NCBI GenBank assembly: GCA_041658325.1
Contig: JBBAAI010000001.1
Coordinates: 279,266 to 343,265 of the forward strand
Reading direction: 5' to 3'
Length of the DNA: 64,000 nt
DNA from: Minisyncoccota bacterium
GTDB taxonomy: Bacteria > Patescibacteriota > Minisyncoccia > Phycocordibacterales > UBA9973
In this document: positions 1 through 64,000 of the stretch, piece after piece
Position numbering within the stretch: position 1 is the stretch's first letter
Layout: each line of letters opens with the position of its first letter
Position numbers and translations under genes: made by a program
Notes under the pieces: generated by a model
The model's input: the letters and a program-made list of their open reading frames with translations, nothing else
Told to the model about the DNA's origin: nothing
Databases searched by the model: none

Positions 1-45
1 ATTTAAAATAATTGCTTTTTAAGTTTTTTATGTTAAGCTCTATTT

Positions 46-354
46 ATGTTAAAAATAAGATTACAAAGGATAGGCAGAAAGAACGACCCATCATTCCGGG
101 CTGTTTTGACTGATTCGAAAAATAGCACCAAAAGCGGAAGATTTTTAGAAATACTTGGCACCTATAATCCGAAAGCAGGAGAGAAAAATTTAAATGCTGA
201 TAGGATAAAATATTGGATGAGCAAAGGAGCGAAATGTTCAGATACGATGCATAATTTTTTGGTGCACGATAAAGTAATAGAAGGGAAGAAAAAAAATGTT
301 TTGCCAAAGAAAAAGCCGACAGTTAAAAGGAAGGAGTTGAAAGCGAAAAAATAA
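46..354 (+). CDS. rpsP: 30S ribosomal protein S16 with Lys-rich C-terminal tail
   Basis: The N-terminus MLKIRLQRIGRKN...FRAVL matches the bS16 signature. Gene order rpsP, KH protein, trmD is the conserved operon context. Confidence 0.9.
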   Translation: MLKIRLQRIGRKNDPSFRAVLTDSKNSTKSGRFLEILGTYNPKAGEKNLNADRIKYWMSKGAKCSDTMHNFLVHDKVIEGKKKNVLPKKKPTVKRKELKAKK

Positions 355-455
355 CTTGCCCGCCTTTGGAGGGTTTTGTATAATTACAGGTATAGCAGTA
401 TGTCAGGTCGTAACACTGCAAAATAAAAATTAAAAATATAAATTCAGAAATACAT

Positions 456-797
456 ATGGAAGACGCAGACAAGATATTTTTGGAATATGTAGTAAAAGCT
501 CTCGTAGATAATCCGAACGATGTAAAAATTGAAAGGACTGTTGACGAAATGGGTGTGCTCATTACTCTTACCGTAAATCCTGCCGATATGGGTAAGATTA
601 TCGGAAGAATGGGAAATACTGCAAAAGCTATCCGCACCTTGCTTCGCATTATTGGTATGAAGAATAACGCTCGCGTTAATCTAAAGATCAATGAACCGGA
701 AGGAAGCGTAAGACCAGAAAGACCAGCTGGATCCATGAGCTCTGCACCAACGATGAAGACCGTTGATCAGGCGATGGAAGACTTGAAAGGAATTTAA
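456..797 (+). CDS. KH-domain RNA-binding protein (YlqC/UPF0109-like) with C-terminal extension
   Basis: The segment VDEMGVLITLTV...GKIIGRMGNTAKAIRTLL is a KH-type fold with a GxxG motif. It lies between rpsP and trmD, as ylqC does. Confidence 0.65.
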   Translation: MEDADKIFLEYVVKALVDNPNDVKIERTVDEMGVLITLTVNPADMGKIIGRMGNTAKAIRTLLRIIGMKNNARVNLKINEPEGSVRPERPAGSMSSAPTMKTVDQAMEDLKGI

Positions 798-841
798 GTT
801 AAAAAATCCCCCGAAAGGGGGATTTTTGTTATAATATAAAA

Positions 842-1498
842 ATGCGTTTTCATATCATTACAATTTTTCCAGAGATTTTTGATTCATATTTAAATGAGTC
901 TATTATTGGGCGGGCGATAAAAAATAAATTAATTTCAGTAAAATTTTATAATCCAAGAGATTTTATTAAGGCTCCTAAAAATAATTATCGGCCGGTTGAT
1001 GACAAACCTTATGGTGGCGGTCCGGGTATGGTAATGCGAGCAGAGCCAATAATTAAAGCAATAGAAAAAGCCATTTCCAAAACTAAAAACAAAAAGAAAA
1101 CAAAAATTATTTTATTTTCTCCATCTGGTAAAAAGTTTACTACAAGCTATGCAAAAAATTCCGCAAAAAAATATACTGATATTATTTTAATTTCTGGTAG
1201 ATATGAGGGCATAGATGCACGGGTGCAGAAAATGTTTAAAGCAGAAGAAATTTCAATAGGGGATTATGTTTTAACTGGTGGAGAACTGCCAGCTATGGTT
1301 TTAGTAGACTCTATCTCTCGTCAGATTCCGGGAGTTTTAGGCAAATATGAATCCCTAGAAGAAGAACGAGTATCCTCTAGTGAAGTTTATACGCGTCCGG
1401 AAGTTTTAAAATACAAGAAGAAAAATTACAAAGTTCCAAAGGTTTTGCTTTCCGGAAATCATAAAAAAATAGAGGAATGGAGGAAAGGGCAAAACTAA
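842..1498 (+). CDS. trmD: tRNA (guanine37-N1)-methyltransferase
   Basis: The N-terminus MRFHIITIFPEIF and the SPOUT-family motifs ISIGDYVLTGGELPAMVLVDSISR identify TrmD. Confidence 0.9.
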   Translation: MRFHIITIFPEIFDSYLNESIIGRAIKNKLISVKFYNPRDFIKAPKNNYRPVDDKPYGGGPGMVMRAEPIIKAIEKAISKTKNKKKTKIILFSPSGKKFTTSYAKNSAKKYTDIILISGRYEGIDARVQKMFKAEEISIGDYVLTGGELPAMVLVDSISRQIPGVLGKYESLEEERVSSSEVYTRPEVLKYKKKNYKVPKVLLSGNHKKIEEWRKGQN

Positions 1499-1739
1499 AC
1501 AGAAGAATCCACAACATATATTTGACAAAAAAGCTGAAATAGAGTAGGCTGTTTAGGATTCATTGATTGAGTATCGGATGCAATCTCCGTTTTATTATAA
1601 GGCTGTAAAAAGCATTAATTTAATGTTATCCGAAGTTAGCTAATAAGAAGCAAAAAGAAGTAAGAGAAAAGCACCTTTTCGTCTGTTTTTCTTTTATTTT
1701 TGTTTATTTTTCTTGTTGCTATCTGGGGACTTAATCAAC

Positions 1740-4700
1740 ATGCAAGTAGATACAAAGCGTCCAAAGAAGTATTTTTCTAGATACAAAAAACCTTTAGTAG
1801 AATTTCCTAATTTGATTGAAGCTCAAGTAAAGAGTTTCAAATGGTTGGTAGAGACCGGGATCGGGGAAGTCTTTAAAGAATTTTCTCCGATTATTGATTA
1901 TTCTGGAAAAAAATTCCAATTAGAATTTACTTCTTTTTCTCTAGGTGAATCTAAAATTGACGAAAACAATTCAAAAATAAATAAACTTTCCTACCAAGGA
2001 TCTTTGAAGGCGCGGGTAAAATTAACTAACAAAATTTTAGGTACCGTTAAAGAACAAGAAATTTTTATGTCAGAGCTTCCTCTGATGACTCCGCATGGAA
2101 CATTTATTATTAATGGAGTAGAACGTGTCATCGTACCCCAACTTGCGCGATCTTTTGGAGTTTTCTTTACAGAGTCAGAAAGCAAGGGTACTAGATATTT
2201 TGGTGCAAAAATTATTCCAGCTCGTGGTGTCTGGATTGAAATAGAATCTGAATCTGATGGGGGAATTTATATCAGAATAGACAAAAAAAGAAAATTTCCC
2301 GCAACAGCATTGTTGCGTGCTATGGGTTATGAGACGAATGAGATGATTCTAAAGGCATTCTCACAAAATCCGACCGCAGAAGAAACTATCAAAGCTTCTT
2401 TAGCAAAAGACGGAATAAAAAGCTTAAATGAAGCATATATTGAAATTTATAAACGTCTTCGAGATGGTGATATGGCGACTGCTGACAACGCAAAGGAGTT
2501 TATTAATTCTTTATTTACCGCAGAACGTTATGACCTTTCTCCTGTTGGACGATTTAGATTTAATCAACGTTTTGATAAATCAATGGAAGAAGATGAAATG
2601 GCTCGTAGGATAATTTCTAAAGAAGATTTAGTAACTGTGATTTCTCATATTATCGTTTTGAACAATACTCCGTTAGCCAAAGCAGATGATATAGACCACC
2701 TGGGTCAAAGACGTGTGCGTTTTGTTGGAGAAATCCTTCAGCAAAAAGTGCGTACTGGTATGATGCAAATCAAAAGAAACATTCAAGATAGAATGTCTAT
2801 CATTGATGTTGATACAGCTATGCCTATCCAAATCATCAATCAACGTCCACTACAAGCTCGCATTAAAGAATTTTTTACGACTAACCAGCTTTCTCAATTT
2901 ATGGCACAGGAAAATGTGCTTTGTGAAATAGAACATTTGCGCACTCTTTCAGCGCTTGGGCCAGGAGGTCTTACTCGTGAGCGCGCAGGGCTAGAAGTGC
3001 GTGACGTGCACCCTTCTCATTACGGAAGAGTTTGTCCGATTCACACCCCAGAAGGTCCGAACATTGGGCTTATTTTGCATCTTTCAACTTACGCAAAAAT
3101 AAATGATTTCGGAATTATTGAAACTCCTTATGTAAAAGTAAAAAATGGCAAAATTACCAGTGAAATGGTTTATTTAAATGCGCTTGAAGAAGAAAAATAT
3201 AACATTGCACATGCCGGAACTCCTTACGATGAAAACGGAAAAATAACTGAGGAAAAAGTAGAAGCGAGAATTAAGACAGAACCCGGAACAGTTTCTCGCG
3301 ATCAGATTGATTTTATTGATGTAGCTCCCAATCAAGCCTTTTCTATTGCTACCTCAATGATTCCATTTTTGGAACACAATAATGCAAATCGTGCTTTGAT
3401 GGGAAGTAATATGCAGAAACAAGCTGTGCCTTGTGTGCTTCCAGAAATGCCACTCGTTGCAACTGGTGTTGAAAAATTAGCCTCACGGAATTTAGGTAGA
3501 TTGGTTATTTCACAAGAAGAAGGTGTCGTGTCTTATCTAGACGCAAAAAAAATAATTGTTAAAGGAAAGAAAGAAGTAACTTATAATTTGGTTAATTTTT
3601 TAAGAAACAATAATTTCGCTGTTTTTCACCAACGTCCATTGGTAAATATTGGGGATAAAGTAAAAAAAGGTGATGTCTTAGCAGATACTAGTAGTACGGT
3701 GGATGGACAGATTTCAATAGGACAAAATATTTTTGTTGCGTTTTTGTCTTGGTCTGGTTCTACTTACGAAGATGCGATTATAATTTCTGAACGTCTTGTT
3801 AAAAAAAGTAAATTTACTTCAGTTTATGTTGAAGAATTTACTTGCGTGGTTCGTGATACTAAACTTGGGCCTGAAATCACAACTCGAGATATTCCAAATG
3901 TCGGGGAACTCAAATTAAAAGACTTAGATGAAGATGGTATTGTTCGTATTGGAGCAGAAGTAAGAGAGAATGATATTCTAGTTGGGAAAATTACTCCAAA
4001 AGGAGAGACAGAACTTACTCCAGAAGAAAGGCTTCTCCGCTCAATCTTCGCTGAAAAAGCACGTGATGTAAAAGACACTTCTCTTCGTATGGAGCATGGT
4101 AAACGTGGACGTATTATTAATGTAAAGATTTTTTCACGTGACCTAGGACATACTCTTGAGGCTGGAATTATTAAAAAAATTGTTATTGAAGTTGCACAGA
4201 TCAGAAATATTTCAGTTGGAGACAAACTTTCAGGAAGACATGGAAACAAAGGAGTTATCTCAACAATTCTTCCAGAAGAAGATATGCCTTACACCGCTGA
4301 TGGTACGCCAATAGACATTATTCTTTCACCGCTTGGTGTTCCTTCTCGTATGAACCTAGGACAAATTTTAGAAATTCATTTAGGTATGGCCGCAAATAGC
4401 CTTGGTTATCAAGCTATCGTTCCGCCATTCTTGGGAGCTAGGCATGAAGAAATAAAAGAAGAGCTAGTTAAAGCAGGACTTCCAGAAAATGGTAAGTTAA
4501 AACTTTTTGATGGACGCACTGGAGAACCGTTTCAACAAGATATTGCTGTTGGTTATATGTACATGCTCAAACTTCACCACATGGTGGAAGACAAGATTCA
4601 CATGCGTTCGATTGGACCTTATTCTCTCATTACCCAACAACCTCTTGGTGGAAAAGCTCAAGGTGGAGGACAAAGATTTGGAGAAATGGAAGTGTGGGCT

Positions 4701-4910
4701 CTGGAAGGTTATGGTGCAGCTTATACACTTCGCGAAATGCTCACGATTAAATCTGACGATATTCTTGGTCGATCTGCTACGTTTGATTCTATTATCAAAA
4801 ATGAAACAATCAGGCCACCAAATTCTCCCGCATCCTTTAACGTGTTGCTCAATTATTTGAGAGGCCTCGCGCTTGATGTGGATTTAAAAAAAACTGGAGA
4901 TAATGAGTAA
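1740..4910 (+). CDS. rpoB: DNA-directed RNA polymerase subunit beta
   Basis: This is a long ORF with canonical beta-subunit motifs: the rifampicin-cluster region SQFMDQ-like FMAQENVL, GEMEVWALEGYGAAY and NLGQILE. I favour the ATG at 1740, which has a GGGGA Shine-Dalgarno. An alternative in-frame TTG lies at 1713. Confidence 0.93.
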   Translation: MQVDTKRPKKYFSRYKKPLVEFPNLIEAQVKSFKWLVETGIGEVFKEFSPIIDYSGKKFQLEFTSFSLGESKIDENNSKINKLSYQGSLKARVKLTNKILGTVKEQEIFMSELPLMTPHGTFIINGVERVIVPQLARSFGVFFTESESKGTRYFGAKIIPARGVWIEIESESDGGIYIRIDKKRKFPATALLRAMGYETNEMILKAFSQNPTAEETIKASLAKDGIKSLNEAYIEIYKRLRDGDMATADNAKEFINSLFTAERYDLSPVGRFRFNQRFDKSMEEDEMARRIISKEDLVTVISHIIVLNNTPLAKADDIDHLGQRRVRFVGEILQQKVRTGMMQIKRNIQDRMSIIDVDTAMPIQIINQRPLQARIKEFFTTNQLSQFMAQENVLCEIEHLRTLSALGPGGLTRERAGLEVRDVHPSHYGRVCPIHTPEGPNIGLILHLSTYAKINDFGIIETPYVKVKNGKITSEMVYLNALEEEKYNIAHAGTPYDENGKITEEKVEARIKTEPGTVSRDQIDFIDVAPNQAFSIATSMIPFLEHNNANRALMGSNMQKQAVPCVLPEMPLVATGVEKLASRNLGRLVISQEEGVVSYLDAKKIIVKGKKEVTYNLVNFLRNNNFAVFHQRPLVNIGDKVKKGDVLADTSSTVDGQISIGQNIFVAFLSWSGSTYEDAIIISERLVKKSKFTSVYVEEFTCVVRDTKLGPEITTRDIPNVGELKLKDLDEDGIVRIGAEVRENDILVGKITPKGETELTPEERLLRSIFAEKARDVKDTSLRMEHGKRGRIINVKIFSRDLGHTLEAGIIKKIVIEVAQIRNISVGDKLSGRHGNKGVISTILPEEDMPYTADGTPIDIILSPLGVPSRMNLGQILEIHLGMAANSLGYQAIVPPFLGARHEEIKEELVKAGLPENGKLKLFDGRTGEPFQQDIAVGYMYMLKLHHMVEDKIHMRSIGPYSLITQQPLGGKAQGGGQRFGEMEVWALEGYGAAYTLREMLTIKSDDILGRSATFDSIIKNETIRPPNSPASFNVLLNYLRGLALDVDLKKTGDNE

Positions 4911-4929
4911 TAAACAATAAATCAAAAAT

Positions 4930-7900
4930 ATGAAAACATTAAATACAACTGAATTTGATCAAATTGGACTTCGGCTCGCATCTCCAGAGCAAATAAAAGA
5001 ATGGTCTTTTGGAGAAATTACTAAACCAGAAACGATAAATTATCGTACAGGCAGATCTGAAAGAGGAGGTCTTTTTGACGAGAAAATTTTTGGTCCGGAA
5101 AAAGATTATGAATGTTATTGTGGAAAATATCGCCGAATTCGTTACAAAGATATTATTTGTGAAAAATGTGGAGTTGAAGTTACTCGTTCTATCGTGCGTC
5201 GAGAACGCATGGGACACATAGAACTTTCTACTCCAGTTTCGCATATTTGGTTTTTGCGAGGAGTTCCTTCGAGAATGAGTATTCTTCTTAATATATCTGT
5301 TTCTGATCTTGAAAAAGTGATTTATTTTGCCGGGTATATTATCACAAAAGTTCACGAAGATGAAAAAGAAACAATTTTGTCTAATCTAGACAAAGAATAT
5401 AAAACTAAATTAAAAAATTCAGCGGATGATGATACTCGCGAGAAATTAAAAACATTACTTTCTATAACCAAAAAAGAAATTGGAGAAATTTATGAAGGAA
5501 AAGTTTTGAATGAAATATCTTTCCATCATTATTCTCTTAAATACGGTACCTGTTTTGAGGCTAATATTGGAGCGGAAGCCATTTACTCTATTTTTAAAAA
5601 TCTCGATTTAAACAAACTAAAACATCTTACTGAAAAGATGTTAGAAAAAACGAGTGTAGCGGAAAAGGAGAAATTACAGAAAAGACTTTCTCTAATTCGT
5701 GCGATGAATTATGCAGGAATTCGACCGGAATGGATGTTTTTGACTGTTATCCCAGTTATTCCACCTGTTCTTCGTCCGATGGTGGCCCTAGACGGGGGGA
5801 GACACGCTACTTCTGATTTGAATGATCTTTATCGTCGAGTAATAAATAGAAATAATCGTTTGAAAAAATTAAAGGAAATTAATGCTCCAGATGTGATCTT
5901 GCGAAATGAAAAACGCATTATTCAAGAAGCAGTGGATGCCTTGATTGATAACTCTATTGCTAAACAAAATGATTCTGCTGCGATGAGTCAATCTCAAAAA
6001 CGTCCCCTTAAGTCGCTTTCAGATAACTTGAAATCCAAGCAGGGTCTCTTCCGTCAAAACTTGTTAGGAAAACGTGTGGACTATTCAGGCCGTAGCGTCA
6101 TCGTTGTTGGTCCTAATCTTAAACTCAACCAATGTGGATTGCCGAAGCATATGGCGTTGGAACTTTTCCGACCGTTCGTAATTTCAAGAATTTTGCTAGC
6201 AGAACTTGCTTTTAATATTCGAGGAGCCAACAAACTCATAGAAGAACGTTCACCTGAGGTTTGGGCGATATTAGAAGAAGTTATTCAAGGTAAATACGTA
6301 CTCTTGAACCGCGCTCCTACTTTGCACCGTTTAGGTATTCAAGCTTTCAATCCGATTCTAATTGAAGGAAATGCTATTCAAGTACACCCTCTTGTTTGTC
6401 AGGCTTTTAACGCTGACTTCGATGGAGACCAAATGGCCGTATACGTGCCCTTGCTGGAAGAAGCACAGTGGGAAGCAAAAGAGCTGATGGCAGCAAATAA
6501 AAACTTACTTAAACCACAAAACGGAGAACCGATCGTGAACCCACGTATGGATATGGTGTTAGGAGCTTACTGGATGACTAAATCAGTAGATGGAGAAGAA
6601 GGTGAAGGCAAATATTTTTCAAGTCCAAACAGCGCGATTGCCGCCTTTGAACACGGGGTTGTAACTTTGCGTGCGAAGATAAAAGTTCTTGCTACTGACA
6701 GACATAAATATAAAAAATTCAATGGAGAAATTTTTGAAACTTCTGTAGGCAAATTATTTTTTAATAGTATTTTGCCGAGCGATTTTGCTTATATTAGTGA
6801 TGAAATGACTCACGACAGATTGTCTTTTCTTTTAGACGAACTTATTTTACATTGTGGTGTAGAAAATACTCCTTCCATATTAGATAAAATTAAAGAATTT
6901 GGATTTAAGTATTCTACGGTTTCTGGTACTACTTGGGGGTTGGATAATGTTTCTCTTTCTCCTGAAAAACCAAAAATTATTGCACAAGGTAAAAAACTTG
7001 AAGAGGAAATCATCTCTCAGTGGAGTGAAGGTCTTTTGTCAGAAGAGGAAAAATATCAAAAGATTATTGAAATCTGGATGCACACAAAGAAAAATTTGGA
7101 AAAAGTTTTACCTAATACACTTGATAAAAATGGTTCAGCTTATGATTTATTTACTTCTAAGGCTAGAGGAAACATGAGTACTTTGTCTCAAATGATCGGG
7201 ATGATTGGTCTTATCCAAAACAACCAAGGTAAAATATTGGAATTTCCAATTATTCCGTGTTATCAAGAAGGACTTTCTCCGATTGAATATTTCGTTATTA
7301 CTCACGGTGCTCGTAAGGGTGCTTCTGATACCGCTCTTAACACTGCAAAGGCTGGATATCTAACACGAAGATTGGTGGATGTGGCGCAAGATGTGGTTAT
7401 CACGGAAGAAGATTGTGGCACAAAAGAGGGGAAAATAGTTACGCGAGAAAATATTTCTGGAATTGAAATTCCACTTTCAAAAAATATTCGTGGACGAGTG
7501 CTCGCAGGTGATCTTAAAGACAAAGACGGTAAAGTGGTTTATAAGAGAGGATTTTTAATTACCAAAGAAGAAGCTCGTAACATAGAGGGAGCAGGATTTA
7601 CGGAAGTATTCGTCCGTTCACCCCTTACTTGTAAAACAGTACACGGTCTTTGTGTACAATGTTATGGTCTTGATCTAGGAAGAAATCATTTAGTAGAACA
7701 AGGTGAAGCTGTAGGCATAATAGCTGCTCAGGCGATCGGTGAACCGGGTACTCAGTTGACGCTACGAACGTTCCATGCCGGAGGTGTGGCTGGAACTGAT
7801 ATCACTACGGGTCTTCCACGTGTTGAGGAAATATTTGAAAGAAGAATTCCCAAAAACCCTGCAATTATTTCTGAGACCGACGGAGAAGTGATTGAAATAA

Positions 7901-8538
7901 AAGATAAAGATGGTAAAGAAAAAACAATTAAAGTTTTATCTGATACTAAGGTTGACGGTAAGAGCAATGAAATGGAGTATGAAGTGGCTTTTCGTAGAAC
8001 CCCGATTGTTAAAGTAGGAGATTCTGTAAAGAAAGGACAACTTTTAACTGATGGATCAGCCGATATTGCAGAAATATTTAGATTAGGAAGCAAAGAATTA
8101 GTTGAAGAATATATAATTTCAGAAATAAACAAGGTTTATGAACTTCAAAGCGCTTCAATTTCTAGAAAACACACAGAAATTATTGTTCGTCAGATGTTTT
8201 CTCGTAGAAAAATAAAAGATACCGGGGAAACTAATTTCTCAATTGGTGATATCGTTGAACATACAGATTTCATAGAAGAAAATGCTAGAGTGGCGGAAAA
8301 TGGAGAAAAAGAAGCAAAGGCAGAAACAGTAGTATTGGGAATTACTGAAGTATCTCTACGTACAAAGAGTTGGTTGTCGGCTGCGTCATTCCAAAACACT
8401 AACCGTGTTCTTATTGAAAATGCGATAAAGGGTGGAGTTGACTCTCTCCGAGGCTTAAAAGAAAACGTCATAATCGGGCGCTTAATTCCAGCTGGAACTG
8501 GATTTAAAAATAAGTTTTCTCAAGTTAAAGAGGAGTAA
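4930..8538 (+). CDS. rpoC: DNA-directed RNA polymerase subunit beta'
   Basis: The zinc-binding CxxC...CxxC motif is present near the N-terminus. The catalytic NADFDGD motif appears as [13 protein letters not shown]. The gene immediately follows rpoB. Confidence 0.95.
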
Positions 8539-8547
8539 AAAATAATT

Positions 8548-10287
8548 ATGAACTCTCCCGTGCAAAAAATTAAGGAGAGGCTATCAATTGAAGAAGTAGT
8601 CTCTTCTTACATAAAGCTCGACCGAGTAGGTCCGAATTTAAAGGCTAAGTGTCCGTTTCATAACGAGAAAACCCCGTCGTTTTTCATCTCGCCTGATCGA
8701 GGTACTTATTATTGTTTTGGCTGTGGAGCGAAGGGTGATATTTTTACTTTCGTGGAAGAATTTGAGGGTCTTGATTTTAGAGGAGCCCTCAAATTGCTTG
8801 CCGGTAGGGCAGGAGTAGTGTTAGAAACCTTCAATCCAAAGGAAGAAAGCGAAAAAGAAAAAATATACAGAATCATGGAAGAAGCCTCTTTGTTTTTTGA
8901 AAAAAACTTGAAAGAAAATATTGAAGTTTTATCTTATCTTAAAAACAGGGGATTAAACGATGAAAGTATAAAAAATTTCCGTATTGGTTTTGTGAAGAAT
9001 GATTGGAGAGAATTATACCAGTATCTTACGAGTAGAGGTTTTAAAGATAGCGAATTAGAAAAAGCTGGTTTGGTGAAAAAAACAGAAAAAGGTTTTTATG
9101 ATAGATTTCGTGGACGCATAATGTTTCCCATGGGAGATTCTAGTGGGCGTATCGTCGCTTTTTCTGGAAGAATTTTTGTGGATGACGGGAAGTCGGCCAA
9201 ATATTTAAATAGTCCCGAGACCCTAATATTCAATAAATCTTCCGTTCTTTTCGGTATAGACAAAGCGAAAGAGACAATCAGAAAAAACAATTTTTCTATT
9301 CTCGTGGAAGGACAAATGGACTTGATTCTAGCGCACCAGGCAGGATTTAAAAATACCGTAGCCTCATCTGGCACAGCAATGACAGATTCAATATTGTCAA
9401 AAGAAAATATTATCAATAACCTTGGACTTGTTACTAGATTGTCGAAAAATATTGTCTTGGCTTACGATTCTGATAAGGCAGGCATTAATGCTTCAAATCG
9501 CTTTGCCAAAATTGCTTTATCTTTAGGAATGGATGTAAAAGTAGCAGATATACCAGAAGGTATGGATCCAGCTGATTTGATTTCTAAGATGGGGACAGAA
9601 GCTTGGCGAGAAGCGATAAGAAATTCAAAACATTTTATTGAATTTATGCTCGCTAGAATATTAAAGGATACTGACGATAAACGAAAAGTAGGCAGAGAGA
9701 TAAAAGAACGTTTACTTCCTTTCGTAAATGATTTAGAAAGTTCTATAGAAAAATCACATTTTATTACTTTAATTAGCAATCAATCTAGTATTCCAGAAAG
9801 TGCTTTAATAGAAGATTTAAAAAAGGTTGAATTCGAACAAAAACACGAAAAAGAAGATACAAAAATTGCTATAGAAAATGTAGAAAAAAAATTAAGAAAA
9901 GATCCAATCGAACGCAGGCTTCTAGGTATAGCTTTTTGGCAAGAAAGTTTGAAAATTAAAAAAATAGACCCGGAATTAATTTTTAAAAAGCTAGCCTTGT
10001 CTATAGGCTCTGGGCCGAAGGAGCAAGTAAAAGAAAAATATAAGGAAGTAAAAGAAGATTTAATCTATGAAGTAGAAGAATTTTATTTAAATGATGAAAA
10101 TTTAGAAAAAGATGTGAACGAAATGCTTCTTAGTATTGAAGAAGAGTATTTAAATGAAGAATTAATAAAAAAAATGATGGAATTGCAAAATTTAAAAGGG
10201 AAGGAAGAAGAGGTAGAAATTTTTAAAAAAATAAATGAATTAAATAAAAGAAAAGAAGAAATTAAAAATGGTCGTTTAAAAAAGTAA
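8548..10287 (+). CDS. dnaG: DNA primase
   Basis: The CHC2 zinc finger [30 protein letters not shown] is present. The TOPRIM region shows [13 protein letters not shown] Shine-Dalgarno precedes the ATG. The C-terminus is Lys/Glu-rich. Confidence 0.88.
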
Positions 10288-10292
10288 AATTT

Positions 10293-11519
10293 ATGAAGAA
10301 AAAAATAAAACCTAAAAAAATAAATAAAAATAGTAAAGCTTTGAAAAAAGTTAAGAAAAATAAAAAGATAAAAAAGATTATTAAAAAACCTAAAAAAATA
10401 AAGAAAAAAATTCTTAAAAAAGATAAAGTTAAAAAGTTATCTTTGGCCGAAAAAAAGGCTGAGGGGCTAGAACATCTTGCTAATACTATTATAGAAAAAG
10501 GGAGAAAGCGTGGGTTTATAACTTATGATGAGATATTAAAAACTTTTCCAGATATAGAAAATAATATTCTATTTTTAGACGAACTTTATGAAAAATTCGG
10601 AGTAGCTGGTATTGATGTGCTAGAGGGGGGGAATCTGCTTAACTTAGACATTGATTTAGATGACAAAGATTTGAATAAAGGAATCATGCATGATTCTATT
10701 CAAATGTATTTAAAAGAAATAGGACAGTATCCGCTTATTCATGCTGGTGATGAAAAAGATCTAGCGAAGCGTATTGAACACGGAGACCTAGAGGCAAAAA
10801 ACTTGCTTGCTCGTGCTAATTTGCGTCTAGTTGTTTCCATTGCCAAAAAATACGTAGGCAGGAGTGCAAATTTAACTTTGCTTGATTTGATTCAAGAGGG
10901 GAATTTAGGTTTATTTAAAGCAGTGGAAAAATTTGATTGGACCAAGGGGTATAAATTTTCTACTTATGCCACTTGGTGGATTCGTCAATCCATTACCCGT
11001 GCTTTGGCGGACCAATCCAGAACAATTCGTATTCCGGTACACATGGTGGAAACAATTTCTAAATATAAACAAACACATCGTAGATTGAGTCAGGATTTGG
11101 GACGAGAACCGTTGGCTGAAGAAATAGCAACTGAGATGGGCATACCGGTTGAAAAAATACACGTCATTGAAAATATTTCTCAAGAAACTGTTTCCCTAGA
11201 ACAGCCAGTAGGAGACGACGATGATAAATCAACATTAGAAAACTTTATTCCCGATGATAAAATTTTGCGTCCAGACCAGGAATCTTCTCGCAGAATTCTT
11301 TCGGACCAAATTCGAGAAGTTTTAGATGAGTTGAATCCAAAAGAGCGCAAGATATTAGAAATGCGCTACGGGTTACTTGATGGTATCCAGCATACACTAG
11401 AGCGGGTGGGGGAAGAGTTCGGCGTGACTCGTGAACGCATTCGTCAGATCGAAGCCAAAGTGCACGAAAAACTCCGCCAGCACGAAAAGATTGCAAGATT
11501 AAAGAATTATTTTGATTAA
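10293..11519 (+). CDS. rpoD: RNA polymerase sigma-70 factor with Lys-rich N-terminal tail
   Basis: Region 2 shows [13 protein letters not shown]. Regions 3 and 4 carry the [14 protein letters not shown]. About 50 aa of K-rich low-complexity sequence occupy the position where acidic region 1.1 normally sits. Confidence 0.9.
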
Positions 11520-11522
11520 ACT

Positions 11523-11552
11523 AAAAAATCCCCTGAACCCAGGGTATTTTTT
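11523..11552. terminator. Bidirectional rho-independent terminator between rpoD (+) and the dsbA-like gene (-)
   Basis: A ccctg/caggg stem is flanked by an A-run upstream and a T-run downstream. Confidence 0.4.
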
Positions 11553-11562
11553 AGTTAGCAAT

Positions 11563-12303
11563 TTATTTTAATGCAGCATCAATTTTTGGTTTTACCGTAG
11601 TGTATGATTCAGCTCCATCAATAGTAGAGACAATTTTACCATTCCTTAAAATAAATCCTTTTGGTGTACCAGTGACCCCAGCGCTAGCTCCTTCATTTTT
11701 TGAATCTGCGACAGCTTGTGCGTATTTACTATCATCGAGACATTTATCAAAATTAGATGTGTTTAAGCCGAGTTCTTTCGCAAAGGATTTTAAGTTTAGA
11801 TCAGAAAAGTTTCCTTCATTCTCTCCATTTTGGTGGGTGAAGAGGTAATCATGATATTCCCAAAATTTCCCTTGATCTCCAGCACACCTTGCAGCTTCAG
11901 CAGATTTTTGAGATTCAGGTCCTAGAAATGCAAAGTCTCGATAAACAAATTGCACACTTCCATTTTTTACATAGTCATTTATAATCCTAGATACAAAAGG
12001 AGTCCAAGTAGCATCTCTCTGTTGTAAAGATTGAACCAGGGATTGAGTTCCGGCAGAAAGAGGTTCTAGTCCAGAAATTACCCCACAGAAAGGACACTGA
12101 AAATCCTCATACATGACAACCGTAACTTTTGCACTTGGGTTTCCGAGTATTCTGTCTTCTTTATTAATTGGTGCCAAGGTTGCGACAGGAATTCCATTCC
12201 CTTTTTGGATATTAGGGTTTTTACTATCTTTTAATAATATTGCGCCAGCAATCAGAACTCCCACTATCAATATTGCTCCGGCTATTTGTTTTTGATCCTG
12301 CAT
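11563..12303 (-). CDS. DsbA-like thioredoxin-fold thiol:disulfide oxidoreductase, membrane anchored
   Basis: An N-terminal TM helix is followed by the CPFC active-site motif in YEDFQCPFCGV, and by a thioredoxin/DSBA-like C-terminal region. Confidence 0.7.
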   Translation of the reverse strand: MQDQKQIAGAILIVGVLIAGAILLKDSKNPNIQKGNGIPVATLAPINKEDRILGNPSAKVTVVMYEDFQCPFCGVISGLEPLSAGTQSLVQSLQQRDATWTPFVSRIINDYVKNGSVQFVYRDFAFLGPESQKSAEAARCAGDQGKFWEYHDYLFTHQNGENEGNFSDLNLKSFAKELGLNTSNFDKCLDDSKYAQAVADSKNEGASAGVTGTPKGFILRNGKIVSTIDGAESYTTVKPKIDAALK

Positions 12304-12396
12304 AATTTTGTTGGTTATTTGTAATAATGCTATTGTAGCATATTTTTTGATTGTGATATAATTACTATAATGATAAAGGTCTTATTATTAGCTAAT

Positions 12397-12417
12397 TGTT
12401 CTGCTTTACGCGGAACA
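12397..12417. promoter_or_regulatory. Imperfect inverted repeat 14 nt upstream of the DUF378 start
   Basis: The arms are tgttctgc and gcggaaca with spacer tttac, which is 7 of 8 complementary. Candidate operator. Confidence 0.2.
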
Positions 12418-12430
12418 GAATATAAATAAT

Positions 12431-12715
12431 ATGTGTTGTAATGGAAAACATTGGGGTGGTTGCGTTGTTCATAAGACTTGTAAGGTTTTAGTAATGGTAG
12501 GTGGTTTAAATTGGGGTTTGGTGGGTTTGGGAATGTTAATGGGTAGTAAATTGAATGTTGTTAATATGGTTTTAGGATCTTGGCCGACAGCTGAGGCAAT
12601 TGTCTATCTATTGGTAGGTGTCGCAGTAGTTATGAAACTCTTTAGTTGCAAATGCAAGAAGTGTATGGAGGCATGTGCCACTTGCGGTGTTGAAAATATG
12701 GACAAAAAGATGTAA
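12431..12715 (+). CDS. DUF378-family small membrane protein with Cys-rich N- and C-termini
   Basis: The VGGLNWGLVG motif is characteristic of DUF378. Cysteine clusters are MCCNGKHWGGC at the N-terminus and CKCKKCMEACATCG at the C-terminus. Confidence 0.6.
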   Translation: MCCNGKHWGGCVVHKTCKVLVMVGGLNWGLVGLGMLMGSKLNVVNMVLGSWPTAEAIVYLLVGVAVVMKLFSCKCKKCMEACATCGVENMDKKM

Positions 12716-12740
12716 AGATTGTTTTCTTTTAACAAAAAAA

Positions 12741-12770
12741 GCCTCTTTTAAACAAGAGGCTTTTTTTGTT
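12741..12770 (+). terminator. Rho-independent terminator
   Basis: The hairpin gcctctt TTAAACA aagaggc is followed by TTTTTTT and preceded by an A-run. Confidence 0.6.
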
Positions 12771-12808
12771 TACATTTTAGTCTAAAAATGATATATTAAG
12801 CGCAATAC

Positions 12809-14053
12809 ATGACTTCAATTTTTGATATTATATTTTATATATTAATCTTTTTGTCTGTCTACGTGCAGGTGTTTTTTTTCGTTACTTTTTTGGAAAATAG
12901 AAAAAAAATAATTATTAGAAATGGAAAAATTAAACTAGGATTTTATCCTGCTGTGACAATCGCTGTGCCTTGCTGGAATGAAGAAAAAACCGTTGAAAAA
13001 ACAATCCATTCACTTTTAAACTTAAATTATCCAAAAGAGAAACTAAAAATATTTCTTATTAACGATGGATCCACTGATAATACTTTAAATGTTATAAATA
13101 AATTTTCCGGGTATCCTAATATAAAAATTTTTAACAAAGAAAATGGGGGAAAGTATACTGCTCTAAATTTAGCACTTGAAAATACAGAAACAGATTTTTT
13201 TGGTGGTCTTGATGCTGATTCTTTTGCAGACCCAGAATCACTTATTCGAATTATGAGTTATTTTGAGAAAGATCCTAAAACTATGGCTGTTGCCCCTTCT
13301 GTAATTGTATCTGATTCAAAAAATATTATTAAAAATGCCCAAAGAGCTGAATACAATATGGGGGTTTATTTTAAGAAAATGCTTTGTTTTTTGGAGGCTA
13401 TCAACGTTACCCCTGGACCTCTTACTATTTTTCGCAAGAAAGTTTTTAATGATTTAGGGTATTATCGTCACGGGCACAACACAGAAGATATGGAAATTGC
13501 TTACAGAATGCAAAAAAGTAGTTACAAAATAGAACATTGTAACGATGCGTTTGTTTATACTAATACACCAGGAACAGTTGGTAAACTTTATCGACAAAGG
13601 TTGCGTTGGATTTATGGTTTTATTAACAATACGATTGATTATAAAAATGTTTTATTTAAAAAAAGATATGGTAATTTTGCCATGTTTACTTTACCAATGG
13701 GGGTTGTTTCTATCCTTGCTGTTGGTTATCTTTTTGCTCGGGTAGCTTATGATGTGGGGCATTTTTTGTATTTAAAAGTTATGCAACTAAAAATAATTGG
13801 TTTTGATTTTTCTGTTAAAAATGTTAGTCTTGATCCATTTTTTATAAATACACAATTTTTTATATTTTTAGTTATTTCCATTTATATTCTAGTTATTTTT
13901 GCAATTATTTTTGGTCGAAGAATGTCCGAAGGAAAATCAGGTTTTTCTTTAGACATACTTTATTTTTTCCCTGTTTTCGGCCTGGTGGCTCCATTTTGGA
14001 TTATGAAAGCGATTTATAATACTTTTTTACACAGAAAACCGGCATGGAGATAA
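12809..14053 (+). CDS. Family-2 glycosyltransferase, processive type (NodC/PgaC/HAS-like), integral membrane
   Basis: An N-terminal TM helix is followed by a GT-A domain (AVPCWNEE, INDGSTD, DAD) and the processive-synthase QRLRW motif, then several C-terminal TM helices. Confidence 0.8.
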   Translation: MTSIFDIIFYILIFLSVYVQVFFFVTFLENRKKIIIRNGKIKLGFYPAVTIAVPCWNEEKTVEKTIHSLLNLNYPKEKLKIFLINDGSTDNTLNVINKFSGYPNIKIFNKENGGKYTALNLALENTETDFFGGLDADSFADPESLIRIMSYFEKDPKTMAVAPSVIVSDSKNIIKNAQRAEYNMGVYFKKMLCFLEAINVTPGPLTIFRKKVFNDLGYYRHGHNTEDMEIAYRMQKSSYKIEHCNDAFVYTNTPGTVGKLYRQRLRWIYGFINNTIDYKNVLFKKRYGNFAMFTLPMGVVSILAVGYLFARVAYDVGHFLYLKVMQLKIIGFDFSVKNVSLDPFFINTQFFIFLVISIYILVIFAIIFGRRMSEGKSGFSLDILYFFPVFGLVAPFWIMKAIYNTFLHRKPAWR

Positions 14054-14059
14054 AAACAT

Positions 14060-14737
14060 ATGAATAATAATATTGATTGGAAAAAATATTTAATTGTGTT
14101 TTTGATTACAGTGGGTCTTTTCTTTACCGCTATTTATTTGAGCAATTTTTTTGGTGATAAAAAAATTAATCAACTAAAAAGTATTCAAGACAAGATAGCA
14201 ATTGATATTTTATCATCAGAGACTCAATTTTCATTACTTTCTGAGCTTTCTTGTAAAAATATTTCTGATTCTGTTTTTTCTAGCGAGCTTGGTGAATTGG
14301 GAAATAAATTAGAATGGAGTCAGAAAAATCTAGGGGCAACCGAAGAGGTGTCTTATTTGAAAAAATATTACGCATTATTGCAAATTAAGGATTACTTATT
14401 AGCAAAAAAGATTTCTGCGAGATGTGGAACAAAGTCTGCATTTATTTTATATTTTTACACTACAGCAGAAAATTGTAGCTTGTGTGAAGAAGAGAGCTTG
14501 GTGTTAGGAACCTTGCGAGCAGAATACCCAGAACTTCGTGTTTATTCTTTCGATTATAGTACTGATCTGTCTGCCATTACTTCCATGCTTCAAATCTATA
14601 AAATAAAAGATACTGTGCTTCCGGCATTAGTTATAGATGATAATGTTCTGACGGGTTTTCATTCTATAGAAGAACTAAAAAAGAGGATTCAAGAATCTTT
14701 TAAGCTTCAAACAACAAAACCAGCAGGTAATAATTAA
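14060..14737 (+). CDS. Membrane-anchored thioredoxin-fold-like protein (CxxC)
   Basis: An N-terminal TM helix is followed by YFYTTAENCSLCEEE, a CxxC motif in thioredoxin-like context. The C-terminal TVLPALVIDDNVLTGFHSIEEL resembles a DsbA/Grx C-terminal strand-helix. Confidence 0.4.
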   Translation: MNNNIDWKKYLIVFLITVGLFFTAIYLSNFFGDKKINQLKSIQDKIAIDILSSETQFSLLSELSCKNISDSVFSSELGELGNKLEWSQKNLGATEEVSYLKKYYALLQIKDYLLAKKISARCGTKSAFILYFYTTAENCSLCEEESLVLGTLRAEYPELRVYSFDYSTDLSAITSMLQIYKIKDTVLPALVIDDNVLTGFHSIEELKKRIQESFKLQTTKPAGNN

Positions 14738-14768
14738 ATTACGCTTTTAATCTCCGTTAACCTTTTTG

Positions 14769-14841
14769 AGCCGCCTCTCGGATTCGAACCGAGGACCTTC
14801 ACTTTACAAAAGTGTTGCTCTACCAACTGAGCTAAGGCGGC
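14769..14841 (-). tRNA. tRNA-Thr (anticodon TGT)
   Basis: The 73-nt cloverleaf was read by hand. The acceptor is GCCGCCT/AGGCGGC. The D-arm is GCTC-AGTTGGTA-GAGC. The anticodon loop is TTTGTAA. The T-arm is CTCGG-TTCGAAT-CCGAG. Confidence 0.85.
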
Positions 14842-14850
14842 GATTAATCG

Positions 14851-15246
14851 TTATAAATTTTCCTCTTCTTTTACTTTTTGTTTTATTTTTCTAATCTTGT
14901 TTTTATATTCTGAAATCTTTTTCAAAAATTTACTCACTTCTCTTTTTTCTTCAATATTTAATTTTTTACTATGTAAATCTTTTACTTTTACTTTTATTTC
15001 TTGATACTTGTTTTTAAAAACATTAGAAGATCGCATGTAAAGTCTTATTGTCGCTACAAGTCCAGCATAACCGTGTTTTTTTATTTCTTTTATTGCTTGG
15101 TGTCTCCATTCTTCTAGGTGTGGAGTTTTGAAAGAAATTTCTTCTCTAGCTAAGACTTGTCCACCTTGGAGCATCAATAATTTTCTTCCGATCATAAAAA
15201 TGATTCCCAAAAGCGATCCAAAAAATAAAATTAAAAGAAAATACAT
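14851..15246 (-). CDS. Hypothetical membrane protein (N-terminal TM, Lys/Glu-rich C-terminus)
   Basis: This ORF has coding-like composition and lies upstream of tRNA-Thr on the same strand. No family was recognised. Confidence 0.45.
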   Translation of the reverse strand: MYFLLILFFGSLLGIIFMIGRKLLMLQGGQVLAREEISFKTPHLEEWRHQAIKEIKKHGYAGLVATIRLYMRSSNVFKNKYQEIKVKVKDLHSKKLNIEEKREVSKFLKKISEYKNKIRKIKQKVKEEENL

Positions 15247-15256
15247 TATTTTATTA

Positions 15257-16036
15257 TTATATTGAGTAAATTTTTACTTCTTTGATTTTTGCCCCAGCTT
15301 TTTCCAGAAGCTTTCCAACCGTTTGTTCTCCGTCCTTTATGAAAGCTTGGTCCAATAAAGTTTTTTCTTTAAAATACGTTGCCATTTTCCCTAGGAGCAT
15401 TTTTTCTTTTATTTCTACTGGTTTATTTATATTAGCAATTTCTTTTTCAAAAATTTCTCTCATTGTATTCTTGGTATCTTCAGGTATTTCTTCTTGTGAA
15501 ATATATTCAGGTTTCATCGCAGTCACATGCATAGCCACATCTTTTGCAAGTTCTGTATTTCCACCCGTTAAGCTCACGATGACGCCTGTTTTGTTATTAT
15601 GTACGTAGTTTCCTAAAACATCGCCATTTACTTCATAAGTAACACCCAACTGAATATTTTCCCCAGTTTTTTGAATTATTGGATCTATCGTTTCTTTTGC
15701 ACTTGCTTTCATTTTTTCTACTCCATCTTTGAGTGCTTGTTTTGTGAGGGTTTCTAGGAGGTTCGTAAAATCTTCATTTCTTGCTACGAAATCGGTTTCA
15801 CAATGCAAAGATACTAAAACTGCTTTTTTGCCTTCAGTTTTGACAGAGACTCTTCCATCTTTAACTTCACGATTAATTTTCTTTAGGGCAATATCCGAAC
15901 TCGTTTTTTTTAAAATAGCGAGTGCTTTTTTCATATCTCCCTCTGCTTCTTCGAGGGCGCGCTTACATTGCATTACGGAAATACCCGTACTGTCGCGGAG
16001 CTCTTTTACTTGCTCTGTAGTGATTTGAATAGACAT
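15257..16036 (-). CDS. tsf: Elongation factor Ts
   Basis: The N-terminus MSIQITTEQVKELRDSTGISVMQCKRAL carries the EF-Ts UBA-like domain. I chose the internal ATG at 16036. The longer ORF would extend upstream and abut the rpsB stop. Confidence 0.9.
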   Translation of the reverse strand: MSIQITTEQVKELRDSTGISVMQCKRALEEAEGDMKKALAILKKTSSDIALKKINREVKDGRVSVKTEGKKAVLVSLHCETDFVARNEDFTNLLETLTKQALKDGVEKMKASAKETIDPIIQKTGENIQLGVTYEVNGDVLGNYVHNNKTGVIVSLTGGNTELAKDVAMHVTAMKPEYISQEEIPEDTKNTMREIFEKEIANINKPVEIKEKMLLGKMATYFKEKTLLDQAFIKDGEQTVGKLLEKAGAKIKEVKIYSI

Positions 16037-16040
16037 ATAT

Positions 16041-16766
16041 CTAAGATTTTTTTTCAGGGATAGAGTTTTGACCTTCTTTATAAGTGTTTCCAATAGCAGT
16101 AACAAAGAATTTGATAGATGGTATTCCTGCATCGTTGGCAACGATAGGGTAGTCGATTCCTTTTATGTTTGAATCAGAATTTATTAAAGCGATTACTGGA
16201 ATGCCAGATTTTCTAGATTCTGTCGCTGCGATGTGTTCACTGCGTGAATCTACAATAAACAATGCGCTTGGAGCTTTTTTCAGACCAATTAACCCAGAGT
16301 AGTATCTAGTAAGTTTTTCCATCTTTTTTGCCATTACCACTCTTTCTTTTTTTGTATATTTATCAAGACCACCTTCAACACTATCCTTGCGATAATTTTC
16401 AAGTTCAGTAATTCTCTTTTTTATTTCTGTGAAATTGCTCAATGTTCCCCCTATCCATCTTTCTACAACGTAAGGCATGTTGAGGGATTCTGCTATGTCT
16501 TTAACTACAACTTTAGCTTCAGGTTTTGTTCCAACAAAAAGAACAATTTTTCCTGCTGCTCCTAATTCCTTTATAAACTCTGCAGCCTTATCTAGCATTA
16601 CACTTGTTTTTTCAAGATTAATTATGTCTCCTTTGTTTTTTGTGGTGTATATATATGAAGAAACAGAAGGGTGTCTTCTGGTTTTGCTGTAGCCGTAATG
16701 CGCTCCAGCTTTGAACATTTTTTCTACCACTGTATCAACTTCTTTCTTGTTTTCTACTTTTTGCAT
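16041..16766 (-). CDS. rpsB: 30S ribosomal protein S2
   Basis: The uS2 N-terminal motif MFKAGAHYGYSKTRRHPS is present. I chose the start at 16766 because the longer ORF would overlap the divergent proS start. The rpsB-tsf order is conserved. Confidence 0.9.
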   Translation of the reverse strand: MQKVENKKEVDTVVEKMFKAGAHYGYSKTRRHPSVSSYIYTTKNKGDIINLEKTSVMLDKAAEFIKELGAAGKIVLFVGTKPEAKVVVKDIAESLNMPYVVERWIGGTLSNFTEIKKRITELENYRKDSVEGGLDKYTKKERVVMAKKMEKLTRYYSGLIGLKKAPSALFIVDSRSEHIAATESRKSGIPVIALINSDSNIKGIDYPIVANDAGIPSIKFFVTAIGNTYKEGQNSIPEKKS

Positions 16767-16869
16767 ATGAATTAATATAGCAGAAAGCTGTGTTTTTTGC
16801 AAATTCTCCTCTTGTTCTGTAAAAGTTTTTTTCTTTGACCAAAAGACTTTTTTCGGGTAAGATGCTCTT

Positions 16870-18132
16870 ATGAGACAATCTAAACTTTTTACCAAAACTA
16901 GGAAAGAAGCTCCGGCGGACGAAACTTCAAAAAATGCAGAGCTTTTGATACGAGGGGGATATATTCACAAAGAAATGGCAGGAGTGTACAGCTACCTACC
17001 GCTCGGTTTACGGGTCTTAAAGAAGATCGAGAACATAATCAGGGAAGAGATGAGCAAGGTGGGCGGGATAGAAATGAAAACATCCATACTTCAAGATAAG
17101 GAAATTTGGGAAAAGACTAACCGATGGGATGATAATGAGGTGGATATTTGGTTTAAAACCAAATTGAAGAATGGCGCAGACGTCGGCTTATCTTGGAGCA
17201 ACGAAGAAAATTTTGCCAACATTTTAAAACAATACGTTAGTTCTTACAAAGATCTACCTCTTTATCTTTATGATTTTAAAGATATTTTACGAAACGAGGT
17301 CAGAAGCAAATCAGGTATTATGCGGGGGAGAGAATTCTATTGGAAGGCATTGTATTCCTTTTCTAGAAACGAGACAGAGCATAATGATTTTTACGAGAGA
17401 ATGAAAGTAGCTTATCGAGATATTTTTAAAAGGGCCGGAATAGGACACGCGACTTATCTAACTTTTGCTTCCGGTGGAGCATTTTCAAAATATTCTCATG
17501 AATTTCAAACACTTACTTCCGCCGGTGAAGATACTATATATGTTAGTGAGGATAATGCTATGGCGGTAAATAAGGAAGTGATGGAGGAAGAAATACTCGC
17601 AAGTTTAGGTTTAGAAAAAAATAAACTAGTGGAACATAGGGCAATTGAAGTAGGTAATATTTTTACCCTAGGGACCAGTAAACCAGAAGCATTAGGACTT
17701 TCCTATGTGGATAAAAATGGAGAAAAAAACCATGTTTTTATGGGTTCCTATGGCGTCGGCCTTGGGCGCCTTATGGGGACGGTAGTAGAAGTACTTTCTG
17801 ATGATCATGGCATAGTTTGGCCGGAATCTATAGCGCCGTTTGCTGTGCACCTACTCGCGCTTGGTGACGACGAAGAAGTATTGAAAGAAGCAAACAAGAT
17901 TTACGAAAATCTAGAAAAAGCTGGTGTTGACGTTTTGTTTGATGATCGTGAAGGATTATCAGCAGGAGAAAAATTTTCTGATGCAGACTTGCTAGGTATG
18001 CCTTGGCGAGCAGTAGTTTCTGTTAGAAGTATGAAAGAAAAAGGTATCGAAATAAAAAAGCGAACAGAAGAGAAGGGGAAAATTGTTTCGACAGAAGAGT
18101 TATTAAAAATACTAAACGAAAAGGTTTCTTAA
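16870..18132 (+). CDS. proS: Prolyl-tRNA synthetase (short form lacking the INS editing domain)
   Basis: Class II motifs and the ProRS N-terminus (LFTKTRKEAPADETSKNAELLIRGGYI) are present. At 420 aa it is too short to contain the editing insertion. Confidence 0.88.
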   Translation: MRQSKLFTKTRKEAPADETSKNAELLIRGGYIHKEMAGVYSYLPLGLRVLKKIENIIREEMSKVGGIEMKTSILQDKEIWEKTNRWDDNEVDIWFKTKLKNGADVGLSWSNEENFANILKQYVSSYKDLPLYLYDFKDILRNEVRSKSGIMRGREFYWKALYSFSRNETEHNDFYERMKVAYRDIFKRAGIGHATYLTFASGGAFSKYSHEFQTLTSAGEDTIYVSEDNAMAVNKEVMEEEILASLGLEKNKLVEHRAIEVGNIFTLGTSKPEALGLSYVDKNGEKNHVFMGSYGVGLGRLMGTVVEVLSDDHGIVWPESIAPFAVHLLALGDDEEVLKEANKIYENLEKAGVDVLFDDREGLSAGEKFSDADLLGMPWRAVVSVRSMKEKGIEIKKRTEEKGKIVSTEELLKILNEKVS

Positions 18133-18136
18133 AAAT

Positions 18137-19183
18137 ATGTTCGAAAAATTTTACAAATTAATTTCAAATGATATCGGCATAGATTTGGGTACTTCCAATA
18201 CCTTGGTGTATTTAAAAGGTCACGGAATTGTAATCAATGAGCCATCCGTGGTAGCTGTTAATATAAAAACTAATCAAATTTTAGCGGTGGGAGCACAGGC
18301 TAAAGAAATGCTTGGACGTACTCCAGGACACATCAAAGCTATTCGTCCACTTGTGGATGGTGTTATTTCTGATTTTGAAGTGACCGAAGAAATGCTTTCT
18401 TATTTAATAAACAAAGCAGACAAGATATCAAAAAAAATAGCACGACCGAGGGTTTTGGTAGGCGTGCCTTCTGGTACAACCAATGTTGAGACAAGGGCTG
18501 TTTATGACGCAGCTCGTTCGGCTGGAGCCAGGGAAGTTTTTTTAGTAGAAGAACCAATGGCGGCTGCTATTGGGATAAGACTTCCCATTAAAGATCCAGT
18601 CGGATCTATGATTATAGACATTGGTGGTGGTACGACTGATATTGCGGTGATTTCTTTGGGCGGAATTGTAAAGTCAAAAAATTTAAAAATAGCTGGAGAC
18701 AGATTGAACAACGATATTATTACTTATATGCGAGATGAATTTAAAATACTTATTGGAGAAAGAACTGCGGAAATGGTAAAAATTGCTATTGGTTCAGCTA
18801 TTCCAGGAGAATATATGGAAACAGAAGTTCATGGGCGAGATCTCTTAACTGGATTGCCCAGGGAAGTAGTGGTAACAGATTCTGATATTCGCGAAGCTCT
18901 TTTGCTTTCGATAAAAGGTTTAGTTGAAGGGGTAAAAGATATGTTAGAAACGACGCCACCTGAAATTTTGTCTGACATAATGCATCGCGGAATTACTTTA
19001 TCTGGAGGTGGAGCTTTGCTTTCAGGGTTGGATCAGCTACTACAAAGAGTTCTAAAAATTCCAGTTTATGTTGTAGAAGATCCGCTCTCGGCGGTAGCTC
19101 GTGGGACGGGGGTTATTTTAGATGACATTTCATTTTATAAAGAAGTTTTGATTGGTAATCAAGATGAGTTACCTCCTAGATAA
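18137..19183 (+). CDS. mreB: Rod shape-determining protein MreB
   Basis: The actin-fold motif DIGIDLGTSNTLVY and the DIGGGTTDIAV phosphate-2 motif are present. Confidence 0.92.
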   Translation: MFEKFYKLISNDIGIDLGTSNTLVYLKGHGIVINEPSVVAVNIKTNQILAVGAQAKEMLGRTPGHIKAIRPLVDGVISDFEVTEEMLSYLINKADKISKKIARPRVLVGVPSGTTNVETRAVYDAARSAGAREVFLVEEPMAAAIGIRLPIKDPVGSMIIDIGGGTTDIAVISLGGIVKSKNLKIAGDRLNNDIITYMRDEFKILIGERTAEMVKIAIGSAIPGEYMETEVHGRDLLTGLPREVVVTDSDIREALLLSIKGLVEGVKDMLETTPPEILSDIMHRGITLSGGGALLSGLDQLLQRVLKIPVYVVEDPLSAVARGTGVILDDISFYKEVLIGNQDELPPR

Positions 19184-19955
19184 AAAAATAAAAAGAAAAA
19201 AGTTTTTAAACATTGCAATTGGTATTGTTTTTTTAATTATTTTGTTTTATTTTAGAGCCGGTATTTTTAACGGGCTTTCTTATATAACAGGGGGGATATT
19301 TCGTCCTGTTTTAATTTTAGGAAATAATGTTGGTGAAAGATTTGGAAACCTGGGTGTGTATTTTGCCTCCAAAAATTCTCTTTCTATTCAAAATCGAAAT
19401 TTGCAAACTCAATTAAACGAAGAAGAAATGCGAATATCAAATTATAATTCTCTTTTGGCTGAAAACAATAATCTTAAGGAAATTTTAAATAGAAAGAACA
19501 CAAAAATTCCTATGATTTTAGCCACGATTTTAGCTAAGCCGAATCAAAGTATTTACGATACACTCATTGTTGACGTGGGGCTGGAACAAGGATTGCAAAT
19601 GGGGAATATGGTTTTTGCTCTAGGCAATATTCCAGTCGGGCGAGTGGCGGAAGTTTATCCAAATTCTGCCAAAGTAGTTTTATTTTCTAATCCAGGTGAA
19701 AAAACGCAAGCAATAATCTCTAGTAAAGACATATTTATGGAATTGATCGGCCGAGGTGGAGGAAATTTTGAAATGGTTTTACCCCGCGATTTAACAGTGC
19801 AAAAAGGCGACCAAGTAGTAATGTCTGGAATTAATCCATATGTTTTAGCTGTTGTTGAAACAATAATTTCTGATCCACGAGATTCTTTTACTAAAGCATT
19901 ACTTTCTAGCCCAGTAAATATACAAGAACTTAAGTTTGTAGAGGTGGAAATTTAA
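19152..19955 (+). CDS. mreC: Rod shape-determining protein MreC
   Basis: It immediately follows and overlaps mreB. An N-terminal TM helix, a coiled-coil region and a beta-rich C-terminal domain match the MreC architecture. Confidence 0.7.
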   Translation: MVIKMSYLLDKKIKRKKFLNIAIGIVFLIILFYFRAGIFNGLSYITGGIFRPVLILGNNVGERFGNLGVYFASKNSLSIQNRNLQTQLNEEEMRISNYNSLLAENNNLKEILNRKNTKIPMILATILAKPNQSIYDTLIVDVGLEQGLQMGNMVFALGNIPVGRVAEVYPNSAKVVLFSNPGEKTQAIISSKDIFMELIGRGGGNFEMVLPRDLTVQKGDQVVMSGINPYVLAVVETIISDPRDSFTKALLSSPVNIQELKFVEVEI

Positions 19956-19957
19956 AA

Positions 19958-21229
19958 GTGATCTTCAAAATAGAGAAAAAATTAGAAAATAGTCTTGGGA
20001 GGGTTGGGGTTTTGGAAACGCCACACGGAATTATTGAAACTCCGGCTTTTGTGGCGGTGGGAACGAAGGCTACTGTTAAATCTTTAAATCCAGAACAGGT
20101 AAAAGATGCCGGTGTGCAAGTGGTACTCGGGAATACCTATCATTTATATTTACAGCCGGGAGATGAGATAGTGCGCGACGCCGGGGGAATTGGCAAATTT
20201 ATGAATTGGTCGGGACCAACGATGACAGACTCCGGTGGTTTTCAAGTTTTTTCTTTGGGGGTGGCTTACGGAAAAGATATTTCTAAAATTACCAAAATTA
20301 CCGATCCATCACTTTTAATTCCAGAACGTTTTGACGACAGTGATGCGCCACGCTTGGCAAAAATCGGGCAAGATGGTGTTTCTTTTAAATCACACCTGGA
20401 CGGTTCCATTCATTACATTACTCCGGAGAAATCAATCCAAATTCAACACAACCTAGGAGCGGACATAATTTTTGCCTTTGACGAATGTACCAGTCCTGCG
20501 GAGGATTTACGCTATCAAGAAGAAGCGCTAGAACGCACGCATCGCTGGGCGGAAAGGAGCTTGGCAGAACACCGAAAATTGCTGCTTTCTCACGGCTCGC
20601 ACACTAACCTGAATGTAGTAAACGAATCTAATATTGCGTATGCCGAAGAAAGCACAATTTCCGGTGTAGGGCCTGCATTGTTTGGCATTGTGCAAGGTGG
20701 ACGGGAAGAATCTTTACGAAAAAAATCAGCAGAATTTATAAAAAGTCTAGATTTTGATGGTTTTGGCATTGGCGGTTCTTTCGCTAAAGAAGATATGTCT
20801 ACGGCGGTGAAATGGGTCAATGAAATTTTGCCAGAAGAAAAACCTCGGCATTTACTAGGGATAGGGGAGCCAGAAGATCTTTTTATGGGGATAGAAAATG
20901 GGGTGGATCTTTTTGATTGTGTTTTGCCGACACGTCTTGGAAGAAATGGAACTATTTATACCAAATCAGGAAAAATAATTATTTCTAATACAAAATTCAG
21001 AAATGATTTTATGCCAATTGAAAAAGATTGCGAATGTTATACCTGTAAAAATTACACGAAGGCATATATAGCGCATCTTTTCCATGGAAAAGAAATGTTG
21101 GCTGGCACGTTAGCCTCAATTCACAACCTGTACTTTATAGTTAATCTGGTTAAAAAAATTCGGCAATCAATTTTGGACGATAACTTTTTTGAATTTAAAA
21201 ATGAATTTTTAGAGACATATTTGAAATAA
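19958..21229 (+). CDS. tgt: Queuine tRNA-ribosyltransferase (GTG start)
   Basis: The motifs LETPHGIIETPAFVAVGT and DCVLPTRLGRNGTIYT are present, and the zinc site CECYTCKNYTKAYIAHL is intact. Two short insertions are present relative to typical Tgt proteins. Confidence 0.88.
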   Translation: MIFKIEKKLENSLGRVGVLETPHGIIETPAFVAVGTKATVKSLNPEQVKDAGVQVVLGNTYHLYLQPGDEIVRDAGGIGKFMNWSGPTMTDSGGFQVFSLGVAYGKDISKITKITDPSLLIPERFDDSDAPRLAKIGQDGVSFKSHLDGSIHYITPEKSIQIQHNLGADIIFAFDECTSPAEDLRYQEEALERTHRWAERSLAEHRKLLLSHGSHTNLNVVNESNIAYAEESTISGVGPALFGIVQGGREESLRKKSAEFIKSLDFDGFGIGGSFAKEDMSTAVKWVNEILPEEKPRHLLGIGEPEDLFMGIENGVDLFDCVLPTRLGRNGTIYTKSGKIIISNTKFRNDFMPIEKDCECYTCKNYTKAYIAHLFHGKEMLAGTLASIHNLYFIVNLVKKIRQSILDDNFFEFKNEFLETYLK

Positions 21230-21274
21230 AGATTGCATTTTTTTTGACAGATTGTTATACTTGTTGTTACTTTA

Positions 21275-22669
21275 ATGAAAAAGAAAAAAGTAAAAAAACT
21301 TGGCAAAAATTGGAAAAAATTTTGGAAGCTGGGAGTAGATGAATTTAATACTCAGTTTTTTGGTGTTAATAAAGATGGCGAGTTGACAGCCACTGAAGGT
21401 CATCATGTTTATAATCTAAATGATCTAGCGCACAAATATGGCACACCATTGCAGGTAATATTTCCATTTATTATTGAAGACAGATTAAAAGATCTGATTG
21501 GCTATTTTCAGGCTTATATAAAAATTTATGGATATAAGGGTAAGTTTTCTTATCACTATCCAATGAAAGTAAATCAAAACAAGGAGTTTCTTCTTCCTAT
21601 TCTTTCTGAGGGCGCAAATTTAGAAGTAACTTCAGCCAACGAGCTTTGGATAGTAAAGAAACTTTGGGAAGGAGAAAAATTTAATGATAAAATTCGAGTG
21701 TTTTGTAATGGACCAAAGACTAATCAATATTTAGATTTAGTGGAAGAACTTCGTGCCAAGGGTATGAACATTGTTCCTATTATAGAAAGTAATGAAGAGA
21801 TAGAAAGACTTTCAAAATATAGGGGAGATATAGGAATAAGAATAGATTTGGCAGTGAAGGCAGATACGCATTGGGATAAGAAATTTGATCGTTTTGGGCT
21901 TTCAGAAAAAGAGGCTTTAGATTTGGGAAAAATGAAAAATTTAAAAGTGATGCATTATCACTTAGGTTCAGATATAAAAACACAAAAAAGTATTTTTGAT
22001 GGAGTGAAGTATGCTTTTGGTCTTTATGCACAATTACAAAAAACACATCCATCACTTGATACCCTAGACATCGGTGGAGGTTTTGGTATTCCATATGAAA
22101 AGAAAAAGTTTTATACAGCGAAAGTTGTTTCTAGCAAAATTATTAAAGTATTAAAGAACTTAGCTGATAAAGAGGGAATTAAACACCCTAACCTTGCGAT
22201 AGAATGGGGAAGATATATTGTTGCTCCGTCGCAAATAACAATGTATAAAGTAATTTCTAAAAAAATTATACCTAAGGCGAACGCCAAAGCTTGGTATATC
22301 ATTGATGGTAGTTTTATGAATGACCTAAAAGATACTTGGGCTATTCATCAAAAATGGCACATAATACCAGCCAACAATATGCAAGGTGCCTTAAAAACCG
22401 TTTGGTTGGCAGGAAGTACTTGCGATTCGGATGATAAATACACGGCTGGTGGAAACTATATTCTTATGCCAAAACTCCACGAAGGAGAAGACCAACTAAT
22501 GGCAGTTTTTGATACTGGGGCTTACCAAGAAGGATTGGCTTCGCATCATTGTCTTCTCTCTGCTCCGATGAAAATAATTGTTCAAGACGGAATGGTCAAG
22601 GTTATTCGTAAACATGAAACTTCAGAATCTATAGGAAAACTTTTTGGTTGGAACGGAGATCCAAAATAG
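21275..22669 (+). CDS. PLP-dependent fold-type III decarboxylase (Orn/DAP/Arg decarboxylase family)
   Basis: The PLP-lysine region YPMKVNQNKEFLLPILSEGANLEVTSANEL, a glycine-rich GGGFGIPY loop and the C-terminal CDSDD match the LysA/SpeA-like family. Substrate was not assigned. Confidence 0.65.
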   Translation: MKKKKVKKLGKNWKKFWKLGVDEFNTQFFGVNKDGELTATEGHHVYNLNDLAHKYGTPLQVIFPFIIEDRLKDLIGYFQAYIKIYGYKGKFSYHYPMKVNQNKEFLLPILSEGANLEVTSANELWIVKKLWEGEKFNDKIRVFCNGPKTNQYLDLVEELRAKGMNIVPIIESNEEIERLSKYRGDIGIRIDLAVKADTHWDKKFDRFGLSEKEALDLGKMKNLKVMHYHLGSDIKTQKSIFDGVKYAFGLYAQLQKTHPSLDTLDIGGGFGIPYEKKKFYTAKVVSSKIIKVLKNLADKEGIKHPNLAIEWGRYIVAPSQITMYKVISKKIIPKANAKAWYIIDGSFMNDLKDTWAIHQKWHIIPANNMQGALKTVWLAGSTCDSDDKYTAGGNYILMPKLHEGEDQLMAVFDTGAYQEGLASHHCLLSAPMKIIVQDGMVKVIRKHETSESIGKLFGWNGDPK

Positions 22670-22672
22670 TTT

Positions 22673-23125
22673 ATGTTTAAAAAAGTCTTAAGTTTTTTGA
22701 TAATAGTAATTATTCTTTTACTAGGATTTTTTTTGATAACTCGGTTTTCTGAAAATTTAACATCAGAAAATATAAAATATGTAAAAATCGCTGGGCAAAA
22801 CATAAAGGTTGATTTAGCTTTAACAAAAGAAACACAACAGCAAGGTCTTTCAGGAAGAAGCGAGTTAAAAGAAGATGAAGGTATGTTGTTTATTTTTAAC
22901 CACGAAGGTTTATATTCTTTTTGGATGAAAGATATGAATTTCCCAATAGATATCATTTGGATTAATAAAAACTTAGAGGTGGTAGATATGAAAAAAAATG
23001 TCCTACCGGAATCATATCCAGAAAATTTTGTGCCGAAAGAAAATGCAAAATATGTTTTAGAAATTGTTGCTGGTTTTGGAGAAAAAAATAACCTGAAAGA
23101 AGGGGATAGTATAGAATTTAAGTAA
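22673..23125 (+). CDS. DUF192 (COG1430) domain protein
   Basis: An N-terminal TM helix is followed by the DUF192-like core IKVDLALTKETQQQGLSGRSEL...GMLFIF...FWMKDMNFPIDIIWI. Confidence 0.65.
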   Translation: MFKKVLSFLIIVIILLLGFFLITRFSENLTSENIKYVKIAGQNIKVDLALTKETQQQGLSGRSELKEDEGMLFIFNHEGLYSFWMKDMNFPIDIIWINKNLEVVDMKKNVLPESYPENFVPKENAKYVLEIVAGFGEKNNLKEGDSIEFK

Positions 23126-23133
23126 AGAAAATC

Positions 23134-23165
23134 CCCTGCTTGTGGCAGGGGAGTTTCATTTTTCT
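23134..23165. terminator. Bidirectional rho-independent terminator shared by the DUF192 gene (+) and rnpB (-)
   Basis: The hairpin cccctgc-ttgt-gcagggg has U-rich tracts on both strands. Confidence 0.6.
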
Positions 23166-23166
23166 T

Positions 23167-23468
23167 GCAGGTATCTGTAAGCCGAATTTTGTATCCTGAC
23201 CGAAGTCAGGAGATAGCAATTTATCTAGGCCCTTGATTACTCAAAAGCTCAAGCGATTCTCCTCGACCGAAGTCGGGGCACGATCTTGCACACGCGTAGG
23301 TATTTTGCCGTTTCACCCGAACTAAATCGGTTCGTCACTGTTCGCAACCCTGAGATTGCTCTCGACGGGCGTTACCCGCTACGTTTAATCCCGCAAAAGC
23401 GGAGACTATGTGTTCGGACTTTCCTCTCTATGACTTACGCCTTAGAGTAGCTATCCGATGCCTGCCCC
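23167..23468 (-). ncRNA. rnpB: RNase P RNA (bacterial type A, reduced, ~300 nt)
   Basis: On the - strand, GAGGAAAGUCCGAAC matches the P4 5' consensus AGGAAAGUCCGGGC. GGGUAACGCC, GGUGAAACGG and CCUAGAUAAAUUGCUA are present. The P4 3' strand ACAAAAUUCGGCUUA matches the E. coli ACAGAACCCGGCUUA. The region is a GC-rich island with no ORF. Confidence 0.75.
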
Positions 23469-23494
23469 CGTACTCTAGCATATTTTCTCAAAAT

Positions 23495-23523
23495 TTGCAT
23501 TATTTTAACAAGTATGCTATACT
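23495..23523 (+). promoter_or_regulatory. Candidate sigma-70 promoter (TTGCAT-17-TATACT)
   Basis: Consensus-like hexamers with 17-nt spacing. A strong terminator lies ~60-90 nt downstream with no ORF between them. Confidence 0.3.
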
Positions 23524-23577
23524 CATCTAGTGAGTGTGAGGTTATTCTCACATTTATCGTAACAACATAAGTGCCGC

Positions 23578-23612
23578 AAAAGACGCCCTTCGGGGTGTCT
23601 TTTGTTTTTTGT
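23578..23612 (+). terminator. Rho-independent terminator
   Basis: The hairpin aagacgccc-ttcg-gggtgtctt is followed by TTGTTTTTT. Confidence 0.55.
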
Positions 23613-23638
23613 ATTTGATATACTACTAGTAGTTCTTT

Positions 23639-23669
23639 GTAGCTAATAAAATAGTCAGTTATTAGCTAC
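23639..23669. promoter_or_regulatory. Perfect 11-bp inverted repeat (GTAGCTAATAA-N9-TTATTAGCTAC) abutting a -35 box
   Basis: Read directly from the sequence. The right arm ends 1 nt before the TTGACA at 23670. Candidate operator. Confidence 0.4.
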
Positions 23670-23698
23670 TTGACATTATTAAACATAAGTGATACAAT
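23670..23698 (+). promoter_or_regulatory. Near-consensus sigma-70 promoter (TTGACA-17-TACAAT)
   Basis: Both hexamers are consensus or near-consensus with a 17-nt spacer. The -10 ends 9 nt before the ATG of the 23708 ORF. Confidence 0.5.
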
Positions 23699-23707
23699 GT
23701 TAGTATT

Positions 23708-23968
23708 ATGAATAAATTTGAAAAACCTATGGATAAAAATAACGGTAATTTAGCAGATGGTAAAGATAAATTTGGTAGTTTATCTGAAGACAAAGAGGTA
23801 AAAGCTTATATGCAATCAGAAGAGGTTAAGGGATTACACGATGCTCCTGTTGAATTTGTTGACGAGGAAAAAGGAGCAGAAGTGGTGCCAATAACAGGAA
23901 AAAGCGCAGAGGAAATGGAAAAAGAAGCCAGTGAGCTTTCTGAAAAAATAAAAAGCCAAATTAATTAA
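23708..23968 (+). CDS. Small acidic hypothetical protein (86 aa)
   Basis: The ORF is framed by a consensus promoter upstream and a hairpin terminator downstream. The protein is Glu/Lys-rich and no family was recognised. Confidence 0.5.
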   Translation: MNKFEKPMDKNNGNLADGKDKFGSLSEDKEVKAYMQSEEVKGLHDAPVEFVDEEKGAEVVPITGKSAEEMEKEASELSEKIKSQIN

Positions 23969-23984
23969 GTTTATAATGTTAGTT

Positions 23985-24014
23985 TCAAAAAACACCCTTT
24001 CGGGTGTTTTTTGT
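23985..24014 (+). terminator. Rho-independent terminator
   Basis: The hairpin aacaccc-tttc-gggtgtt is followed by TTTTGTTT. It closely resembles the terminator at 23578. Confidence 0.6.
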
Positions 24015-24156
24015 TTGGTGGACTTGGGGCTTCTTTTTTGGAAACAGTTTGCAAGAGAATCTGAGTATTTAGTCAGTATTTTGAAAGAGGTTGAAGTGTC
24101 CAGAAACACAAACACCCCACTAAAATAGTGAGGTGTTAATGTATTAAAATAAGTCG

Positions 24157-24291
24157 TTACTTCTTCTTCGGAGCACGTTGAGAGAGAGCACTTGCGGCAA
24201 CCGACCTTTCAAACTTAGTTGAATGAGGGTTTCGCAACACCGCCGCCGCTTCTGATGCAATCTTCGCACTTGTTTTTCTGCTGTGAGGCAT
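24157..24291 (-). CDS. Candidate small GC-rich ORF (44 aa)
   Basis: The product would be MPHSRKTSAKIASEAAAVLRNPHSTKFERSVAASALSQRAPKKK. The region is ~55% GC against a ~32% background. A hairpin and U-tract downstream (24103-24135) could terminate it. No Shine-Dalgarno is present, and it could instead be a structured RNA. Confidence 0.3.
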   Translation of the reverse strand: MPHSRKTSAKIASEAAAVLRNPHSTKFERSVAASALSQRAPKKK

Positions 24292-24422
24292 AAAGAATTT
24301 ATAGTGTTATTTTATAAATTTATAGAGATGACCGACTTCATCTTCTCTGTATTTATTTTCTAAAACAATAATACTTATGCACCACTAAGTAATTTTGTTT
24401 TAAAAATTTTAATCTTATAAAA

Positions 24423-24713
24423 CTAGCCCCAACATTTAGGGAGTTTCAAGAGATTATCAGTTTGAGTTGAATCAGGAACAGTTTTAACGTATTTTGTTCC
24501 CAAGGGACTTATGGCAGTGATTAAGTACGCTTTGTTGCCATATGCATCAGAAACGTATGCTCGTCCACCTTGGACAACAAAATTATACATTTCTATACGT
24601 GCACTTTTACCTCGTTGATTGGTATTCACGTTGACCCATCCTAATTCGCTTATAGCGGTATGAGGATTTTCATGATTACCACTGTCTTTCTTGATACAAG
24701 TGATTTCTAACAT
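24423..24713 (-). CDS. DUF3892 domain protein
   Basis: The pattern ITCIKKDSGNHENPHTAISELGW...GKSARIEM...GGRAYV...GTKYVKTV...TDNLLKLP matches the conserved spacing of DUF3892, including the terminal TDNLLxLP. Confidence 0.65.
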   Translation of the reverse strand: MLEITCIKKDSGNHENPHTAISELGWVNVNTNQRGKSARIEMYNFVVQGGRAYVSDAYGNKAYLITAISPLGTKYVKTVPDSTQTDNLLKLPKCWG

Positions 24714-24877
24714 ATTTTTATATATGAAATTATTGATAATGCCGTAAATAAGTGGTAAGCTTTGATTGTTGAGGTCTTGGCTCTTTTCCGTCCGACCGAA
24801 TGTGGTGCCATTATATAACGTCCAGTTTATCTGCGGAGGGAACCATTAATATTGATTCCTTAAACACATTGTAACAC

Positions 24878-24898
24878 ATGTAAAGGATTTCTTTACAT
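24878..24898. promoter_or_regulatory. Perfect palindrome ATGTAAAG-gattt-CTTTACAT between divergent DUF3892 and lexA-like genes
   Basis: Read directly from the sequence. Overlapping half-sites TGTAACA and ACATGT lie just upstream. Candidate repressor operator. Confidence 0.35.
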
Positions 24899-24920
24899 AG
24901 GAATGTTCATAAACTGTGGA

Positions 24921-24949
24921 TTGACAGTGGATAACTTGGGTGGTACACT
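24921..24949 (+). promoter_or_regulatory. Candidate sigma-70 promoter (TTGACA-17-TACACT) for the lexA-like gene
   Basis: A consensus -35 with 17-nt spacing. The -10 ends 14 nt before the ATG at 24964. Confidence 0.45.
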
Positions 24950-24963
24950 TATATCAATTCTCA

Positions 24964-25569
24964 ATGAGTCAATTACATAAAAATCAAATAAAACTCTTAA
25001 AATATTTAGAAGGAATCCAAGATTTTGATGGTATCAGTCTTTGGGATATTGCCAGAGAAGCAGAGCTTAATAACGCTCAGACAGTAAAACACCACCTTTC
25101 TCAATTAGAAAAATTAGGATATCTTAGAAGGGATTTAAAAAATTCTTCTTTTGAAATTCTTAAAAGTCCCATTGAAGACATTGCTTATATTAATCTTTTA
25201 GGATTCGCCGTGTGTGGCAATAGTGGAGAATTTTTTTCGGAAGAAAATCTGGAAGATAAAATTGCAGTTTCAACAAAGTTGTTGGGTATTTCAAATCTTC
25301 AGGATACTTTTGCAGTTAAAGCAAAAGGTGATTCTATGCTCCCTGAGGTGTTAGATAATGATTTAGTTATATTTCAAAAACAAGATGATATAGGTAATGC
25401 GGATATAGGTTTAGTTATAGACAACGGAGAGCCGAAGATTAAACAAGTTATTAAAAATAAAAATGAAATAATTTTAAGGTCTTATAACAAAAGTTACCCA
25501 GACAAAATCATCACAAAAAAAGACCTTTGTGTCCTTGGATTGGCTAAGAAAATAATTCATAGTATTTAG
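24964..25569 (+). CDS. LexA/phage CI-like repressor, S24 peptidase family
   Basis: The N-terminus is a winged-helix region (LWDIAREAELNNAQTVKHHLSQLEKLGYL). The C-terminal S24 domain carries the GDSM serine motif (AVKAKGDSMLPEV) and the catalytic-Lys region EPKIKQVI. I chose the ATG at 24964 because the annotated GTG at 24940 lies inside the predicted promoter. Confidence 0.8.
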   Translation: MSQLHKNQIKLLKYLEGIQDFDGISLWDIAREAELNNAQTVKHHLSQLEKLGYLRRDLKNSSFEILKSPIEDIAYINLLGFAVCGNSGEFFSEENLEDKIAVSTKLLGISNLQDTFAVKAKGDSMLPEVLDNDLVIFQKQDDIGNADIGLVIDNGEPKIKQVIKNKNEIILRSYNKSYPDKIITKKDLCVLGLAKKIIHSI

Positions 25570-25738
25570 TGAAACTTTTTTCTGTTTTAGTTTTTTTATC
25601 TTCAAGCCACAATTCAAAAAGAATCTCAGCCAATTTATCATCATTGTCTCTAAGTTTTTAAATTTGTTCCTCAGAAAGTTTTTTAAGCAATTTTTTTCCA
25701 AGAGCTTTTTTATATTATTTTAAAGAAAGCATTTTTGA

Positions 25739-26179
25739 TTATAGCCATTCATTCACCCCTCCATGACGAGAACAAGTACCTCTCCTATTTTGGCTAAAAC
25801 TGTAAGTGCCATCACCACATCGAGCAGAAGCTCCAGCTGGTACTGAATTTGAATAGGCTGGAGAATGGACACTATTGCCATAAGTATTTGTGTAATAATT
25901 ATCATTCGAAAGAGAACTTGTATTATTGCTTGGTGTTGTCTTTGGGGCTACCACACTTGGTGCTGTAAATTGGTGTGGTTGAGTATTATATGAATTATAT
26001 GTAGGAATTGTCTGTATTTCTGGATTTACTACTTGGTTGCTTGAATTACCGCCTGAACCTAAAATAACTAAAAATACTGCAATTAGACCAGTTCCGATAT
26101 ATCTTTTTTTCTTATACCAAGGTCTTTCGTCTTTAATATTGGGAATATTTTTTTTTTCGTTTTCCATATTTAATAACAA
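25739..26179 (-). CDS. DUF3761-like secreted/membrane-anchored protein
   Basis: An N-terminal TM helix is followed by a Ser/Thr/Asn-rich linker. The C-terminal CGDGTYSFSQNRRGTCSRHGGVNEWL matches the DUF3761 C-terminal motif. Confidence 0.55.
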   Translation of the reverse strand: MLLNMENEKKNIPNIKDERPWYKKKRYIGTGLIAVFLVILGSGGNSSNQVVNPEIQTIPTYNSYNTQPHQFTAPSVVAPKTTPSNNTSSLSNDNYYTNTYGNSVHSPAYSNSVPAGASARCGDGTYSFSQNRRGTCSRHGGVNEWL

Positions 26180-27108
26180 TTTATACTTCCGATTGTGCCA
26201 AATTCATCAGAATGAGAACTGAAGCTACAATTAAGAGGTTTTACTTGTTGAGAATATAATTGATTTAAACTACTTTGTAGTGCCTGTGTCTTTTTTAAAT
26301 CAGATACAGCGATAACTAACTGCGACCAGAAATTTTTGTACATTTCGTCCTTTGTGTTTGTTTGGCTCATATATTGAGTCATCGCTAATTTAACACCACC
26401 ATCATAAAGTTTTTGCCAATAATTTTGATATTCAGTCAGTATTTGAATTTCACTGTTATATTCTGCTTCTGATGCTGAAGATTTTGCGGAAAATTTTATA
26501 TATTCAATATTAAGTGCAGATATTTTTTCGTTATTGATGTGGTTTTTTATATCAGAAAAGATTTTCCGATAAAAATCAACAATCTGACTTTTATCAAGAT
26601 TGTAGGCTTCAATAAAAATACTATATGCATGACTAACAGAAGAATCTGTTTCACTAGCCATTAAAGAATTAGTGCTTGAGATAAGCCCGTTTAATATACT
26701 CTCTCTTTGGGAGAGTAGGGGCGTCATGTCATTATCAATCCACTGTATGATTGCTTTATAGGAATTGATTTGTGCATTTATAGCTGAAAGAATTGGCTCT
26801 CTGAAATTTTTAGCTGTGGGTGCAACAACTTCTGTTTTTATAGGTGGAGTTTGCACACTAACTTGTGTTGAAGTTCCGTTTGTTTCTTTTTTAGGAGCAG
26901 TATTTTTTGATACTTCTTCGCTGATTGTTTTTTCATTATTAACTGAAACTTCTTCTGTCGCTGTGGTGATTACGTTAGATTTAGGAATATTTTGTGGAGA
27001 TTTAGATATTTTGTGGGCGATAAAATAACCGCCACCGCCAAAAACAACTGCACTAACAATAATTGCTATTAAAATTGGTATTTGTATAAAGCCTTTTTGA
27101 TTTTTCAT
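26170..27108 (-). CDS. Hypothetical secreted protein with pilin-like hydrophobic N-terminus
   Basis: The N-terminus MKNQKGFIQIPILIAIIVSAVVFGG resembles a prepilin-like leader, but the +5 Glu is absent. The rest has no recognised domain. Confidence 0.45.
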   Translation of the reverse strand: MKNQKGFIQIPILIAIIVSAVVFGGGGYFIAHKISKSPQNIPKSNVITTATEEVSVNNEKTISEEVSKNTAPKKETNGTSTQVSVQTPPIKTEVVAPTAKNFREPILSAINAQINSYKAIIQWIDNDMTPLLSQRESILNGLISSTNSLMASETDSSVSHAYSIFIEAYNLDKSQIVDFYRKIFSDIKNHINNEKISALNIEYIKFSAKSSASEAEYNSEIQILTEYQNYWQKLYDGGVKLAMTQYMSQTNTKDEMYKNFWSQLVIAVSDLKKTQALQSSLNQLYSQQVKPLNCSFSSHSDEFGTIGSINCY

Positions 27109-27152
27109 ATTACACTTTTTTTAATTAATAATGTTAATTTGTAATTAGTTAA

Positions 27153-27584
27153 CTATTCTTCATCATTACTACCAAATGTCTTTAAATCAATTAATTTTGA
27201 CTTATACATAATTTCTATTTCTTTGTTTTCAGCATCACTTGTAAATGTGTGGAAAAAATATGTTTCTCCTGTATAAATATCTTTTATTGAATAATGACCC
27301 ACAGCCCCAGAATTCTTTTTATCTTTAAATAAAAGCACGCTTAAGTATAATGCTTCTATACAACTTTTTTGTTTTTGACTGTATAAGGCATGATTTGAAA
27401 CTGTCATTATTCCAGTATCATCTATGTTTGATTTTGGTGCTTCCGCACTCATTTTTTCATAAGCCTTAACACACCCTTCTTGCCTCGCTAGTAAATCTTT
27501 TGTTTGTTTCCCTGAGATATAAAAGATTGTAAAAGCTAAAACCGCGACTCCGATAAAAATAAAAAGTATATTTTGTTTCTTCAT
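27153..27584 (-). CDS. Hypothetical membrane-anchored protein
   Basis: An ORF with an N-terminal TM helix in the same minus-strand run as the flanking small genes. Confidence 0.45.
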   Translation of the reverse strand: MKKQNILFIFIGVAVLAFTIFYISGKQTKDLLARQEGCVKAYEKMSAEAPKSNIDDTGIMTVSNHALYSQKQKSCIEALYLSVLLFKDKKNSGAVGHYSIKDIYTGETYFFHTFTSDAENKEIEIMYKSKLIDLKTFGSNDEE

Positions 27585-27588
27585 GTTA

Positions 27589-27780
27589 TTAATTATTTTT
27601 TTTATTTTGGTAAGACCAATAAATGAACATTAAGAAAATTATTATTCCACCAGTTAAGGAGAAAGCTATGAACTTCTCTCCACCTGTTAAATCTTCTCCA
27701 TTTCTTATGAAATGACCAAAAGAAATAAGCAAGAACCACCAGTTGCGACTCAAAAATTTACCAAAAGTTTCTTTTTCCAT
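27589..27780 (-). CDS. Small hypothetical membrane protein (63 aa)
   Basis: It has two predicted hydrophobic helices and is the first gene of the minus-strand run 27780 to 25739. Confidence 0.3.
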   Translation of the reverse strand: MEKETFGKFLSRNWWFLLISFGHFIRNGEDLTGGEKFIAFSLTGGIIIFLMFIYWSYQNKKNN

Positions 27781-28196
27781 GTGCTTATATTTTGTTTATT
27801 ATTAATAATTCCCGCAGTTGGTAAACAAAAAGCCCACCACTAGGAAAGCCCGAAGGCTTTTATGCAAGTTTCCTCGCATAACGCGTTCAACGCCCCAATG
27901 ATGGGTTTTTTATGTTGAACGCGATTCATAACCATACTCTACTGTTCTTACAATGGAGGTTAGGTCTTATATTTATTTGATTGTTTAGGTATTATATCAC
28001 TTTGATATAGATTTACCATGCCATAGAGCATTATAGGCTTGCTATAGCAATAGCAGGTAAAATTATAGCTCATAAGAAAATCCTTTGTTTATAACCATGG
28101 GGACGGGAGGAGGGACAAATAAACATCACTAGAAAGAATATACTCATCCCTAAATCCATGCCTTTTTAAACTTTTTGTATTACAATTCCAATAGTT

Positions 28197-29075
28197 ATGA
28201 TTAATCCAAAAACGTCAAAGCCAAGTGAATTATTTGAGGGGTTAATAGAAATTGAATTACAACTTCAAAAGAAACTGGAAGAATTAGAAAATACCTACAA
28301 TGAAACCTATCAAAAAGTCAGTGTTGATTTTAAGGTAGCGGGTATTTTAGAATACGAACATGATTCTGGTTCACTGGGTGAAGTAATAAAACATGCAAAT
28401 GAAATTATAAAAATAATTGAGAATATTTTGCACAGTGAAACTATCAATAAAGCCTACACAAAAAGACTTAAGTCAATAACAGAAATTGACAGAAAAACAG
28501 GTTTGAAAAATTTTAAACAAGGGTGGTTAAAAGATGTTGGTAACCATGATTACATAACCGTGTTAATGGATGCCCTATCGGTTGATGAGTGGATTGATAA
28601 ATGTAAAGAAGTTGCACATTATTTAGCAGATTTTGTTGGAGAAAAAAATCCACTTGTTGAAGATTTAAATTTAAATAAAACTTCAAAAGAAAAAACGGAA
28701 ATAAAAGGAATAGATAATAGTAGTGAGGAAATTTACTTAAAAACTTTAGGCATAAAAATTAAGGGAGATTGTATTGCTAAGGGAACAATGAATCTTAAAA
28801 AAGTATTTAATCCCACAGAAAAAGCTTTGATATATTTTTTATTTTTTAGATTTTTAAAGAACAAAGATGAATGTTTTACAATAGATAGTTTAGCAAAAGA
28901 ACTAAAAAAATCAGAAGCTTATATAAAGAATAGCCTTACCAATATATATAAAATAATTAGAAAGACTATGTCACAAGCAAATACTTCTATAAAATGGGAA
29001 CCTCTCATAAAAAATGAACCGAGACGTGGGTATCACTTGAATCCTAGACTTTTTATAGAGGTCATAAAAAAATAA
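28197..29075 (+). CDS. Hypothetical regulator with OmpR/PhoB-type winged-helix C-terminal domain
   Basis: The C-terminus WEPLIKNEPRRGYHLNP resembles the Trans_reg_C recognition wing (xVRGxGYRL). There is no receiver domain. The N-terminal 200 aa are unrecognised. Confidence 0.4.
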   Translation: MINPKTSKPSELFEGLIEIELQLQKKLEELENTYNETYQKVSVDFKVAGILEYEHDSGSLGEVIKHANEIIKIIENILHSETINKAYTKRLKSITEIDRKTGLKNFKQGWLKDVGNHDYITVLMDALSVDEWIDKCKEVAHYLADFVGEKNPLVEDLNLNKTSKEKTEIKGIDNSSEEIYLKTLGIKIKGDCIAKGTMNLKKVFNPTEKALIYFLFFRFLKNKDECFTIDSLAKELKKSEAYIKNSLTNIYKIIRKTMSQANTSIKWEPLIKNEPRRGYHLNPRLFIEVIKK

Positions 29076-29240
29076 CAATTTTAAAAAAAGTTTTAGAATA
29101 TTAATCCTTTGTGTAAAAAACACCTTTCTAAATAATGGTGTTTTTTTTATTGTAATAAATGAGTCACAATTTTGTGATTTTTTTTCATGTCAAAATTAGA
29201 ATAATCCTAAATAAAGGAGATTATAAATAATTAAAAAAAG

Positions 29241-29456
29241 ATGAGAAGCATTGAAAGAAAATTTAAGTATGTTCAGAGAAAAAATCCTTACTGGTCATCA
29301 TTCACTTGCTTTGCCAACACAGTACGTGGGAGGAACTTTAGTAGAGATAGAATTAGGAAATATTTCAACGAATTGGTAGACAAAGAAGAATATGCAAAAG
29401 ACGAGAAGGGGCAAATATTAAAATACTTGTACGACTTAACAAAAGACATGCTGTAG
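29241..29456 (+). CDS. Hypothetical small basic protein (71 aa)
   Basis: ORF only. Confidence 0.3.
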   Translation: MRSIERKFKYVQRKNPYWSSFTCFANTVRGRNFSRDRIRKYFNELVDKEEYAKDEKGQILKYLYDLTKDML

Positions 29457-29472
29457 CGTACCAGTTTTAGAT

Positions 29473-29937
29473 GTGAATGTAGATTATAAACCAGACAGAA
29501 TTCTAAAATGGAGTACTCTGTCCACTAGTAAAAAAATTATGATAAATGACGTAAAAAAGTATTATTTTAGCGAAGCTGTGGCAAAAGAAATAGGAGTTGA
29601 AGAAGCTATTATGTTTAGCAACATATTCTTTTGGGTTAATCACAACAAAAAGAAAAAGAGCGATTATCATTATTATCAAGGCAAGTATTGGATGTTTAAT
29701 ACTGTGCTTAAATTTAAGGAGCAATACTCTTTCTGGACAGTTGCAACAATTAGAAGAATTCTTAATAACCTCCAAAAGAATTCTTATATAGAAGCTGGAA
29801 GATTTAACAAGCATGGGTATGACAAAACCAAATGGTACACAGTTGCCGAAAAAGCCTTTGATGTTGTTGAGAACGACAAAGACTTTGTTGAAACCATTAA
29901 TTCGTTAAGCGAAGAACAGCCAACCAATACCAGATAA
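29473..29937 (+). CDS. Hypothetical protein (154 aa), possible HTH
   Basis: ORF with coding-like composition. Contains SEAVAKEIGVEEAIM, a possible HTH. Confidence 0.4.
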   Translation: MNVDYKPDRILKWSTLSTSKKIMINDVKKYYFSEAVAKEIGVEEAIMFSNIFFWVNHNKKKKSDYHYYQGKYWMFNTVLKFKEQYSFWTVATIRRILNNLQKNSYIEAGRFNKHGYDKTKWYTVAEKAFDVVENDKDFVETINSLSEEQPTNTR

Positions 29938-30008
29938 TATACACAAATAGTATACACATATAGTAATTGATATTATTCATCTCTCCTGCGGATAGATGAA
30001 CCCCCTAT

Positions 30009-30041
30009 AAGATTTATATTCTGAACAGGAATAAATATCTT
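30009..30041. promoter_or_regulatory. Imperfect 13-bp inverted repeat flanking a 7-bp core (AAGATTTATATTC-tgaacag-GAATAAATATCTT)
   Basis: Read directly from the sequence, ~290 bp upstream of the serine recombinase. This geometry is typical of serine-recombinase sites. Confidence 0.3.
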
Positions 30042-30326
30042 GGTTGGCCTAATACGATTATGGTGGTGCGAAGTTAAAACTATTTAGGTGGTTTTTTCCA
30101 ACAATGCGTCAAAAATAAATTAGAAATGATATAATGAAGGAGCTACACGAAAGGTTAATAAGCGAAATTAATTTTATGCCTAGAGAGGGGCAACGAGACC
30201 TTTTGTGTAGCTACAGAAAGTCGCTTCGTTGTCCCTCTTTCGGTATTACTAATAACACGCCTGAAGATGCATCGCTAGATTATTTGGCAAGTATTCTGGT
30301 TGGGGCATTCTTGGATAAAAAAGAAC

Positions 30327-31880
30327 ATGAACATAACCAATTACACAAATCAAAAGAAAGCAGTAATATATTGCCGAGTATCAACCAAAGAACAAGTTGA
30401 CGAAGGCAACAGTTTAAGTACCCAAGAGAAAATCTGTAGAGAATATTGTTTTAAAAATGAATATGATATTTTCCAAACTTTTCTTGAGCAAGGGGAAAGT
30501 GCAAAGACGGCAGACCGTACAGAGCTTCAAAAGCTTCTTGCCTTTTGTGCGGATAAAAAGAATCAAGTAAAAGCAGTAGTAATTTATAAACTGGATAGAT
30601 TGTCTCGCAATACAGATGATTATAGTCAACTTCGTCTTTTACTAAAAAGATATGGAGTGGAAATTAAATCTACATCAGAACATTTTGAAAATAACCCTGT
30701 AGGTCGTTTTATGGAGAATACTATGGCGAATATCGCACAATTTGATAATGACATCCGCTCTGAACGCTGTGCTGGTGGAATGAAAGATGCCATGCGTGAT
30801 GGTAGGTATGTGTGGATGGCTACGGTGGGATATGACAACGTAAAAATAGCAGGGAGGGCAACTATTGCACAAAACGAAATAATGGCTCCATTGATAAAGA
30901 AAACATTTGAACTTATCGCCTTAAATACTTATCCAACGGAAGAAGTTCGAAGAATGATAACAAAAGAGGGGTTGTTAAATCGTAAAGGAAATCCTTTTTC
31001 AAAGGGATATTTTTATAAAATGCTTACCAATGAACTTTTTGCAGGGTGGATTGTTAAGTTTGGAGAAAGGCATAAAGGTACTTCTTTTACACCGATTATC
31101 TCGGAAGAACTTTTTAACCAAGTACAAAGGATATTAAAAAGAAAGGGGAGAAAACATTCTGCTTATCTTACAGATAATCCAGATTTTCCACTTCGTAAGT
31201 TTATAAAAAATGATACAGGTAAAGTACTAACGGGTAGTTGGTCTAGCGGAAGAGATAGAAAATATCCTTTTTATCGTTTTGGTAACGACAAATCAAGTCT
31301 TAATAGAGATACTTTTGAAAAAGACTTTAAAGAATTTATGGATAGATATAAATTAGATGAGAAACATTATCAAAAACTTAAAATACTTGTCCGAGACAAT
31401 CTTACAAAAGCAACATCTGAGCAGAGGAAAGAAGCCGAGCAACTTCAAAAACATATTGATGAATTAAATGAAAAACAATCTGCAATCATTAAGAAGAATC
31501 TTGATGGGGTAATTAATGATAATGTTTTAAAACAACAGCTAGAGCTTATTGAAAATCAATTAACAGATGCAACAGCTTCTCTTTCTAACATTCCAAATAG
31601 TGATGCTGACTACGAAAAGATGCTTGATTTTATGGAAGAATATTTAAAACAACCAAGCAAGATATGGTCTGAAATAAAAAAGGTAGGGATAAAAATTAAA
31701 CTTCAATGGTTCCAATTTCCTTTAGGTTTGACGTTTGAAAATAAAATATTTGGAACCAAGGAAGTAGCTAGTGTTTTCAAAGTAAAAGACGCTTTTTCAG
31801 CGTCTTCGTACTCTAGGGTGGACCGTACAGGACTCGAACCTGCCACCCCCTCATTGCAAATGAGGTGCTCTACCAGATGA
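30327..31880 (+). CDS. Large serine recombinase (resolvase/invertase-type catalytic domain plus recombinase and coiled-coil domains)
   Basis: The catalytic motif AVIYCRVSTKEQ contains the nucleophile Ser. The resolvase core YKLDRLSRN is followed by a ~350-aa C-terminal extension with a coiled-coil. The last ~20 codons read antisense through tRNA-Ala. Confidence 0.85.
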   Translation: MNITNYTNQKKAVIYCRVSTKEQVDEGNSLSTQEKICREYCFKNEYDIFQTFLEQGESAKTADRTELQKLLAFCADKKNQVKAVVIYKLDRLSRNTDDYSQLRLLLKRYGVEIKSTSEHFENNPVGRFMENTMANIAQFDNDIRSERCAGGMKDAMRDGRYVWMATVGYDNVKIAGRATIAQNEIMAPLIKKTFELIALNTYPTEEVRRMITKEGLLNRKGNPFSKGYFYKMLTNELFAGWIVKFGERHKGTSFTPIISEELFNQVQRILKRKGRKHSAYLTDNPDFPLRKFIKNDTGKVLTGSWSSGRDRKYPFYRFGNDKSSLNRDTFEKDFKEFMDRYKLDEKHYQKLKILVRDNLTKATSEQRKEAEQLQKHIDELNEKQSAIIKKNLDGVINDNVLKQQLELIENQLTDATASLSNIPNSDADYEKMLDFMEEYLKQPSKIWSEIKKVGIKIKLQWFQFPLGLTFENKIFGTKEVASVFKVKDAFSASSYSRVDRTGLEPATPSLQMRCSTR

Positions 31881-31891
31881 GCTAACGGCCC
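31819..31891 (-). tRNA. tRNA-Ala (anticodon TGC)
   Basis: The cloverleaf was read by hand. The acceptor is GGGCCGT/ACGGTCC with the G3:U70 Ala identity pair. The anticodon loop is TTTGCAA and the T-loop is TTCGAGT. The discriminator is A. Confidence 0.85.
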
Positions 31892-31939
31892 ATATTATTT
31901 TTTCAATCCCGCTTTTCTTATCCTATGTTGCTTTTACGA

Positions 31940-31975
31940 GGCGCTACAAATGAACTAATGGCCCATATTTACCCA
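31940..31975 (-). pseudogene. Degenerate duplicate of the tRNA-Ala 5' half (D-arm and anticodon stem)
   Basis: gaggcgctacaaatgaactaatggcccatat aligns to the tRNA region gaggtgctctaccagatgagctaacggcccatat. It lies 48 bp outside the tRNA 5' end in the same orientation. Confidence 0.5.
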
Positions 31976-32043
31976 AAGATATTCTATCTTATTTTGCCAA
32001 TAATGCAAATTTTTTTATTATTTTTTAGTGTACAATAAGTAAC

Positions 32044-33072
32044 ATGCTTTATAAATTTTTTACTAATTCAGAAAGAGCTTGGCAGGCGATGTTTGAGAGT
32101 ATGAAGGGGGCTCAAGTATCAATATATTTAGAAATGTATATTTTTGTAGATGATATGCAAGAATTTAATTTTTTAAAATTATTGAAAGAAAAAGCAAAAA
32201 ATGGAGTTAAAGTAAAAATAATCTTAGATTCTTTTGGTAGTTCCGATTTAAGCAAAAAAGCAATCTTAGGCTTAAAAGATGCAGGAGCAGAAGTTTTCTT
32301 TTTTAGTAACTTTTTACATCGAACGCATCGCAAAATCCTTATAGTAGATGAAAAGGTGGCATTCATAGGAGGAGTTAATTTTCGACAAAATATGAATAAA
32401 TGGAGAGATCTAGTAATAAGGGTGGGAGGTCGTTTGGTTAAAAGTGCTATTCGTTCTTTTGCTAAGGCTTATATTGTTTCTGGTGGTAAAGACCAATCTT
32501 TGATTGTATTGAATAAGGAGGTTGTTTCTTCAAGGGCTAGAGCTTGGCTTATAGAGCATTTTCCAATTAGTAAAAAATTTCGTTTAAAAAAAATTTACAA
32601 AGAAGCACTTAGAAATGCGGGGGAAAGTGTTTTTTTAATTAGTCCGTATTTTATCCCTAAATATTGGCTTATGCGAGCGATGCATCGAGCTGTGTTGCGG
32701 GGAATAAAAGTCGAAGTATTTATTCCCAAAATTACTGATAATTTTTTTGTTGATCGGGTAAATTATTTTTTTATATATAAAATGTCTAAACTTGGAGTAA
32801 ATTTTTATCTTGGTTCCAAAATGAATCATGCTAAAGCGTTGATCGTAGATGAAAAGGAGGGGATGGTGGGAAGTAATAATTTAGATCGTCTTTCTTTTGA
32901 ATTTAATTCTGAAATTGGAGTTTTTATAAAAGATGAGAAAGCCGTTCAGGAACTTTTAATAATTGTTAATCAATGGAAAAATGAATCTACTCTGTTTGAT
33001 TTAAAACAATACAGGCCTAGATGGATTGATTATTTACTATCACCTGTTATTTATTTATTGTTTTTTCTTTAA
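32044..33072 (+). CDS. Phospholipase D-superfamily protein with two HKD motifs (cardiolipin synthase/PLD-like)
   Basis: HKD motifs HRKILIVDEKVAFIGGVNF and NHAKALIVDEKEGMVGSNNLD. It lies between tRNA-Ala and tRNA-Asn. Confidence 0.7.
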   Translation: MLYKFFTNSERAWQAMFESMKGAQVSIYLEMYIFVDDMQEFNFLKLLKEKAKNGVKVKIILDSFGSSDLSKKAILGLKDAGAEVFFFSNFLHRTHRKILIVDEKVAFIGGVNFRQNMNKWRDLVIRVGGRLVKSAIRSFAKAYIVSGGKDQSLIVLNKEVVSSRARAWLIEHFPISKKFRLKKIYKEALRNAGESVFLISPYFIPKYWLMRAMHRAVLRGIKVEVFIPKITDNFFVDRVNYFFIYKMSKLGVNFYLGSKMNHAKALIVDEKEGMVGSNNLDRLSFEFNSEIGVFIKDEKAVQELLIIVNQWKNESTLFDLKQYRPRWIDYLLSPVIYLLFFL

Positions 33073-33095
33073 TTTCTGATAATATAAGAATAAAT

Positions 33096-33170
33096 TCCGG
33101 GGTAGCTCAGCGGTAGAGCGGTCGCCTGTTAAGCGATTGGTCGTAGGTTCGATCCCTACCCCCGGAGCCA
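33096..33170 (+). tRNA. tRNA-Asn (anticodon GTT), CCA encoded
   Basis: The cloverleaf was read by hand. The acceptor is TCCGGGG/CCCCGGA. The anticodon loop is CTGTTAA and the T-loop is TTCGATC. A terminal CCA is present. Confidence 0.85.
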
Positions 33171-33227
33171 GTGTCTTTGTGCTACAATAATTATTGTAGT
33201 AATTTATGGAATAGCTTAGAATTTTTT

Positions 33228-33743
33228 ATGAAAATATTTCACAAACTCTCCTCAATTTTATATTTTAGAAATTTTGTTTTTGGAGTAGAGGACAGTCTTG
33301 TCTCTACGGTTGGGTTGTTGTCGGGAATAGCAGTTGCCGACGTTCCCAGACAAACCATTTTACTTACCGGCGGAGTATTAATCTTCGTTGAGGCTGTTTC
33401 TATGGCGGCCGGTAGTTTTTTGTCTGAATATTCAGCCGAGGAATACGCAAGCCAAAGCGAAAAAATAACAAGAAGCACCCTGGTTTCAAGCGCAATCATG
33501 TTTTTCTCTTATTTTATTTCTGGTTTGATCGTTTTGTTTCCGTACATGGTTTTTGTGGTTCCCGAAGCGCTTAAGATGTCTATAGTATTGTCGATATTTT
33601 TTCTTTTTCTTCTTGGCGCGGTAGGGGCAAGAATTTCCAGAATTGGTATTTTAAAAAATGGCTTAAGAATGGCCATCATTGGTGGAATGGCAATAATTGT
33701 TGGAATTGTGGCGGGTAGTTGGCTTTCTAGCTTAAATAGATAA
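33228..33743 (+). CDS. VIT1/CCC1-family (DUF125) iron/manganese transporter
   Basis: The motif RNFVFGVEDSLVSTVGLLSGIA matches the VIT-family signature. Five TM helices are predicted. I chose the ATG at 33228 to avoid overlapping the tRNA. Confidence 0.7.
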   Translation: MKIFHKLSSILYFRNFVFGVEDSLVSTVGLLSGIAVADVPRQTILLTGGVLIFVEAVSMAAGSFLSEYSAEEYASQSEKITRSTLVSSAIMFFSYFISGLIVLFPYMVFVVPEALKMSIVLSIFFLFLLGAVGARISRIGILKNGLRMAIIGGMAIIVGIVAGSWLSSLNR

Positions 33744-33775
33744 TATATATAAAACTAAAAATTATATTTTCTCTT

Positions 33776-34210
33776 TTAGATTTTTTCTAAAACAATCGTA
33801 AGATTTTTTATCTGGCCCTCTTGTACGCTCACTTTCTGTCCTGGTTGAATTTTATAACCAGAAGGAAAACGATTCATGTTGAAATAAACATAGTAATCAC
33901 CAGGCGCAAGTTCAAAATTTGCTGTTCCGTTGACGTTGGCTTCTTTAACCCCCCAACTTTCCGGTGGTCCCGGTCGAACTCCGACATCAATTTCAATCCC
34001 TACCATTGGTTGATTGCTAGAATTCTTAACCGTTACTTCTAATATTCCTTTTCCACTCGGAATACTAGTGATTTTTGTACTATCATTTTCCTGATTGCCA
34101 ACAGTGGGATTACCTTGATTACTACTTGAAAAATTTTGCAATGGAACAAAGTTGCCCAGTAAATATCCAACAACCAAAAAAACGATAACGATTATTGATG
34201 TTTTAACCAT
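33776..34210 (-). CDS. Secreted protein with carboxypeptidase-regulatory-like (Ig-like beta-sandwich) domain
   Basis: A signal/TM helix is followed by GILEVTVKNSSNQPMVGIEIDV...GDYYVYFNMN, a beta-sandwich pattern. Confidence 0.4.
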   Translation of the reverse strand: MVKTSIIVIVFLVVGYLLGNFVPLQNFSSSNQGNPTVGNQENDSTKITSIPSGKGILEVTVKNSSNQPMVGIEIDVGVRPGPPESWGVKEANVNGTANFELAPGDYYVYFNMNRFPSGYKIQPGQKVSVQEGQIKNLTIVLEKI

Positions 34211-34362
34211 ATATTATATTCTTATGTATTACTATTAATTACTTATATTATACCTCTTCACTAGTCGGAAACAAGTTTTTATGCTTTCCAGCTAGTGGGG
34301 TAAATATATCGCATTGTGATATAATATAATGATAGTTTTATTATTAATTTGATATAAAAAAT

Positions 34363-35235
34363 ATGATTACAAAAAATTTTTTATGGTTATCTGCCTTTGT
34401 CTTTCTTGTAATTGGTTTTTTCGCCGGTCAGTATTTTGGTATTATCCCAGTCTTCGCTAGTGATAATGATCAAGATGGAATAATCGATTCGAAAGATGTT
34501 GATGACGACAATGATACTATTTTTGATGTGGATGATAAACAGCCATTTGATCACGACAATGACGGGATAGAAGATGACGCCGATGACAGTGATGGTAGTG
34601 AGGTTAAGGTGACAGAAGATAAAAAAGATGACGGAGATAATGAAGAGAAAGTAGACGATATAGGAGCAGTATCTTCAATTTCTGTTTCTGGAAAAGAAAG
34701 TTCTGTGATTTGGTCAGTAGTAGGGTATTCAAAAAATGGATTTAAGATTATTTGGTCAAAAAGTAGCAAGCCGACATACCCTACAGGAGAAAAAGATAAA
34801 TATATTTATTTGTCTGATCCAAAAAGTAGAACCGCCAGCTTAGATGCTTTTAATGGTCCTGGTACATATTATGTGAGGGTGTGTGAATATCTCGGTAGTG
34901 TGTGTGGAGTTTATTCAAACGAGATACGTGTTTCTTTAGGTGATAGCAACGATTCTAAACCCGTTTCTTCAATTTCTGTTACTGGAAGCGGTAGTTCTGT
35001 AGCTTGGTCAGTGGATGGGTATTCAAAAAATGGATTCAAGATTGTTTGGTCAAAGAATAGTCAACCAACCTATCCTACTAGAGAAGGAGATAAATACATA
35101 TATTTATCAGAACCAAACAGTAGAAATACAAGCTTAGATGCATTTAGTGGATCTGGTATGTACTATGTAAGAGTGTGTGAATATCTTGGTGGTGCATGTG
35201 GGGTTTATTCAAATCAAATACAAGTTTCTTTATAA
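34363..35235 (+). CDS. Membrane-anchored protein with Asp-rich Ca-binding-like segment and two tandem ~95-aa repeat domains
   Basis: An N-terminal TM helix is followed by DNDQDGIIDSKDVDDDNDTIFDVDD (thrombospondin-type-3-like). The duplicated domain SSISV(S/T)G..S(V/A).WSV.GYSKNGFKI.WSK...PTYPT...DKYIYLS...YYVRVCEYLG..CGVYSN occurs twice. The DNA-level repeat is ~34670-34950 vs ~34965-35235. Confidence 0.55.
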   Translation: MITKNFLWLSAFVFLVIGFFAGQYFGIIPVFASDNDQDGIIDSKDVDDDNDTIFDVDDKQPFDHDNDGIEDDADDSDGSEVKVTEDKKDDGDNEEKVDDIGAVSSISVSGKESSVIWSVVGYSKNGFKIIWSKSSKPTYPTGEKDKYIYLSDPKSRTASLDAFNGPGTYYVRVCEYLGSVCGVYSNEIRVSLGDSNDSKPVSSISVTGSGSSVAWSVDGYSKNGFKIVWSKNSQPTYPTREGDKYIYLSEPNSRNTSLDAFSGSGMYYVRVCEYLGGACGVYSNQIQVSL

Positions 35236-35253
35236 ATTTAATTTTAAAAAACT

Positions 35254-35442
35254 ATGCAAATTTTTAGAGATTGGACTTTTAAGTGGTGGGAGATAGCTCT
35301 GATAAAGATTTGTCTTCTTTCCTTGGGTATTTTATTGGGTTTATATTTTTATGATTTTTTAGTAAGTCTCTTGCAACTTTGGTGGGTATTGTTTGTGGTG
35401 ACCGCGGTCTATTTTGTTACTAGATTTATATCTGGAAAATAA
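35254..35442 (+). CDS. Small hypothetical membrane protein (62 aa)
   Basis: ORF with two hydrophobic helices. Confidence 0.3.
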   Translation: MQIFRDWTFKWWEIALIKICLLSLGILLGLYFYDFLVSLLQLWWVLFVVTAVYFVTRFISGK

Positions 35443-35507
35443 AATTAATTAAATTGTATGTTACAATGAGGGCGTCGAGGATTATTATCTTAATTTTGTA
35501 AATTTTT

Positions 35508-35867
35508 ATGGAAGAAAAAAACGATGTAAACGTCAGTGGCAATTCTAGCCCTTCTAGTAAAAAGGGGAATCAAACTATTATGGGGGTGCTCGCATATCTT
35601 GGTATTTTGATTCTAGTTCCATTTTTCATGGCGAAAGAAAATCCTTTTGTTAAATTCCACATCAAGCAAGGTTTAGTATTGGTAGTAATTGAGTTAATAA
35701 TCTGGGCACTTCGTCCGATGTTTTGGTCATATCCCATGTCTTCATTTATACAAATTCTAGATCTTGCCATTATCATTTTTATTATTATGGGTATTATAAA
35801 TGTTGTGCAAGGGCGAGAGAAAGAGCTTCCTTTGATTGGACAGTTTTCTCGCTACTTTTCTTTTTAA
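35508..35867 (+). CDS. DUF4870-like membrane protein
   Basis: GVLAYLGILILVPFFMAKENPFVKFHIKQGLVLVV matches the DUF4870 pattern (FxxFHxxQGL). Confidence 0.45.
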   Translation: MEEKNDVNVSGNSSPSSKKGNQTIMGVLAYLGILILVPFFMAKENPFVKFHIKQGLVLVVIELIIWALRPMFWSYPMSSFIQILDLAIIIFIIMGIINVVQGREKELPLIGQFSRYFSF

Positions 35868-35876
35868 GAAAAAGGA

Positions 35877-36467
35877 TTGTTGACAATCGTTGACATGAAA
35901 AAAATACTTGAATATAAAAGTTTGTTTTTGATAGTTTTAGTTATCTTGAGTTTTACCTCAATTATATTTTTAATTAGAGGAGATGAAGATACTTGGATTT
36001 GTGAGAATGGGCAATGGATAAAACACGGGAATCCAGATATTCCAATGCCAAGTAATGGTTGTGTAAAAGACAATAAAGACACTAGAAGAATTTCTCTCTA
36101 TTTTTATAATTCGAAGCAAGATAAAGATATTTTATGTAGTCCAGATGCTGTTTTGCCCGTTGAAAGAGAAATTCTTTTAAGTCAAACACCTATTCAAGAT
36201 GCAGTTAATTTATTACTCGAGGGAAAGATAACTCAAGAAGAAAAAGAAGCAGGATTTTCTTCAGAATTTCCATTAGAGGGAATAAAATTAATTGGAGCAA
36301 ATTTAAAAGATGGGATGCTTACCTTGGAGTTTAATGATCCACTTTTTAAAACCATAGGTGGTTCTTGTCGTGTTGGTTTGCTTTGGAATCAAATTGCAAA
36401 AACAGCCAAACAGTTTGAGGGAGTGAATGAAGTTGGATTTTTTCCAGAAGATCTTTTTCAACCGTAA
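35877..36467 (+). CDS. Membrane-anchored GerMN-like domain protein
   Basis: An N-terminal TM helix is followed by a C-terminal region (LEGIKLIGANLKDGMLTLEFNDPL...GGSCRVGLLWNQI) that resembles the GerMN domain. Confidence 0.35.
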   Translation: MLTIVDMKKILEYKSLFLIVLVILSFTSIIFLIRGDEDTWICENGQWIKHGNPDIPMPSNGCVKDNKDTRRISLYFYNSKQDKDILCSPDAVLPVEREILLSQTPIQDAVNLLLEGKITQEEKEAGFSSEFPLEGIKLIGANLKDGMLTLEFNDPLFKTIGGSCRVGLLWNQIAKTAKQFEGVNEVGFFPEDLFQP

Positions 36468-36503
36468 TTTTTTTATTGTTTATGTTATAATTTATCGAAA
36501 GAT

Positions 36504-37280
36504 ATGAAAAAATATATTATAATATTGCCTATTTTATTCGCTTTAATAATTTCTTCTATAGTTTTTTATTATAGGTTTGATCCCTCTTTACTCACTAAAC
36601 TTTCTTTTTATGCAAGTTTAGCAAATCCATCCATGCGTATCGTAAGAGTAGAAGAAGGATTACGTAAAGAAGAAGTGGCTCAAATTTTAGAAAATAAACT
36701 TGATTGGAGCGAAAAAGACAGGATAGATTTTATAAATAGTACTAAAGTAGAGGGGCATTATTTTCCTAAAACTTATTTAATATATAAAGATGAAGAACCA
36801 TCGGTAGTTAGTGCTACTATGCTTGATGAATTTTCAGCACAAGTAAGCAAAGTTAAAAAACCAAAATCAAAACAAATAGTGAATGAAGATACAGCCATAA
36901 AGATCGCTTCAATTATCCAAAGAGAAGCTGGAGGAAAGAGCGATATGGCTTTGATCTCAGGAATTATTTGGAATCGTATTTTTAATGGAATGAAATTACA
37001 AGTAGATGCAACCTTGCAATATGCTAAAGGTAACGAAGAAGATGGTTGGTGGGGAGAAGTAAACCCGGAAGATAAAAAAATAAAATCCTCTTTTAATACA
37101 TATTTACACGAAGGTCTTCCTCCTGGAGCTATCGCCAATCCAGGGATAGCTGCTATCAATGCTGCCTACAATCCTCAAAAAACAAGTTGCTTATTTTATT
37201 TGCACGATAAAAAAAGAAGAATCCATTGCGCTAAAACTTACGAGGAACATAAAAAAAATATTGAAATTTATTTAAAATAA
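36504..37280 (+). CDS. mltG: Endolytic murein transglycosylase MltG (YceG family)
   Basis: An N-terminal TM helix is followed by the YceG core ASIIQREAGG...IWNRIFNGMKLQVDATLQY. Confidence 0.8.
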   Translation: MKKYIIILPILFALIISSIVFYYRFDPSLLTKLSFYASLANPSMRIVRVEEGLRKEEVAQILENKLDWSEKDRIDFINSTKVEGHYFPKTYLIYKDEEPSVVSATMLDEFSAQVSKVKKPKSKQIVNEDTAIKIASIIQREAGGKSDMALISGIIWNRIFNGMKLQVDATLQYAKGNEEDGWWGEVNPEDKKIKSSFNTYLHEGLPPGAIANPGIAAINAAYNPQKTSCLFYLHDKKRRIHCAKTYEEHKKNIEIYLK

Positions 37281-37308
37281 AAAAACGGCGGTCCCAAAGG
37301 GCCGCCGT
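37279..37308 (-). terminator. Rho-independent terminator for the minus-strand GC-rich gene
   Basis: The hairpin acggcgg(t)ccc-aaa-gggccgccgt has a U-tract on the minus strand. Confidence 0.45.
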
Positions 37309-37332
37309 ACTCGCTTCGCGAGTTGATGATTT

Positions 37333-38535
37333 CTAGTTTGAGATTGGAATTTGAGGATTCTCGGGCACTGGCTCCGAGACTCCATTTTTGTTGCTGACAA
37401 CCCTGTAGAAGTACAGGGTATTGTTCAGCAATGCTCCGGGATCAAAGAACGCCAACATGGTGTTCCCTCCGGAAGCAACTAACGACCAGGGACCGTTTGG
37501 GGAAAGAGCTTGATAGATCAAGTATCCGTCTACGAGTCCGACGCCCGTCCCGCACGGCACTTCGGCCGTTTGAGCAATCCAAGATCCCTTCACGTCCGTT
37601 CCTGCTGATTTTGACACCAGAAGGAGAGTCATCGGAGGTTTCCCAGTGCATGTCGGAGTAAGAACAGATGTGGTGACTGACGCCACGTTTCCGTAGCTGT
37701 CAGAGTTTCTGATCTCGATAGAATGGAATGAACCATTTACGAGACCATTAACTTGAAGCGGGGATGTAGGGGTTCCCATAGACACCCCGTTATCAAACAC
37801 CTCCGTGCTGATGATACGAGGGTCAGGTGTTACGCTCCAATCGACATAGATACTGGAGTTGTCGTAACTTCCGATCACATTTGTGGGTGCGTCCAGTGGA
37901 GCATCCCAATACTCAAAATTGGTCAGCCAGACTCCGCTCAACCCAACTGAAAGGTCGGAGATGAATCTAATTCGAAAGATCACATTCGAACCTACGAGGG
38001 TTGATTCTCGAAGGTCCACTCTGATCTTCGTGGATGTCATGGTGCCGGAGTAGGCTTTGGAGATACCTGACCACACGGACCCCACCATGGTTGCGTTGTA
38101 TGTGGGGGTTAGAATACCTCCCACCGTCGTGAATTCAAGCCAGGTTGTGCCGAGGTCGGGCGAGATCTCTACGATCCAGCCGTCGTGTTTGTACTCATTG
38201 GCCCCATTGGCCTGAAGAAAAGCGACGGACATATTGGTGACGAAGAATTGTTGACTCCCGTCGCCGATTTGCAACGTGGAGGTAACCGCCGTCGTTGGAT
38301 CTGGCATGAACCAGGCATAGCTTCCGTTGACATAAGTAGGCATCCAGTTCCAGGAGGGGTTGCTTGTTGCCGGAGTCCATGTCTCACACGGACTCGTGTT
38401 CGGTGATGTGGACGAACTCGCCATCCAGGCAAAGTTGTCCGAACAAATGCTAGCCGACGGTTGCGGAATGGTAGCCCACGTCGCCATGGACACCAAGGTA
38501 ACCAACAGGAACAAAACCAACCCCTTCGTTTTCAT
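37333..38535 (-). CDS. Secreted Ser/Thr-rich protein with fibronectin-III-like domains; GC-rich compositional outlier
   Basis: I chose the start ATG at 38535, which has a GGAGGAAAGG Shine-Dalgarno 8 nt upstream. A signal peptide MKTKGLVLFLLVTLVSMATWA is predicted. GC is ~50% over ~1.2 kb against the ~32% background. Many spurious overlapping ORFs on both strands are consistent with high GC. Confidence 0.6.
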   Translation of the reverse strand: MKTKGLVLFLLVTLVSMATWATIPQPSASICSDNFAWMASSSTSPNTSPCETWTPATSNPSWNWMPTYVNGSYAWFMPDPTTAVTSTLQIGDGSQQFFVTNMSVAFLQANGANEYKHDGWIVEISPDLGTTWLEFTTVGGILTPTYNATMVGSVWSGISKAYSGTMTSTKIRVDLRESTLVGSNVIFRIRFISDLSVGLSGVWLTNFEYWDAPLDAPTNVIGSYDNSSIYVDWSVTPDPRIISTEVFDNGVSMGTPTSPLQVNGLVNGSFHSIEIRNSDSYGNVASVTTSVLTPTCTGKPPMTLLLVSKSAGTDVKGSWIAQTAEVPCGTGVGLVDGYLIYQALSPNGPWSLVASGGNTMLAFFDPGALLNNTLYFYRVVSNKNGVSEPVPENPQIPISN

Positions 38536-38854
38536 CCTTTCCTCCATTTCTCCCTCTCTCAGAGGGATTTTTTTCCCTCTATTTTCACTTGTCAAAGTTC
38601 CAAAAGGATCGCAAGTTGCCAATCCTTCTAGAATAGCCTCTGAATTTTCCATTAATATTGTATTATAAAGAACAACAAATGTCAATAGCAAAAAAAAAGA
38701 AGGAAAAGGTTTTTCTTAACGTGGGTCTTGACATTTTTGTAGTAATAGTAGATAATGTGATCTATTATAAGATCGATAAAATAAGTAATAAATGTTGGGT
38801 TTAATGCGTCTTTATTAGAAGGTCAATTAATTTAGTAGTTAATATTAAAGATAT

Positions 38855-40942
38855 ATGAAAAAGATAAATAATATTGTTTTTGGTTTATTGGTCGCAACGT
38901 TGTTCGCTGGTGTTACTCCAGGTGTAGTTTTCGCAGCTGATAATGAAAGTATTTCATTAGCAGGAGTTGACGCTCGCACGATTGTAACAAACGGAACGAC
39001 GAGTTATGTTTCTAATTTTAATAATACTAATGTTTCAACATTAGATTTTAGTCTTATTCCTCCCGCTTTATCTGCGACAGCTTCGCTTGTTGGTGATGGT
39101 GCTTATGGTCTTTCTTTTGCTAGCGGTAATCTTTTTATAGCAGCTGGAAAATATGATTCAGCTTCCACTTATGGTGGGTTGCAAGTACTTGGCACTTCTG
39201 CTATTTATGGAAAAACTGATACCTATACATACAGTAAGGTTTTCGCTGTAAGCGGTGGATCAGCTTTCTCTGCCTTTCTTGATGGCTCATATATTCCTTA
39301 TCTTGAAGCAGTTTCGTACGATGGTGCTTCTACCATTACTCCTGTTTCTGATGTTGCATTAGATACAACATCAGTTAATGATATTACTGCACTTACTATT
39401 TCTGGAAGTAATGCATATGTTGGGATACAGGATAGTTCAAATGCCGGTTATGTTAAGGTTGTAGATACTTCTACAATGACTTCAACTGGAACATACACGA
39501 CCACTGACACCATAACTTCTGTAACAGTAAGCGGAAGCAATCTATATGTAGGACACGGAAACAAGGTTGATGTTGTAGATACTTCTGGATTAAGTCTTTC
39601 GTCTACTATAGAGACAGGGGCAACAGTCAATGGTTTAGCAACTGATGGAACCTATCTCTATGTGGCAAATGCAAATGGACTTAGAGTTTACACTCTTTCA
39701 GGTTCATTCGTAGGTGAACGTAATACTACAATGAGTGCCACCGCAGTTTCTGTCGATGGTGGTTTTATTTATGTTGCAACCAGTAACGGAACAAATAGTG
39801 AAGTATTTAAAATTAAAATGGTAGTTATCACTTTGACTGGAGCTAATCCACAAACTATAGAATTTGGTGCTGGCTATACAGAATTAGGTGCAACAGTTAG
39901 CGATGGTTCAACTCCTGTAATTACTTCAGACTTTGTTGACGCAATTGGTTCTTATACTGTTACTTATACTGCAGTTGATGCTTCAAGTAATCCCGGTTTT
40001 CAAGTTACAAGAACAGTAAATGTTTCTGACACTACCGCCCCAACAATTACTCTTTTGGGAGCTAATCCACAAAATATTCAGCAAGGTTCTGGTTATACAG
40101 AGTTGGGTGCAACTACGAACGATGGTTCTTCTGTGCAAATAAACACTTCTGCTTTTGTTGACGCAGTTGGTTCTTATGTCATTACTTATGATTCAGTTGA
40201 TGCTTCAGGAAATCATGCAACCCAAGTTGAAAGAAGGGTAAATGTTACTGGCCCAGTAGGCGGCGGTGGAGGCGGTAGCGGTGGTGGCGGATCCTCTGGA
40301 GACACCACTCCTCCCACAGACACTTCTATCTCTATCAGTGCAGGAGCAACTTCCACAGCTACACTAGCCGTTTCTCTAACTCTCGGAGCTACTGGTGCTA
40401 CTCAAATGATCATCTCAAACGATGCAGGATTTGCTGGAGCATCTTGGGAAACATATGCGACAAGTAGAGCTTGGACACTTACTTCTGGAGATGGATTGAA
40501 GACAGTTTATGCAAAGTTCAAAGATGCTGCTGGTAACATATCTGCTGCTATTTCAGATACTATTACTGTTTCTGGAAGTGGGACGACAACAACCACTACT
40601 GGATCTATTCCTGGATGTACTGGAACCACTGGTTACAGTATCACTACTGGCCAATCTTGTGCGGGAAATACAGGAGGGCAAGTTTTGGGCGCTGAAAAAT
40701 TTATTTTCACACTTTTCCTAAAACAAACAACTCCTCCACCATATCCAAAACTTGTTGCCTATGTTAATGAGGTAAAAGAACTTCAAAAATTCTTGAATGC
40801 TGCTCCATATAATAGTGGTTTAGTAGTTGATGGCAAATTTGGTCCACTGACTAAGGCTGCAGTTATTAAATTCCAATTGGCAAATGGATTAGTAGGGGAT
40901 GGTAAAGTTGGTCCTCTTACCCGAGCAGTGTTGAACAAATAA
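38855..40942 (+). CDS. Secreted surface protein: beta-propeller-like repeats, two Ig-like (DUF5011-type) domains, Gly-rich linker, C-terminal PG_binding_1 domain
   Basis: A signal peptide is predicted. Repeated SGSN(L/A)YVG...VVDTS blocks are LVIVD-like. The Ig-like domains are tandem, each LTGANPQ.I..G.GYTELGAT..DGS....TS.FVDA(I/V)GSY.(V/I)TY..VDASSN. The Gly-rich linker is GGGGGSGGGGSSG. The C-terminal PGB1 domain is VVDGKFGPLTKAAVIKFQLANGLVGDGKVGPLT. Confidence 0.65.
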   Translation: MKKINNIVFGLLVATLFAGVTPGVVFAADNESISLAGVDARTIVTNGTTSYVSNFNNTNVSTLDFSLIPPALSATASLVGDGAYGLSFASGNLFIAAGKYDSASTYGGLQVLGTSAIYGKTDTYTYSKVFAVSGGSAFSAFLDGSYIPYLEAVSYDGASTITPVSDVALDTTSVNDITALTISGSNAYVGIQDSSNAGYVKVVDTSTMTSTGTYTTTDTITSVTVSGSNLYVGHGNKVDVVDTSGLSLSSTIETGATVNGLATDGTYLYVANANGLRVYTLSGSFVGERNTTMSATAVSVDGGFIYVATSNGTNSEVFKIKMVVITLTGANPQTIEFGAGYTELGATVSDGSTPVITSDFVDAIGSYTVTYTAVDASSNPGFQVTRTVNVSDTTAPTITLLGANPQNIQQGSGYTELGATTNDGSSVQINTSAFVDAVGSYVITYDSVDASGNHATQVERRVNVTGPVGGGGGGSGGGGSSGDTTPPTDTSISISAGATSTATLAVSLTLGATGATQMIISNDAGFAGASWETYATSRAWTLTSGDGLKTVYAKFKDAAGNISAAISDTITVSGSGTTTTTTGSIPGCTGTTGYSITTGQSCAGNTGGQVLGAEKFIFTLFLKQTTPPPYPKLVAYVNEVKELQKFLNAAPYNSGLVVDGKFGPLTKAAVIKFQLANGLVGDGKVGPLTRAVLNK

Positions 40943-41005
40943 TTCTCATTAAGAATAACAAAGCCCTATCTTTACAGATAGGGCTTTGTTTGTTATAATT
41001 GGATA

Positions 41006-41971
41006 ATGTTTAATTGGTTAAAAAAGCATTTTATTCCGCATGAGGGAAATGAACATCGTCCGCATATTTTGCGTGATTATAATATTCGTAATATTGTTGC
41101 TGTTATTTTATTTTTGGAAATATTTACTTTTTTAATACCAACTCTTACTCACATAAATATAACAGGTGGTATGGCGGCGGTGTTGCCTGGGGTTTTATCT
41201 ATTCTCACAAACGAAGAACGTCAATCACAAAACCTCAAAACACTTACAGTAAGTCCAGTTTTAAATCAAGTGGCAGAAATGAAAGCCAAAGATATGGCTA
41301 CAAAAGGATACTTTGCGCATATTAGTCCAGAGGGAAAAACCCCTTGGTATTGGCTTGAAAAAGTAGGATACAAATATCAATATGCTGGAGAAAATCTTGC
41401 TATCAATTTCAATGATTCGAAAGATGTTACGAATGCATGGATGGCAAGTCCAACTCATAAAAAAAATATTATGAAAGGAAACTACACTGAGATTGGCACA
41501 GGTATCGCTATGGGAATTTATGAAGGAAGAGAAACGATTTTTGTAGCGCAAGTATATGCTAATCCTCTTTCAAAAACAGAAACTCAAACGGAGCCTATAA
41601 AAAAACCTACCCCTACCTCTGTAATTAGAGAAGAGTCAACAAATGTTCTTGGAGCAGAGGTTGCTGTTAATATAGAAAACGTTGATGTTGTGCCACCTGC
41701 TCCAATTTTACAACCAACACTTTGGCAAAAAGCTTTTTCTTCTCCTCGTAATACAATGAATATAATTTTGTTTAGCATATTTGCTGTAATTGGTTTTGCT
41801 TTGCTTTTATACATACTTGTAAAAGCAAGACAATATCACCTTGATCTGATAACAAATGGACTGATTGTTCTTGCTATTTTAGGAGCAATTTTTATTGTGA
41901 ATTACTATTTTAGTAATAAAAATATGGTTATTACTCAAAGTATGGATTATTCTCTAGGCTCAAATAATTAG
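41006..41971 (+). CDS. CAP/SCP (PR-1-like, YkwD-type) domain protein with N- and C-terminal TM helices
   Basis: The CAP motifs are GYFAHISPEGKTPWYWLEKVGYKYQYAGENLA and WMASPTHKKNIM. Confidence 0.7.
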   Translation: MFNWLKKHFIPHEGNEHRPHILRDYNIRNIVAVILFLEIFTFLIPTLTHINITGGMAAVLPGVLSILTNEERQSQNLKTLTVSPVLNQVAEMKAKDMATKGYFAHISPEGKTPWYWLEKVGYKYQYAGENLAINFNDSKDVTNAWMASPTHKKNIMKGNYTEIGTGIAMGIYEGRETIFVAQVYANPLSKTETQTEPIKKPTPTSVIREESTNVLGAEVAVNIENVDVVPPAPILQPTLWQKAFSSPRNTMNIILFSIFAVIGFALLLYILVKARQYHLDLITNGLIVLAILGAIFIVNYYFSNKNMVITQSMDYSLGSNN

Positions 41972-42077
41972 CCGTTGTATTAATATCTTGTTTTGAAAGT
42001 AAATTAAATAGTAAATTGCATTTTTTTTCAATATAAAGTATAATTTTATTAATCTTTTATTAATAACAAAAAAATAT

Positions 42078-42203
42078 ATGGCAAAAAGAGGAACCACACT
42101 TAGCCCCAAAAATAAATCAAGACGCTCTCATAAAACCAAAAAGCGTTTAGAAATCAAAAGACTTATGTTGGCCAAAAAGGTCGCTCATAAAAAGTTTAAA
42201 TAA
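42078..42203 (+). CDS. Candidate small basic ORF (41 aa), weakly L32-like
   Basis: The product would be MAKRGTTLSPKNKSRRSHKTKKRLEIKRLMLAKKVAHKKFK. KNKSRRSH resembles the bL32 KxKxRRRSH motif. No Shine-Dalgarno is present. It falls below the ORF-track cutoff. Confidence 0.2.
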   Translation: MAKRGTTLSPKNKSRRSHKTKKRLEIKRLMLAKKVAHKKFK

Positions 42204-42211
42204 AATTCTAT

Positions 42212-42886
42212 ATGGAAAACATTAAAAATCACAGTGTCTGGATTATTAGTGCAGGATTATTGGTTTTTTCTATTATATTTTTTATCTCCGCGCAAGCTTT
42301 TTCGGATCAGGGTTCTTTTGTCGAAGTAAAAGGTTTGTCGGAAAAAATAGTCAAAGCCGATGTTGCAATTTGGTCTATTAATTTTGAAGTAAAATCAAAT
42401 AATATAGATTCTCTGTATGCTGATATAGAAAAAAATACTTCAACTATTCAATCATTTCTTGTAGAAAAAGGTTTTGAAAAATCGGAAATAAATGTTGCCC
42501 CCGTTAATATTTATCAAGATACATATAAAGATGCTTTATTCAGATATAATTCTAACACTCAACTTTCTGTTTATACAAAAAAAGTTGATCTAGTGCGATC
42601 GGCTTCAAAGGAAACATTGTTATTGGTTAAAAAGGGGGTCACTTTAAATCAAAATTCAATTGTTTTTGAATATTCTGATATAAATAGTATTAAACCCCAA
42701 ATGCTCGCTGAAGCTATAAAGAATGCAAAAATATCAGCGCAACAATTTGCACAGGAATCAGGATCACGTCTTGGTTCTATTTCTCGTGGAAATCAAGGTG
42801 TGTTTGATATTTCTGAAAAAGATCCAGGATCTCCTGAATATAAAAAGATTCGCGTTGTTTCTACCTTAAGATTTTTATTAAAATAG
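42212..42886 (+). CDS. SIMPL/DUF541-family secreted protein (YggE-like)
   Basis: An N-terminal TM/signal is followed by GSFVEVKGLSEKIVKADVAIWSINFEV, which matches the DUF541 N-terminal pattern. Confidence 0.65.
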   Translation: MENIKNHSVWIISAGLLVFSIIFFISAQAFSDQGSFVEVKGLSEKIVKADVAIWSINFEVKSNNIDSLYADIEKNTSTIQSFLVEKGFEKSEINVAPVNIYQDTYKDALFRYNSNTQLSVYTKKVDLVRSASKETLLLVKKGVTLNQNSIVFEYSDINSIKPQMLAEAIKNAKISAQQFAQESGSRLGSISRGNQGVFDISEKDPGSPEYKKIRVVSTLRFLLK

Positions 42887-42905
42887 GTGTTTAATAATAT
42901 TTAAT

Positions 42906-43304
42906 ATGCTAAAGGATTTCAAACAATTTTTACTCAGAGGGAATGTTGTTGATTTAGCAGTTGGTGTTGTCATTGGTGCTTCTTTTGGAACAGTGGTAAC
43001 AGCTCTTGTTTCAGATTTATTGACGCCATTTATTTCAGCAATAATAAAAATTCCAGATTTTAATACTCTTTTTTTCACCATAAATGGAAGCAAGTTTATG
43101 TATGGGCATTTATTAAATGTCCTTATTTCGTTTGTGCTTGTTGCTGGAACTATTTTCTTCTTTATTGTTAAACCGATGAATATCCTAATTTCTAAATCTC
43201 ACAAAGAACCACCCTCTGATCCTACCACTAAAAAATGTAAGGAATGTCTAAGCGAAATACCAATTGAAGCAAAACGTTGTTCGCACTGCACTCAAGTTTT
43301 ATAG
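42906..43304 (+). CDS. mscL: Large-conductance mechanosensitive channel with C-terminal zinc-ribbon extension
   Basis: The MscL signature is MLKDFKQFLLRGNVVDLAVGVVIGASFG. The C-terminus ends in CKECLSEIPIEAKRCSHCTQVL (CxxC-N11-CxxC). Confidence 0.85.
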   Translation: MLKDFKQFLLRGNVVDLAVGVVIGASFGTVVTALVSDLLTPFISAIIKIPDFNTLFFTINGSKFMYGHLLNVLISFVLVAGTIFFFIVKPMNILISKSHKEPPSDPTTKKCKECLSEIPIEAKRCSHCTQVL

Positions 43305-43355
43305 TTTTTTAGGAATGTAATCTGTTTTAACCTAAATAATTAATTTGTTGTAGTT

Positions 43356-43832
43356 ATGCAAAAAAAATCTTCTCCAAAAAAAAATAAAAAAACAGTTATG
43401 GTTAGTGGAGGATTTGATCCTGTGCACATAGGACACGTGCGAATGTTCAATGAGGCAAAAAGATTGGGAGACAGACTTGTGGTAGTAATAAATAATGATA
43501 ATTGGCTGAGATTAAAAAAGGGATATTCTTTTATGTCGGAAGACGAAAGAAAAGAAATTATTGAAGCCTTCAACTCAGTTGACGAAGTGGTAATAACTAG
43601 CCACACGGAAAACACAAAAGACATTAGTGTTTGCGAAGAAATACGTAAAATAAAACCACATATTTTTGCGAATGGTGGAGACAGGAAACCAGATGGTGAT
43701 CCAGTTCCAGAGGTAACAGTTTGTGCAGAGCTTGGTATCCAAATGGTTTATAATGTAGGACTTGGTGGAAAAGTTCAAAGCTCGTCGGAGCTTGTAAAAA
43801 AAGCAAAAAAAATAAGCAAAAAGAAAAAATAA
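43356..43832 (+). CDS. Cytidylyltransferase-fold sugar-phosphate nucleotidyltransferase (RfaE domain II / TagD-like)
   Basis: The Rossmann-like nucleotidyltransferase HIGH motif is present in VMVSGGFDPVHIGHVRMF. The 158-aa size matches a standalone CTP/ATP transferase domain. Confidence 0.7.
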   Translation: MQKKSSPKKNKKTVMVSGGFDPVHIGHVRMFNEAKRLGDRLVVVINNDNWLRLKKGYSFMSEDERKEIIEAFNSVDEVVITSHTENTKDISVCEEIRKIKPHIFANGGDRKPDGDPVPEVTVCAELGIQMVYNVGLGGKVQSSSELVKKAKKISKKKK

Positions 43833-43833
43833 A

Positions 43834-44601
43834 ATGTTACCACAAAAAAAAATTATTGCTTTTGATCTTGATGGAACCTTAACCGTAAGTAAAAGTCTGA
43901 TAACGGAAGAGGTTGCTGATTTAGTTAAACAACTTGCTAAACAAAAAATCGTTGTGATAATCAGTGGCGGATGGTTAAAACAATTTAAAACACAATTTCT
44001 TCCGCCTTTTCACGGTGATGATTCTATGGCTCCTTTTGTTCGTAATTTAATCTTGTTGCCGACGAGTGGAAGTCAGAGATATGAATATAATGAAGAAAAA
44101 AAAGAGTGGGAACTTACTGACAAAGAACCACTAGATGATGGCGTAAAAGAGCGAGCGAAGAAATTACTGCAAGGTGTTATTGATTCTGGTTTATATGATA
44201 TACCGTCGAATCCGATAGGCGAAATTATTGAAGACAGAGATACCCAAATAACCTTTACCCCGAACGGTCAGCAAGCGCCGATAGAGTTGAAGAGACTTTG
44301 GGATCCTGATAGAAAAAAAAGGGAAAAAATAAGAGCAACGCTGGCTCCACAATTACCAGAAGTTGATCTTTTGATTAACGGGAGCTCTAGTATTGATATT
44401 TTAGCAAAAGGATTTAATAAGGCGGTGGGATTAACACGACTACTGGATAAACTCCATCTTCAAAAATCAGACATGCTTTTTGTGGGAGATGCGCTTTTTC
44501 CAGGGGGAAATGACTATTCTGTTTTTGAGGCGGGGATAGAAACCATTGCGGTAAAAGGACCAGAGGAAACTGCTTCTGTTATTAGGCAGTGGGTTGGCTA
44601 A
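43834..44601 (+). CDS. HAD-IIB hydrolase of the eukaryotic-type phosphomannomutase family
   Basis: HAD motif I is FDLDGTLT. The C-terminal FVGDALFPGGNDYSVFEAG...AVKGPEETASVIRQWV aligns with the PMM2-family block FFGDKTMPGGNDHEIF...TAPEDTRRICELLF. Confidence 0.6.
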   Translation: MLPQKKIIAFDLDGTLTVSKSLITEEVADLVKQLAKQKIVVIISGGWLKQFKTQFLPPFHGDDSMAPFVRNLILLPTSGSQRYEYNEEKKEWELTDKEPLDDGVKERAKKLLQGVIDSGLYDIPSNPIGEIIEDRDTQITFTPNGQQAPIELKRLWDPDRKKREKIRATLAPQLPEVDLLINGSSSIDILAKGFNKAVGLTRLLDKLHLQKSDMLFVGDALFPGGNDYSVFEAGIETIAVKGPEETASVIRQWVG

Positions 44602-44630
44602 AAAATCATTTAGTAATATAATAGAAGAAT

Positions 44631-44981
44631 ATGGAGGGACTTAAAATATATAAAGAGGAACGTCCGTGGGGCGGATTTGAGCAATTTGTCCAGAATACTC
44701 TCTCAACAGTAAAAATTATTTTAGTAAAAAAAGATGAAGCCTTTAGTTTGCAGTATCATAACAACAGAAAAGAGTTTTGGAAAATTCTTTCCGGAACGCC
44801 AGAAATTACAATAGGGGATTCTGTTGTTCGGGCAAAAGAAGGAGATGAATTTGAAATACCACCGAAAACAAAACATCGTGTTCATTCTAGTGATACTGAT
44901 ACAGAATTTTTAGAAATTTCGCTTGGGGAGTTTGATGAAAATGATATTATAAGGCTAGAAGACAAATATGGCCGTGCTTAA
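44631..44981 (+). CDS. Cupin-2 domain protein, type-II mannose-6-phosphate isomerase-like
   Basis: ERPWGGFEQF...KIILVKKDEAFSLQYHNNRKEFWKILSGT...IGD...EGDEFEIPPKTKHRV...DIIRLEDKYGR matches the C-terminal cupin of GMP/PMI (RPWG...HxHR..EHW..VSG...HR..N..EDDIVR.EDxYGR). Confidence 0.65.
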   Translation: MEGLKIYKEERPWGGFEQFVQNTLSTVKIILVKKDEAFSLQYHNNRKEFWKILSGTPEITIGDSVVRAKEGDEFEIPPKTKHRVHSSDTDTEFLEISLGEFDENDIIRLEDKYGRA

Positions 44982-46212
44982 AAAAAGGAAAATAATTAAA
45001 AAAAAGAAAATTAAAATTGCTGTAAAAAAGAAAACAGTAATAAAAAAAGTTTCTCCAAAAAAGAAAAAGAAAGTTATTGTAGTGCGAAGAAAAATAATAA
45101 AGAAAAAGATTGTAAAAAAAACAGTATTGAAACCAAAAAAGAAAGGCAAAAAATTAGCAAAAATTTTAAAACTTTCCAGATCTTCGCGTAATCCAATTAT
45201 TGATCCAGGGGCACATTATTGGGAATCTCAAGCTGTCTTTAACCCAGCAACAGTTGTTTCAAATGGACGCATACACCTTTTTTATCGAGCTCTTGGTGGA
45301 GACGGTATTTCTCGTATTGGTTATGCTTCTAGTAAAGATGGAATAAATTTTGATGAAAGACTTTCTTATCCAGTTTATTTTTTGAAAAACGATGAAGAAA
45401 TGAAAAAGCATTGGCCTTATACTTCTCCCGCACGACCTGTTTATGACACGGCTCTCTATGCTTCAGGTGGAGGGTGGGGTGGTTGTGAAGACCCTCGTGC
45501 AGTGTTAATAGGAGATAAAGTATATATGACTGTTAATATTTTTAATGGTTGGAATTCTATACGGGTAGCGGTAATTTCGATTAAAGAGGAAGATTTATTA
45601 GATAAAAAATGGCTTTGGCAAGATTTTTCTTACCTCTCTCATCTAGGAGATAGGCAAAAAAATTGGCTTTTATTTCCTGAAAAGATAAACGGTAAATTTG
45701 CGATATTTCACAATTTAGATAAAGGTGATCCATCGCGGGTGTCCATTGCTTTTGTAAATAAGCTTGATACTTCTGAAACACCCTCCGGGAAGAATGCTCC
45801 AGATCCCCAGACTCTACCAGATCACATTGTGGCTTGGCATAAACGTACTCGTAGTGCCGCTGCTCCACCGATTAAAACCAAAGAGGGTTGGCTTCTTTTA
45901 TACCATGCTATGGACAAAGACAATTCTCGTTATAAATTAGGTGCATTATTGCTTGATTTAAAAGATCCGGAGAAAGTTCTTTATCGAGCCCAGCATCCGA
46001 TTCTTGAGCCAGAGACTTGGTATGAAAATGATTGGAAGCCAGGAATTATTTATGCGAGTGGCGCGATTGTGTTGAAAGATAAACTTTTTGTCTATTATGG
46101 AGGAGGAGATAAACACATCGGTGTAGCATCAATAAAACTCTCCGACTTGATAGATAGTATGAAAAAGAATGGATCGGTAAAATTAGAAAAAAACAAATCA
46201 CTAAAATTTTAA
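44968..46212 (+). CDS. GH130-like glycoside phosphorylase/hydrolase (DUF377 beta-propeller) with Lys-rich N-terminal tail
   Basis: After ~65 aa of K-rich sequence, NPIIDPGAHYWESQAVFNPA...FYRALG...IGYASSKDGINF is a GH130/DUF377 block. Repeated GW.LLYH and YYGGGD patterns are present. It overlaps the cupin gene by 14 nt. Confidence 0.7.
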   Translation: MAVLKKRKIIKKKKIKIAVKKKTVIKKVSPKKKKKVIVVRRKIIKKKIVKKTVLKPKKKGKKLAKILKLSRSSRNPIIDPGAHYWESQAVFNPATVVSNGRIHLFYRALGGDGISRIGYASSKDGINFDERLSYPVYFLKNDEEMKKHWPYTSPARPVYDTALYASGGGWGGCEDPRAVLIGDKVYMTVNIFNGWNSIRVAVISIKEEDLLDKKWLWQDFSYLSHLGDRQKNWLLFPEKINGKFAIFHNLDKGDPSRVSIAFVNKLDTSETPSGKNAPDPQTLPDHIVAWHKRTRSAAAPPIKTKEGWLLLYHAMDKDNSRYKLGALLLDLKDPEKVLYRAQHPILEPETWYENDWKPGIIYASGAIVLKDKLFVYYGGGDKHIGVASIKLSDLIDSMKKNGSVKLEKNKSLKF

Positions 46213-46221
46213 TAAGTATTT

Positions 46222-48159
46222 ATGTACGTAGTAAAAAGATCTCATCATAATCCAATCCTTGCCCCATATAGAGACCATTATTGGGAGGCTTTTGCTACGT
46301 TCAATATGAGTGTCGTAAAAAAAGGTAAAACTTTTTATGGTGTATATCGCGCTATTTCGGCAGAAGATAGATTACTTACTCCACATCAAATTTCTACTAT
46401 AGGTATAGGAAAAAGTGAGAACACTGTGCACTTTGAAGATTGTGTACCTTTTATTGTACCTGAAGAAGAATGGGAAAAATACGGTTGTGAAGATCCACGC
46501 ATTACTTTCTTTGAAGGAAATTATTATACATTTTATACAGCTCTTTCAAAATATCCTTTTGAAGCCAGCGGAATCAAAGTTGCTGTAGCGATTTCAAAAG
46601 ATTTAAAAAAAATCGATGAAAGACATTTGATAACACCTTTTAATGCGAAAGCAATGACTCTTTTCCCGGAACGCATCAATGGAAAGATCACGGTTATTGT
46701 TACGGTAAATACAGATATGCCTCCCTCGAAAATTGCGATAGCACAAGTAGATAAAATAGAAGATTTGTGGAATCAAAAGTTTTGGGAAAAATGGTATTTG
46801 AACATAGATAAATATGCAGTTGATTTTAGAAGAGTACCGTCTGACCATACAGAGATTGGAGCTTCGCCAATTAAAACTGCTCACGGTTGGTTGCTCTTGT
46901 ATTCACATATTCAAAATTATTTTCCTGGGGGAGACGGCTCTGATCGTATCTTTGGAATTGAAGCGGTACTTCTCGATATTAATAATCCTCTTAAAATTTT
47001 AGGACGGACGCGTAGTCCTCTTTTAGTCCCTAGAGAATCATATGAACTGTTAGGGCATGTTTCTGATATAGTTTTTCCCTCGGGCGCAATTTTAGAAAAA
47101 GATACACTTTATATTTATTATGGGGCAGCAGATACAACGACTTGTATGGCTCATGTAAATTTGACTGATCTTTTGGGAACAATTCGTCCAGAAACTTCTC
47201 ACAAATGGCGTTTTTGTCGTTCTTCTAAAAACCCAATTATCACACCAGAAAAAACACATTCATGGGAATCTAAAGCTACGTTTAATCCAGCTGCTTTAAG
47301 AATCCGTGGGATAACCCATTTATTATATCGAGCGCTTTCAGAAGATAATACTTCCTCTATTGGTTATGCTAAAAGTAAAGATGGTATTACTTTCTACGAA
47401 AGATCTGAGCAACCCATTTATATTCCAAGAGAAGATTTTGAATTAAAAAAAGTTGCAGGTGGTAATTCTGGTTGCGAGGATCCTAGATTAACGAAAATAG
47501 GGAAAATTATTTATATGTGCTACACAGCCTTTGATGGCATTGGTCCGCCACGTGTTGCTGTTACTTCTATCACAGAGAAAAATTTTCTTCTTAAAAATTG
47601 GCAATGGGAAAAACCTACCATAATAACACCTGCCGGTTTTGATGATAAAGATACTTGTATTTTTCCTGAAAAAACAAATGGTAAATATTTTATTTTGCAC
47701 CGAGTGGGAGATGAAATGTGTGGAGATTATCTTAAGGCACTTAATTTTAAAACTCAAATAGTTAAAAAATGTACCAGAATCATAGGACCAAGAAAAAACA
47801 GTTGGGACAGTTTAAGAGTTGGAATATCTGCTCCACCAATAAAAACAAAATATGGATGGCTGCTTCTTTATCATGGTATTTCAAAAAGCCATCATACCTA
47901 TCGTATCGGAGCTCTTTTACTTGACCTTAAAGATCCAGCTATAATTTTGGCGCGTTCATCTGATCCTATCTTTGAGCCAGAAGAATTATATGAAAAGGTT
48001 GGTATAGTTAATAACGTTGTTTTCCCGTGCGGGATGGTAGAGAAAGATGGTTTGCTTTATATATATTATGGTGGGGCGGATACAGTTGTCGGAGTAGCCA
48101 CTATGGATCTTAAAATTCTTTTAAGAGCTCTCATGAGGGATATAAAGAAAAAAAGGTAA
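46222..48159 (+). CDS. Tandem double GH130-like (DUF377) domain protein
   Basis: Two full copies of the NPI(L/I).P...W(E/S)..ATFN...YRA(I/L)S...IG(I/Y)(G/A)KS.DG..F block are present. Each has HGWLLLY, YYG(A/G)AD and C-terminal beta-propeller blades. Confidence 0.7.
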   Translation: MYVVKRSHHNPILAPYRDHYWEAFATFNMSVVKKGKTFYGVYRAISAEDRLLTPHQISTIGIGKSENTVHFEDCVPFIVPEEEWEKYGCEDPRITFFEGNYYTFYTALSKYPFEASGIKVAVAISKDLKKIDERHLITPFNAKAMTLFPERINGKITVIVTVNTDMPPSKIAIAQVDKIEDLWNQKFWEKWYLNIDKYAVDFRRVPSDHTEIGASPIKTAHGWLLLYSHIQNYFPGGDGSDRIFGIEAVLLDINNPLKILGRTRSPLLVPRESYELLGHVSDIVFPSGAILEKDTLYIYYGAADTTTCMAHVNLTDLLGTIRPETSHKWRFCRSSKNPIITPEKTHSWESKATFNPAALRIRGITHLLYRALSEDNTSSIGYAKSKDGITFYERSEQPIYIPREDFELKKVAGGNSGCEDPRLTKIGKIIYMCYTAFDGIGPPRVAVTSITEKNFLLKNWQWEKPTIITPAGFDDKDTCIFPEKTNGKYFILHRVGDEMCGDYLKALNFKTQIVKKCTRIIGPRKNSWDSLRVGISAPPIKTKYGWLLLYHGISKSHHTYRIGALLLDLKDPAIILARSSDPIFEPEELYEKVGIVNNVVFPCGMVEKDGLLYIYYGGADTVVGVATMDLKILLRALMRDIKKKR

Positions 48160-48207
48160 GAGTTATTTTGGGTATCATCGTTTTATGATATAATCTCTCT
48201 ATATAGT

Positions 48208-49782
48208 ATGAAAAAAAACGACATAGAGAAAGTGATACTAATAGTTTTGGACGGTTTTGGTTTAGCTCCTAGGGGTCCAGGAAATCCTGTAACGGCAAAA
48301 AACATGCCCTTTTTTGATAGTTTAATTTCGACCTATAAATCTTATAGCTTGGTTGCGGCAGGACTCGTGGTAGGGCTTGAGTGGGGGACTTATGGCAATA
48401 GTGAAGTCGGACACGGGGCCCTTGGTACAGGAAGGGTGGTGGTGCAGAGCTTAGCTAGAATTAACTCTGAAATAAAAGATAGAAAATTTTTCAAAAATGA
48501 AGCTTTTTTAAAAATATTAGAGCATGCAAAAACGAATCATTCTAAAATTCACCTTATTGGTTGTGTGAGTCCTGGTGGGCTACATTCGCACGAAGGTCAT
48601 CTTGTCGGACTTTTGAATTTTTTTGCGGAAAATGATTTTTCTTCAGTCTATGTTCACATGATAACCGACGGAGAAGATAGTGTTCCTGAAGAAGGAATAA
48701 AAAGTCTGGAGAGAATAAACGAAGCACTTGTAAAAGCAAAAGCAAAAATTGTTTCTATCGGTGGTCGCGATTATACAATGGATCGTGTAAAAAACTGGCT
48801 TTTAATCAAAAAAGCTTGGGATGTCATGGTGCACGCGAATGGAGAAAAATATAAAATCCCATCAGATTATTTAAAAAAATCCTACAAAGAGGGGATATTT
48901 GATCCTGATATTGTTCCAGCTTCTTTAGTAGACGATAAGGGACAAAGTATTAAAATAGAAGATGGTGATGGAATTATTTTTTTTAATTTTAGGAATGATC
49001 GAATGAAACAAATAGTAGCACCTTTTGTTTTTGAAGATTTCAAAGATTTTGAAAGGGGTCATATTTTAAAAAATTTAATGGTTGCTACAATGACCAACTA
49101 CGATGACAGTTTTAAAGTATTGGTCGCTTATCCTCCCGACATTCCTGTAAATACTCTGGGAGAAGTTATAAGTAAAAATAAAATGAAACAGCTTCGTTTT
49201 GCAGAGGGTGAAAAAGAAGCTCACGTTACAAACTTTTTTAATGGAGGGAAGCTCGATCCTTATTCCGGAGAAGAAAGAATAATCGCTCGTTCTCGAGCCC
49301 TCTTAGGAAAAGGATATTTAGAACACCCAGAGATGTCTGCTCAAAAAATAACAGAAAATATTTTAAGTAATATTGATAAGCTGTATAGTTTAATGGTTGT
49401 GAATTTTGCTAATAGTGATATGGTGGCGCATTCGGGAGATATTCCTGCTGTAGAAAAAGCTTTAAGTGTTGTGGATAAATCATTAGAAAAAATAATAAAA
49501 GCAGCTGATTTGTCTAAAATGGCGATTATTATAACAGCTGATCATGGCAACGTAGAAGAGATGGTGGACCCAGCTACCAATACTCCAGATACTCAACATT
49601 CAACAGTGAATGTTCCCATTATATTTATAAATGAAAAATTCAAAGATCCAAGTGATAAAAATTTGGATAATTTGTATCAACAAAACCCAGTAGGATCGCT
49701 TATTGACGTAGCCCCAACAATTTTAGGTATTTTGGGCATTGATAAACCTAAAGAAATGTCTGGGACTAAGATTATAGATTGA
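48208..49782 (+). CDS. gpmI: 2,3-bisphosphoglycerate-independent phosphoglycerate mutase
   Basis: The iPGM N-terminus LIVLDGFGLAP is present. The catalytic Ser region and metal-binding residues are ADHGN and MVAHSGD. Confidence 0.9.
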   Translation: MKKNDIEKVILIVLDGFGLAPRGPGNPVTAKNMPFFDSLISTYKSYSLVAAGLVVGLEWGTYGNSEVGHGALGTGRVVVQSLARINSEIKDRKFFKNEAFLKILEHAKTNHSKIHLIGCVSPGGLHSHEGHLVGLLNFFAENDFSSVYVHMITDGEDSVPEEGIKSLERINEALVKAKAKIVSIGGRDYTMDRVKNWLLIKKAWDVMVHANGEKYKIPSDYLKKSYKEGIFDPDIVPASLVDDKGQSIKIEDGDGIIFFNFRNDRMKQIVAPFVFEDFKDFERGHILKNLMVATMTNYDDSFKVLVAYPPDIPVNTLGEVISKNKMKQLRFAEGEKEAHVTNFFNGGKLDPYSGEERIIARSRALLGKGYLEHPEMSAQKITENILSNIDKLYSLMVVNFANSDMVAHSGDIPAVEKALSVVDKSLEKIIKAADLSKMAIIITADHGNVEEMVDPATNTPDTQHSTVNVPIIFINEKFKDPSDKNLDNLYQQNPVGSLIDVAPTILGILGIDKPKEMSGTKIID

Positions 49783-49881
49783 ATAATTTAATATAAAGCT
49801 TGTGGAAATCGTGCGGGGGGGGGGTATAATTAGCTCGTCGAGATTTTATAAATTATAGTATAACAAAACAAAAAGAAATTC

Positions 49882-51750
49882 ATGAGGAAAATATTTAAAA
49901 GTAAAATTTTAATATTAATAATCTTATTGGGGCTATCAGCTCAAATAGCTTTTGCTTATAGTATTACACCGTTTGGTATTACTGATGCTATTCCCGGGGG
50001 GATAACAATAGACGGAGCCGGGAATATATATACGGCAAACTACAATGGTGCAAATAACGTCTCTAAAATCACTCCAGCCGGTGTTTCAACTATTCTTGGC
50101 ACTACTGGTGCCGAGCCGACCGGCATAATAACAGACGGAGCCGGGAATATATATACGGCAAACTATAGCGCAAATAACGTCTCTAAAATCACTCCAGCCG
50201 GTGTTTCAACTATTCTTGGCACGACTGGTACCAATCCGTATAGTATAACAATAGACGGAGATGGGAATATATATACGGCAAACATTGGTTCAGATAATGT
50301 CACTAAGATCACCCCAGCCGGTGTTTCAACTATTCTTGGCACTACTGGTGCCGGTCCGTATGGTATAACAATAGACGGAGCTGGGAATATATATACTTCA
50401 AACTATAGCGCAAATAACGTCTCTAAAATCACTCCAGCCGGTGTTTCAACTATTCTTGGCACGACTGGTAATGGTCCATGGGGTATAACAATAGACGGAG
50501 CTGGAAATATATATACTTCAAACTATGAAGCAAACAACGTCTCTAAAATCACTCCAGCCGGTGTTTCAACTATTCTTGGCACTACTGGTGCCAATCCGCA
50601 AGATATAACAATAGACGGAGCTGGGAATATATATACTTCAAACTATAGCGCAAATAACGTCTCTAAAATCACTCCAGCCGGTGTTTCAACTATTCTTGGC
50701 ACTACTGGTACCGAGCCGCAAGAGATAACAATAGACGGAGCTGGGAATATATATACGGCAAACAGTGGCTCAAATAATGTTTCTAAAATCACTAATCCGA
50801 CAATCACCGAAGTAACTCCGGTTACAACGCCAATAGTTACTGATAGTCTATTAGACTATACTTTTAATAGCAATAGCGATGGATCAATTTCTGTAGGGGG
50901 CTCTTGTGGTTCAATCACAACAAGCGCAATCGCAGGAGATAATGCTATTACTTTTGATGCGCTTCCTGCTGGCACATATTCTAATTGTACAATAATAGTT
51001 ACCGATAGTTTTGGTCCAAGTAATACGCTTGCAGTTTCTTCTTTTGTTGTTTCTACTACCCCCACCGTCACATCTTCTCCTGCCACAAACATAACTAGAG
51101 TCGGAGCCACCTTAAATGGAGAAATCACTGCTACCGGAGGAGCCGATGCTACCGCCAGAGGTTTCCAATATGGTATGACCAACAGTTATGGCACGACAGT
51201 TACTGAATCAAGTGGTCCCTACAGTACAGGAGTCTTCACCGCTGACCTCTCTAACTTACTCACCTGTGGTCAACCCTACTATTTCCGTGCTTACGCTACC
51301 AACATTGCAGGTACGAGCTATGGAGCAGAAACTACTTTTACCACCACTACTTGTGATACCGGAGGGGGAGGAGGCGGAACAGTAACTCCACCTCCAGTAA
51401 TTCCTCCCGTAACCCCACCCGTTGTTCCTCCTGTCACTCCACCGGTTGTACCACCACCCACAACCATAAACACCATCTGTAATCTTGGAGATAATTTCAG
51501 TGCTACAACTGGTTTGCCTTGTACTTCTTATTATCAAACAAATCCAACATCAAGTTGTCCCATTACTGTTACTTTAAGGTTTGGTTATAGGGGGAATCAA
51601 GTTAAATGTTTACAAATAGGTTTAAATATTTCTGCTGATGGTATTTTTGGATTACAAACCAAAGCGGCTGTTATTAAATTTCAAAAAAGCAAGGGTTTGG
51701 TGCCAGACGGAATATTTGGTCCTAAATCACGAGCTTTGTGGCTAAAATAA
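49882..51750 (+). CDS. Secreted repeat protein: ~9 tandem 40-aa beta-propeller (NHL/SBBP-like) repeats, Pro-rich linker, C-terminal PG_binding_1 domain
   Basis: A signal peptide is predicted. The repeat ITIDGAGNIYT(A/S)NY.ANNVSKITPAGVSTILGTTG occurs ~9 times. The Pro-rich linker is PPVIPPVTPPVVPPVTPPVVPPP. The C-terminal PGB1 domain is ADGIFGLQTKAAVIKFQKSKGLVPDGIFGPKS. Confidence 0.65.
   Translation: MRKIFKSKILILIILLGLSAQIAFAYSITPFGITDAIPGGITIDGAGNIYTANYNGANNVSKITPAGVSTILGTTGAEPTGIITDGAGNIYTANYSANNVSKITPAGVSTILGTTGTNPYSITIDGDGNIYTANIGSDNVTKITPAGVSTILGTTGAGPYGITIDGAGNIYTSNYSANNVSKITPAGVSTILGTTGNGPWGITIDGAGNIYTSNYEANNVSKITPAGVSTILGTTGANPQDITIDGAGNIYTSNYSANNVSKITPAGVSTILGTTGTEPQEITIDGAGNIYTANSGSNNVSKITNPTITEVTPVTTPIVTDSLLDYTFNSNSDGSISVGGSCGSITTSAIAGDNAITFDALPAGTYSNCTIIVTDSFGPSNTLAVSSFVVSTTPTVTSSPATNITRVGATLNGEITATGGADATARGFQYGMTNSYGTTVTESSGPYSTGVFTADLSNLLTCGQPYYFRAYATNIAGTSYGAETTFTTTTCDTGGGGGGTVTPPPVIPPVTPPVVPPVTPPVVPPPTTINTICNLGDNFSATTGLPCTSYYQTNPTSSCPITVTLRFGYRGNQVKCLQIGLNISADGIFGLQTKAAVIKFQKSKGLVPDGIFGPKSRALWLK
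49990..50790 (+). repeat. Near-identical ~120-123-bp tandem DNA repeats (about 7 units) inside the 49882 gene
   Basis: The block ctctaaaatcactccagccggtgtttcaactattcttggcac recurs at ~120-bp period with only a few substitutions per unit. The repeats are in-frame coding. Confidence 0.7.
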
Positions 51751-51798
51751 AAGAGTTTACCCGTTGGGTATTTTTTGACAATCAGTTTTTTAAAAATG

Positions 51799-51807
51799 TG
51801 ATACAAT
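51799..51807 (+). promoter_or_regulatory. Extended -10 promoter element (TGaTACAAT) upstream of hpf
   Basis: This is a TGnTAnAAT-type extended -10. It would place the transcription start at about 51814-51816, the first base of the inverted repeat. Confidence 0.35.
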
Positions 51808-51814
51808 AAATATA

Positions 51815-51886
51815 TGCATCCCGTTAGAAATCTACGGGATTTGCAGAAAAGTAGATTATTAACTAATTAATTTCTAACGGGATGCA
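51815..51886 (+). promoter_or_regulatory. Perfect 17-bp inverted repeat in the hpf 5' leader that encloses the start codon
   Basis: The left arm tgcatcccgttagaaat (51815-51831) is the exact reverse complement of the right arm atttctaacgggatgca (51870-51886). The right arm contains the hpf ATG (51882-51884) and its RBS. A nested atctac...gtagat repeat lies in the loop. Confidence 0.5.
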
Positions 51887-52280
51887 AATAAATTTACAAG
51901 GGAAAAATATGGAGTTGACAGAGGCTATTAAGGATTATGCCTTGAAAAGAGTTACTAATTTGGGTAAACTGCTTTCTTCGATTGAAAAAGGAGGAGGTGA
52001 AGTTATGATTAATCTTGAAGTTGGTCAAAGTACGAAGCATCACAAATCAGGCGTTATTTTTCATTCTGATTGCTTAGTTAATATTAATGGGGAAAAGTTT
52101 TATTCAGAAAGCGACAATGAAGATTTATACGCCGCTATTGATGCGGTAAAAGATAGTCTTTTCAACGAAATAGAAAAAAACAAAAATCGTAAACAAACAC
52201 TTTTCAGACGTGGAGCATCAAGTATTAAAAAGATGTTAAAGGGACTTTCAGACCGTAACCCGTTTACTTCAAAATATTAG
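51882..52280 (+). CDS. hpf: Ribosome hibernation-promoting factor / RaiA family
   Basis: The N-terminus MQINLQGKNMELTEAIKDYALKRV aligns to the HPF consensus MNIQITGKNIEVTEAIRDYV. Confidence 0.8.
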   Translation: MQINLQGKNMELTEAIKDYALKRVTNLGKLLSSIEKGGGEVMINLEVGQSTKHHKSGVIFHSDCLVNINGEKFYSESDNEDLYAAIDAVKDSLFNEIEKNKNRKQTLFRRGASSIKKMLKGLSDRNPFTSKY

Positions 52281-53091
52281 TTTTTAATAAATCTTCGTAT
52301 TTTATTTCCTTTTTACCTTCTGGTAACACTTTTTTGATTGCAAACTCTCCATCTTCCAATATTGCGTCAGTAATAATAATTCTTTTTCCATCTTTAAAAA
52401 AGAAAGTTCTGGGCCAGTATGCATAGGCGCGAAATTTGTTGTAATTTTTTATAGCGCTGTCGTTTAAATCAATAAGTCCATCCTCTTTTTTGATTTTTTT
52501 ACAAAAAGTTGCTTCGGATTCATCCTGAGCAATTTCTTTAATTTTTCCATTAATAAAATCTGGTAAAGTTTTTGTTAGAAGTTCTCCACCAGTCTTTATT
52601 AAACGAGTCTTTAGCTCTGGTGTTTTTTCATCAGGTAATATTGTTGTTTTTTCTTTAGCAATAACGGGCCCAGAGTCCATTTTGTATGCCATTTTTTGAA
52701 TTGTCACTCCTGTCTCTGTTTCGCCATTTAGAATTACAGATTCTACTGGTGAGGCTCCTCGATATTTTGGAAGTAGAGAATAGTGAACATTAATAGAGCC
52801 TAATTTTGGTATATTTAAGAGATTCTCTGGTATTATTTTCCCGTAGGCAACAACGATAGATAAATCTGCTTGAAAATCTATGTCTAATTTTTCTGGCTGA
52901 ACGTAAGGAATATTGTTTTTTATTGCCCAAATTTTTACTGGCGGGGGAGTAATAAGCATTTTACGTCCTTGTGGTTTGTCAGGCGCAGTCACAATAAGTG
53001 ATGGTAGAAAGCCATTTTTTTTTAAAATCTCCAAAGTTTCATATGCTACATCTGGAGTACCCCAAAATATAAAGTTCAATTTTTCCTTCAT
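52264..53091 (-). CDS. fmt: Methionyl-tRNA formyltransferase
   Basis: The N-terminus is IFWGTPDVAYETLEIL. The formyltransferase core is IINVHYSLLPKYRGASPV. It follows def in the conserved order. Confidence 0.85.
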   Translation of the reverse strand: MKEKLNFIFWGTPDVAYETLEILKKNGFLPSLIVTAPDKPQGRKMLITPPPVKIWAIKNNIPYVQPEKLDIDFQADLSIVVAYGKIIPENLLNIPKLGSINVHYSLLPKYRGASPVESVILNGETETGVTIQKMAYKMDSGPVIAKEKTTILPDEKTPELKTRLIKTGGELLTKTLPDFINGKIKEIAQDESEATFCKKIKKEDGLIDLNDSAIKNYNKFRAYAYWPRTFFFKDGKRIIITDAILEDGEFAIKKVLPEGKKEIKYEDLLKTNILK

Positions 53092-53092
53092 T

Positions 53093-53632
53093 TTATTTAG
53101 GCAATTCTTCTTTTATTTCTTTTGCGTGGTCAATAAAAAGTATGCCATTTAAATGATCAGTTTCGTGTTGAAAAATTTGTGCCAGAAGTCCAGAAGCACC
53201 TCTAGTAAATTTTTTACCATTTTCATCGTAGGCCGTGATCGTTGCCTTTTTGGATCTAAAAGTCTTGCCATAAAGCCATCTTACAGAAAGACACCCTTCA
53301 GGTAACCAGTCTTTTTCTCTAGATAGTTTAGAAATTTTGGGGTTTATGAAAATTAGATCCTTAATATTTTCTTTGTCTTTTGACACATCGTCAATATTTT
53401 TTTCTCTATCTTTAGTAAAATCTTTTTCAAATATTTTTCCCGATACGACAAAAATTCGTAATGGATATCCAATTTGTGGCGCAGCGATAGCTACGCCATC
53501 ACTCTGGCTTTTTAATGCTTCAGACATTTCTTTCAAGACAGTTTTTATTTTTTTTGTTTTAATATCAGCAATATCCAATTCTGTTGCATTTTGACGCAAA
53601 ACTTTTTCTTTTTGTTGAAGAATTTTCTTCAT
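53093..53632 (-). CDS. def: Peptide deformylase
   Basis: All three PDF motifs are present: GVAIAAPQIG, EGCLSV and HETDHLNG. Confidence 0.9.
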   Translation of the reverse strand: MKKILQQKEKVLRQNATELDIADIKTKKIKTVLKEMSEALKSQSDGVAIAAPQIGYPLRIFVVSGKIFEKDFTKDREKNIDDVSKDKENIKDLIFINPKISKLSREKDWLPEGCLSVRWLYGKTFRSKKATITAYDENGKKFTRGASGLLAQIFQHETDHLNGILFIDHAKEIKEELPK

Positions 53633-53637
53633 TTCTT

Positions 53638-54945
53638 TTATTTAATTTCTTTTAAATATTCCAGAAGTTTGTTTAATTTAACAGTTTCTTGAGATCTATT
53701 AGACATATCTCGCACAATAACAGAATTATCAAGTGCTTCTTTTACTCCAAAGATTATGGCATAGGGAATAGCTAATTTTTCAGCGATGGAGAGTTGAGAT
53801 CCTATGCTATCCTTAGAAAGTGATTGAGTTATGGGAATATGTGCCTTGCGTAATATTTCGATTATATTTAAACTTTTTAGTTTAGCTTCAGATCCTAATT
53901 GAATGAAATAAATTTTTGGTTTCTTTAATATGCGGGGTGAAAGTTTTTTATACCAGGTTGATGCGATTATTCGATCTACGCCAATAGATATTCCTACTGC
54001 TGGGACATCACGCTTGTTTCCTATTTGGCGAGCTAAATAATCATAACGCCCACCACCAGCGAGAGTAAGAGGTAATCCTTCTTCGCTTCCTTTTTGTTCT
54101 ATAATTTCAAAAACAGTACGAGTATAATAAGAAAGTCCACGTACTAAATTTTTGTTTATATTATAGGAGATATTCATTTCTTCTAAATATTCCAATACTT
54201 CTTTGAAATGTTTTTTGCAGGAAGTACAAAGAAAGGAGATTGAATCTGGGGCACCCTCGTTGATTTCTCTCGTTTTTTCTTCTTTTGAATCTAAGATTCG
54301 AAGTGGGTTTGTTTTTAAGCGTTCACGGTCTACTGCTGGTAGACTACTTAGGTGTTTTTTATAATAATTTGTGAGTTCTTTCAAATATACACTCTTGCAC
54401 TCTTTGTCACCTATTGAGTTTATATCTATTGAAAGATTAGAAGCTCCAGCTTCTTCCAATATACTTATACCTGTCTTTATTACTAACGCATCCATAATGC
54501 TTTTATCATTTCCCAAGCAATCTAAATCAAATTGCCAAAATTGTCTGTATCGTCCACGTTGAGGTTTGTCGTGTCTAAAAACTGGACCATATTGATAAAA
54601 CATTACTGGTTGAGGCATTGTTTGCATTCCATGTTCTATATAAGCACGCATAAGTGGGGCAGTGTGTTCAGGCCTGAGGGCTAAATGATCTCCTCCTTTG
54701 GTTTTAAGTGTATACATTTCTTTATCTATAATGTCAGTGCCTTCTCCTATGCTTCCAGTAAAAACTCCTTCATATTCCAACATAGGTGTTTCTATCGGCT
54801 TGAAACCATAATACATTGCTACCTCTTGAGCCTTTTCGAAAAATCCTTGAAAAGAATAATATTCTTCATTTATCAAATCTCGCATTCCTTTTGGTGAAGA
54901 AATATCTGTTATCTTATTTTTATTTGTGTGTGCTGTTTTTTTCAT
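53638..54945 (-). CDS. hisS: Histidyl-tRNA synthetase
   Basis: The class IIa motifs and HisRS N-terminus GMRDLINEEYY...FKPIETPMLE are present, with a C-terminal anticodon-binding domain. Confidence 0.9.
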   Translation of the reverse strand: MKKTAHTNKNKITDISSPKGMRDLINEEYYSFQGFFEKAQEVAMYYGFKPIETPMLEYEGVFTGSIGEGTDIIDKEMYTLKTKGGDHLALRPEHTAPLMRAYIEHGMQTMPQPVMFYQYGPVFRHDKPQRGRYRQFWQFDLDCLGNDKSIMDALVIKTGISILEEAGASNLSIDINSIGDKECKSVYLKELTNYYKKHLSSLPAVDRERLKTNPLRILDSKEEKTREINEGAPDSISFLCTSCKKHFKEVLEYLEEMNISYNINKNLVRGLSYYTRTVFEIIEQKGSEEGLPLTLAGGGRYDYLARQIGNKRDVPAVGISIGVDRIIASTWYKKLSPRILKKPKIYFIQLGSEAKLKSLNIIEILRKAHIPITQSLSKDSIGSQLSIAEKLAIPYAIIFGVKEALDNSVIVRDMSNRSQETVKLNKLLEYLKEIK

Positions 54946-54958
54946 AATTTTACTAGTT

Positions 54959-55510
54959 TTAGTTGTAATTGCCGGGTAATATATCTATTTTATTTATGGG
55001 TAATAATCGCAAAAATGCTTTTCCTGATAGGAGATTTTTCTTTACCGCTCCCCAATATCTTGAATCAGAACTTGCTCCCCTGTTATCACCCAGTACAAAA
55101 TATTCATCACTTTTTAATTCAAGATGGGCATCAATTCCACCAAAATTTTTTATAAAAGGTTGGTCCAATTTAAAGCCGTCTTTATTTTCTTCGTTTGTGA
55201 TAGTTACTTCATTATTTTTTATATCCACTGTTTCATTGGGAAGACCGATAATTCTTTTAATAAAGAATTTCGTTGGGTTGTTCGGATATCGGAAAACAAC
55301 TACGTCGTTTCTTTGTGGACTGCTTAATTTATAAGATAATTTGTCTACGATTAAATAATCTCCGTTTTGAAAAGTCGGTGCCATTGAAAGACCCGAAACG
55401 ATAAATGGTTCAGCGATAAAGAGACGAATAGGTATAACTATAATCAACGCAATTACCGCAAAACGTACAAGTTCCAAAAATGATTGCCATTTATTTTTTA
55501 TTTGTTCCAT
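54959..55510 (-). CDS. lepB: Signal peptidase I
   Basis: The S26 catalytic Ser box is SGLSMAPTF and the Lys box is YFVLGDNRGASSDSR. Confidence 0.85.
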   Translation of the reverse strand: MEQIKNKWQSFLELVRFAVIALIIVIPIRLFIAEPFIVSGLSMAPTFQNGDYLIVDKLSYKLSSPQRNDVVVFRYPNNPTKFFIKRIIGLPNETVDIKNNEVTITNEENKDGFKLDQPFIKNFGGIDAHLELKSDEYFVLGDNRGASSDSRYWGAVKKNLLSGKAFLRLLPINKIDILPGNYN

Positions 55511-55610
55511 TGGTATAGTATAGCAGGTTTAATCCTTGACAGGGTAGTAAAATTAATTGGATAATGATTAATTTTGAATTAAGAATTACAAAGTTTGTTA
55601 TGATAGGAAT

Positions 55611-56138
55611 ATGAAATTAGTAGTTGGTTTAGGTAATCCGGGAAAAGAATATGAAAACACAAGGCACAATACTGGGCGTATTTTGGTTGGCATGATTGAG
55701 AAAAAACTGGAAGAAAAAAAGATCAAGTTTATAACCCCTGATAATTTTATGAATAATTCCGGTAAAGCAGTTGCCCCCCTAGTGAAAAGTAAAAAAGATT
55801 TGAAAGATCTTGTCGTAATTTATGATGATATAGATTTACCGCTCGGAAAAATAAAAATTTCTTTTAATCGATCTTCTGGTGGTCACAACGGATTGGGTTC
55901 TATTATTAAATCATTAAAGTCTGAAGAATTTTTACGTATTAGAGTAGGCATTTCTCCTGCTACTCCGAAAGGTGTAGTGAAAAAACCAAAAGGGGAGAAA
56001 GCTGTATTAAATTTTTTACTTGGCGAATTCAAAAAACCAGAATTAGAAACTCTCAAAAAACTTTCCAAAAAAGTTGCCGAAGCAGTAGAAACCATCTTTG
56101 AGGAAAGCAGAGAAAAAGCAATGAGTTTGTATAATTAA
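55611..56138 (+). CDS. pth: Peptidyl-tRNA hydrolase
   Basis: MKLVVGLGNPGKEYENTRHNTG contains the catalytic His. The HNGL motif is present. Confidence 0.9.
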   Translation: MKLVVGLGNPGKEYENTRHNTGRILVGMIEKKLEEKKIKFITPDNFMNNSGKAVAPLVKSKKDLKDLVVIYDDIDLPLGKIKISFNRSSGGHNGLGSIIKSLKSEEFLRIRVGISPATPKGVVKKPKGEKAVLNFLLGEFKKPELETLKKLSKKVAEAVETIFEESREKAMSLYN

Positions 56139-59100
56139 ATTTCTTTTACTGCTTCAATAATGATACTTTTTTCGCCGTTTCTGTTGGAAACTTTGCCGGA
56201 CAGGGCGATGCATTTTTCGGGAACGAGAATATCAATTGATTCTTTAAAGAGGGAAGGGAAAGCGACGGCCTCGATAGAGTCAGTCAAGTCTGCAATTTTC
56301 AAAAAAGCCATGCGCTCGTTGTTTTTTGTCACTACTTGCCTGGAAGATTCTATAATGCCGGCGATGGTGATTTGCATACCATTACCGAATTCTTCTTTTA
56401 TTTTTTTAATATTTACAGTCCTTTTTTCTAATTTGTCGCGTAGCCTATCAAGCGGATGTCCGGAAATATAAAGTCCCAACAATTCTTTTTCCCAAAGTAA
56501 TTTTTCGGCTTGATTGGCTTCTTTACCAGGTTGCATTTTGAATTCCAGAGCTTTTATCTCGGTTGTTCCACCAAAAAGAGAAACTTGATTTTGGCTTTGT
56601 TTAAAATTCTCTTTATTGTATTCCAGCATTGCTTCAAGATTCGCTAGAAGTATACCTCGGTCATTCCATTCATCCATACATCCGGACTTTATTAATGCAT
56701 CCATCGATTTCTTATTTAAATTTTTATGTTTGATTCTATCCAAAAAGTCCGTGATGGATTTGAATTTTCCGTTTAATTTTCTTTCTGCAATAATCGCATC
56801 AGAAATATCTGTGCCTAAATTTTTAATGGTATAAAAGCCGAAGCGAATTTTTTCACTTTTATTCTCTGTACTTATCACCGTGTCTTTTTCATGAGGTAAA
56901 CAAGTGAATCCCCCAAAGCTTTCATTTATATTCGGGGGCATTACGGGAATTTTCATGTTTTTACATTCTTCAATGATTTCAGAAATTTTTTCTACATCAC
57001 CGGATTCGGCGGTAAGAATTGCCGTCATGTATTCCACTGGATAATGCGCTTTCATATAAGCTGTTTGATAGGCGACTCTACCGTATGAAGCAGCATGAGC
57101 TTTGTTGAAACCATATGCCTGGAACGGCTCGAAAAGTTTCCAAAGTTTCTCAGCAAATTCTGGTGTTTGGCCGTTTTTTATTATCCCTTCTGTAAATTTT
57201 TCTCTCTGGGCTGCCATTTCTTTTGGAATTTTCTTACCGACAGCTTTACGAAATTTGTCCGCTTCTTCCCAGTTATAACCGGCGAGTTCTATCGCAGAGA
57301 AAAGCAAATCATCTTGATAAACAATAAGTCCGTATGATTCACCTAAGAATTTTTTCATTCGTGGATCTAAATATTTTACGAGTTTTGAATTGTGTTTACG
57401 TTTTATATACTCTGGGATTGATTCCATTGGACCTGGACGATAAAGCGCAACCATCGCGTTTATGTCATGGATAGATGTAGGTTTTAGTTCTTTTAAATAC
57501 CTTGTCATGCCCGAGCCGTTTAATTGAAACAATCCTTCTGTTTGGCCATTTGCCAAAAGAGCAAAAGTTTTTTTATCATCAAGTGGAATATGATTTATTT
57601 CTATTTTTATATCATAGAATTTTTTTACTAAACTTATTGCGTCTGCTAAGATTGCTAGATTTCTAATACCCAAGAAATCAAATTTTAAAAGTCCCGCATC
57701 TTCAGCGCTATACATATCATATTGGGTAATTATTTTTCCACCCTTGGGGTCAAGTTGCGTTGGCATATATTCATAGATGGGTTTCGGAGCGATAACCACT
57801 CCAGCCGCGTGCACAGAAATATGGCGGACACAACCCTCTAATTTTTTTGCGAGATCTATTATTTCTTTTGTGTCTTTTTCATTTTTGTATGCGTCTCTTA
57901 ACTCAGGGACTATTTCCATGGCGTGGTCTATGGTCATTGGCATTCCCTGAGAACCCATCGGTATCATTTTTGAAATTCTGTCACCAATGGCATATGGATG
58001 AGCTAGGGCTCTAGCTACATCACGTACTGCTCCTCGTGCCATCATCGTACCGAAAGTTCCTATTTGCGCCACTTTGTCTTCACCATATTTCCTTTTTGCG
58101 TATTCGATCATTTCATCTCGGCGGTTGTCAGCAAAGTCCATATCAATATCGGGAGCTGATGGTCTAAAAGGATTTAAAAATCTTTCGAATGGGAGTTTAT
58201 ATTCAATTGGGTTAACATTTGTAATGCCGAGTAGATAAGTGACGATTGATCCGGCGACAGAGCCTCTAATGGTGGTCAAAATACCATTTGCGGTAGCGTA
58301 ATCTAACAAGTCATCTACAACTAAAAAGTATGGAGAATACCCCTTATCAAAAATAATTTTAAGTTCATATTCAATACGTTCTTTTATTTCCGGAGTTTCT
58401 TTAATTTCTAAATTTTTTAAACCCGCGTAGGTAAGTTCGCGCAATTTTTCGTCATAAGTTTTTCCTTCTTCTATTATAAAATTAGGGAAAACCCAACGGC
58501 CCAACTCTAATTCTAAGTTGCATAAATCAGCTACCATCGCTGTATTAGTTACGGCCTCTGGTGTGTCTTTGAAAAGTTCTTGTGCTTGTTTAGTATCTAT
58601 AAAAGAATAATCATCATCACCAAAGGAAAATTTATTTTCATCTTTTGTGTCAGAGTTCGTTTGTATTGCGAGCAATGTTTCGTGCGCCTTATTGTCACCG
58701 CTACAAGGATAATGGGAATCAACTGTCGCTACAAGTGGAATATTAAATTTATTACCAAGCTTGATTATGCTTTCCCGAACTTCTCTATCTCCGGGAACTG
58801 TCGGATGTTTCATTATTTCTAGAAAATAATTTTCCTTACCAAAAATATCTTGATACTCTTTTATTATTGTTTCACCTTTTTCTTCGTTTTTATTTGCTAA
58901 AGCGCGAGAAAGTTCTCCACCGAGACATCCGGAAAGAGCGATAATGCCTTCTGAATACTCACGTAGAATTTCTTTATCCATTCTGGGTTTGTAATAAAAT
59001 CCTTCAAGGTTAGAAATTGTCACTAGGCGCATCAAGTTTTTATAACCCTGCATATTTTTGGCGAGTAGGGTAAGGTGATATCTTTTATTATCTACGCCCG

Positions 59101-59350
59101 GATCTTTGTCTTTTCTTCCGCGGCTTGAGATGTAAGCTTCTACTCCGATAATTGGTTTTATTCCAGCTTTTTTAGCTAGTTTATAAAATTCAATGGCTCC
59201 GTACATATTGCCGTGGTCTGTTATGGCTATCGCTGGCATATCGCGTTCTTTTGCCAGATCGACTAAATCTTCAAGCTTAGAAAGCCCATCCAATAGTGAA
59301 TAGTGCGAGTGGGTATGGAGGTGTATAAATTGTGGGCTATCTTTTTCCAT
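56135..59350 (-). CDS. dnaE: DNA polymerase III alpha subunit
   Basis: The N-terminal PHP domain is FIHLHTHSHYSLLDG. Polymerase palm, fingers and OB regions are present. The protein is 1071 aa. Confidence 0.9.
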   Translation of the reverse strand: MEKDSPQFIHLHTHSHYSLLDGLSKLEDLVDLAKERDMPAIAITDHGNMYGAIEFYKLAKKAGIKPIIGVEAYISSRGRKDKDPGVDNKRYHLTLLAKNMQGYKNLMRLVTISNLEGFYYKPRMDKEILREYSEGIIALSGCLGGELSRALANKNEEKGETIIKEYQDIFGKENYFLEIMKHPTVPGDREVRESIIKLGNKFNIPLVATVDSHYPCSGDNKAHETLLAIQTNSDTKDENKFSFGDDDYSFIDTKQAQELFKDTPEAVTNTAMVADLCNLELELGRWVFPNFIIEEGKTYDEKLRELTYAGLKNLEIKETPEIKERIEYELKIIFDKGYSPYFLVVDDLLDYATANGILTTIRGSVAGSIVTYLLGITNVNPIEYKLPFERFLNPFRPSAPDIDMDFADNRRDEMIEYAKRKYGEDKVAQIGTFGTMMARGAVRDVARALAHPYAIGDRISKMIPMGSQGMPMTIDHAMEIVPELRDAYKNEKDTKEIIDLAKKLEGCVRHISVHAAGVVIAPKPIYEYMPTQLDPKGGKIITQYDMYSAEDAGLLKFDFLGIRNLAILADAISLVKKFYDIKIEINHIPLDDKKTFALLANGQTEGLFQLNGSGMTRYLKELKPTSIHDINAMVALYRPGPMESIPEYIKRKHNSKLVKYLDPRMKKFLGESYGLIVYQDDLLFSAIELAGYNWEEADKFRKAVGKKIPKEMAAQREKFTEGIIKNGQTPEFAEKLWKLFEPFQAYGFNKAHAASYGRVAYQTAYMKAHYPVEYMTAILTAESGDVEKISEIIEECKNMKIPVMPPNINESFGGFTCLPHEKDTVISTENKSEKIRFGFYTIKNLGTDISDAIIAERKLNGKFKSITDFLDRIKHKNLNKKSMDALIKSGCMDEWNDRGILLANLEAMLEYNKENFKQSQNQVSLFGGTTEIKALEFKMQPGKEANQAEKLLWEKELLGLYISGHPLDRLRDKLEKRTVNIKKIKEEFGNGMQITIAGIIESSRQVVTKNNERMAFLKIADLTDSIEAVAFPSLFKESIDILVPEKCIALSGKVSNRNGEKSIIIEAVKEI

Positions 59351-59364
59351 GATAGAATAATAAC

Positions 59365-60390
59365 ATGAAAAAAATAAGAGTGGGCATTAATGGTTTTGGG
59401 AGAATTGGCAGGGCTTTTTTGAAGATTGCCCTAGAGAGACCAGAAATTGAAATAGTGGCATTAAACGATCTGGGTGACATTGCTAATATGGCCTATTTAC
59501 TTAAACATGACACGGTTTATCGAGAATGGAATCACAATATTTCTGTGGACGGAGACTCTTTAGTAATTGATGGAAAAAAAGTAAAAGTCTTAGCGCAAAA
59601 AGATCCAAGTGCTCTTCCTTGGAAAGATTTAGAGATAGACGTAGTGGTGGAGTCAACTGGACTTTTTATTTCTTATGATAAAGCAAATGCACACATTAAA
59701 GCAGGAGCAAAAAAGGTGGTAATTTCTGCGCCGGAGAAAGGTGGAGATGGCACAGTACAGGGGGAGACAATTCTGCTTGGGGTGAATGAAGAAAAATTTG
59801 GTGTCTGTGATATTACTTCAAATGCGTCTTGCACGACGAATGCCGCTAGCCCCTTAATCGCGATTTTAGATGAGGCGCTTGGTATAGAGAAAGCAATTTT
59901 AAATACCGTGCATGGATATACCGCTTCCCAGGGAATTGTCGATGGACCAAATAAAAAAGATTTTCGTGAAGGTCGCGCCGCAGCGCAAAACATCGTGCCT
60001 AGTTCTACCGGGGCGGCTATTGCCGTGACCAAAGCTTTTACAAAACTAGAAGGACTTTTTGACGGAGTGGCGATGAGGGTGCCAGTGCCAGCTGGATCTA
60101 TCGTAGACGTTACTTTTATTTCCAAAAAGAATACATCTAAAGAAGAAGTAAATGAAATTTTAGAAAAAGCATCTAAAGATGAAAGATGGAAAAATATTTT
60201 TGCTGTTACCGAAGAAGAACTTGTTTCAAGTGATATTCTTGGGAGCAAATACGGCTCTATCGCGGATCTAAAAATGACTCGTGTGGTCGGAGGTAATCTC
60301 GTAAAAGTTATGGGCTGGTACGACAACGAAATGGGATATGCCTACACTCTAGTTGACCACGTTATCAAAACAGGGGAGACTATAAAATAA
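59365..60390 (+). CDS. gap: Glyceraldehyde-3-phosphate dehydrogenase, type I
   Basis: The NAD-binding N-terminus is RVGINGFGRIGR. The catalytic Cys is in SNASCTTN. Confidence 0.9.
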   Translation: MKKIRVGINGFGRIGRAFLKIALERPEIEIVALNDLGDIANMAYLLKHDTVYREWNHNISVDGDSLVIDGKKVKVLAQKDPSALPWKDLEIDVVVESTGLFISYDKANAHIKAGAKKVVISAPEKGGDGTVQGETILLGVNEEKFGVCDITSNASCTTNAASPLIAILDEALGIEKAILNTVHGYTASQGIVDGPNKKDFREGRAAAQNIVPSSTGAAIAVTKAFTKLEGLFDGVAMRVPVPAGSIVDVTFISKKNTSKEEVNEILEKASKDERWKNIFAVTEEELVSSDILGSKYGSIADLKMTRVVGGNLVKVMGWYDNEMGYAYTLVDHVIKTGETIK

Positions 60391-60401
60391 AAAAGAATAA
60401 A

Positions 60402-61406
60402 TTAAACATAAAAGGCAGATAACTTTTCAGTGACCGTATTGTCTAAAAGTTCATTTTCTATCATCCAAGTGTCTGAGAAAGCGTGAGTTAAATAACTTTC
60501 CCCACTGTCTCCTATCATTAAAACCATCGTTTTAACGCTAGAATCTTTCGGGCTGTTTTGAATAAATTTCATAGCATAGTAAAGCGCCATACCGCTTGAG
60601 TCTCCAACCAGTAATCCTTTCTTGTGGGCAAAAAATCGCATAGTATTAAAAGCTTCAGCGTCAGACACATAATCGTGTAGATCAAAAATTGAGGAGTCAA
60701 TATTTTTAGGTAAGATAGCTCCGGCAGGGTATCCGGGACCAGAAATAAAATATCCATGGCCGTGAGGAGAGAAATGACTAGAGCCCTCTGGTTCCAAGGC
60801 AATTATTTTTACTTTACTATTTTCTTTAAGATATTTACCTGACCCAGAGAGAGAGCTGCCTGTGCCAATGGTTCCCACTAGATAATCAATATCGGGTGTC
60901 TGTTCAAAAATTTCTTTACCTAAAGTTTTATAAAAACCGAGGGGATTTTCAGGATTATCATATTGATCTAGATTAATGCCATTAGTTTCTTCTGCTAATT
61001 TTTTTGCCATATTTCGACGAACATCTACTAAATGGCCACCTGGGTCGCCTTCTTTTTCAGCGCAAAAATGAAGTTTAGCTCCATAAGCCAAAATAGAATT
61101 AAGTTTGTCTGCTGGGGCGTGGTTATCAACAACTGCCACAAATTTATATCCTCTTTCTGCAGAAAGCATCGCTAAGGCTTTAGCGGTATTGCCCGAAGAA
61201 GATTCATAGATTGTCATTCCACTTTTTAATTTTCCAGATTTCTCCGCTGCCTCTATCAGTGCTCTCGCGGTACGGTCCTTAAAACTTCCGCCAGGGTTAA
61301 AATATTCTAACTTTAAATATATTTTCCAATCGGTCCTTATGGTTTTTACCTCCAGCATTGGAGTGTTTCCAATCAGGTCGCGCAGATTGTCTTTTACATT
61401 ATGCAT
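60402..61406 (-). CDS. PLP-dependent cysteine synthase/cystathionine beta-synthase family enzyme
   Basis: The PLP-lysine motif is GGSFKDRTA. The fold-type II pattern is SSGNTAKALAM. Substrate specificity was not assigned. Confidence 0.7.
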   Translation of the reverse strand: MHNVKDNLRDLIGNTPMLEVKTIRTDWKIYLKLEYFNPGGSFKDRTARALIEAAEKSGKLKSGMTIYESSSGNTAKALAMLSAERGYKFVAVVDNHAPADKLNSILAYGAKLHFCAEKEGDPGGHLVDVRRNMAKKLAEETNGINLDQYDNPENPLGFYKTLGKEIFEQTPDIDYLVGTIGTGSSLSGSGKYLKENSKVKIIALEPEGSSHFSPHGHGYFISGPGYPAGAILPKNIDSSIFDLHDYVSDAEAFNTMRFFAHKKGLLVGDSSGMALYYAMKFIQNSPKDSSVKTMVLMIGDSGESYLTHAFSDTWMIENELLDNTVTEKLSAFYV

Positions 61407-61493
61407 TGTTGGATTATATCATGATATTTGTAAAATTTGAGCATGTTGTGGATTATATACTACAGATAAAAAAAGTGATATAATTTTATTATT

Positions 61494-61970
61494 ATGAAAA
61501 TATATATTGGCACAGATCATGCGGGGTACGTATTAAAAGAAAAACTTGTTTCTTTTTTGAAAGTTCAAGGATATGAAGTTATAGATGAGGGCGCTTATAC
61601 TTATGATGAAAATGATGATTACCCAGATTTTGTTGTTCCTGTGGCGCGTGCTATTTCAAAAGATCCAGATGGAACAAAGGGCATTATCCTCGGTGGTACA
61701 GGACAAGGGGAAGCTATGGTGGCAAATAGATTTCCTCACGTTCGAGCTATTGTTTATTATGGTAAAGTTACGCCTGTTGTAGAAGATGAATCAGGTATTT
61801 TAGCTAGATCAAGAGCACACAATAATTCAAATATTCTTTCTTTGGGCGCCAGATATTTTACCGAGGAAGATATGATGGAAATAGTTAATTATTGGCTTCA
61901 TGCTCCATATAGTGGGGAAGAAAGACACGTTCGTCGTTTGAAAAAAATTGATGATCTCAAAATAAATTAA
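61494..61970 (+). CDS. rpiB: Ribose-5-phosphate isomerase B
   Basis: The N-terminus is MKIYIGTDHAGYVLKEKL. The RpiB/LacAB core includes GILIGGTGQG. Confidence 0.85.
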   Translation: MKIYIGTDHAGYVLKEKLVSFLKVQGYEVIDEGAYTYDENDDYPDFVVPVARAISKDPDGTKGIILGGTGQGEAMVANRFPHVRAIVYYGKVTPVVEDESGILARSRAHNNSNILSLGARYFTEEDMMEIVNYWLHAPYSGEERHVRRLKKIDDLKIN

Positions 61971-61971
61971 T

Positions 61972-62694
61972 ATGGCTGAAATAATTCCTACGATATTGGA
62001 AAAAAATTTTAATGAAATAAAAAATAAACTTACTTTTTTACGTGGGCGAGCGAAATGCGTGCAAATAGATTTTTGTGATGGACTTTACGTCCAAAATCAG
62101 ACTTGGCCTTTTGCTACTGGTGGATTTAATGATTATGATTTTCAGAAAATTTTAAACGAAGAAGAGGGAATGCCTTTTTGGGAGGAATTCGATTTTGAAT
62201 TTGATTTAATGGTGGAACATGCGATAGAGAATTTTGATATTTATATGAAGCTGGGACCAAAGAGAATGATTTTTCATCTTAAGGGGGAAAAGAATGTTAA
62301 AGATTTCGAACATTTTTTAGAAGGCTTGGATATGTATGTACGCGATAATGTAGAAATCGGTATCGCCATTTATCCGGAAGATGATTTGTCGGTCGCATTG
62401 CATTTTGCTAATTCTGTCGCATCACGTTTTGCCAACAAAGTTGATTTTATACAGTGTATGGGAATAGATAAAGTTGGTTTTCAAGGGCAAAAATTAAATG
62501 AGAAAGTAATAAAAAATATTGCATTATTAAAAAATAAATTACCCGGAATAGTATTGTCTGTAGATGGTGGTGTAAATTTAGAAAATATTGAAATGTTATT
62601 GAAGGCAGGAGTAGATAGAATTACAGTTGGTTCCGGTATTTGGAAAAGCCCGGATCCGATCGGCGCATTGGAAACCCTTCAAAGTTTGGTATAA
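61972..62694 (+). CDS. Ribulose-phosphate 3-epimerase-like TIM-barrel protein (divergent; metal-binding His residues not conserved)
   Basis: IIPTIL...VQIDFCDGLYVQN...FDLMVE...SVDGGVN...VGSGIW aligns to the RPE blocks IAPSIL, HVDVMDGHFVPN, FDVHLM, EVDGGIN and AGSAIF. The positions of His34, His67 and the GHF His carry Gln, Met and Leu. Confidence 0.5.
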   Translation: MAEIIPTILEKNFNEIKNKLTFLRGRAKCVQIDFCDGLYVQNQTWPFATGGFNDYDFQKILNEEEGMPFWEEFDFEFDLMVEHAIENFDIYMKLGPKRMIFHLKGEKNVKDFEHFLEGLDMYVRDNVEIGIAIYPEDDLSVALHFANSVASRFANKVDFIQCMGIDKVGFQGQKLNEKVIKNIALLKNKLPGIVLSVDGGVNLENIEMLLKAGVDRITVGSGIWKSPDPIGALETLQSLV

Positions 62695-62702
62695 TAAATT
62701 TA

Positions 62703-63545
62703 ATGTTTCTTTCTGAAGAAAAAATAAAAGAACTGGCGAAGAAAGCAAATGATATTCGAATATCTATTATTGAGATGCTCGTAGAAGCAAAGAGTGGGCA
62801 CACGGCAGGGCCTCTCGGTATGGCGGATATTTTTACACTTTTTTATTTTCATATTTTAAAACACGATCCGAAAAATCCATCTTGGGAAGAGCGCGACAGA
62901 TTTGTACTTTCTAATGGCCACATTGCGCCGGTACTTTATGCGACGATGGCGCATGCTGGATATTTTCCAGTTGAAGAATTAAAAACTTTACGAAAATTCG
63001 GTACGAGATTACAAGGTCATCCACACCGCGAATATATGCCGTGGTTAGAAAATTCCTCAGGGCCGTTAGGTTCTGGGCTTTCGCAAGCGGTAGGTATGGC
63101 TCTTGCGGACAAAATAGACAAAAAAGATAAAGATAGATTTATATATTGCTTTATGTCTGATGGGGAAATGGATGAAGGAAATACTTGGGAAGCAATAATG
63201 CTTGCGGGAAAACATAAATTAAGAAATTTAATTGCGGTGGTTGATAGAAACAATATTCAAATTGAAGGATATACCGAGGACGTGATGCCCCTTGAGCCAT
63301 TTCATGCGAAATGGAAATCTTTTAATTGGCACGTGATAGAAGTTTCCGGACATGACTTTAGAGCATTGAATGAAGTAGTGGAAGAAGCGCAAGAAATTTT
63401 TGAAAAACCGACAGTGATTATTGCGCATACGATACCAGGCAAAGGAGTAAAAGAATTTGAAAGAGATTATAAATGGCACGGAAAGCCACCGACTAAAGAA
63501 GAAGGAGAGATGGCTTTAAAAGAATTAAGAAATTTAAGATTTTAA
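62703..63545 (+). CDS. Transketolase, N-terminal subunit (split form)
   Basis: The TPP-binding region SGHTAGPLGMADI is present. The GDG-like motif appears as CFMSDGEMDEGNTWEA. The gene is directly followed by the C-terminal subunit gene. Confidence 0.85.
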   Translation: MFLSEEKIKELAKKANDIRISIIEMLVEAKSGHTAGPLGMADIFTLFYFHILKHDPKNPSWEERDRFVLSNGHIAPVLYATMAHAGYFPVEELKTLRKFGTRLQGHPHREYMPWLENSSGPLGSGLSQAVGMALADKIDKKDKDRFIYCFMSDGEMDEGNTWEAIMLAGKHKLRNLIAVVDRNNIQIEGYTEDVMPLEPFHAKWKSFNWHVIEVSGHDFRALNEVVEEAQEIFEKPTVIIAHTIPGKGVKEFERDYKWHGKPPTKEEGEMALKELRNLRF

Positions 63546-63557
63546 TATGTTGCTTAT

Positions 63558-64000
63558 ATGTTAAATGCAAAACTAAAATTAAATCCGAAAATTTTTAATG
63601 AAGACGTGGAGCAAGTGCCTATTCGCAAAGGTTTCGGGCAAGGATTGCTCACGGCAGGAGAAATAGATGAAAATGTTGTCGGACTTTGCGCCGACTTAAC
63701 AGAGAGTACGCAGATGCATTTATTCGCGGATAAATTTCCAAATAGATTTATACAAGTTGGAGTGGCTGAGCAAAATTTAGCGACGATTGCTTCGGGGATG
63801 TCGGCGATGGGGAAAATTCCATTTTGTTCTTCTTATGCGATGTTCTCTCCGGGCAGAAACTGGGAACAAATAAGAACAACAATAACTTATAATGATAGAA
63901 AAGTTGTTATTGTTGGATCACATGCAGGTATTTCTGTGGGTCCTGATGGGGGAACGCATCAAGCCCTGGAAGATATCGCCTTGATGAGGGTGATGCCTAA
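63558..64000 (+). CDS. Transketolase, C-terminal subunit (3' partial, runs off window)
   Basis: The pyrimidine-binding domain is FIQVGVAEQNLATIASGMS and GSHAGISVGPDGGTHQALEDIALMR. The ORF is open to the end of the window. Confidence 0.8.
   Translation, partial: MLNAKLKLNPKIFNEDVEQVPIRKGFGQGLLTAGEIDENVVGLCADLTESTQMHLFADKFPNRFIQVGVAEQNLATIASGMSAMGKIPFCSSYAMFSPGRNWEQIRTTITYNDRKVVIVGSHAGISVGPDGGTHQALEDIALMRVMP

Follow-up and report, generated by a model that had tools for sequence, protein, structure and literature searches.

In Escherichia coli, dnaG and rpoD, encoding DNA primase and the primary sigma factor, are normally found with rpsU, forming the macromolecular synthesis (MMS) operon rpsU-dnaG-rpoD, and rpoD also has internal promoters inside dnaG; the corresponding unit in Bacillus subtilis is the dnaG-sigA operon. 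In the classical rplKAJL-rpoBC cluster, rpoC directly follows rpoB downstream of rplJ-rplL and the unit ends after rpoC. Lys/Ala/Pro-rich tails of the histone H1 type are found on the eukaryotic H1 C-terminal domain, mycobacterial HupB, and chlamydial Hc1, and the first part of the N-terminal extension of Mycobacterium tuberculosis SigA is rich in Lys, Arg, Ala, and Pro. This long extension is disordered, and function depends on part of it (PMC10011835).

The locus described here lies in a 64,000-nt stretch of DNA (the window) from Candidatus Nomurabacteria, a candidate-phyla-radiation lineage; the host is a small-genome groundwater bacterium with an AT-rich, reduced genome (31–41% G+C). Like the MMS and dnaG-sigA operons, it places dnaG directly before the primary sigma factor gene, on the same strand and with a very short gap. 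Unlike the MMS operon, it has no rpsU upstream, rpoB-rpoC standing in its place (rpoC ends 9 bp before dnaG, with a similar arrangement in related loci), and a promoter signature was not found before dnaG or rpoD, the block appearing instead to use the rpoB promoter. As in the rplKAJL-rpoBC cluster, rpoC comes directly after rpoB and a long leader that could act as an attenuator precedes rpoB; however, the upstream neighbor is trmD rather than rplJ-rplL, rpoB has its own conserved promoter, and the unit continues into dnaG-rpoD instead of ending after rpoC.

The sigma factor begins with a Lys-rich tail, for which mycobacterial SigA is the closest documented parallel, both bearing a long, disordered, non-conserved N-terminal stretch on a presumably essential primary sigma factor. 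The tail is nevertheless only ∼50 aa long, compared to 207–225 aa in M. tuberculosis, consists almost purely of Lys, Val, Ile, Ala, and Pro, precedes a recognizable Firmicutes-like region 1.1, and occurs in an unrelated lineage, the candidate phyla radiation. No sequence homology was found between the tail and solved mycobacterial SigA, to which matches begin only at query residue 149 or beyond. In composition, the tail resembles the H1-like tails (42.5% Lys, the remainder including Val, Ala, Pro, Thr, and Ser but hardly any acidic or aromatic residues) and it is likewise predicted to be disordered, but Val and Ile are more frequent and Ala less so than is typical of them, and the tail is carried by a sigma factor rather than a nucleoid protein, with DNA binding suggested by analogy of composition only.

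Organization and Conservation of the Gene Block

The features of the locus, in window coordinates, are as follows:

842–1498, + strand: trmD, tRNA (m1G37) methyltransferase (Pfam tRNA_m1G_MT)
1522–1550, + strand: predicted sigma-70-type promoter of the block (-35 TTGACA at 1522–1527, 17-nt spacer, -10 TAGGCT at 1545–1550)
1557–1739, + strand: predicted 5′ leader, ∼182 nt, with a stable fold (MFE −48.4 kcal/mol, z = −4.2 versus shuffles)
1740–4910, + strand: rpoB, RNA polymerase beta subunit, 1056 aa (all six Pfam Rpb2 domains: 1, 2, 3, 45, 6, and 7)
4930–8538, + strand: rpoC, RNA polymerase beta′ subunit, 1202 aa (Pfam Rpb1 domains 1–5)
8548–10287, + strand: dnaG, DNA primase, 579 aa (Pfam Zn_ribbon_DnaG, DNAG_N, and Toprim)
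10293–11519, + strand: rpoD, primary (group 1) sigma factor, 408 aa (Pfam regions 1.1, 1.2, 2, 3, and 4 above cut-offs)
10293–10445, + strand: Lys-rich N-terminal extension of the sigma factor, residues 1–51 (net charge +27, predicted disordered)
10485–10634, + strand: sigma region 1.1, residues 65–114 by Pfam (PF03979 Sigma70_r1_1, 40.5 bits, E = 2.7e-10)
11531–11554, no strand assigned: bidirectional intrinsic-terminator-like hairpin between rpoD and the convergent DsbA-like gene
11563–12303, − strand: DsbA-like gene, convergent with rpoD, the gene neighbor past the terminator-like hairpin

Coordinates, orientation, and Pfam assignments bear out an earlier note on this DNA, which had described rpoB, rpoC, dnaG, and rpoD as one contiguous block; the four genes are co-directional. 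The gaps of 9–19 bp given there hold for rpoB-rpoC (19 bp) and rpoC-dnaG (9 bp), but dnaG and rpoD are separated by just 5 bp. The same note had also singled out the rpoB product as short (∼1057 aa); at 1056 aa this is true, but the length is ordinary when compared to solved beta chains of 1100–1104 aa and 1070–1072 aa, which we take to be the cyanobacterial and plastid enzymes and with which the protein aligns in a single stretch. The rpoB start codon (ATG at 1740) is conserved in relatives, and the product is, as judged by these alignments, a compact minimal beta subunit without lineage-specific insertions.

Gene order was compared across 80 species-level loci. The four genes were co-linear in ∼75 species-level Nomurabacteria/Paceibacterota genomes, wherever the contig reached far enough. 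Of 10 more distant lineages checked, five have the same block (L082, L083, L085 from Lloydbacteria, L087, and L089); the other five (L084, L086, L088, L090, and L091) have dnaG-rpoD without rpoBC upstream, and the dnaG-rpoD pair was retained in every related and distant locus examined. Median gaps among relatives were 19 bp for rpoB-rpoC, 23.5 bp for rpoC-dnaG, and 6 bp for dnaG-rpoD (77 genomes), and the rpoB-rpoC gap was ≤50 bp in 64 of 65 genomes. Tight coupling of rpoC and dnaG is not universal, however, because 6 of 74 genomes carry insertions of 0.7–2.3 kb in this interval and 18 have gaps of 51–200 bp. The genes inserted between rpoC and dnaG are co-directional with the block. Upstream, trmD is a conserved neighbor of rpoB in many related loci and also in L085 and L089. 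The block is best explained as the core transcription and replication-priming cluster in its conserved Parcubacteria form, with rpoB-rpoC and the widespread dnaG-rpoD pair united head to tail.

Promoter, Leader, and Terminator Signals

The putative promoter and leader stand between trmD and rpoB. The motif TTGAC-N17-19-TAnnnT, scanned within 400 nt upstream of rpoB and with a background of 0.12 per kb, was present in 55 of 57 related genomes, where it is aligned and conserved; it also occurs elsewhere in the window just upstream of ORF starts and therefore behaves as a real promoter signature. By comparison, it was found upstream of rpoC in 0/64 loci, dnaG in 0/74, and rpoD in 1/78, where chance alone would give ∼3 per set. 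At the other end of the block, the terminator-like hairpin CCCTGAACCCAGGG has T-runs on both strands. A hairpin with a T-run lies within 110 nt past rpoD in 38 of 80 loci, and none was detected after rpoB (0/65), rpoC (0/74), or dnaG (0/77).

The leader contains an invariant box, GATTGAGT (1565–1572), which 49 of 55 loci have 2–12 nt past the predicted start; it is also present in the Lloydbacteria locus L085, and the arms flanking it co-vary. The leader (1557–1739) has no match to an Rfam family; it could serve as an attenuator, an autoregulatory RNA, or an operator.

Because the block is conserved, the promoter signature is found only before rpoB, and terminator-like hairpins only after rpoD, these scans for consensus motifs support a single transcription unit, and rpoB-rpoC-dnaG-rpoD is most likely transcribed as one mRNA. 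Comparative sequence thus agrees with the single unit that the earlier note had proposed from the short gaps. Transcription would start at the conserved sigma-70-type promoter (1522–1550), pass through the unusually long structured leader, and end at the hairpin after rpoD (11531–11554), and core polymerase, primase, and housekeeping sigma factor would be made from a common message.

Alternatively, the four genes could be adjacent without forming one unit, with dnaG-rpoD, or rpoD alone, driven by a promoter within the upstream coding sequence, as known for dnaG in E. coli. Weak consensus promoter matches at 8517–8546 and 10262–10290 would fit such an arrangement, as would the rpoC-dnaG spacing of 51–2309 bp in some relatives and the occurrence of dnaG-rpoD alone in half of the distant lineages, which implies that the pair can be expressed independently. 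Yet weak matches of this kind occur at chance frequency (38 found, 37.9 expected), and the confinement of the lineage’s own promoter signature to rpoB and the absence of terminator-like hairpins from the internal junctions both argue against separate units, which we consider rather unlikely. Weak or non-canonical promoters may still lie inside the rpoC or dnaG coding sequence.

The Sigma Factor and Its Region 1.1

Homologs of the rpoD product are named “RNA polymerase primary sigma factor” in their sources, and these names, together with the position beside dnaG, suggest an essential housekeeping sigma factor. In addition to region 1.1, Pfam placed region 1.2 at residues 134–166, region 2 at 172–244, region 3 at 253–329, and region 4 at 343–396, all above cut-offs, and residues 57–408 align end to end with SigA of Staphylococcus aureus, B. 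subtilis, and Clostridioides difficile (E values of 2e-101 to 2e-103 against solved SigA chains). The protein is, by these matches, a complete Firmicutes-type group 1 sigma factor, containing regions 1.1, 1.2, 2, 3, and 4.

The earlier note had read the Lys-rich tail as standing in place of the acidic region 1.1. That reading proved wrong: PF03979 was matched well above its cut-off of 22.5 bits and was present in 120/120 close homologs, and residues 57–134 match region 1.1 in alignments to SigA of C. difficile and S. aureus. Their net charge is −9; the corresponding segments in these two Firmicutes proteins have −13 and −10. An AlphaFold model, of only modest quality with its shallow alignment and mean pLDDT of 59.7, shows residues 51–111 as helical (helices 51–73, 78–84, and 92–104; pLDDT 66–81). 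Region 1.1 is thus modeled as a folded unit of approximately residues 51–111, acidic together with its linker, and the tail is an addition in front of it, not a substitute. The change in DNA binding by free sigma factor that the note had predicted loses its stated premise, since region 1.1 is present, although a weaker form may hold, in which the overall net charge of ∼+19 over residues 1–133 alters this binding.

Composition and Translation of the Lys-Rich Tail

The Lys-rich start of the protein was correctly recognized in the earlier note: 30 of the first 58 residues are Lys, with a net charge of +27, and residues 1–49 have pLDDT <50 and no secondary structure in the AlphaFold model. When compared to orthologs, the tail was basic throughout, with a net charge of about +19 to +35 in 120/120 close homologs and of +18 to +40 in 77 genomes, where it spans 34–104 aa with 42.5% Lys. 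Enrichment is 5-fold for Lys, 2.1-fold for Val, and 1.4-fold for both Ala and Pro, whereas Asp (0.04-fold), Glu (0.2-fold), and Phe/Tyr (≤0.07-fold) are depleted, as are Asn and Ile, which have AT-rich codons. Tail sequence and length vary while the sigma body remains 93–98% identical, and the tail is retained in lineages whose sigma factors are only ∼50% identical.

Several observations support translation of the tail. Among 5177 tail codons from 77 genomes there were no in-frame stops, whereas the other frames contained 540 and 386. Of the Lys codons in the tail, 31% are AAG, versus 17% in the window’s genes, and the tail DNA contains no A-run >9 nt. All relatives share an MKK... start that lies a few bases past the dnaG stop (median gap, 6 bp). 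The next in-frame ATG after 10293 is codon 132, inside region 1.2, and a TTG at codon 51 is not conserved, residue 51 varying among relatives (L, S, F, H, Y, and others).

A very similar polybasic N-terminal tail is carried by a GH130-like glycoside phosphorylase elsewhere in the window (44968–46212), so such tails are not restricted to nucleic-acid-binding proteins here; only 2 of 54 window ORFs contain a segment of this type.

Other accounts of the tail differ widely in their probability. That the segment lies upstream of the true start codon, a possibility raised in the earlier note, would agree with its A-rich DNA, the lack of a clear Shine-Dalgarno sequence before the ATG at 10293, the TTG at codon 51, and the length of one Lloydbacteria ortholog, which is 360 aa in the NCBI annotation and 454 aa in other gene calls. 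The open frame across 77 genomes, the fixed MKK... start just past dnaG, the variability of codon 51, the AAG enrichment and avoidance of long A-runs, and the loss of region 1.1 that a start at codon 132 would entail nevertheless make non-coding DNA very improbable. Replacement of region 1.1 by the polycationic segment, leaving a sigma factor without its usual auto-inhibitory module, is almost certainly wrong given the Pfam match, the Firmicutes alignment, the predicted helices, the near-Firmicutes charge, and the presence of PF03979 in all close homologs, even though the first 50 residues are strongly basic and four distant relatives (P0134, P0139, P0137, and P0131) lack a precomputed Pfam match to region 1.1. 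A tail that is translated but essentially neutral, a tolerated low-complexity expansion by slippage in A-rich DNA with no specific role in transcription, deserves more weight, considering the rapid turnover of its sequence and length beside a nearly invariant sigma body, the similar tail on the unrelated GH130-like enzyme, and the low G+C content of the genome. Slippage is nonetheless difficult to reconcile with a tail present in each of the 77 genomes that allowed its limits to be set, as well as in lineages with highly diverged sigma factors, from which acidic residues are almost excluded, in which AT-favored Asn, Ile, Phe, and Tyr are depleted but Val, Ala, and Pro (G/C-containing codons) enriched, and whose like is so rare among the window’s ORFs; we therefore regard neutrality as unlikely. 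The pattern is best explained by selection that appears to act on the composition and charge of the tail, not on its sequence. By analogy to Lys-rich tails on DNA-binding proteins, those of histone H1 among them, the tail is most likely a non-specific polyanion- or nucleic-acid-binding arm, which could hold the sigma factor or holoenzyme on DNA or RNA by electrostatic attraction, or could counterbalance the acidic region 1.1.

Implications for Parcubacteria

Taken together, the locus is probably explained by one rpoB-rpoC-dnaG-rpoD mRNA and a complete group 1 sigma factor with an added disordered, polycationic, and probably polyanion-binding tail. A more speculative reading for Parcubacteria, which we think has a slim chance of being correct, is that polymerase core, primase, and housekeeping sigma factor come from one autoregulated mRNA, that the leader hairpin or inverted repeat presenting GATTGAGT right after the start site is a sensor, and that the polycationic tail is a new module keeping the sigma factor or holoenzyme on nucleic acid, perhaps that very leader, the whole forming a minimal feedback circuit that sets transcription and priming capacity in a cell with very few regulators.

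These findings do not overturn current understanding but describe a variant of known arrangements. They bear on annotation, as gene callers differ on the sigma start (360 versus 454 aa for the same ortholog). Disordered, charged N-terminal extensions on primary sigma factors arose outside Actinobacteria too, and a tail beside an intact region 1.1 offers a small natural system in which to study the role of such extensions, whether in promoter search, in tethering to DNA or RNA without sequence specificity, or in modulating region 1.1. If the block is indeed one mRNA, these ultra-small bacteria would set the proportions of polymerase core, primase, and housekeeping sigma factor through transcription itself, a design simpler than that of model bacteria, where rpoBC and dnaG-rpoD are regulated as separate units, and one that would fit a lifestyle with few regulators.

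Organization and Conservation of the rpoB-rpoC-dnaG-rpoD Block

The four genes of the block, identified by their Pfam domains, lie contiguously on the forward strand, as the earlier note had described, in a window of 30–41% G+C. They are separated by 19 bp (rpoB-rpoC), 9 bp (rpoC-dnaG), and 5 bp (dnaG-rpoD), so that the 9–19 bp spacing given in that note did not extend to the third gap. By the names attached to near-identical sigma proteins, the bacterium belongs to Candidatus Nomurabacteria / Paceibacterota, within the Parcubacteria of the candidate phyla radiation.

Genes of the block and its flanks
842-1498, upstream of the block: trmD (Pfam)
1740-4910 (+): rpoB, RNA polymerase beta (Pfam Rpb2 domains 1, 2, 3, 45, 6, 7)
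4930-8538 (+): rpoC, beta' (Pfam Rpb1 domains 1-5)
8548-10287 (+): dnaG, DnaG primase (Pfam Zn ribbon, DNAG_N, Toprim)
10293-11519 (+): rpoD, sigma-70 family (Pfam regions 1.1, 1.2, 2, 3, 4)
11563-12303 (−), convergent, downstream of the block: DsbA-like gene (Pfam)

The rpoB product is short (1056 aa), as had been remarked, but the proposal that its length marks something unusual was rejected, because every domain is present and the protein aligns in a single stretch with solved beta chains of 1100–1104 and 1070–1072 aa, which we take to be the cyanobacterial and plastid enzymes. It is an unremarkable, minimal beta subunit without lineage-specific insertions.

The synteny comparison across the lineage that the earlier note had called for covered 80 loci, one genome per species, with sigma factors 68–95% identical to the query, together with ten distant lineages (sigma ≤63% identical), and the order was kept both in the relatives and in half of the distant lineages. 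In tblastn searches of the 80 loci with the window's proteins, the block was co-linear and on one strand in all loci reaching far enough upstream, except L060. The rpoB-rpoC gap (median 19 bp) was ≤50 bp in 64 of 65 loci and the dnaG-rpoD gap (median 6 bp) in 72 of 77; the rpoC-dnaG gap (median 23.5 bp) was ≤50 bp in 50 of 74 and exceeded 200 bp in six. These large gaps contain co-directional small genes that, by sequence appearance, encode PemK/MazF-like, NYN-like, and Cys-rich (591 aa) proteins. Such co-directional insertions inside the block were seen in a few relatives, mostly between rpoC and dnaG.

Insertions within the block in related genomes
L001: 7602-8009
L002: 5641-7878
L012: 2312-3482 and 7232-7741
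L015: 7343-8184
L032: 7442-8023
L042: 6195-7970

Among the distant lineages, five have the same four-gene block (L082, L083, L085 from Lloydbacteria, L087, and L089), whereas the other five have dnaG-rpoD alone (L084, L086, L088 from Gracilibacteria, L090, and L091); thus, the dnaG-rpoD pair is the usual conserved unit, and its joining behind rpoBC is particular to a subset of Parcubacteria. No description of the four-gene order was found in the searchable literature. In L082 (1418-19828), L083 (1480-19934), and L087 (167-18569), the block also extends co-directionally beyond rpoD in the order rpoB-rpoC-dnaG-rpoD-rpsP-KH-trmD-infA-rpsM-rpsK-rpsD-rpoA-rplQ-rplM-rpsI-grpE-dnaK-dnaJ, which places every RNA polymerase subunit gene within ∼15 kb on one strand.

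Predicted Promoters and Terminators

A generic sigma-70 promoter scan of positions 1-13000 performed at chance level (38 matches versus 37.9 expected) and was dropped; it missed the rpoB promoter because the −10 element of the latter is TAGGCT. It was replaced by a lineage-derived motif, TTGAC-N17-19-TAnnnT, obtained by aligning the regions upstream of rpoB.

Predicted transcription signals of the block
1522-1527 (−35) and 1545-1550 (−10): rpoB promoter, conserved motif TTGAC-N17-19-TAnnnT
11531-11544: bidirectional hairpin after rpoD

The motif occurred within 400 nt upstream of rpoB in 55 of 57 genomes, but upstream of rpoC in 0/64, dnaG in 0/74, and rpoD in 1/78, against a background of 0.12 per kb, or ∼3 chance matches per set. 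Elsewhere in the window it falls directly 5′ of ORF starts and thus behaves as a genuine promoter signature. In 38 of 80 loci, a terminator-like hairpin with a T-run was found within the 110 nt that follow rpoD; the same interval after rpoB (0/65), rpoC (0/74), or dnaG (0/77) contained none. This pattern gives good comparative support to the prediction, made in the earlier note, that rpoB-rpoC-dnaG-rpoD form a single operon, within which non-canonical internal promoters may also lie.

Three other promoter signatures in the window end only 1–15 nt before start codons, which suggests that their mRNAs would be leaderless or carry a very short leader, a pattern that the rpoB leader, at 182 nt, does not follow.

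Promoter signatures close to start codons
16835-16863 (+): signature preceding ATG 16870
24921-24949 (+): signature preceding ATG 24964
38685-38657 (−): signature preceding ATG 38652 (−)

A Lys-Rich Extension Precedes Region 1.1 of the Sigma Factor

The 408-aa sigma factor does begin with the ∼50 Lys-rich residues reported earlier (30 Lys among the first 58 residues; net charge +27), but the claim that this tail stands in place of acidic region 1.1 is refuted on several grounds. PF03979 (region 1.1) scores 40.5 bits on residues 65-114, where the cut-off is 22.5, and residues 57/58-408 align end to end, region 1.1 included, with SigA of C. difficile, S. aureus, and B. subtilis. An AlphaFold model of modest overall quality places helices at 51-73, 78-84, and 92-104 (pLDDT 66–81) after an unstructured stretch at residues 1-49 (pLDDT <50). 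In the comparison of N-terminal charge that had been proposed, the basic tail was borne out and the loss of the acidic region was not, the net charge of region 1.1 plus linker being −9 where the aligned segments of S. aureus and C. difficile carry −13 and −10. The protein thus has a normal acidic region 1.1, with the Lys-rich segment added ahead of it rather than substituted for it.

That the tail is untranslated DNA 5′ of a later start is very unlikely. Across 77 species-level genomes its 5177 codons contain no in-frame stop, whereas the two alternative frames contain 540 and 386. After the first codon, no in-frame ATG occurs before codon 132, which lies within region 1.2, and homologs do not keep the TTG found at codon 51. 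Public annotations nevertheless differ on the sigma start site, as for the Candidatus Lloydbacteria protein (P0271 versus P0272; L085 10001-11365), which is 360 aa at NCBI and 452–454 aa with a basic tail in other sources.

All 120 close homologs have an MKK-type tail with a net charge of about +19 to +35, which varies in sequence and length among sigma bodies that are 93–98% identical. In the 77 genomes it spans 34–104 aa (median 66), with 42.5% Lys and a net charge of +18 to +40 (median +28). Lys is 5 times, Val 2.1 times, and Ala and Pro 1.4 times as frequent in the tail as in the window's proteins; the tail almost lacks Asp, Glu, and aromatic residues and is depleted in Asn, Ile, Phe, and Tyr, which AT bias favors. 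AAG accounts for 31% of its Lys codons (17% for the genes of the window), and no A-run is longer than 9 nt, as would be expected if slippery poly(A) is avoided where the DNA is translated. Such a composition points to selection for charge and disorder more than to neutral A-tract expansion.

Distribution and Possible Role of the Tail

Polybasic N-termini, including Ala/Lys/Pro-rich ones, occur on many nearest representatives of sigma clusters at 50% identity, one of which (L091) has a genome neighborhood unlike the candidate phyla radiation. Cluster look-ups gave taxon names for a few of the distant sigma relatives (Lloydbacteria, Moranbacteria, Gracilibacteria, and, in one cluster, P0195, Bacilli/Clostridia members), which outlines the phyletic spread of the tail roughly. 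A tie between tail and four-gene order was rejected, as tails occur on sigma factors without rpoBC upstream (L084, L086, L090, and L091); a sigma inside the block without a called tail, P0148 (L087), comes from a 2x, frameshift-ridden contig. Tail and gene order are thus independent traits. The called sigma of Candidatus Gracilibacteria (P0130; L088 2933-4822) is 629 aa long, and its C-terminal end gives Pfam hits to adenylate kinase (PF00406, PF13207). It is either a true sigma-Adk fusion or the result of a gene caller reading through a stop in a lineage that has reassigned UGA.

The reading with the most support, which draws on the similarity to H1-like Lys-rich tails, is that the sigma extension would act as a disordered polycationic arm binding polyanions (DNA or RNA) non-specifically or, alternatively, would counterbalance acidic region 1.1. 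It may instead have a more general role, or none, given that a GH130-like glycoside phosphorylase (44968-46212, +) bears a polybasic ∼65-aa tail (MAVLKKRKIIKKKKIKIAVKKK...) closely like that of sigma; apart from sigma, this is the only one of the window's 54 ORFs in which a 40-aa stretch reaches a net charge of +14 or above. The closest documented sigma parallel is M. tuberculosis SigA, which has a long disordered N-terminal extension, part of it required for activity (PMC10011835). Apart from that paper, nothing relevant on Lys-rich sigma N-termini, or on sigma or RNA polymerase in candidate-phyla-radiation bacteria, was found in the searchable literature.

The rpoB Leader

The predicted leader after the rpoB promoter is unusually long, ∼182 nt (1557-1739), with a stable fold (z = −4.2). 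Near its start is an invariant GATTGAGT box (1565-1572), which 49 of 55 related genomes have 2–12 nt past the predicted start and which recurs in the Lloydbacteria locus L085 at about 903. In a per-sequence helix search, the arms on either side of the box seem to co-vary (gattc/gaatc, gagat/atctc, gattgaa/ttcaatc, cgga/tccg, and tatagc/gctat), pointing to a hairpin whose loop is conserved or else to an operator built as an inverted repeat, but a shuffle control separated them only weakly (≥5 pairs in 71% versus 41%). From 26 leaders RNAalifold derived no common fold, as their alignment has many gaps and the 5′ arms do not line up, and Rfam returned no family for this leader, whether at the gathering threshold or with E values of up to 5. 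The putative hairpin is accordingly a lead and not a finding. Elsewhere in the window, Rfam matches above the gathering score were obtained for two RNAs.

Rfam-supported RNAs
27845-27966 (−): LOOT RNA (75.3 bits)
23162-23466 (−): bacterial RNase P class A (109.3 bits)

Both the four-gene block and the tail vary familiar themes, in sequences already in public databases. Of the leads in the region, the rpoB leader holds the most promise; it could be an attenuator, an autoregulatory RNA, or an operator.

Follow-up and report, generated by a model that had tools for sequence, protein, structure and literature searches.

The window analysed here is a stretch of 64,000 nucleotides from a Minisyncoccota bacterium. 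The locus comprises four genes, which encode a DsbA-like protein, a cysteine-rich DUF378 protein, a glycosyltransferase (GT2) and a thioredoxin-like protein (TrxL). The first gene (11563..12303, minus strand) encodes a membrane-anchored thiol-disulfide oxidoreductase of the DsbA/BdbD type, with 246 amino acids, an N-terminal transmembrane helix and the motif CPFC, which conforms to the CPxC pattern. The protein matched the Pfam families Thioredoxin_4 (3.3e-27; 96.1 bits, cut-off 23.2) and DSBA (8.1e-15; 55.5 bits, cut-off 25.6), confirming the identity given to it in an earlier note on this DNA. Between the end of the gene at 11563 and the convergent rpoD, which ends at 11519, a terminator scan revealed a short hairpin rich in G+C, with a T-run on each strand (11531..11544), likely a bidirectional terminator. 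Gene presence was counted in 67 close species-representative loci and in 80 distant loci carrying the GT2-TrxL pair. The DsbA gene was missing from 12 of the close loci, among which its product showed 29-72% identity, and from all 80 distant ones; it is a clade-specific neighbour outside the conserved GT2-TrxL module.

The second gene (12431..12715, plus strand) encodes a protein of 94 amino acids with two transmembrane segments (MCCNGKHWGGC...CKCKKCMEACATCG), which matched Pfam DUF378 (PF04070; 1.1e-10, 41.6 bits, cut-off 25) over two conserved hydrophobic segments. Relatives conserve C73, C75, C78 and C85 together with the N-terminal pattern MC.NGK..GGC, indicating that the cysteine clusters, noted earlier at both ends of the protein, are not due to chance. 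Judged from sequence, the gene is a separate transcription unit for an independent small membrane protein, since it has its own promoter-like site and its own terminator. An extended -10-like element, TGATATAAT, can be read at 12354..12362 on the plus strand and may serve transcription of DUF378; another TATAAT is present at 12366-12371, and an element TGnTAnAAT recurs upstream of the gene in relatives. The start of the 5′ untranslated region carries the leader motif AAAGGTCTTATTATTAGCTAATT (12375..12397, plus strand), which is partly palindromic around GGTC. This motif was found in 37 of 66 unique upstream regions of relatives. In the window it has a single exact match, and near matches were no commoner than in shuffled sequence. 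It is followed by a predicted hairpin of 9 bp, including two G.U pairs, with the loop UUUAC (12396..12418, plus strand); its 7-bp core ends 14 nt before the ATG, in agreement with the hairpin noticed previously at this place. The whole 5′ untranslated region folded at -13.6 kcal/mol (z = -3.5), and none of 200 dinucleotide shuffles folded as well. About half of the relatives carry hairpins unrelated in sequence at the same place, some with GNRA or UUCG loops. Downstream of the gene, the terminator scan revealed an intrinsic terminator with a 17-bp stem followed by a T-run (12731..12770, plus strand; -24.9 kcal/mol, z -5.1).

The earlier note had combined the four genes into an envelope module, in which extracytoplasmic disulfide exchange by DsbA and TrxL would be linked to the making of a polysaccharide, with the DUF378 protein as a possible metal or redox sensor. 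The order DsbA (minus strand)/DUF378/GT2/TrxL was indeed observed in 50 of the 67 close loci and again near DUF378 homologues of greater divergence, the cysteines of the DUF378 protein are conserved as described, and a DsbB gene was found about 5 kb from the locus in one relative (L088), while no DsbB-like match was obtained within the 64-kb window. In close genomes, however, synteny extends over all of the DNA between rpoC and proS, and the co-occurrence of the four genes there is therefore not independent evidence. GT2 and TrxL also stay together where DsbA has been lost, or where DUF378 has been lost (5 of the 67 close loci), and neither gene was present in any of the 80 distant loci. Furthermore, DUF378 has transcription signals of its own, and every cysteine of the protein lies on lysine- and arginine-rich tails for which a cytoplasmic location is predicted; the outer loop contains no cysteine. 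It is therefore not plausible that the protein takes part in disulfide exchange outside the cytoplasm, whether as substrate or as partner; its cysteine tails may bind a metal. A module of four genes thus appears quite unlikely. What stood of it was the linkage of GT2 and TrxL, while DsbA and DUF378 proved to be local neighbours only.

GT2 (12809..14053, plus strand) is a membrane synthase of 414 amino acids with the motifs DDGS, DAD, TED and QRLRW, which were invariant in two sets of homologues (n=21 and n=40). It matched Pfam Glycos_transf_2 (6.6e-32), and the best of 28 NCBIfam families was PgaC_IcaA (TIGR03937; 173.8 bits, E 5.7e-51), with residues 6-408 aligned to positions 3-393 of the 407 in the model; the next family reached 87.5 bits. 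The match stayed far below the equivalog cut-off of 422.3 bits. An AlphaFold2 model (pLDDT 82.1) contained helices at 4-33, 257-277, 289-329, 351-374 and 381-407, among them 1+3 long hydrophobic ones, and its top Foldseek matches were HAS and BcsA (E 6e-16 to about 1e-11, TMq 0.55-0.69). GT2 is thus PgaC/IcaA-like by sequence and HAS/BcsA-like by predicted fold, and its motifs and modelled overall fold are those of a membrane-embedded processive synthase of the BcsA/HAS/CHS type, as had been proposed for it from the QRLRW motif. No PgaD or IcaD gene was found downstream of GT2; TrxL, which occupies that place, matched neither in Pfam or NCBIfam.

A different product for GT2 would be a glycolipid or short oligosaccharide, made by an enzyme resembling NodC or the processive diacylglycerol glycosyltransferases of GT21, with TrxL facing lipid or being unrelated to the reaction. 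Weak to moderate matches to Pfam Glyco_transf_21 (1e-06 for the window protein and 7.5e-14 for P0304, a GT2-TrxL fusion described below) are consistent with such a product, as are the small architecture of 1+3 helices, which resembles that of NodC, and the Dpm1-like GT2 and PMT_2 GT-C genes near distant loci. We consider it very unlikely, as the best full-length family match is PgaC_IcaA, NodC reached only 54.8 bits in NCBIfam, and the best structural matches are synthases that translocate a polymer. The motif TED points in the same direction, since it is found in PgaC and BcsA, whereas NodC, chitin synthases and HAS have EDR. Together with QxxRW, the PgaC_IcaA match and the linkage to PIG-L-type deacetylases (see below), it favours a PNAG-like GlcNAc polymer as the predicted product. 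With its small cysteine-rich protein, its GT2 and its pair of thioredoxin-fold proteins, the locus also superficially resembles a glycocin cluster such as that of sublancin (sunA-sunT-bdbA-sunS-bdbB), in which GT2 would S-glycosylate the cysteine-rich protein and the thioredoxin-like proteins would form its disulfides. This reading is effectively refuted. GT2 spans the membrane several times, carries QxxRW and has a HAS/BcsA fold, and is thus not a soluble enzyme of the SunS/GccA type; the DUF378 protein, a two-helix membrane protein, belongs to a broad family, lacks a leader peptide and is unlinked to GT2-TrxL outside the clade; and no peptidase-ABC transporter was found between 8000 and 19000.

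TrxL (14060..14737, plus strand) has one transmembrane helix, a helical stalk and a thioredoxin domain, and carries the motif CSLC, a putative cis-proline at position 188 and an additional cysteine pair, C65/C122. Only the last ~100 residues matched known structures. These have the thioredoxin order of elements (beta-alpha-beta-alpha-beta-beta-alpha) and are preceded by a three-helix region; in profile matches to PDB chains, C139xxC142 and P188 aligned to the CxxC and the proline of thioredoxin, and ResA, BdbD and DsbA-like chains were among the weak matches. The test for absence of this fold thus came out in favour of the membrane-anchored thioredoxin-fold protein suggested earlier. The window protein matched no thioredoxin-type Pfam family at gathering score, and only 4-7 of 96 family members gave sub-threshold matches to any one of these families. 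A total of 3699 homologues were collected, forming 839 clusters at 50% identity. TrxL is a thioredoxin-fold family without previous annotation, comprising thousands of sequences labelled 'hypothetical protein'. C65, C122 and P188 are invariant and C139 and C142 are conserved in at least 90% of members; all four cysteines and the proline were present in 292 of 317 full-length sequences, the CxxC pair being lost in 22 and the C65/C122 pair in 1. The dipeptide within CxxC is very variable and does not resemble the dipeptides that known oxidases or reductases have at this place. Members without CxxC (about 7%) still follow GT2, indicating that the redox site is an addition and not the core role of the protein. 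Median identity of TrxL within the clade was 77%, above that of ribosomal protein S2 and EF-Ts, a value inflated by the selection of loci by similarity to TrxL.

The GT2 stop codon and the TrxL start codon are separated by 6 nt in the window, and a GGAG lies within the GT2 stop region, TGGAGATAA. A promoter-like site matching the consensus (TTTACA, 17 nt, TG-TATATT; 12769..12797, plus strand) precedes the two genes, and a tRNA-Thr(UGU) gene on the minus strand (14768..14841; ARAGORN, Rfam tRNA 69.9 bits) marks their downstream end. GT2 was found directly upstream of TrxL in all 75 species-representative relatives. Among 53 distant and partly archaeal loci, it ended at most 150 nt upstream of TrxL in 46 and at most 220 nt upstream in 50. 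The pair also occurred in unrelated gene contexts (e.g. L090), and a contig identified as archaeal by its Ribosomal_S3Ae gene contained it as well. The co-localisation seen in the window is thus upheld: distant bacteria and some archaea retain the pairing, which goes far beyond what is expected from shared ancestry. The conserved unit at this locus is GT2 and TrxL only, and the functional unit is probably an operon of these two genes rather than of four.

The orientation of TrxL was judged from flanking charges and from its partners. Among 96 family members the N-terminal tail has a net charge of +2.4, with 3.1 lysines or arginines in about 10 residues, while the C-terminal flank of the helix is neutral (net -0.1). 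The tails at the C-terminus are rich in serine and threonine, and C65/C122 is retained in members that have lost CxxC, as a structural disulfide would be. P0248 and P0270 are fusions of TrxL with a PIG-L domain, the latter encoded after a GT2, and standalone PIG-L genes adjoin TrxL in the loci L061 and L076. A signal peptide or anchor is present at the N-terminus of the L061 enzyme, and the L076 enzyme has no signal peptide; the former, together with the association of PIG-L with TrxL, points to a GlcNAc polymer that is modified outside the cell. The outward-facing CxxC implied in the earlier note is supported by these family features, while the flanking charges of the window protein itself are ambiguous, with 4 lysines after the helix and only 2 before it.

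A cytoplasmic thioredoxin domain, which would control the glycosyltransferase domain by thiol redox or hold a metal with the four cysteines, would agree with those lysines and also with the fused PIG-L domains, since characterised PIG-L/LmbE enzymes are cytoplasmic. It would further agree with the single in-frame GT2-TrxL fusion (P0304) if all 1+3 GT2 helices span the membrane; the C-terminus of GT2 would then lie outside and the fusion would place the thioredoxin domain inside. The conserved GT2 end (..W-R) is, however, missing from P0304, and its linker contains 7 lysines and no acidic residue, indicating that it is probably a frameshift or artefact. Set against the strongly positive N-terminal tails of the family, the signal peptide or anchor of the L061 enzyme, the Ser/Thr-rich C-terminal tails and the behaviour of C65/C122, a cytoplasmic domain seems unlikely, and the outward orientation was retained as the working assumption.

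With this orientation, TrxL is probably a new thioredoxin-fold co-subunit of the synthase, encoded in the gene position of PgaD or IcaD. From what is known of its family, GT2 would polymerise a nucleotide sugar, most likely UDP-GlcNAc, at the cytoplasmic face and thread the growing chain through the membrane. TrxL, translated from the same mRNA, may form a complex with GT2 by packing its transmembrane helix against the small synthase, so that stalk and thioredoxin domain would stand at the outer face near the polymer exit. There it could act as a scaffold for polymer-modifying enzymes, such as the PIG-L-type GlcNAc deacetylase that some lineages have as a fusion with TrxL or as the product of an adjacent gene, and its CxxC could function as a thiol-disulfide switch or foldase in most lineages. 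DsbA would be a general extracytoplasmic oxidase that lies nearby by chance in this clade and might conceivably reoxidise TrxL. More speculatively, TrxL might be a redox gate, with its thioredoxin domain over the exit of a minimal PgaC-like synthase and its CxxC determining, according to the redox state outside, whether an adhesive GlcNAc polymer is secreted or modified. Such a device, shared between CPR bacteria and DPANN-like archaea as the two great lineages of ultra-small episymbionts, probably by gene transfer, might control attachment to the host; we regard this extension as tentative and rather doubtful.

Attachment to other cells is the way of life of Patescibacteria and DPANN archaea, and to our knowledge almost nothing has been described of their surface polymers. 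The locus, for which the attractive reading as four genes had been over-extended, would represent a synthase-dependent polysaccharide system pared down to two genes in a Patescibacteria bacterium with a tiny genome, and its product is a candidate adhesion or biofilm polymer of these organisms. A large orphan family gains a name and a testable role, and the locus may be the first case of a polysaccharide synthase that is subject to thiol-redox control or has a scaffold protein at its side.

PgaC requires the small membrane protein PgaD (PMC8461298). As in the PgaC-PgaD pair of E. coli pgaABCD and the IcaA-IcaD pair of Staphylococcus icaADBC, a GT2 of ~410-440 amino acids with few transmembrane helices is followed here by a small membrane protein. 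TrxL differs in having no similarity to PgaD or IcaD, and in combining one transmembrane helix with a 190-residue stalk and thioredoxin domain containing a conserved CxxC. The GlcNAc deacetylase of the PNAG systems, PgaB or IcaB, has a counterpart in the PIG-L proteins of some relatives, which are of the PIG-L/LmbE type and not CE4, and a link to c-di-GMP is not evident here. With BcsA and the hyaluronan synthases (4HG6/4P00, 7SP6, 8SMM), GT2 shares the GT-A domain, an interface helix with QxxRW and transmembrane helices, although it has 4 of these against 8 in BcsA and 6 in HAS and has no PilZ domain.

The BcsA partner BcsB has one transmembrane anchor and its bulk at the outer face, where it guides the polymer; it was used as a working analogy for TrxL, although it has carbohydrate-binding and ferredoxin-like domains in place of a thioredoxin fold and is anchored at its C-terminus. 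With ResA, CcmG/TlpA, StoA and BdbD/DsbA, TrxL shares an N-terminal transmembrane anchor, a presumably outward thioredoxin fold, CxxC and the putative cis-proline. It lies outside their Pfam families, to which only 5-7 of 96 members gave weak matches, has the three-helix region before the thioredoxin domain, the extra invariant cysteine pair and a variable CxxC, and is tied to a glycosyltransferase, whereas proteins of the ResA, TlpA and DsbA types are tied to cytochrome maturation or general folding. In Streptomyces, the cellulose-synthase-like GT2 CslA is co-transcribed with GlxA, a membrane-anchored copper oxidase matured via the thioredoxin-fold chaperone Sco. GlxA belongs to the radical copper oxidases, lacks a thioredoxin fold and is unrelated to TrxL in sequence; CslA-GlxA nevertheless provides a conceptual precedent for a processive GT2 with an extracytoplasmic redox partner at the site where the glycan emerges.

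The window belongs to a Candidatus Paceibacterota/Nomurabacteria-type genome (Patescibacteria), the 14060 protein sharing 100% identity with a MAG protein at NCBI under this name, and every element listed for the locus in the earlier note (DsbA-like gene, DUF378, GT2, TrxL and hairpin) was found. On the forward strand, rpoC, dnaG and rpoD precede a hairpin at 11531-11544, which lies between rpoD and the DsbA-like gene on the reverse strand (11563-12303; Pfam Thioredoxin_4 and DSBA, with a CPFC motif). DUF378 on the forward strand (12431-12715; Pfam DUF378, 94 aa) is followed by a strong intrinsic terminator (12731-12770) and by a promoter-like site (12769-12797), after which the glycosyltransferase gene GT2 (12809-14053; QRLRW) and the gene of the membrane-anchored thioredoxin-fold protein TrxL (14060-14737; 225 aa) are located on the same strand. 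Downstream of TrxL, the reverse strand carries tRNA-Thr and a gene (14851-15246) for a conserved 131-aa protein, which has a TM at its N-terminus and a lysine-rich coiled coil as its tail. This protein gave no family match; in most relatives its gene separates tRNA-Thr from tsf, with an identity of 28-68%. An Rfam scan of 11000-15500 yielded tRNA-Thr alone above threshold, and all sub-threshold matches were located on the DUF378 terminator. A reading of the locus as a glycocin cluster was rejected.

The TrxL family is large, with 3699 homologue matches and, at 50% identity, 839 clusters. Among species representatives of the same clade (80 genomes), 75 loci had enough sequence, and GT2 was located immediately 5' of TrxL in all of them. 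The DsbA-like gene was missing from 12/67 and DUF378 from 5/67 of the close-clade loci spanning rpoD through GT2; as the rpoC-to-proS stretch is syntenic throughout this clade, co-presence of DsbA and DUF378 there is indistinguishable from shared ancestry. At the distant locus L090, the TrxL homologue has 27% identity and is again preceded by this type of GT2, but in other surroundings (MutS, NFACT, a GtrA-type GT2 and PMT_2), and another distant homologue follows this GT2 type on a contig that was taken as archaeal because it encodes the archaeal ribosomal protein S3Ae. A distant set of 80 further metagenomic loci, with 30-49% identity to a distant TrxL member, was also investigated, the count of GT2 distances being limited to the 53 loci with at least 1300 nt upstream. 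The end of GT2 was found at most 150 nt from TrxL in 46 of these, at most 220 nt in four more and at approximately 870 nt in two, and was absent in one. DsbA, DUF378 and PIG-L gave no match in any of the 80 distant loci, which are flanked by genes of many different families, including a Zn-ribbon and HTH_3 protein typical of archaea. Since the linkage persists at distance while DsbA and DUF378 are absent there, the conserved module consists of GT2 and TrxL only. The co-localised four-gene module proposed in the earlier note was thus retained for GT2-TrxL (50/53 distant loci in addition to all close ones), but not for DsbA and DUF378.

A conserved polytopic membrane protein of approximately 481 aa is encoded directly 5' of GT2 in 25-28 of 44 loci of the distant, partly archaeal set L097-L176 (e.g. 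at about 2300-3740 in L097). It showed neither a Pfam family nor phmmer similarity to PMT_2, and may be a third subunit in this branch. PMT_2 GT-C and Dpm1-like GT2 genes are frequent neighbours in the same set. In some close relatives, e.g. at locus L005 (6805-12610), several large proteins of secreted appearance, encoded in a row and with Gly_rich_2 and a weak Dockerin_1 match, take the place of the tsf-rpsB block 3' of TrxL, so that GT2-TrxL borders a variable surface-protein region in relatives of this type.

The motifs DDGS, DAD, TED and QRLRW are invariant in homologues of GT2. PgaC_IcaA was the best curated family, matching over the full length with 173.8 bits (runner-up 87.5 bits), which is far under the equivalog cut-off of 422 bits. 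The NodC/chitin/HAS branch uses an EDR motif; because of its TED motif and the PgaC_IcaA match, GT2 would be placed in the PNAG/cellulose branch and not in the former. An AF2 model built with database homologues (pLDDT 82.1) had hyaluronan synthases and BcsA as its nearest folds (Foldseek E 6e-16 to about 1e-11, TMq 0.55-0.69). The last two residues of GT2, Trp-Arg, are nearly invariant (TGG AGA TAA, within 14045-14062), and the gene is separated from TrxL by 6 nt, with a GGAG in its stop region about 10 nt 5' of the TrxL start codon. Conservation of this end purely as a Shine-Dalgarno sequence for TrxL was rejected: TGGAGATAA is common, yet other Arg codons occur, indicating that at least part of the conservation concerns the protein. 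The conserved Trp-Arg may matter for translational coupling as well as for the protein itself.

TrxL of the window had no Pfam match. Its AlphaFold model (pLDDT 89.6, 96-sequence alignment) shows a long helix 7-60, hydrophobic in its first part, helices 73-91 and 95-122, and then a beta-alpha-beta-alpha-beta-beta-alpha arrangement. The thioredoxin fold claimed for this protein is therefore borne out by the model, and TrxL is a member of the thioredoxin superfamily outside every curated family. C65, C122 and P188 are invariant in the family and C139xxC142 nearly so, with exactly four cysteines in 88/96 members. All five residues were kept in 292/317 full-length members; the CxxC was gone as a pair, with C65/C122 kept, in 22, and C65/C122 were gone as a pair in one. 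This pairwise loss suggests that the cysteines form two separate units, a putative structural disulfide and a putative redox pair. Members that have lost the CxxC are still located behind a GT2, indicating that the redox site is dispensable for association with the synthase.

In two members of the family, P0248 and P0270, TrxL is fused to a domain of PIG-L, the GlcNAc de-N-acetylase family, with intact SPHxDD and HxDH motifs; GT2 precedes the fusion P0270. A standalone PIG-L gene was located directly 3' of TrxL in the loci L061 and L076, with an N-terminal signal peptide or anchor (MKKNFLIIIFFVLLAGSLVYF) in L061 and none in L076. Neither PIG-L nor DsbB was found by tblastn within the 64-kb window. 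The PIG-L linkage points to a product that would contain GlcNAc and be de-N-acetylated outside, in parallel to deacetylation by PgaB and IcaB of PNAG systems, although the enzyme family is different here. In L061, a close relative, three genes are inserted directly after TrxL (6686-10186), encoding a TagD-like cytidylyltransferase, the signal-peptide PIG-L and a 720-aa Cys-rich membrane-anchored protein without Pfam match, which points to a larger envelope-glycopolymer island.

In the N-terminal tail of TrxL, which is about 10 residues long, there are on family average 3.1 K/R (net +2.4), whereas the stretch of 15 residues that follows the TM is neutral (net -0.1). According to the charge-difference rule, the N-terminus is predicted inside and the Trx domain outside. 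This bias, together with the PIG-L fusions and neighbours, favours TrxL as a putative outward-facing platform, and we consider an outward orientation of the Trx domain fairly probable. Two points speak against it: with 1+3 hydrophobic helices in the model of GT2, its C-terminus could by helix count come to lie outside, and GT2 and TrxL are fused in frame in one protein (P0304, 717 aa, at 3970-6123 of locus L088, from a single MAG). As P0304 lacks the conserved ..W-R end of GT2, has a linker with seven lysines and occurs only once, it is probably a frameshift, and it was given low weight as Rosetta-stone evidence.

The DsbA-like protein is an ordinary candidate for a membrane-anchored oxidase; the gene is often absent from relatives, and the protein shows 29-72% identity among those that have it. 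A DsbB gene was observed on the L088 contig (11510-12055), about 5 kb 3' of the GT2~TrxL fusion, so that a DsbA/DsbB pathway is possible in these organisms. DUF378 is a transcription unit of its own. Its conserved cysteines are located in an N-terminal MC.NGK..GGC and in a CxCxxCxxxCxxC after TM2, and the aligned Cys-rich proteins start with Met-Cys and end in a nearly invariant Met. All 7-9 cysteines lie on the tails, which carry 1.7 and 3.9 K/R, while the 18-residue loop is neutral and contains none; this distribution predicts a cytoplasmic location for the tails and their cysteines, which most likely form a putative juxtamembrane metal site. The Cys-rich subfamily was met only inside the rpoD-DsbA-DUF378-GT2 synteny block. 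A literature search found no functional study of DUF378, the top-ranked match concerning DUF3780.

The hairpin noted before DUF378 proved to be real (12396-12418, 5'UTR z-score -3.5). The leader (12352-12430) contains an extended -10 (TGATATAAT) and a partly palindromic conserved motif (AAAGGTCTTATTATTAGCTAATT), and the order common to the leaders of relatives is extended -10, motif (AAAGGTCTTTATTA..TTAAT), A-rich stretch and ATG. The motif was present in 37/66 related upstream regions, and about half of the 66 unique sequences had a stable hairpin of unrelated sequence between motif and A-rich stretch; some of these hairpins carry GNRA or UUCG loops. Compared with shuffles, leaders of relatives folded with a mean z-score of -1.56, and 56% were below -1.5. 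In the window, a predicted outer A-U helix (12383-12389/12425-12431) covers the start-codon region. From these sequence comparisons the leader looks like a selected structure, with operator, mRNA stabiliser and thermometer-like element as possible roles; it belongs with DUF378, apart from the synthase operon.

Literature searches found neither a thioredoxin-fold partner of a PNAG-type synthase nor work on glycosyltransferases of the GT2 kind in Patescibacteria or Nomurabacteria. PgaC depends on PgaD, a small membrane protein encoded just downstream (PMC8461298). TrxL holds the gene position of PgaD, but the GT2-TrxL pair lies outside the PgaCD family, GT2 scoring under the equivalog cut-off and PgaD being absent. 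A physical complex, its orientation, the sugar and a redox role are what we infer for this pair, which by analogy would work most like PgaC-PgaD, IcaA-IcaD or BcsA-BcsB, i.e. as a synthase with a membrane co-subunit.

Follow-up and report, generated by a model that had tools for sequence, protein, structure and literature searches.

Why does a recombinase gene in a patescibacterial genome run into a convergent tRNA gene and end inside it? In the window (the whole 64,000-nucleotide stretch analysed), the gene at 30327–31880 (+ strand; 517 aa in its integrated form) overlaps tRNA-Ala(UGC) (31816–31892, − strand) by 62–65 bp: its last 18 codons (31824–31877) are antisense tRNA-Ala, and its TGA stop (31878–31880) lies in the antisense of the D-arm. 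The original prediction was of a serine-recombinase integrative element at this tRNA, and that central claim stood, as did the overlap, the tRNA-Asn (33096–33170, + strand) and the RNase P RNA (23162–23466, − strand); the evidence then cited and the boundaries then drawn did not. With Pfam Resolvase (1.6e-32) and Recombinase (5e-11) domains, the product is a large serine recombinase by its catalytic RVSTKEQ motif and by the fold of its homologue P0056, which matches the SPbeta, Bxb1, phiC31 and LI integrases over its full length. We consider it highly probable that positions 24017–31822 are an integrated 7.8-kb mobile element of a patescibacterial (Nomurabacteria-like) genome, with the recombinase at the tRNA-Ala end and a swap of its tail on integration.

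The two ends carry an identical, directly oriented pair of GGTGGAC heptamers flanking the element: attL at 24017–24023 and attR at 31816–31822, the latter being tRNA-Ala positions 69–75 read on the + strand, as their reverse complement. The element spans about 24017–31822 (~7.8 kb) rather than the 24423–31975 first proposed, whose left edge lay ~400 bp off and overlooked a displaced coding tail of the recombinase. The 34 codons that the recombinase carried before integration are intact at 24024–24125, at the other end of the element; the displaced 3' end (24018–24128, + strand) reads VD, LGLLFWKQFARESEYLVSILKEVEVSRNTNTPLK and a stop, the tail of the circular-state protein. It was found by tblastn with the C-tails of full-length homologues (E=2e-12, 66% identity to P0056), is open over 36 codons (chance 0.054), bears the conserved motif FWxxFAxExxYLxxIL and is confidently predicted to be helical. 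Circularising the element would give a recombinase reading frame of 533 aa, against 517 aa when integrated. Since the gene spans the att site, insertion exchanges the enzyme's C-terminal tail.

We propose that an attP within the recombinase gene's own 3' end recombines with an attB at the tRNA-Ala(UGC) end, which would comprise G69–C75 (core GGTGGAC) and the tRNA trailer. Integration would split the gene, leaving a 517-aa frame with an antisense-tRNA ending and stranding the native 34-codon helical tail at attL, whereas excision would rejoin the halves (533 aa) and restore the tRNA CCA, followed by the native terminator. The excised circle would be expected to carry the attP junction ...CGTACTCTAGGGTGGACTTGGGGCTTC..., and the emptied attB to read ...GTTTTTTGTTTGGTGGACCGTACAGG... 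Crossover by serine recombinases takes place at a 2-bp centre with hardly any requirement for homology, which explains why there is no duplicated tRNA fragment.

Among the best 120 of more than 2000 recombinase homologues, 69 fit a strict pattern for a tail read antisense through tRNA-Ala in the frame seen here (VDxxG[LFI]EP..LQ..STR), several more have other tRNA-like tails, and about 30 leave the alignment exactly after 'VD' to enter the conserved helix. The same recombinase is split in six other genomes, with different cargo: in elements of 7.4 (L009), 4.6 (L016), 8.2 (L058) and 6.8 kb (L083), in one of 4.2 kb (L056) whose recombinase is apparently disrupted, and in a decayed one of 3.1 kb (L033) that has lost most of it. 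The other split elements compared keep this core. In relatives whose attP is intact, it mostly reads GTGGAC, with two exceptions (GTGCGC in L001, GTAGAC in L052). Tail remnants at attL are open for 27–47 codons in all seven elements (product of per-locus chances ~2e-8); the decayed L033 also keeps an open tail, so recent integration, and not selection alone, may account for part of this openness.

The two ends of each of two further contigs, L201 (12.2 kb) and L202 (10.4 kb), overlap exactly over 30 nt, which is consistent with a circle, though tandem copies can give the same pattern in de Bruijn contigs; both ends of L202 map to adjacent positions in the homologous L201. Each carries an unsplit recombinase gene, the attP '...tatg GTGGAC ttcga...' and an antisense hairpin. 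Intact genes with the alternative tail also lie within chromosomal, conjugative-type regions (L001, with its GTGCGC core, L002, L004 and the P0056 contig), where the att site is evidently unused. Relatives at 33–58% identity have antisense ends in tRNA-Glu, Arg, Ile, Gln or other tRNA-Ala genes, and a prophage relative overlaps tRNA-Ala(GGC). In L029, the same tRNA adjoins a second, unrelated recombinase flanked by 130-bp inverted repeats, which suggest inversion there.

Could the recombinase instead be a resident or domesticated invertase or resolvase, inherited vertically beside tRNA-Ala, and no integrase of a mobile element? Its 57–88% identity across many Patescibacteria would suit such a history, as would the inversion suggested for L029, but we find this reading scarcely credible: the cores are direct rather than inverted, the cargo between them differs completely among genomes, and apparently circular copies exist. 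Moreover, most genomes with an identical tRNA-Ala are without the gene. The identical 3' part of the tRNA occurs in 29 species genomes, only 3 of them occupied by the recombinase family, and in at least 7 of the 29 a terminator hairpin abuts tRNA-Ala, like the window's reconstructed attB. Relatives lacking the segment supplied these empty sites; no empty allele matching the window's left flank exactly was found, the nearest genomes being rearranged there. Together with attL and attR, these empty sites, the variable cargo and the apparently circular relatives support the prediction of a serine-recombinase mobile element at a tRNA gene.

Recombination had originally been placed in the 5' half of tRNA-Ala, with a degenerate copy of that half (31940–31975) as an att site, perhaps along with a palindrome at 30009–30041. 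The copy is statistically real: it occupies 31934–31969 (− strand) in the tRNA leader, including 5 upstream bases, 31950–31969 match 31877–31896 at 18 of 20 positions, and a gapped alignment of 31935–31969 to 31862–31896 beats 2000 of 2000 shuffles. No similarity to a 3'-half counterpart was found. However, the copy lies outside the element, between the tRNA and its promoter and only 48 bp from the tRNA, and is shared with the diverged L024, whose neighbouring PLD-region DNA is only 69% identical. The palindrome exists, albeit imperfect (about 10/12), but is not the att site, having no counterpart in L009, which has no intergenic spacer there. None of the relatives' recombinase junctions falls at the copy, all lying at GTGGAC at the tRNA 3' end. 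We therefore regard a 5'-half crossover as very improbable; exchange occurs at the 7-bp core at the 3' end, and the copy is an old host feature rather than a trace of the element's recombination.

Integration at this core leaves tRNA-Ala intact through C75, with the encoded A76 lost and CCA changed to CCC (attB versus attR). The tRNA's original intrinsic terminator (23988–24012, − strand; an A-run, an ACACCC/GGGTGT stem and a T-run) is host DNA that now forms the left arm of attL, moved 7.8 kb away by integration; at relatives' empty sites, an equivalent hairpin and T-run stand straight after the same tRNA. A terminator-like hairpin supplied by the element (31786–31806, − strand; AAGACGC/GCGTCTT, then a U-rich tract on the tRNA strand) and encoded antisense within the recombinase ORF takes its place as the putative terminator of tRNA-Ala. 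No other 30-nt hairpin in the window's recombinase gene is as stable; in 17 of 27 relatives its equivalent, which occupies the same position but has a different stem, ranks at or near the top for stability (<2% of other sequence windows as stable). Covariation in a fixed-column test was modest. On the other side of the tRNA, TTTGCA-17-TAGAAT (31981–32009, − strand) is likely its promoter, and the sequence around it is conserved in relatives, again upstream of tRNA-Ala.

Within the element, a hairpin at 24111–24137, just past the tail's stop codon and a convergent 44-aa ORF, is a terminator-like site for the − strand; that basic ORF (24157–24291, − strand) belongs to an uncharacterised family (phrog_5079, 1.7e-11). 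Pfam bore out three identities in the original prediction: a DUF3892 protein (24423–24713, − strand; 2e-11), a CI/LexA-like repressor with an S24 autopeptidase domain (24940–25569, + strand; Peptidase_S24 4.4e-19, PHROG transcriptional repressor 2.3e-21, lexA model 75 bits and under its cut-off) and a membrane-anchored DUF3761 protein (25739–26179, − strand; 5e-25), the last also present on the apparently circular L202. Three ORFs of 312, 143 and 63 aa (26170–27780, − strand), with N-terminal hydrophobic segments, are variable cargo with no family match in Pfam or PHROGs and no homologues in the other delimited elements. The orphan LOOT RNA (Rfam RF03000; 27845–27966, − strand; 75.3 bits against a gathering score of 46.4) is also found within four other delimited elements (L009, L016, L058, L083); in L042 and L043 it lies upstream of the recombinase. 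Divergent from it, a 292-aa protein (28197–29075, + strand) had no match in Pfam, PHROGs, NCBIfam or PADLOC, and the first three gave no support to its earlier description as an OmpR-type winged-helix protein.

A 71-aa protein (29241–29456, + strand) is common to some related elements (blastp 5e-19 to L056, 5e-13 to L016). It precedes a replication-initiator-like winged-helix protein of N-terminal domain type (29473–29937, + strand), which matches the replication initiation family phrog_11233 (1.7e-27) and a DnaD-like helicase loader (7.8e-18). A conserved 88-aa ORF (30134–30400, + strand) overlaps the recombinase start, as do its homologues across much of the family; many of these, some distant, have a recognisable ALDYLAxILVEAFL core motif. 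It belongs to no known family in Pfam, PHROGs or NCBIfam and is the leading candidate for a directionality or regulatory factor. Its helix and the displaced tail are weakly similar (hhalign probability 30%).

The presence of both a CI/LexA-like repressor and a Rep-like protein suggests inducible excision and episomal replication. Alternatively, the element may have integrated as described and since become a fixed, immobile island, its intact parts reflecting recent arrival rather than ongoing activity. Fixation would fit the lack of junction reads and of an empty allele for the exact locus, as well as the decayed or apparently disrupted recombinases of L033 and L056, yet we consider it unlikely: the window's copy keeps an intact recombinase, small ORF and tail remnant, as well as intact core repeats, repressor and Rep-like genes, and the different cargo of close relatives at the same site implies recent turnover. 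From its sequence, the window's copy may still be capable of excision.

The enzyme resembles the A118/LI, Bxb1, phiC31 and SPbeta integrases in domain order, fold, short att sites, minimal common core and an expected accessory directionality factor, but is only 25–30% identical to the nearest cultured-phage integrases and lacks Cys ligands in its zinc-ribbon region. The known attP sites of those phages lie outside the int ORF, and their integrases target protein-coding or intergenic sites; here the recombinase gene itself contains attP and the landing site is the end of a tRNA gene. SSV1-type archaeal integrases do have attP inside int, and their integration partitions the gene and excision restores it, as excision would here; those are tyrosine recombinases of archaeal viruses, however, while the present gene trades no more than its last 34 codons and remains a long ORF in the chromosome. 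In mycobacteriophage BPs and its relatives, which show integration-dependent immunity with a tyrosine integrase, attP also lies in a coding region and integration alters a protein's C-terminus and thereby its behaviour (PMC4557955), but there the repressor is affected, whereas here it is the recombinase itself, its altered C-terminus being read from the sequence. Islander-type tyrosine islands likewise use the tRNA 3' region as a conserved landing site, keep the tRNA functional and place the integrase gene at the tRNA-proximal end; the present element has a different enzyme family and only a 7-bp core, with no island-borne or displaced tRNA fragment. The Islander and TIGER papers treat tRNA-gene use by serine integrases as not known or not proven (PMC4383910, PMC7192596).

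The closest precedent is DsiB, the CcrB-like serine integrase of Dehalococcoides ssrA genomic islands (McMurdie et al. 2011, PMC3146451). Both are large serine recombinases whose target is the 3' end of a gene for a small stable RNA. In both, the integrase gene overlaps the att site at its own 3' end, which puts the stop codon beyond the island or within the RNA gene, and insertions have followed one another at a single site (here in the attL flank of L009). The best NCBIfam match here is likewise CcrB, though far below cut-off. The likeness drawn here is one of architecture. The present host is patescibacterial, integration is at tRNA-Ala (at other tRNAs in sister clades) rather than tmRNA, the core is 7 bp rather than a ~20-bp direct repeat, and an unrelated 88-aa ORF stands in the position of the small serine recombinase DsiA. 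The antisense terminator-like hairpin and LOOT RNA also set this element apart, as does its displaced tail, which could be located, is conserved and is joined to the gene again on apparently circular contigs.

Does the tail swap matter to the enzyme? It may be functionless, with attP placed over the end of the gene simply to save space and with two protein forms that behave alike, a reading to which we give a little under even credence. The antisense-tRNA tail is set by the tRNA sequence and reading frame rather than selected, and McMurdie et al. considered that the overlap in DsiB might have a trivial explanation (PMC3146451). Against it, intact-tail members of the family as distant as 36% identity (L116) still show a helical tail motif, the tail is open at attL in seven elements, and it is predicted with confidence as a helix. 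The DsiB authors suggested that full function of their integrase may require the circular form (PMC3146451). The element family described here is large and hitherto unnoticed, and its exchange of the recombinase's own tail on insertion may have a functional consequence for the enzyme.

The overlap of the recombinase gene (30327-31880, +) with tRNA-Ala(UGC) (31816-31892, -; ARAGORN and Rfam) described in the original prediction is real: its stop codon (TGA, 31878-31880) falls on the antisense of the conserved TCA in the tRNA D-arm, so the last 18 recombinase codons are antisense tRNA. When alternative tails of homologues were used as tblastn queries, a displaced tail was found at 24018-24122 (+), reading VDLGLLFWKQFARESEYLVSILKEVEVSRNTNTPL, with 66% identity to the homologous protein P0056 (E=2e-12). 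The DNA at this site (attL) reads ...AAAAAACACCCTTTCGGGTGTTTTTTGTTTG-GTGGAC-TTGGGG..., that at the tRNA-side junction (attR) reads ...CGTACTCTAGG-GTGGAC-CGTACAGG..., and the two have GGTGGAC in common in direct orientation (24017-24023 and 31816-31822). Joining 31823 to 24024 in silico yields a 533-aa recombinase with the normal tail of the family, and joining 24016 to 31823 yields a tRNA-Ala ending ...GGTCCACCA with a canonical hairpin and T-run terminator four bases on; these reconstructed joins match what would be expected of attP and attB, respectively. From the shared cores and the two joins, the element spans 24017-31822 (~7.8 kb).

The integrative element is real and delimited to the base. 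The 60-mers centred on the core are CGGGTGTTTTTTGTTTGGTGGACTTGGGGCTTCTTTTTTGG (attL), GCGTCTTCGTACTCTAGGGTGGACCGTACAGGACTCGAACC (attR), GCGTCTTCGTACTCTAGGGTGGACTTGGGGCTTCTTTTTTGG (attP), and CGGGTGTTTTTTGTTTGGTGGACCGTACAGGACTCGAACC (attB); the common core is 7 bp long and the arms are unrelated on all four sides, as for short non-identical attP/attB pairs. No displaced copy of the tRNA 3' half was found anywhere in the window, where only the 7-bp core is repeated, and a generic repeat finder run on the window did not pick up the cores. The element also shows no compositional break, with G+C low (~30-38%) across the window. Outside the element lie tRNA-Asn (33096-33170, +; ARAGORN and Rfam), a tandem 270-nt direct repeat (34669-35232; 80% identity, 294-nt spacing) within a 290-aa ORF (34363-35235), and an RNase P RNA (23162-23466, -; ARAGORN/Rfam annotation) that looks like a reduced form, its short match spanning 305 nt, compared with 367 positions in the model, and scoring barely over the gathering score (109.3 vs. 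100).

The homologues of the recombinase fall into two main classes by C-terminus. A word-limited protein search returned >2000 matches, mostly from Patescibacteria, and most of the best 120 of these (57-100% identity) carry either no name or the label Nomurabacteria, Paceibacterota, or Parcubacteria. Among the best 120, 69 fit a strict pattern for antisense tRNA-Ala, and a further several have other tRNA-like tails. Typical endings of this first class (...VD-PTGLEPATPSLQMRCSTR, ...VD-PSGFEPLTSSLQKRRSTN, and ...VD-PRRFELLTFALQKHCSTS) represent one reading frame through differing tRNA-Ala sequences: the GAC/GAT codon for D requires U70, part of the alanine identity pair, and the UGC anticodon loop is read as LQ or VQ. 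The second class (~30 of the 120) parts exactly after 'VD' into a conserved tail, ..FWxxFAxExxYLxxIL.., while the remaining ~11 are cut short or end a few residues from the junction.

The rest of the protein is that of a large serine recombinase. Its catalytic domain is a resolvase-type serine domain (Pfam Resolvase, 1.6e-32), in which V18-S19 of the RVSTKEQ motif are invariant and the catalytic motif is unchanged across the family, and the Recombinase domain was matched in Pfam at 5e-11. Zn_ribbon_recom was not matched in the recombinase, and the ribbon region has no cysteines in alignment A1 of the family, although beta-hairpins and the coiled-coil appear to be kept in the predicted fold. 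The AlphaFold (AF2) model of P0056 (pLDDT 78) comprises, in the expected order, the catalytic domain, a long helix, the recombinase domain, beta-hairpins, and a long helical hairpin, and ends in one long predicted helix (residues 486-518, pLDDT ~85-88). With this model, Foldseek aligned ~510 columns to the SPbeta, Bxb1, and phiC31 integrases and also retrieved the LI integrase C-terminal domain. The closest cultured-phage integrases (A118, Javan prophages, Paenibacillus phages) share 25-30% identity with the recombinase, and CcrB is its top NCBIfam model, at a score far under the cut-off.

The same split recurs in other genomes. The tail remnant and tRNA junction lie at 4074 and 11477 in L009/L041 (7.4 kb, with NUDIX, PNPOx-like, and AAA_15/21 ATPase cargo), 2618 and 7213 in L016 (4.6 kb), 3308 and 11468 in L058 (8.2 kb), 2337 and 9107 in L083 (6.8 kb), 4 and 4201 in L056 (4.2 kb; at tRNA-Ala(CGC), with an apparently disrupted recombinase), and 3588 and 6735 in L033 (3.1 kb; recombinase reduced to its last ~38 codons). 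Tail remnants are open for 27-47 codons in 7 of 7 elements, and the per-locus chances of this, given local composition, multiply to ~2e-8. The element encoding P0002, whose recombinase is 88% identical, exceeds 10 kb and includes both a restriction-modification system and a tyrosine integrase; the compared elements have in common only the recombinase and the small ORF that overlaps it upstream, joined in some cases by a 71-aa protein. The L016 element also contains a SAM riboswitch (61 bits; 2886-2992, +) between its LOOT RNA and small ORF.

Scanning one genome per species for exact matches to the tRNA-Ala 3' part returned 29 loci, mostly from Nomurabacteria and Paceibacteria. The recombinase family was present at only three (L016, the decayed L033, and L037, which is the same MAG contig as L010/L041, among the contigs carrying the L009 recombinase), a hairpin and T-run directly follow the tRNA in at least seven (L012, L021, L023, L026, L030, L035, and L040), and most others have unrelated sequence past the tRNA. 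In the window, L033, and L083, the arm of attL on the host side is a terminator like those of empty sites. Relatives lacking the segment, which the original prediction had proposed to seek, exist in the form of empty tRNA-Ala sites, but an empty allele with the exact left flank of the window was not found: rnpB synteny is rearranged in the nearest genomes, and L025, L030, and L035 share rnpB or the neighbouring PLD region with the window, yet in rearranged order. Apart from the contig of the window itself, looking up proteins identical to that of the PLD region returned just one 1.26-kb fragment (L200, equivalent to 31865-33122) broken inside both tRNAs. Assemblies L010 and L011 (contig end at 11550) also break, like L200, at or inside this tRNA-Ala, as would be expected if those populations contained a mixture of occupied and empty alleles, or a tRNA repeat.

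Full-length genes with the alternative tail occur in two settings. The first is chromosomal regions with conjugation-type genes (TrwB/VirD4-like, VirB4-like, ArdC, and RadC), where some adjoin a second serine recombinase abutting the 3' end of a comM-like gene; the L001 core has diverged to GTGCGC. The second is a pair of Logan contigs, L201 (12,223 bp) and L202 (10,408 bp), found after the first 90 loci had yielded no circular contigs. Each has identical first and last 30 nt, an overlap of k-1 if the assembler used k=31, as we assume, and both ends of L202 map to neighbouring positions of the homologous L201. Both contigs contain the unsplit gene with the core (...tatg GTGGAC ttcga...) and the antisense hairpin. 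The evidence that they are circular molecules is strong but not absolute, as tandem copies could leave the same signature.

Integration would separate tRNA-Ala from its terminator, and the element appears to carry a replacement. [quoted passage not shown] In 17 of the 27, <2% of other 30-nt windows of the 1.5-kb gene are equally stable. The stems differ (GACGC/GCGTC, GAGGC/GCCTC, AACCGG/CCGGTT, CCGCAT/ATGCGG, CAGATGG/CCATCTG, and GACTTCTT/AAGAAGTC), and the encoded peptide shifts with them (KDAFSAS, KEAFLPL, KPVISGS, KSAFLDA). Fixed-column covariation was modest (0.258 vs. 0.177 in the control; 3 of 500 shuffles) because the hairpin register slips by one base between sequences and the U-tract pairs in slid registers, making the per-sequence energy ranking more informative. 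Since unsplit attP copies also contain the hairpin, the element arrives carrying it. We infer that this antisense hairpin would terminate tRNA-Ala transcription once integration has put 7.8 kb between the tRNA and its native terminator; it may also reduce transcription running on into the antisense strand of the recombinase gene. The host gene would thereby be kept working by a replacement tRNA terminator embedded antisense in the integrase gene. One side effect can be seen: CCA is encoded at most empty sites, while occupied sites read CCC or CCT after A73, so the tRNA at occupied sites depends on CCA addition.

The degenerate copy of the tRNA-Ala 5' half (31934-31969), taken in the original prediction as a trace of site-specific recombination, is significant, covering approximately tRNA positions 1-37 and five upstream bases, but is not an att site of this element. 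It is also present in the diverged locus L024, ~75-120 nt past the tRNA pattern, with shared derived differences. Between the window and L024 the copy is ~84% identical vs. 69% for adjacent PLD-region DNA, and its first flanking base co-varies with the true tRNA flank (A in the window, G in L024), which hints that it may be under constraint or gene conversion. A promoter sequence, TTTGCA-17-TAGAAT (32009-31981), is found directly before the tRNA in relatives; as the copy lies downstream of it, the copy should belong to a ~80-nt tRNA leader. A full pseudo-tRNA produced by tandem duplication was also considered and rejected, since the 3'-half counterpart of the copy showed no similarity.

The cargo consists of a CI/LexA-like S24 repressor, DUF3892, DUF3761, three unmatched membrane or secreted proteins, an unmatched 292-aa protein, a winged-helix protein of Rep-like type (phrog_11233, 1.7e-27), and a 44-aa protein matched in PHROGs. 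Genes for virions or for conjugation were not found among the element ORFs: PHROG matches were limited to the repressor, the Rep-like protein, and proteins of unknown function, with no structural or packaging genes of a prophage, and the closest IMG/VR relatives of the recombinase share <=33% identity. PADLOC detected no defence system in the cargo. The element is best described as small and integrative, probably able to replicate itself, and possibly mobilisable.

It also encodes a LOOT RNA (RF03000; 27845-27966, -), scoring 75.3 bits against a gathering score of 46.4. LOOT RNAs lie inside the delimited elements of L009 (8373-8492), L016 (3532-3654), L083 (6455-6574), and L058 (7049-7161), and upstream of the recombinase in L042 (3548-3669) and L043 (1-102). 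In this small-element subgroup LOOT mostly precedes the recombinase by 1-3 kb (by 6.3 kb in L042), whereas the larger relatives, be they apparent circles (L201 and L202) or in conjugative-type contexts, lack it. Our literature search retrieved no description of LOOT, and its recurrence in serine-recombinase elements may be the first genomic context, a genomic home, for this orphan RNA. Nothing convincing in the way of iterons was found near LOOT or upstream of the small ORF.

That small ORF (30134-30400) overlaps the recombinase start, a position conserved across much of the family, and its 88-aa product is a candidate for the separate recombination directionality factor that serine integrases require for excision. 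The motif is ..KEGQRDLLCSNKKSLRCPSLGI..SEDxALDYLAxILVEAFLDKKEYERN, with an ALDYLAxILVEAFL-type helix recognisable in many homologues, some of them distant; no family was matched in Pfam, PHROGs, or NCBIfam. The helix (ALDYLAxILVEAF) is weakly similar to that of the alternative tail (E.xYLxxILKE), and profile-profile comparison gave a short, weak match (17 columns, P=5.5e-4, probability 30%), so the likeness can serve only as a lead. It is conceivable, though in our judgement rather unlikely, that the tail exchange is a built-in state sensor, whereby the episomal 533-aa form, with its C-terminal helix, would be integration-competent, the chromosomal 517-aa form would bear a tRNA-encoded tail, the 88-aa protein would license excision in trans on the tail-less form, and LOOT would serve the small-element subgroup as a regulator or replication RNA.

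A metagenome scan recovered 80 recombinase loci at 33-82% identity, and those with the 3' end on the contig have the same two tail classes. Members with >=43% identity adjoin tRNA-Ala (UGC, also GGC and CGC), others adjoin tRNA-Arg(CCU), tRNA-Ile(UAU), or tRNA-Glu, and the group at 33-38% identity adjoins tRNA-Glu(UUC/CUC) and, in one case, tRNA-Gln. The IMG/VR prophage contig L121 (32% identity) overlaps tRNA-Ala(GGC), and the intact-tail member L116 (36% identity) keeps the same type of helical motif.

The 3' end of tRNA-Ala appears to be a hotspot shared by several families of recombinase. A second large serine recombinase, unrelated to the first (~23% identity; 534 aa, L029 283-1887, also in L013, L014, and L038), reads antisense into the same tRNA-Ala in another frame (...SLGGPYRTRTCHPLIANEVLYQMS*). 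An inverted ~130-bp copy of its own 3' end flanks it in L029 (repeats 148-283 and 1690-1825), which suggests that the unit may be invertible or IS-like. The attL flank of L009 holds 50 bp of this 3' end; L029 was considered as an empty-site allele for L009 and rejected, since the shared 50 bp belongs to the second recombinase family and so reflects accretion. At ~700 nt from this tRNA-Ala 3' end, a third and distant serine recombinase is encoded (L027 386-1168, L028 192-974, and L032 4389-5171, with the tRNA pattern on the + strand), with an identical flank, ttaccgcgcggagcgcggacgc..., which is all that L020 shares. The same design, an integrase reading into its target, is also seen at a protein-coding gene: in L004 (1125-3651) and the P0056 contig (616-3142), a comM-like Mg-chelatase gene is overlapped at its 3' end by a convergent gene for a further large serine recombinase.

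This arrangement is a variant of the DsiB type, its closest precedent, and not a new kind of system. As in the Dehalococcoides ssrA-GI islands, the integrase ORF overlaps att at its 3' end and reads into an RNA gene; those islands, however, target ssrA with a ~20-bp direct repeat, whereas the target here is tRNA-Ala with a 7-bp repeat, and none of the characteristic members of the six-gene DsiB module (DsiA small serine recombinase, RecF-, ParB-, and Mom-like proteins) was found among the element ORFs. McMurdie et al. (2011) noted that the CcrB-like DsiB always overlaps attL at its 3' end, with the stop codon beyond the island, and speculated that DsiB is fully functional only on the circle (PMC3146451). 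Unlike Islander tDNA islands, which carry a tyrosine integrase and a displaced tRNA fragment at the distal end, the element has neither a Phage_integrase domain nor such a fragment. The Islander and TIGER surveys regarded serine integrases as not known or not proven at tRNA genes (PMC4383910, PMC7192596); of the 297 serine-integrase islands in the TIGER paper, 14 were at t(m)RNA genes, a use described there as previously unreported and in need of experimental proof (PMC7192596). Our literature search found no paper on this Patescibacteria recombinase family, and the element belongs to a large, apparently undescribed clade of tRNA-end-targeting serine integrases with attP inside the integrase gene.

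Searching for the tail remnant is a simple way to delimit islands in CPR genomes that are difficult to annotate, and diverse serine integrases with short, conserved attB sites at tRNA ends are a potential genome-engineering set. The old puzzle posed by the same overlap in DsiB is resolved in the present family, whose missing recombinase C-terminus is located at attL and rejoined on apparently circular contigs. If the state-sensor reading were true, tail exchange would be a new way to set the directionality of a serine integrase. A whole clade at the 3' ends of tRNA-Ala, -Glu, -Arg, -Ile, and -Gln genes, following one design, challenges the generalisation drawn from earlier surveys.
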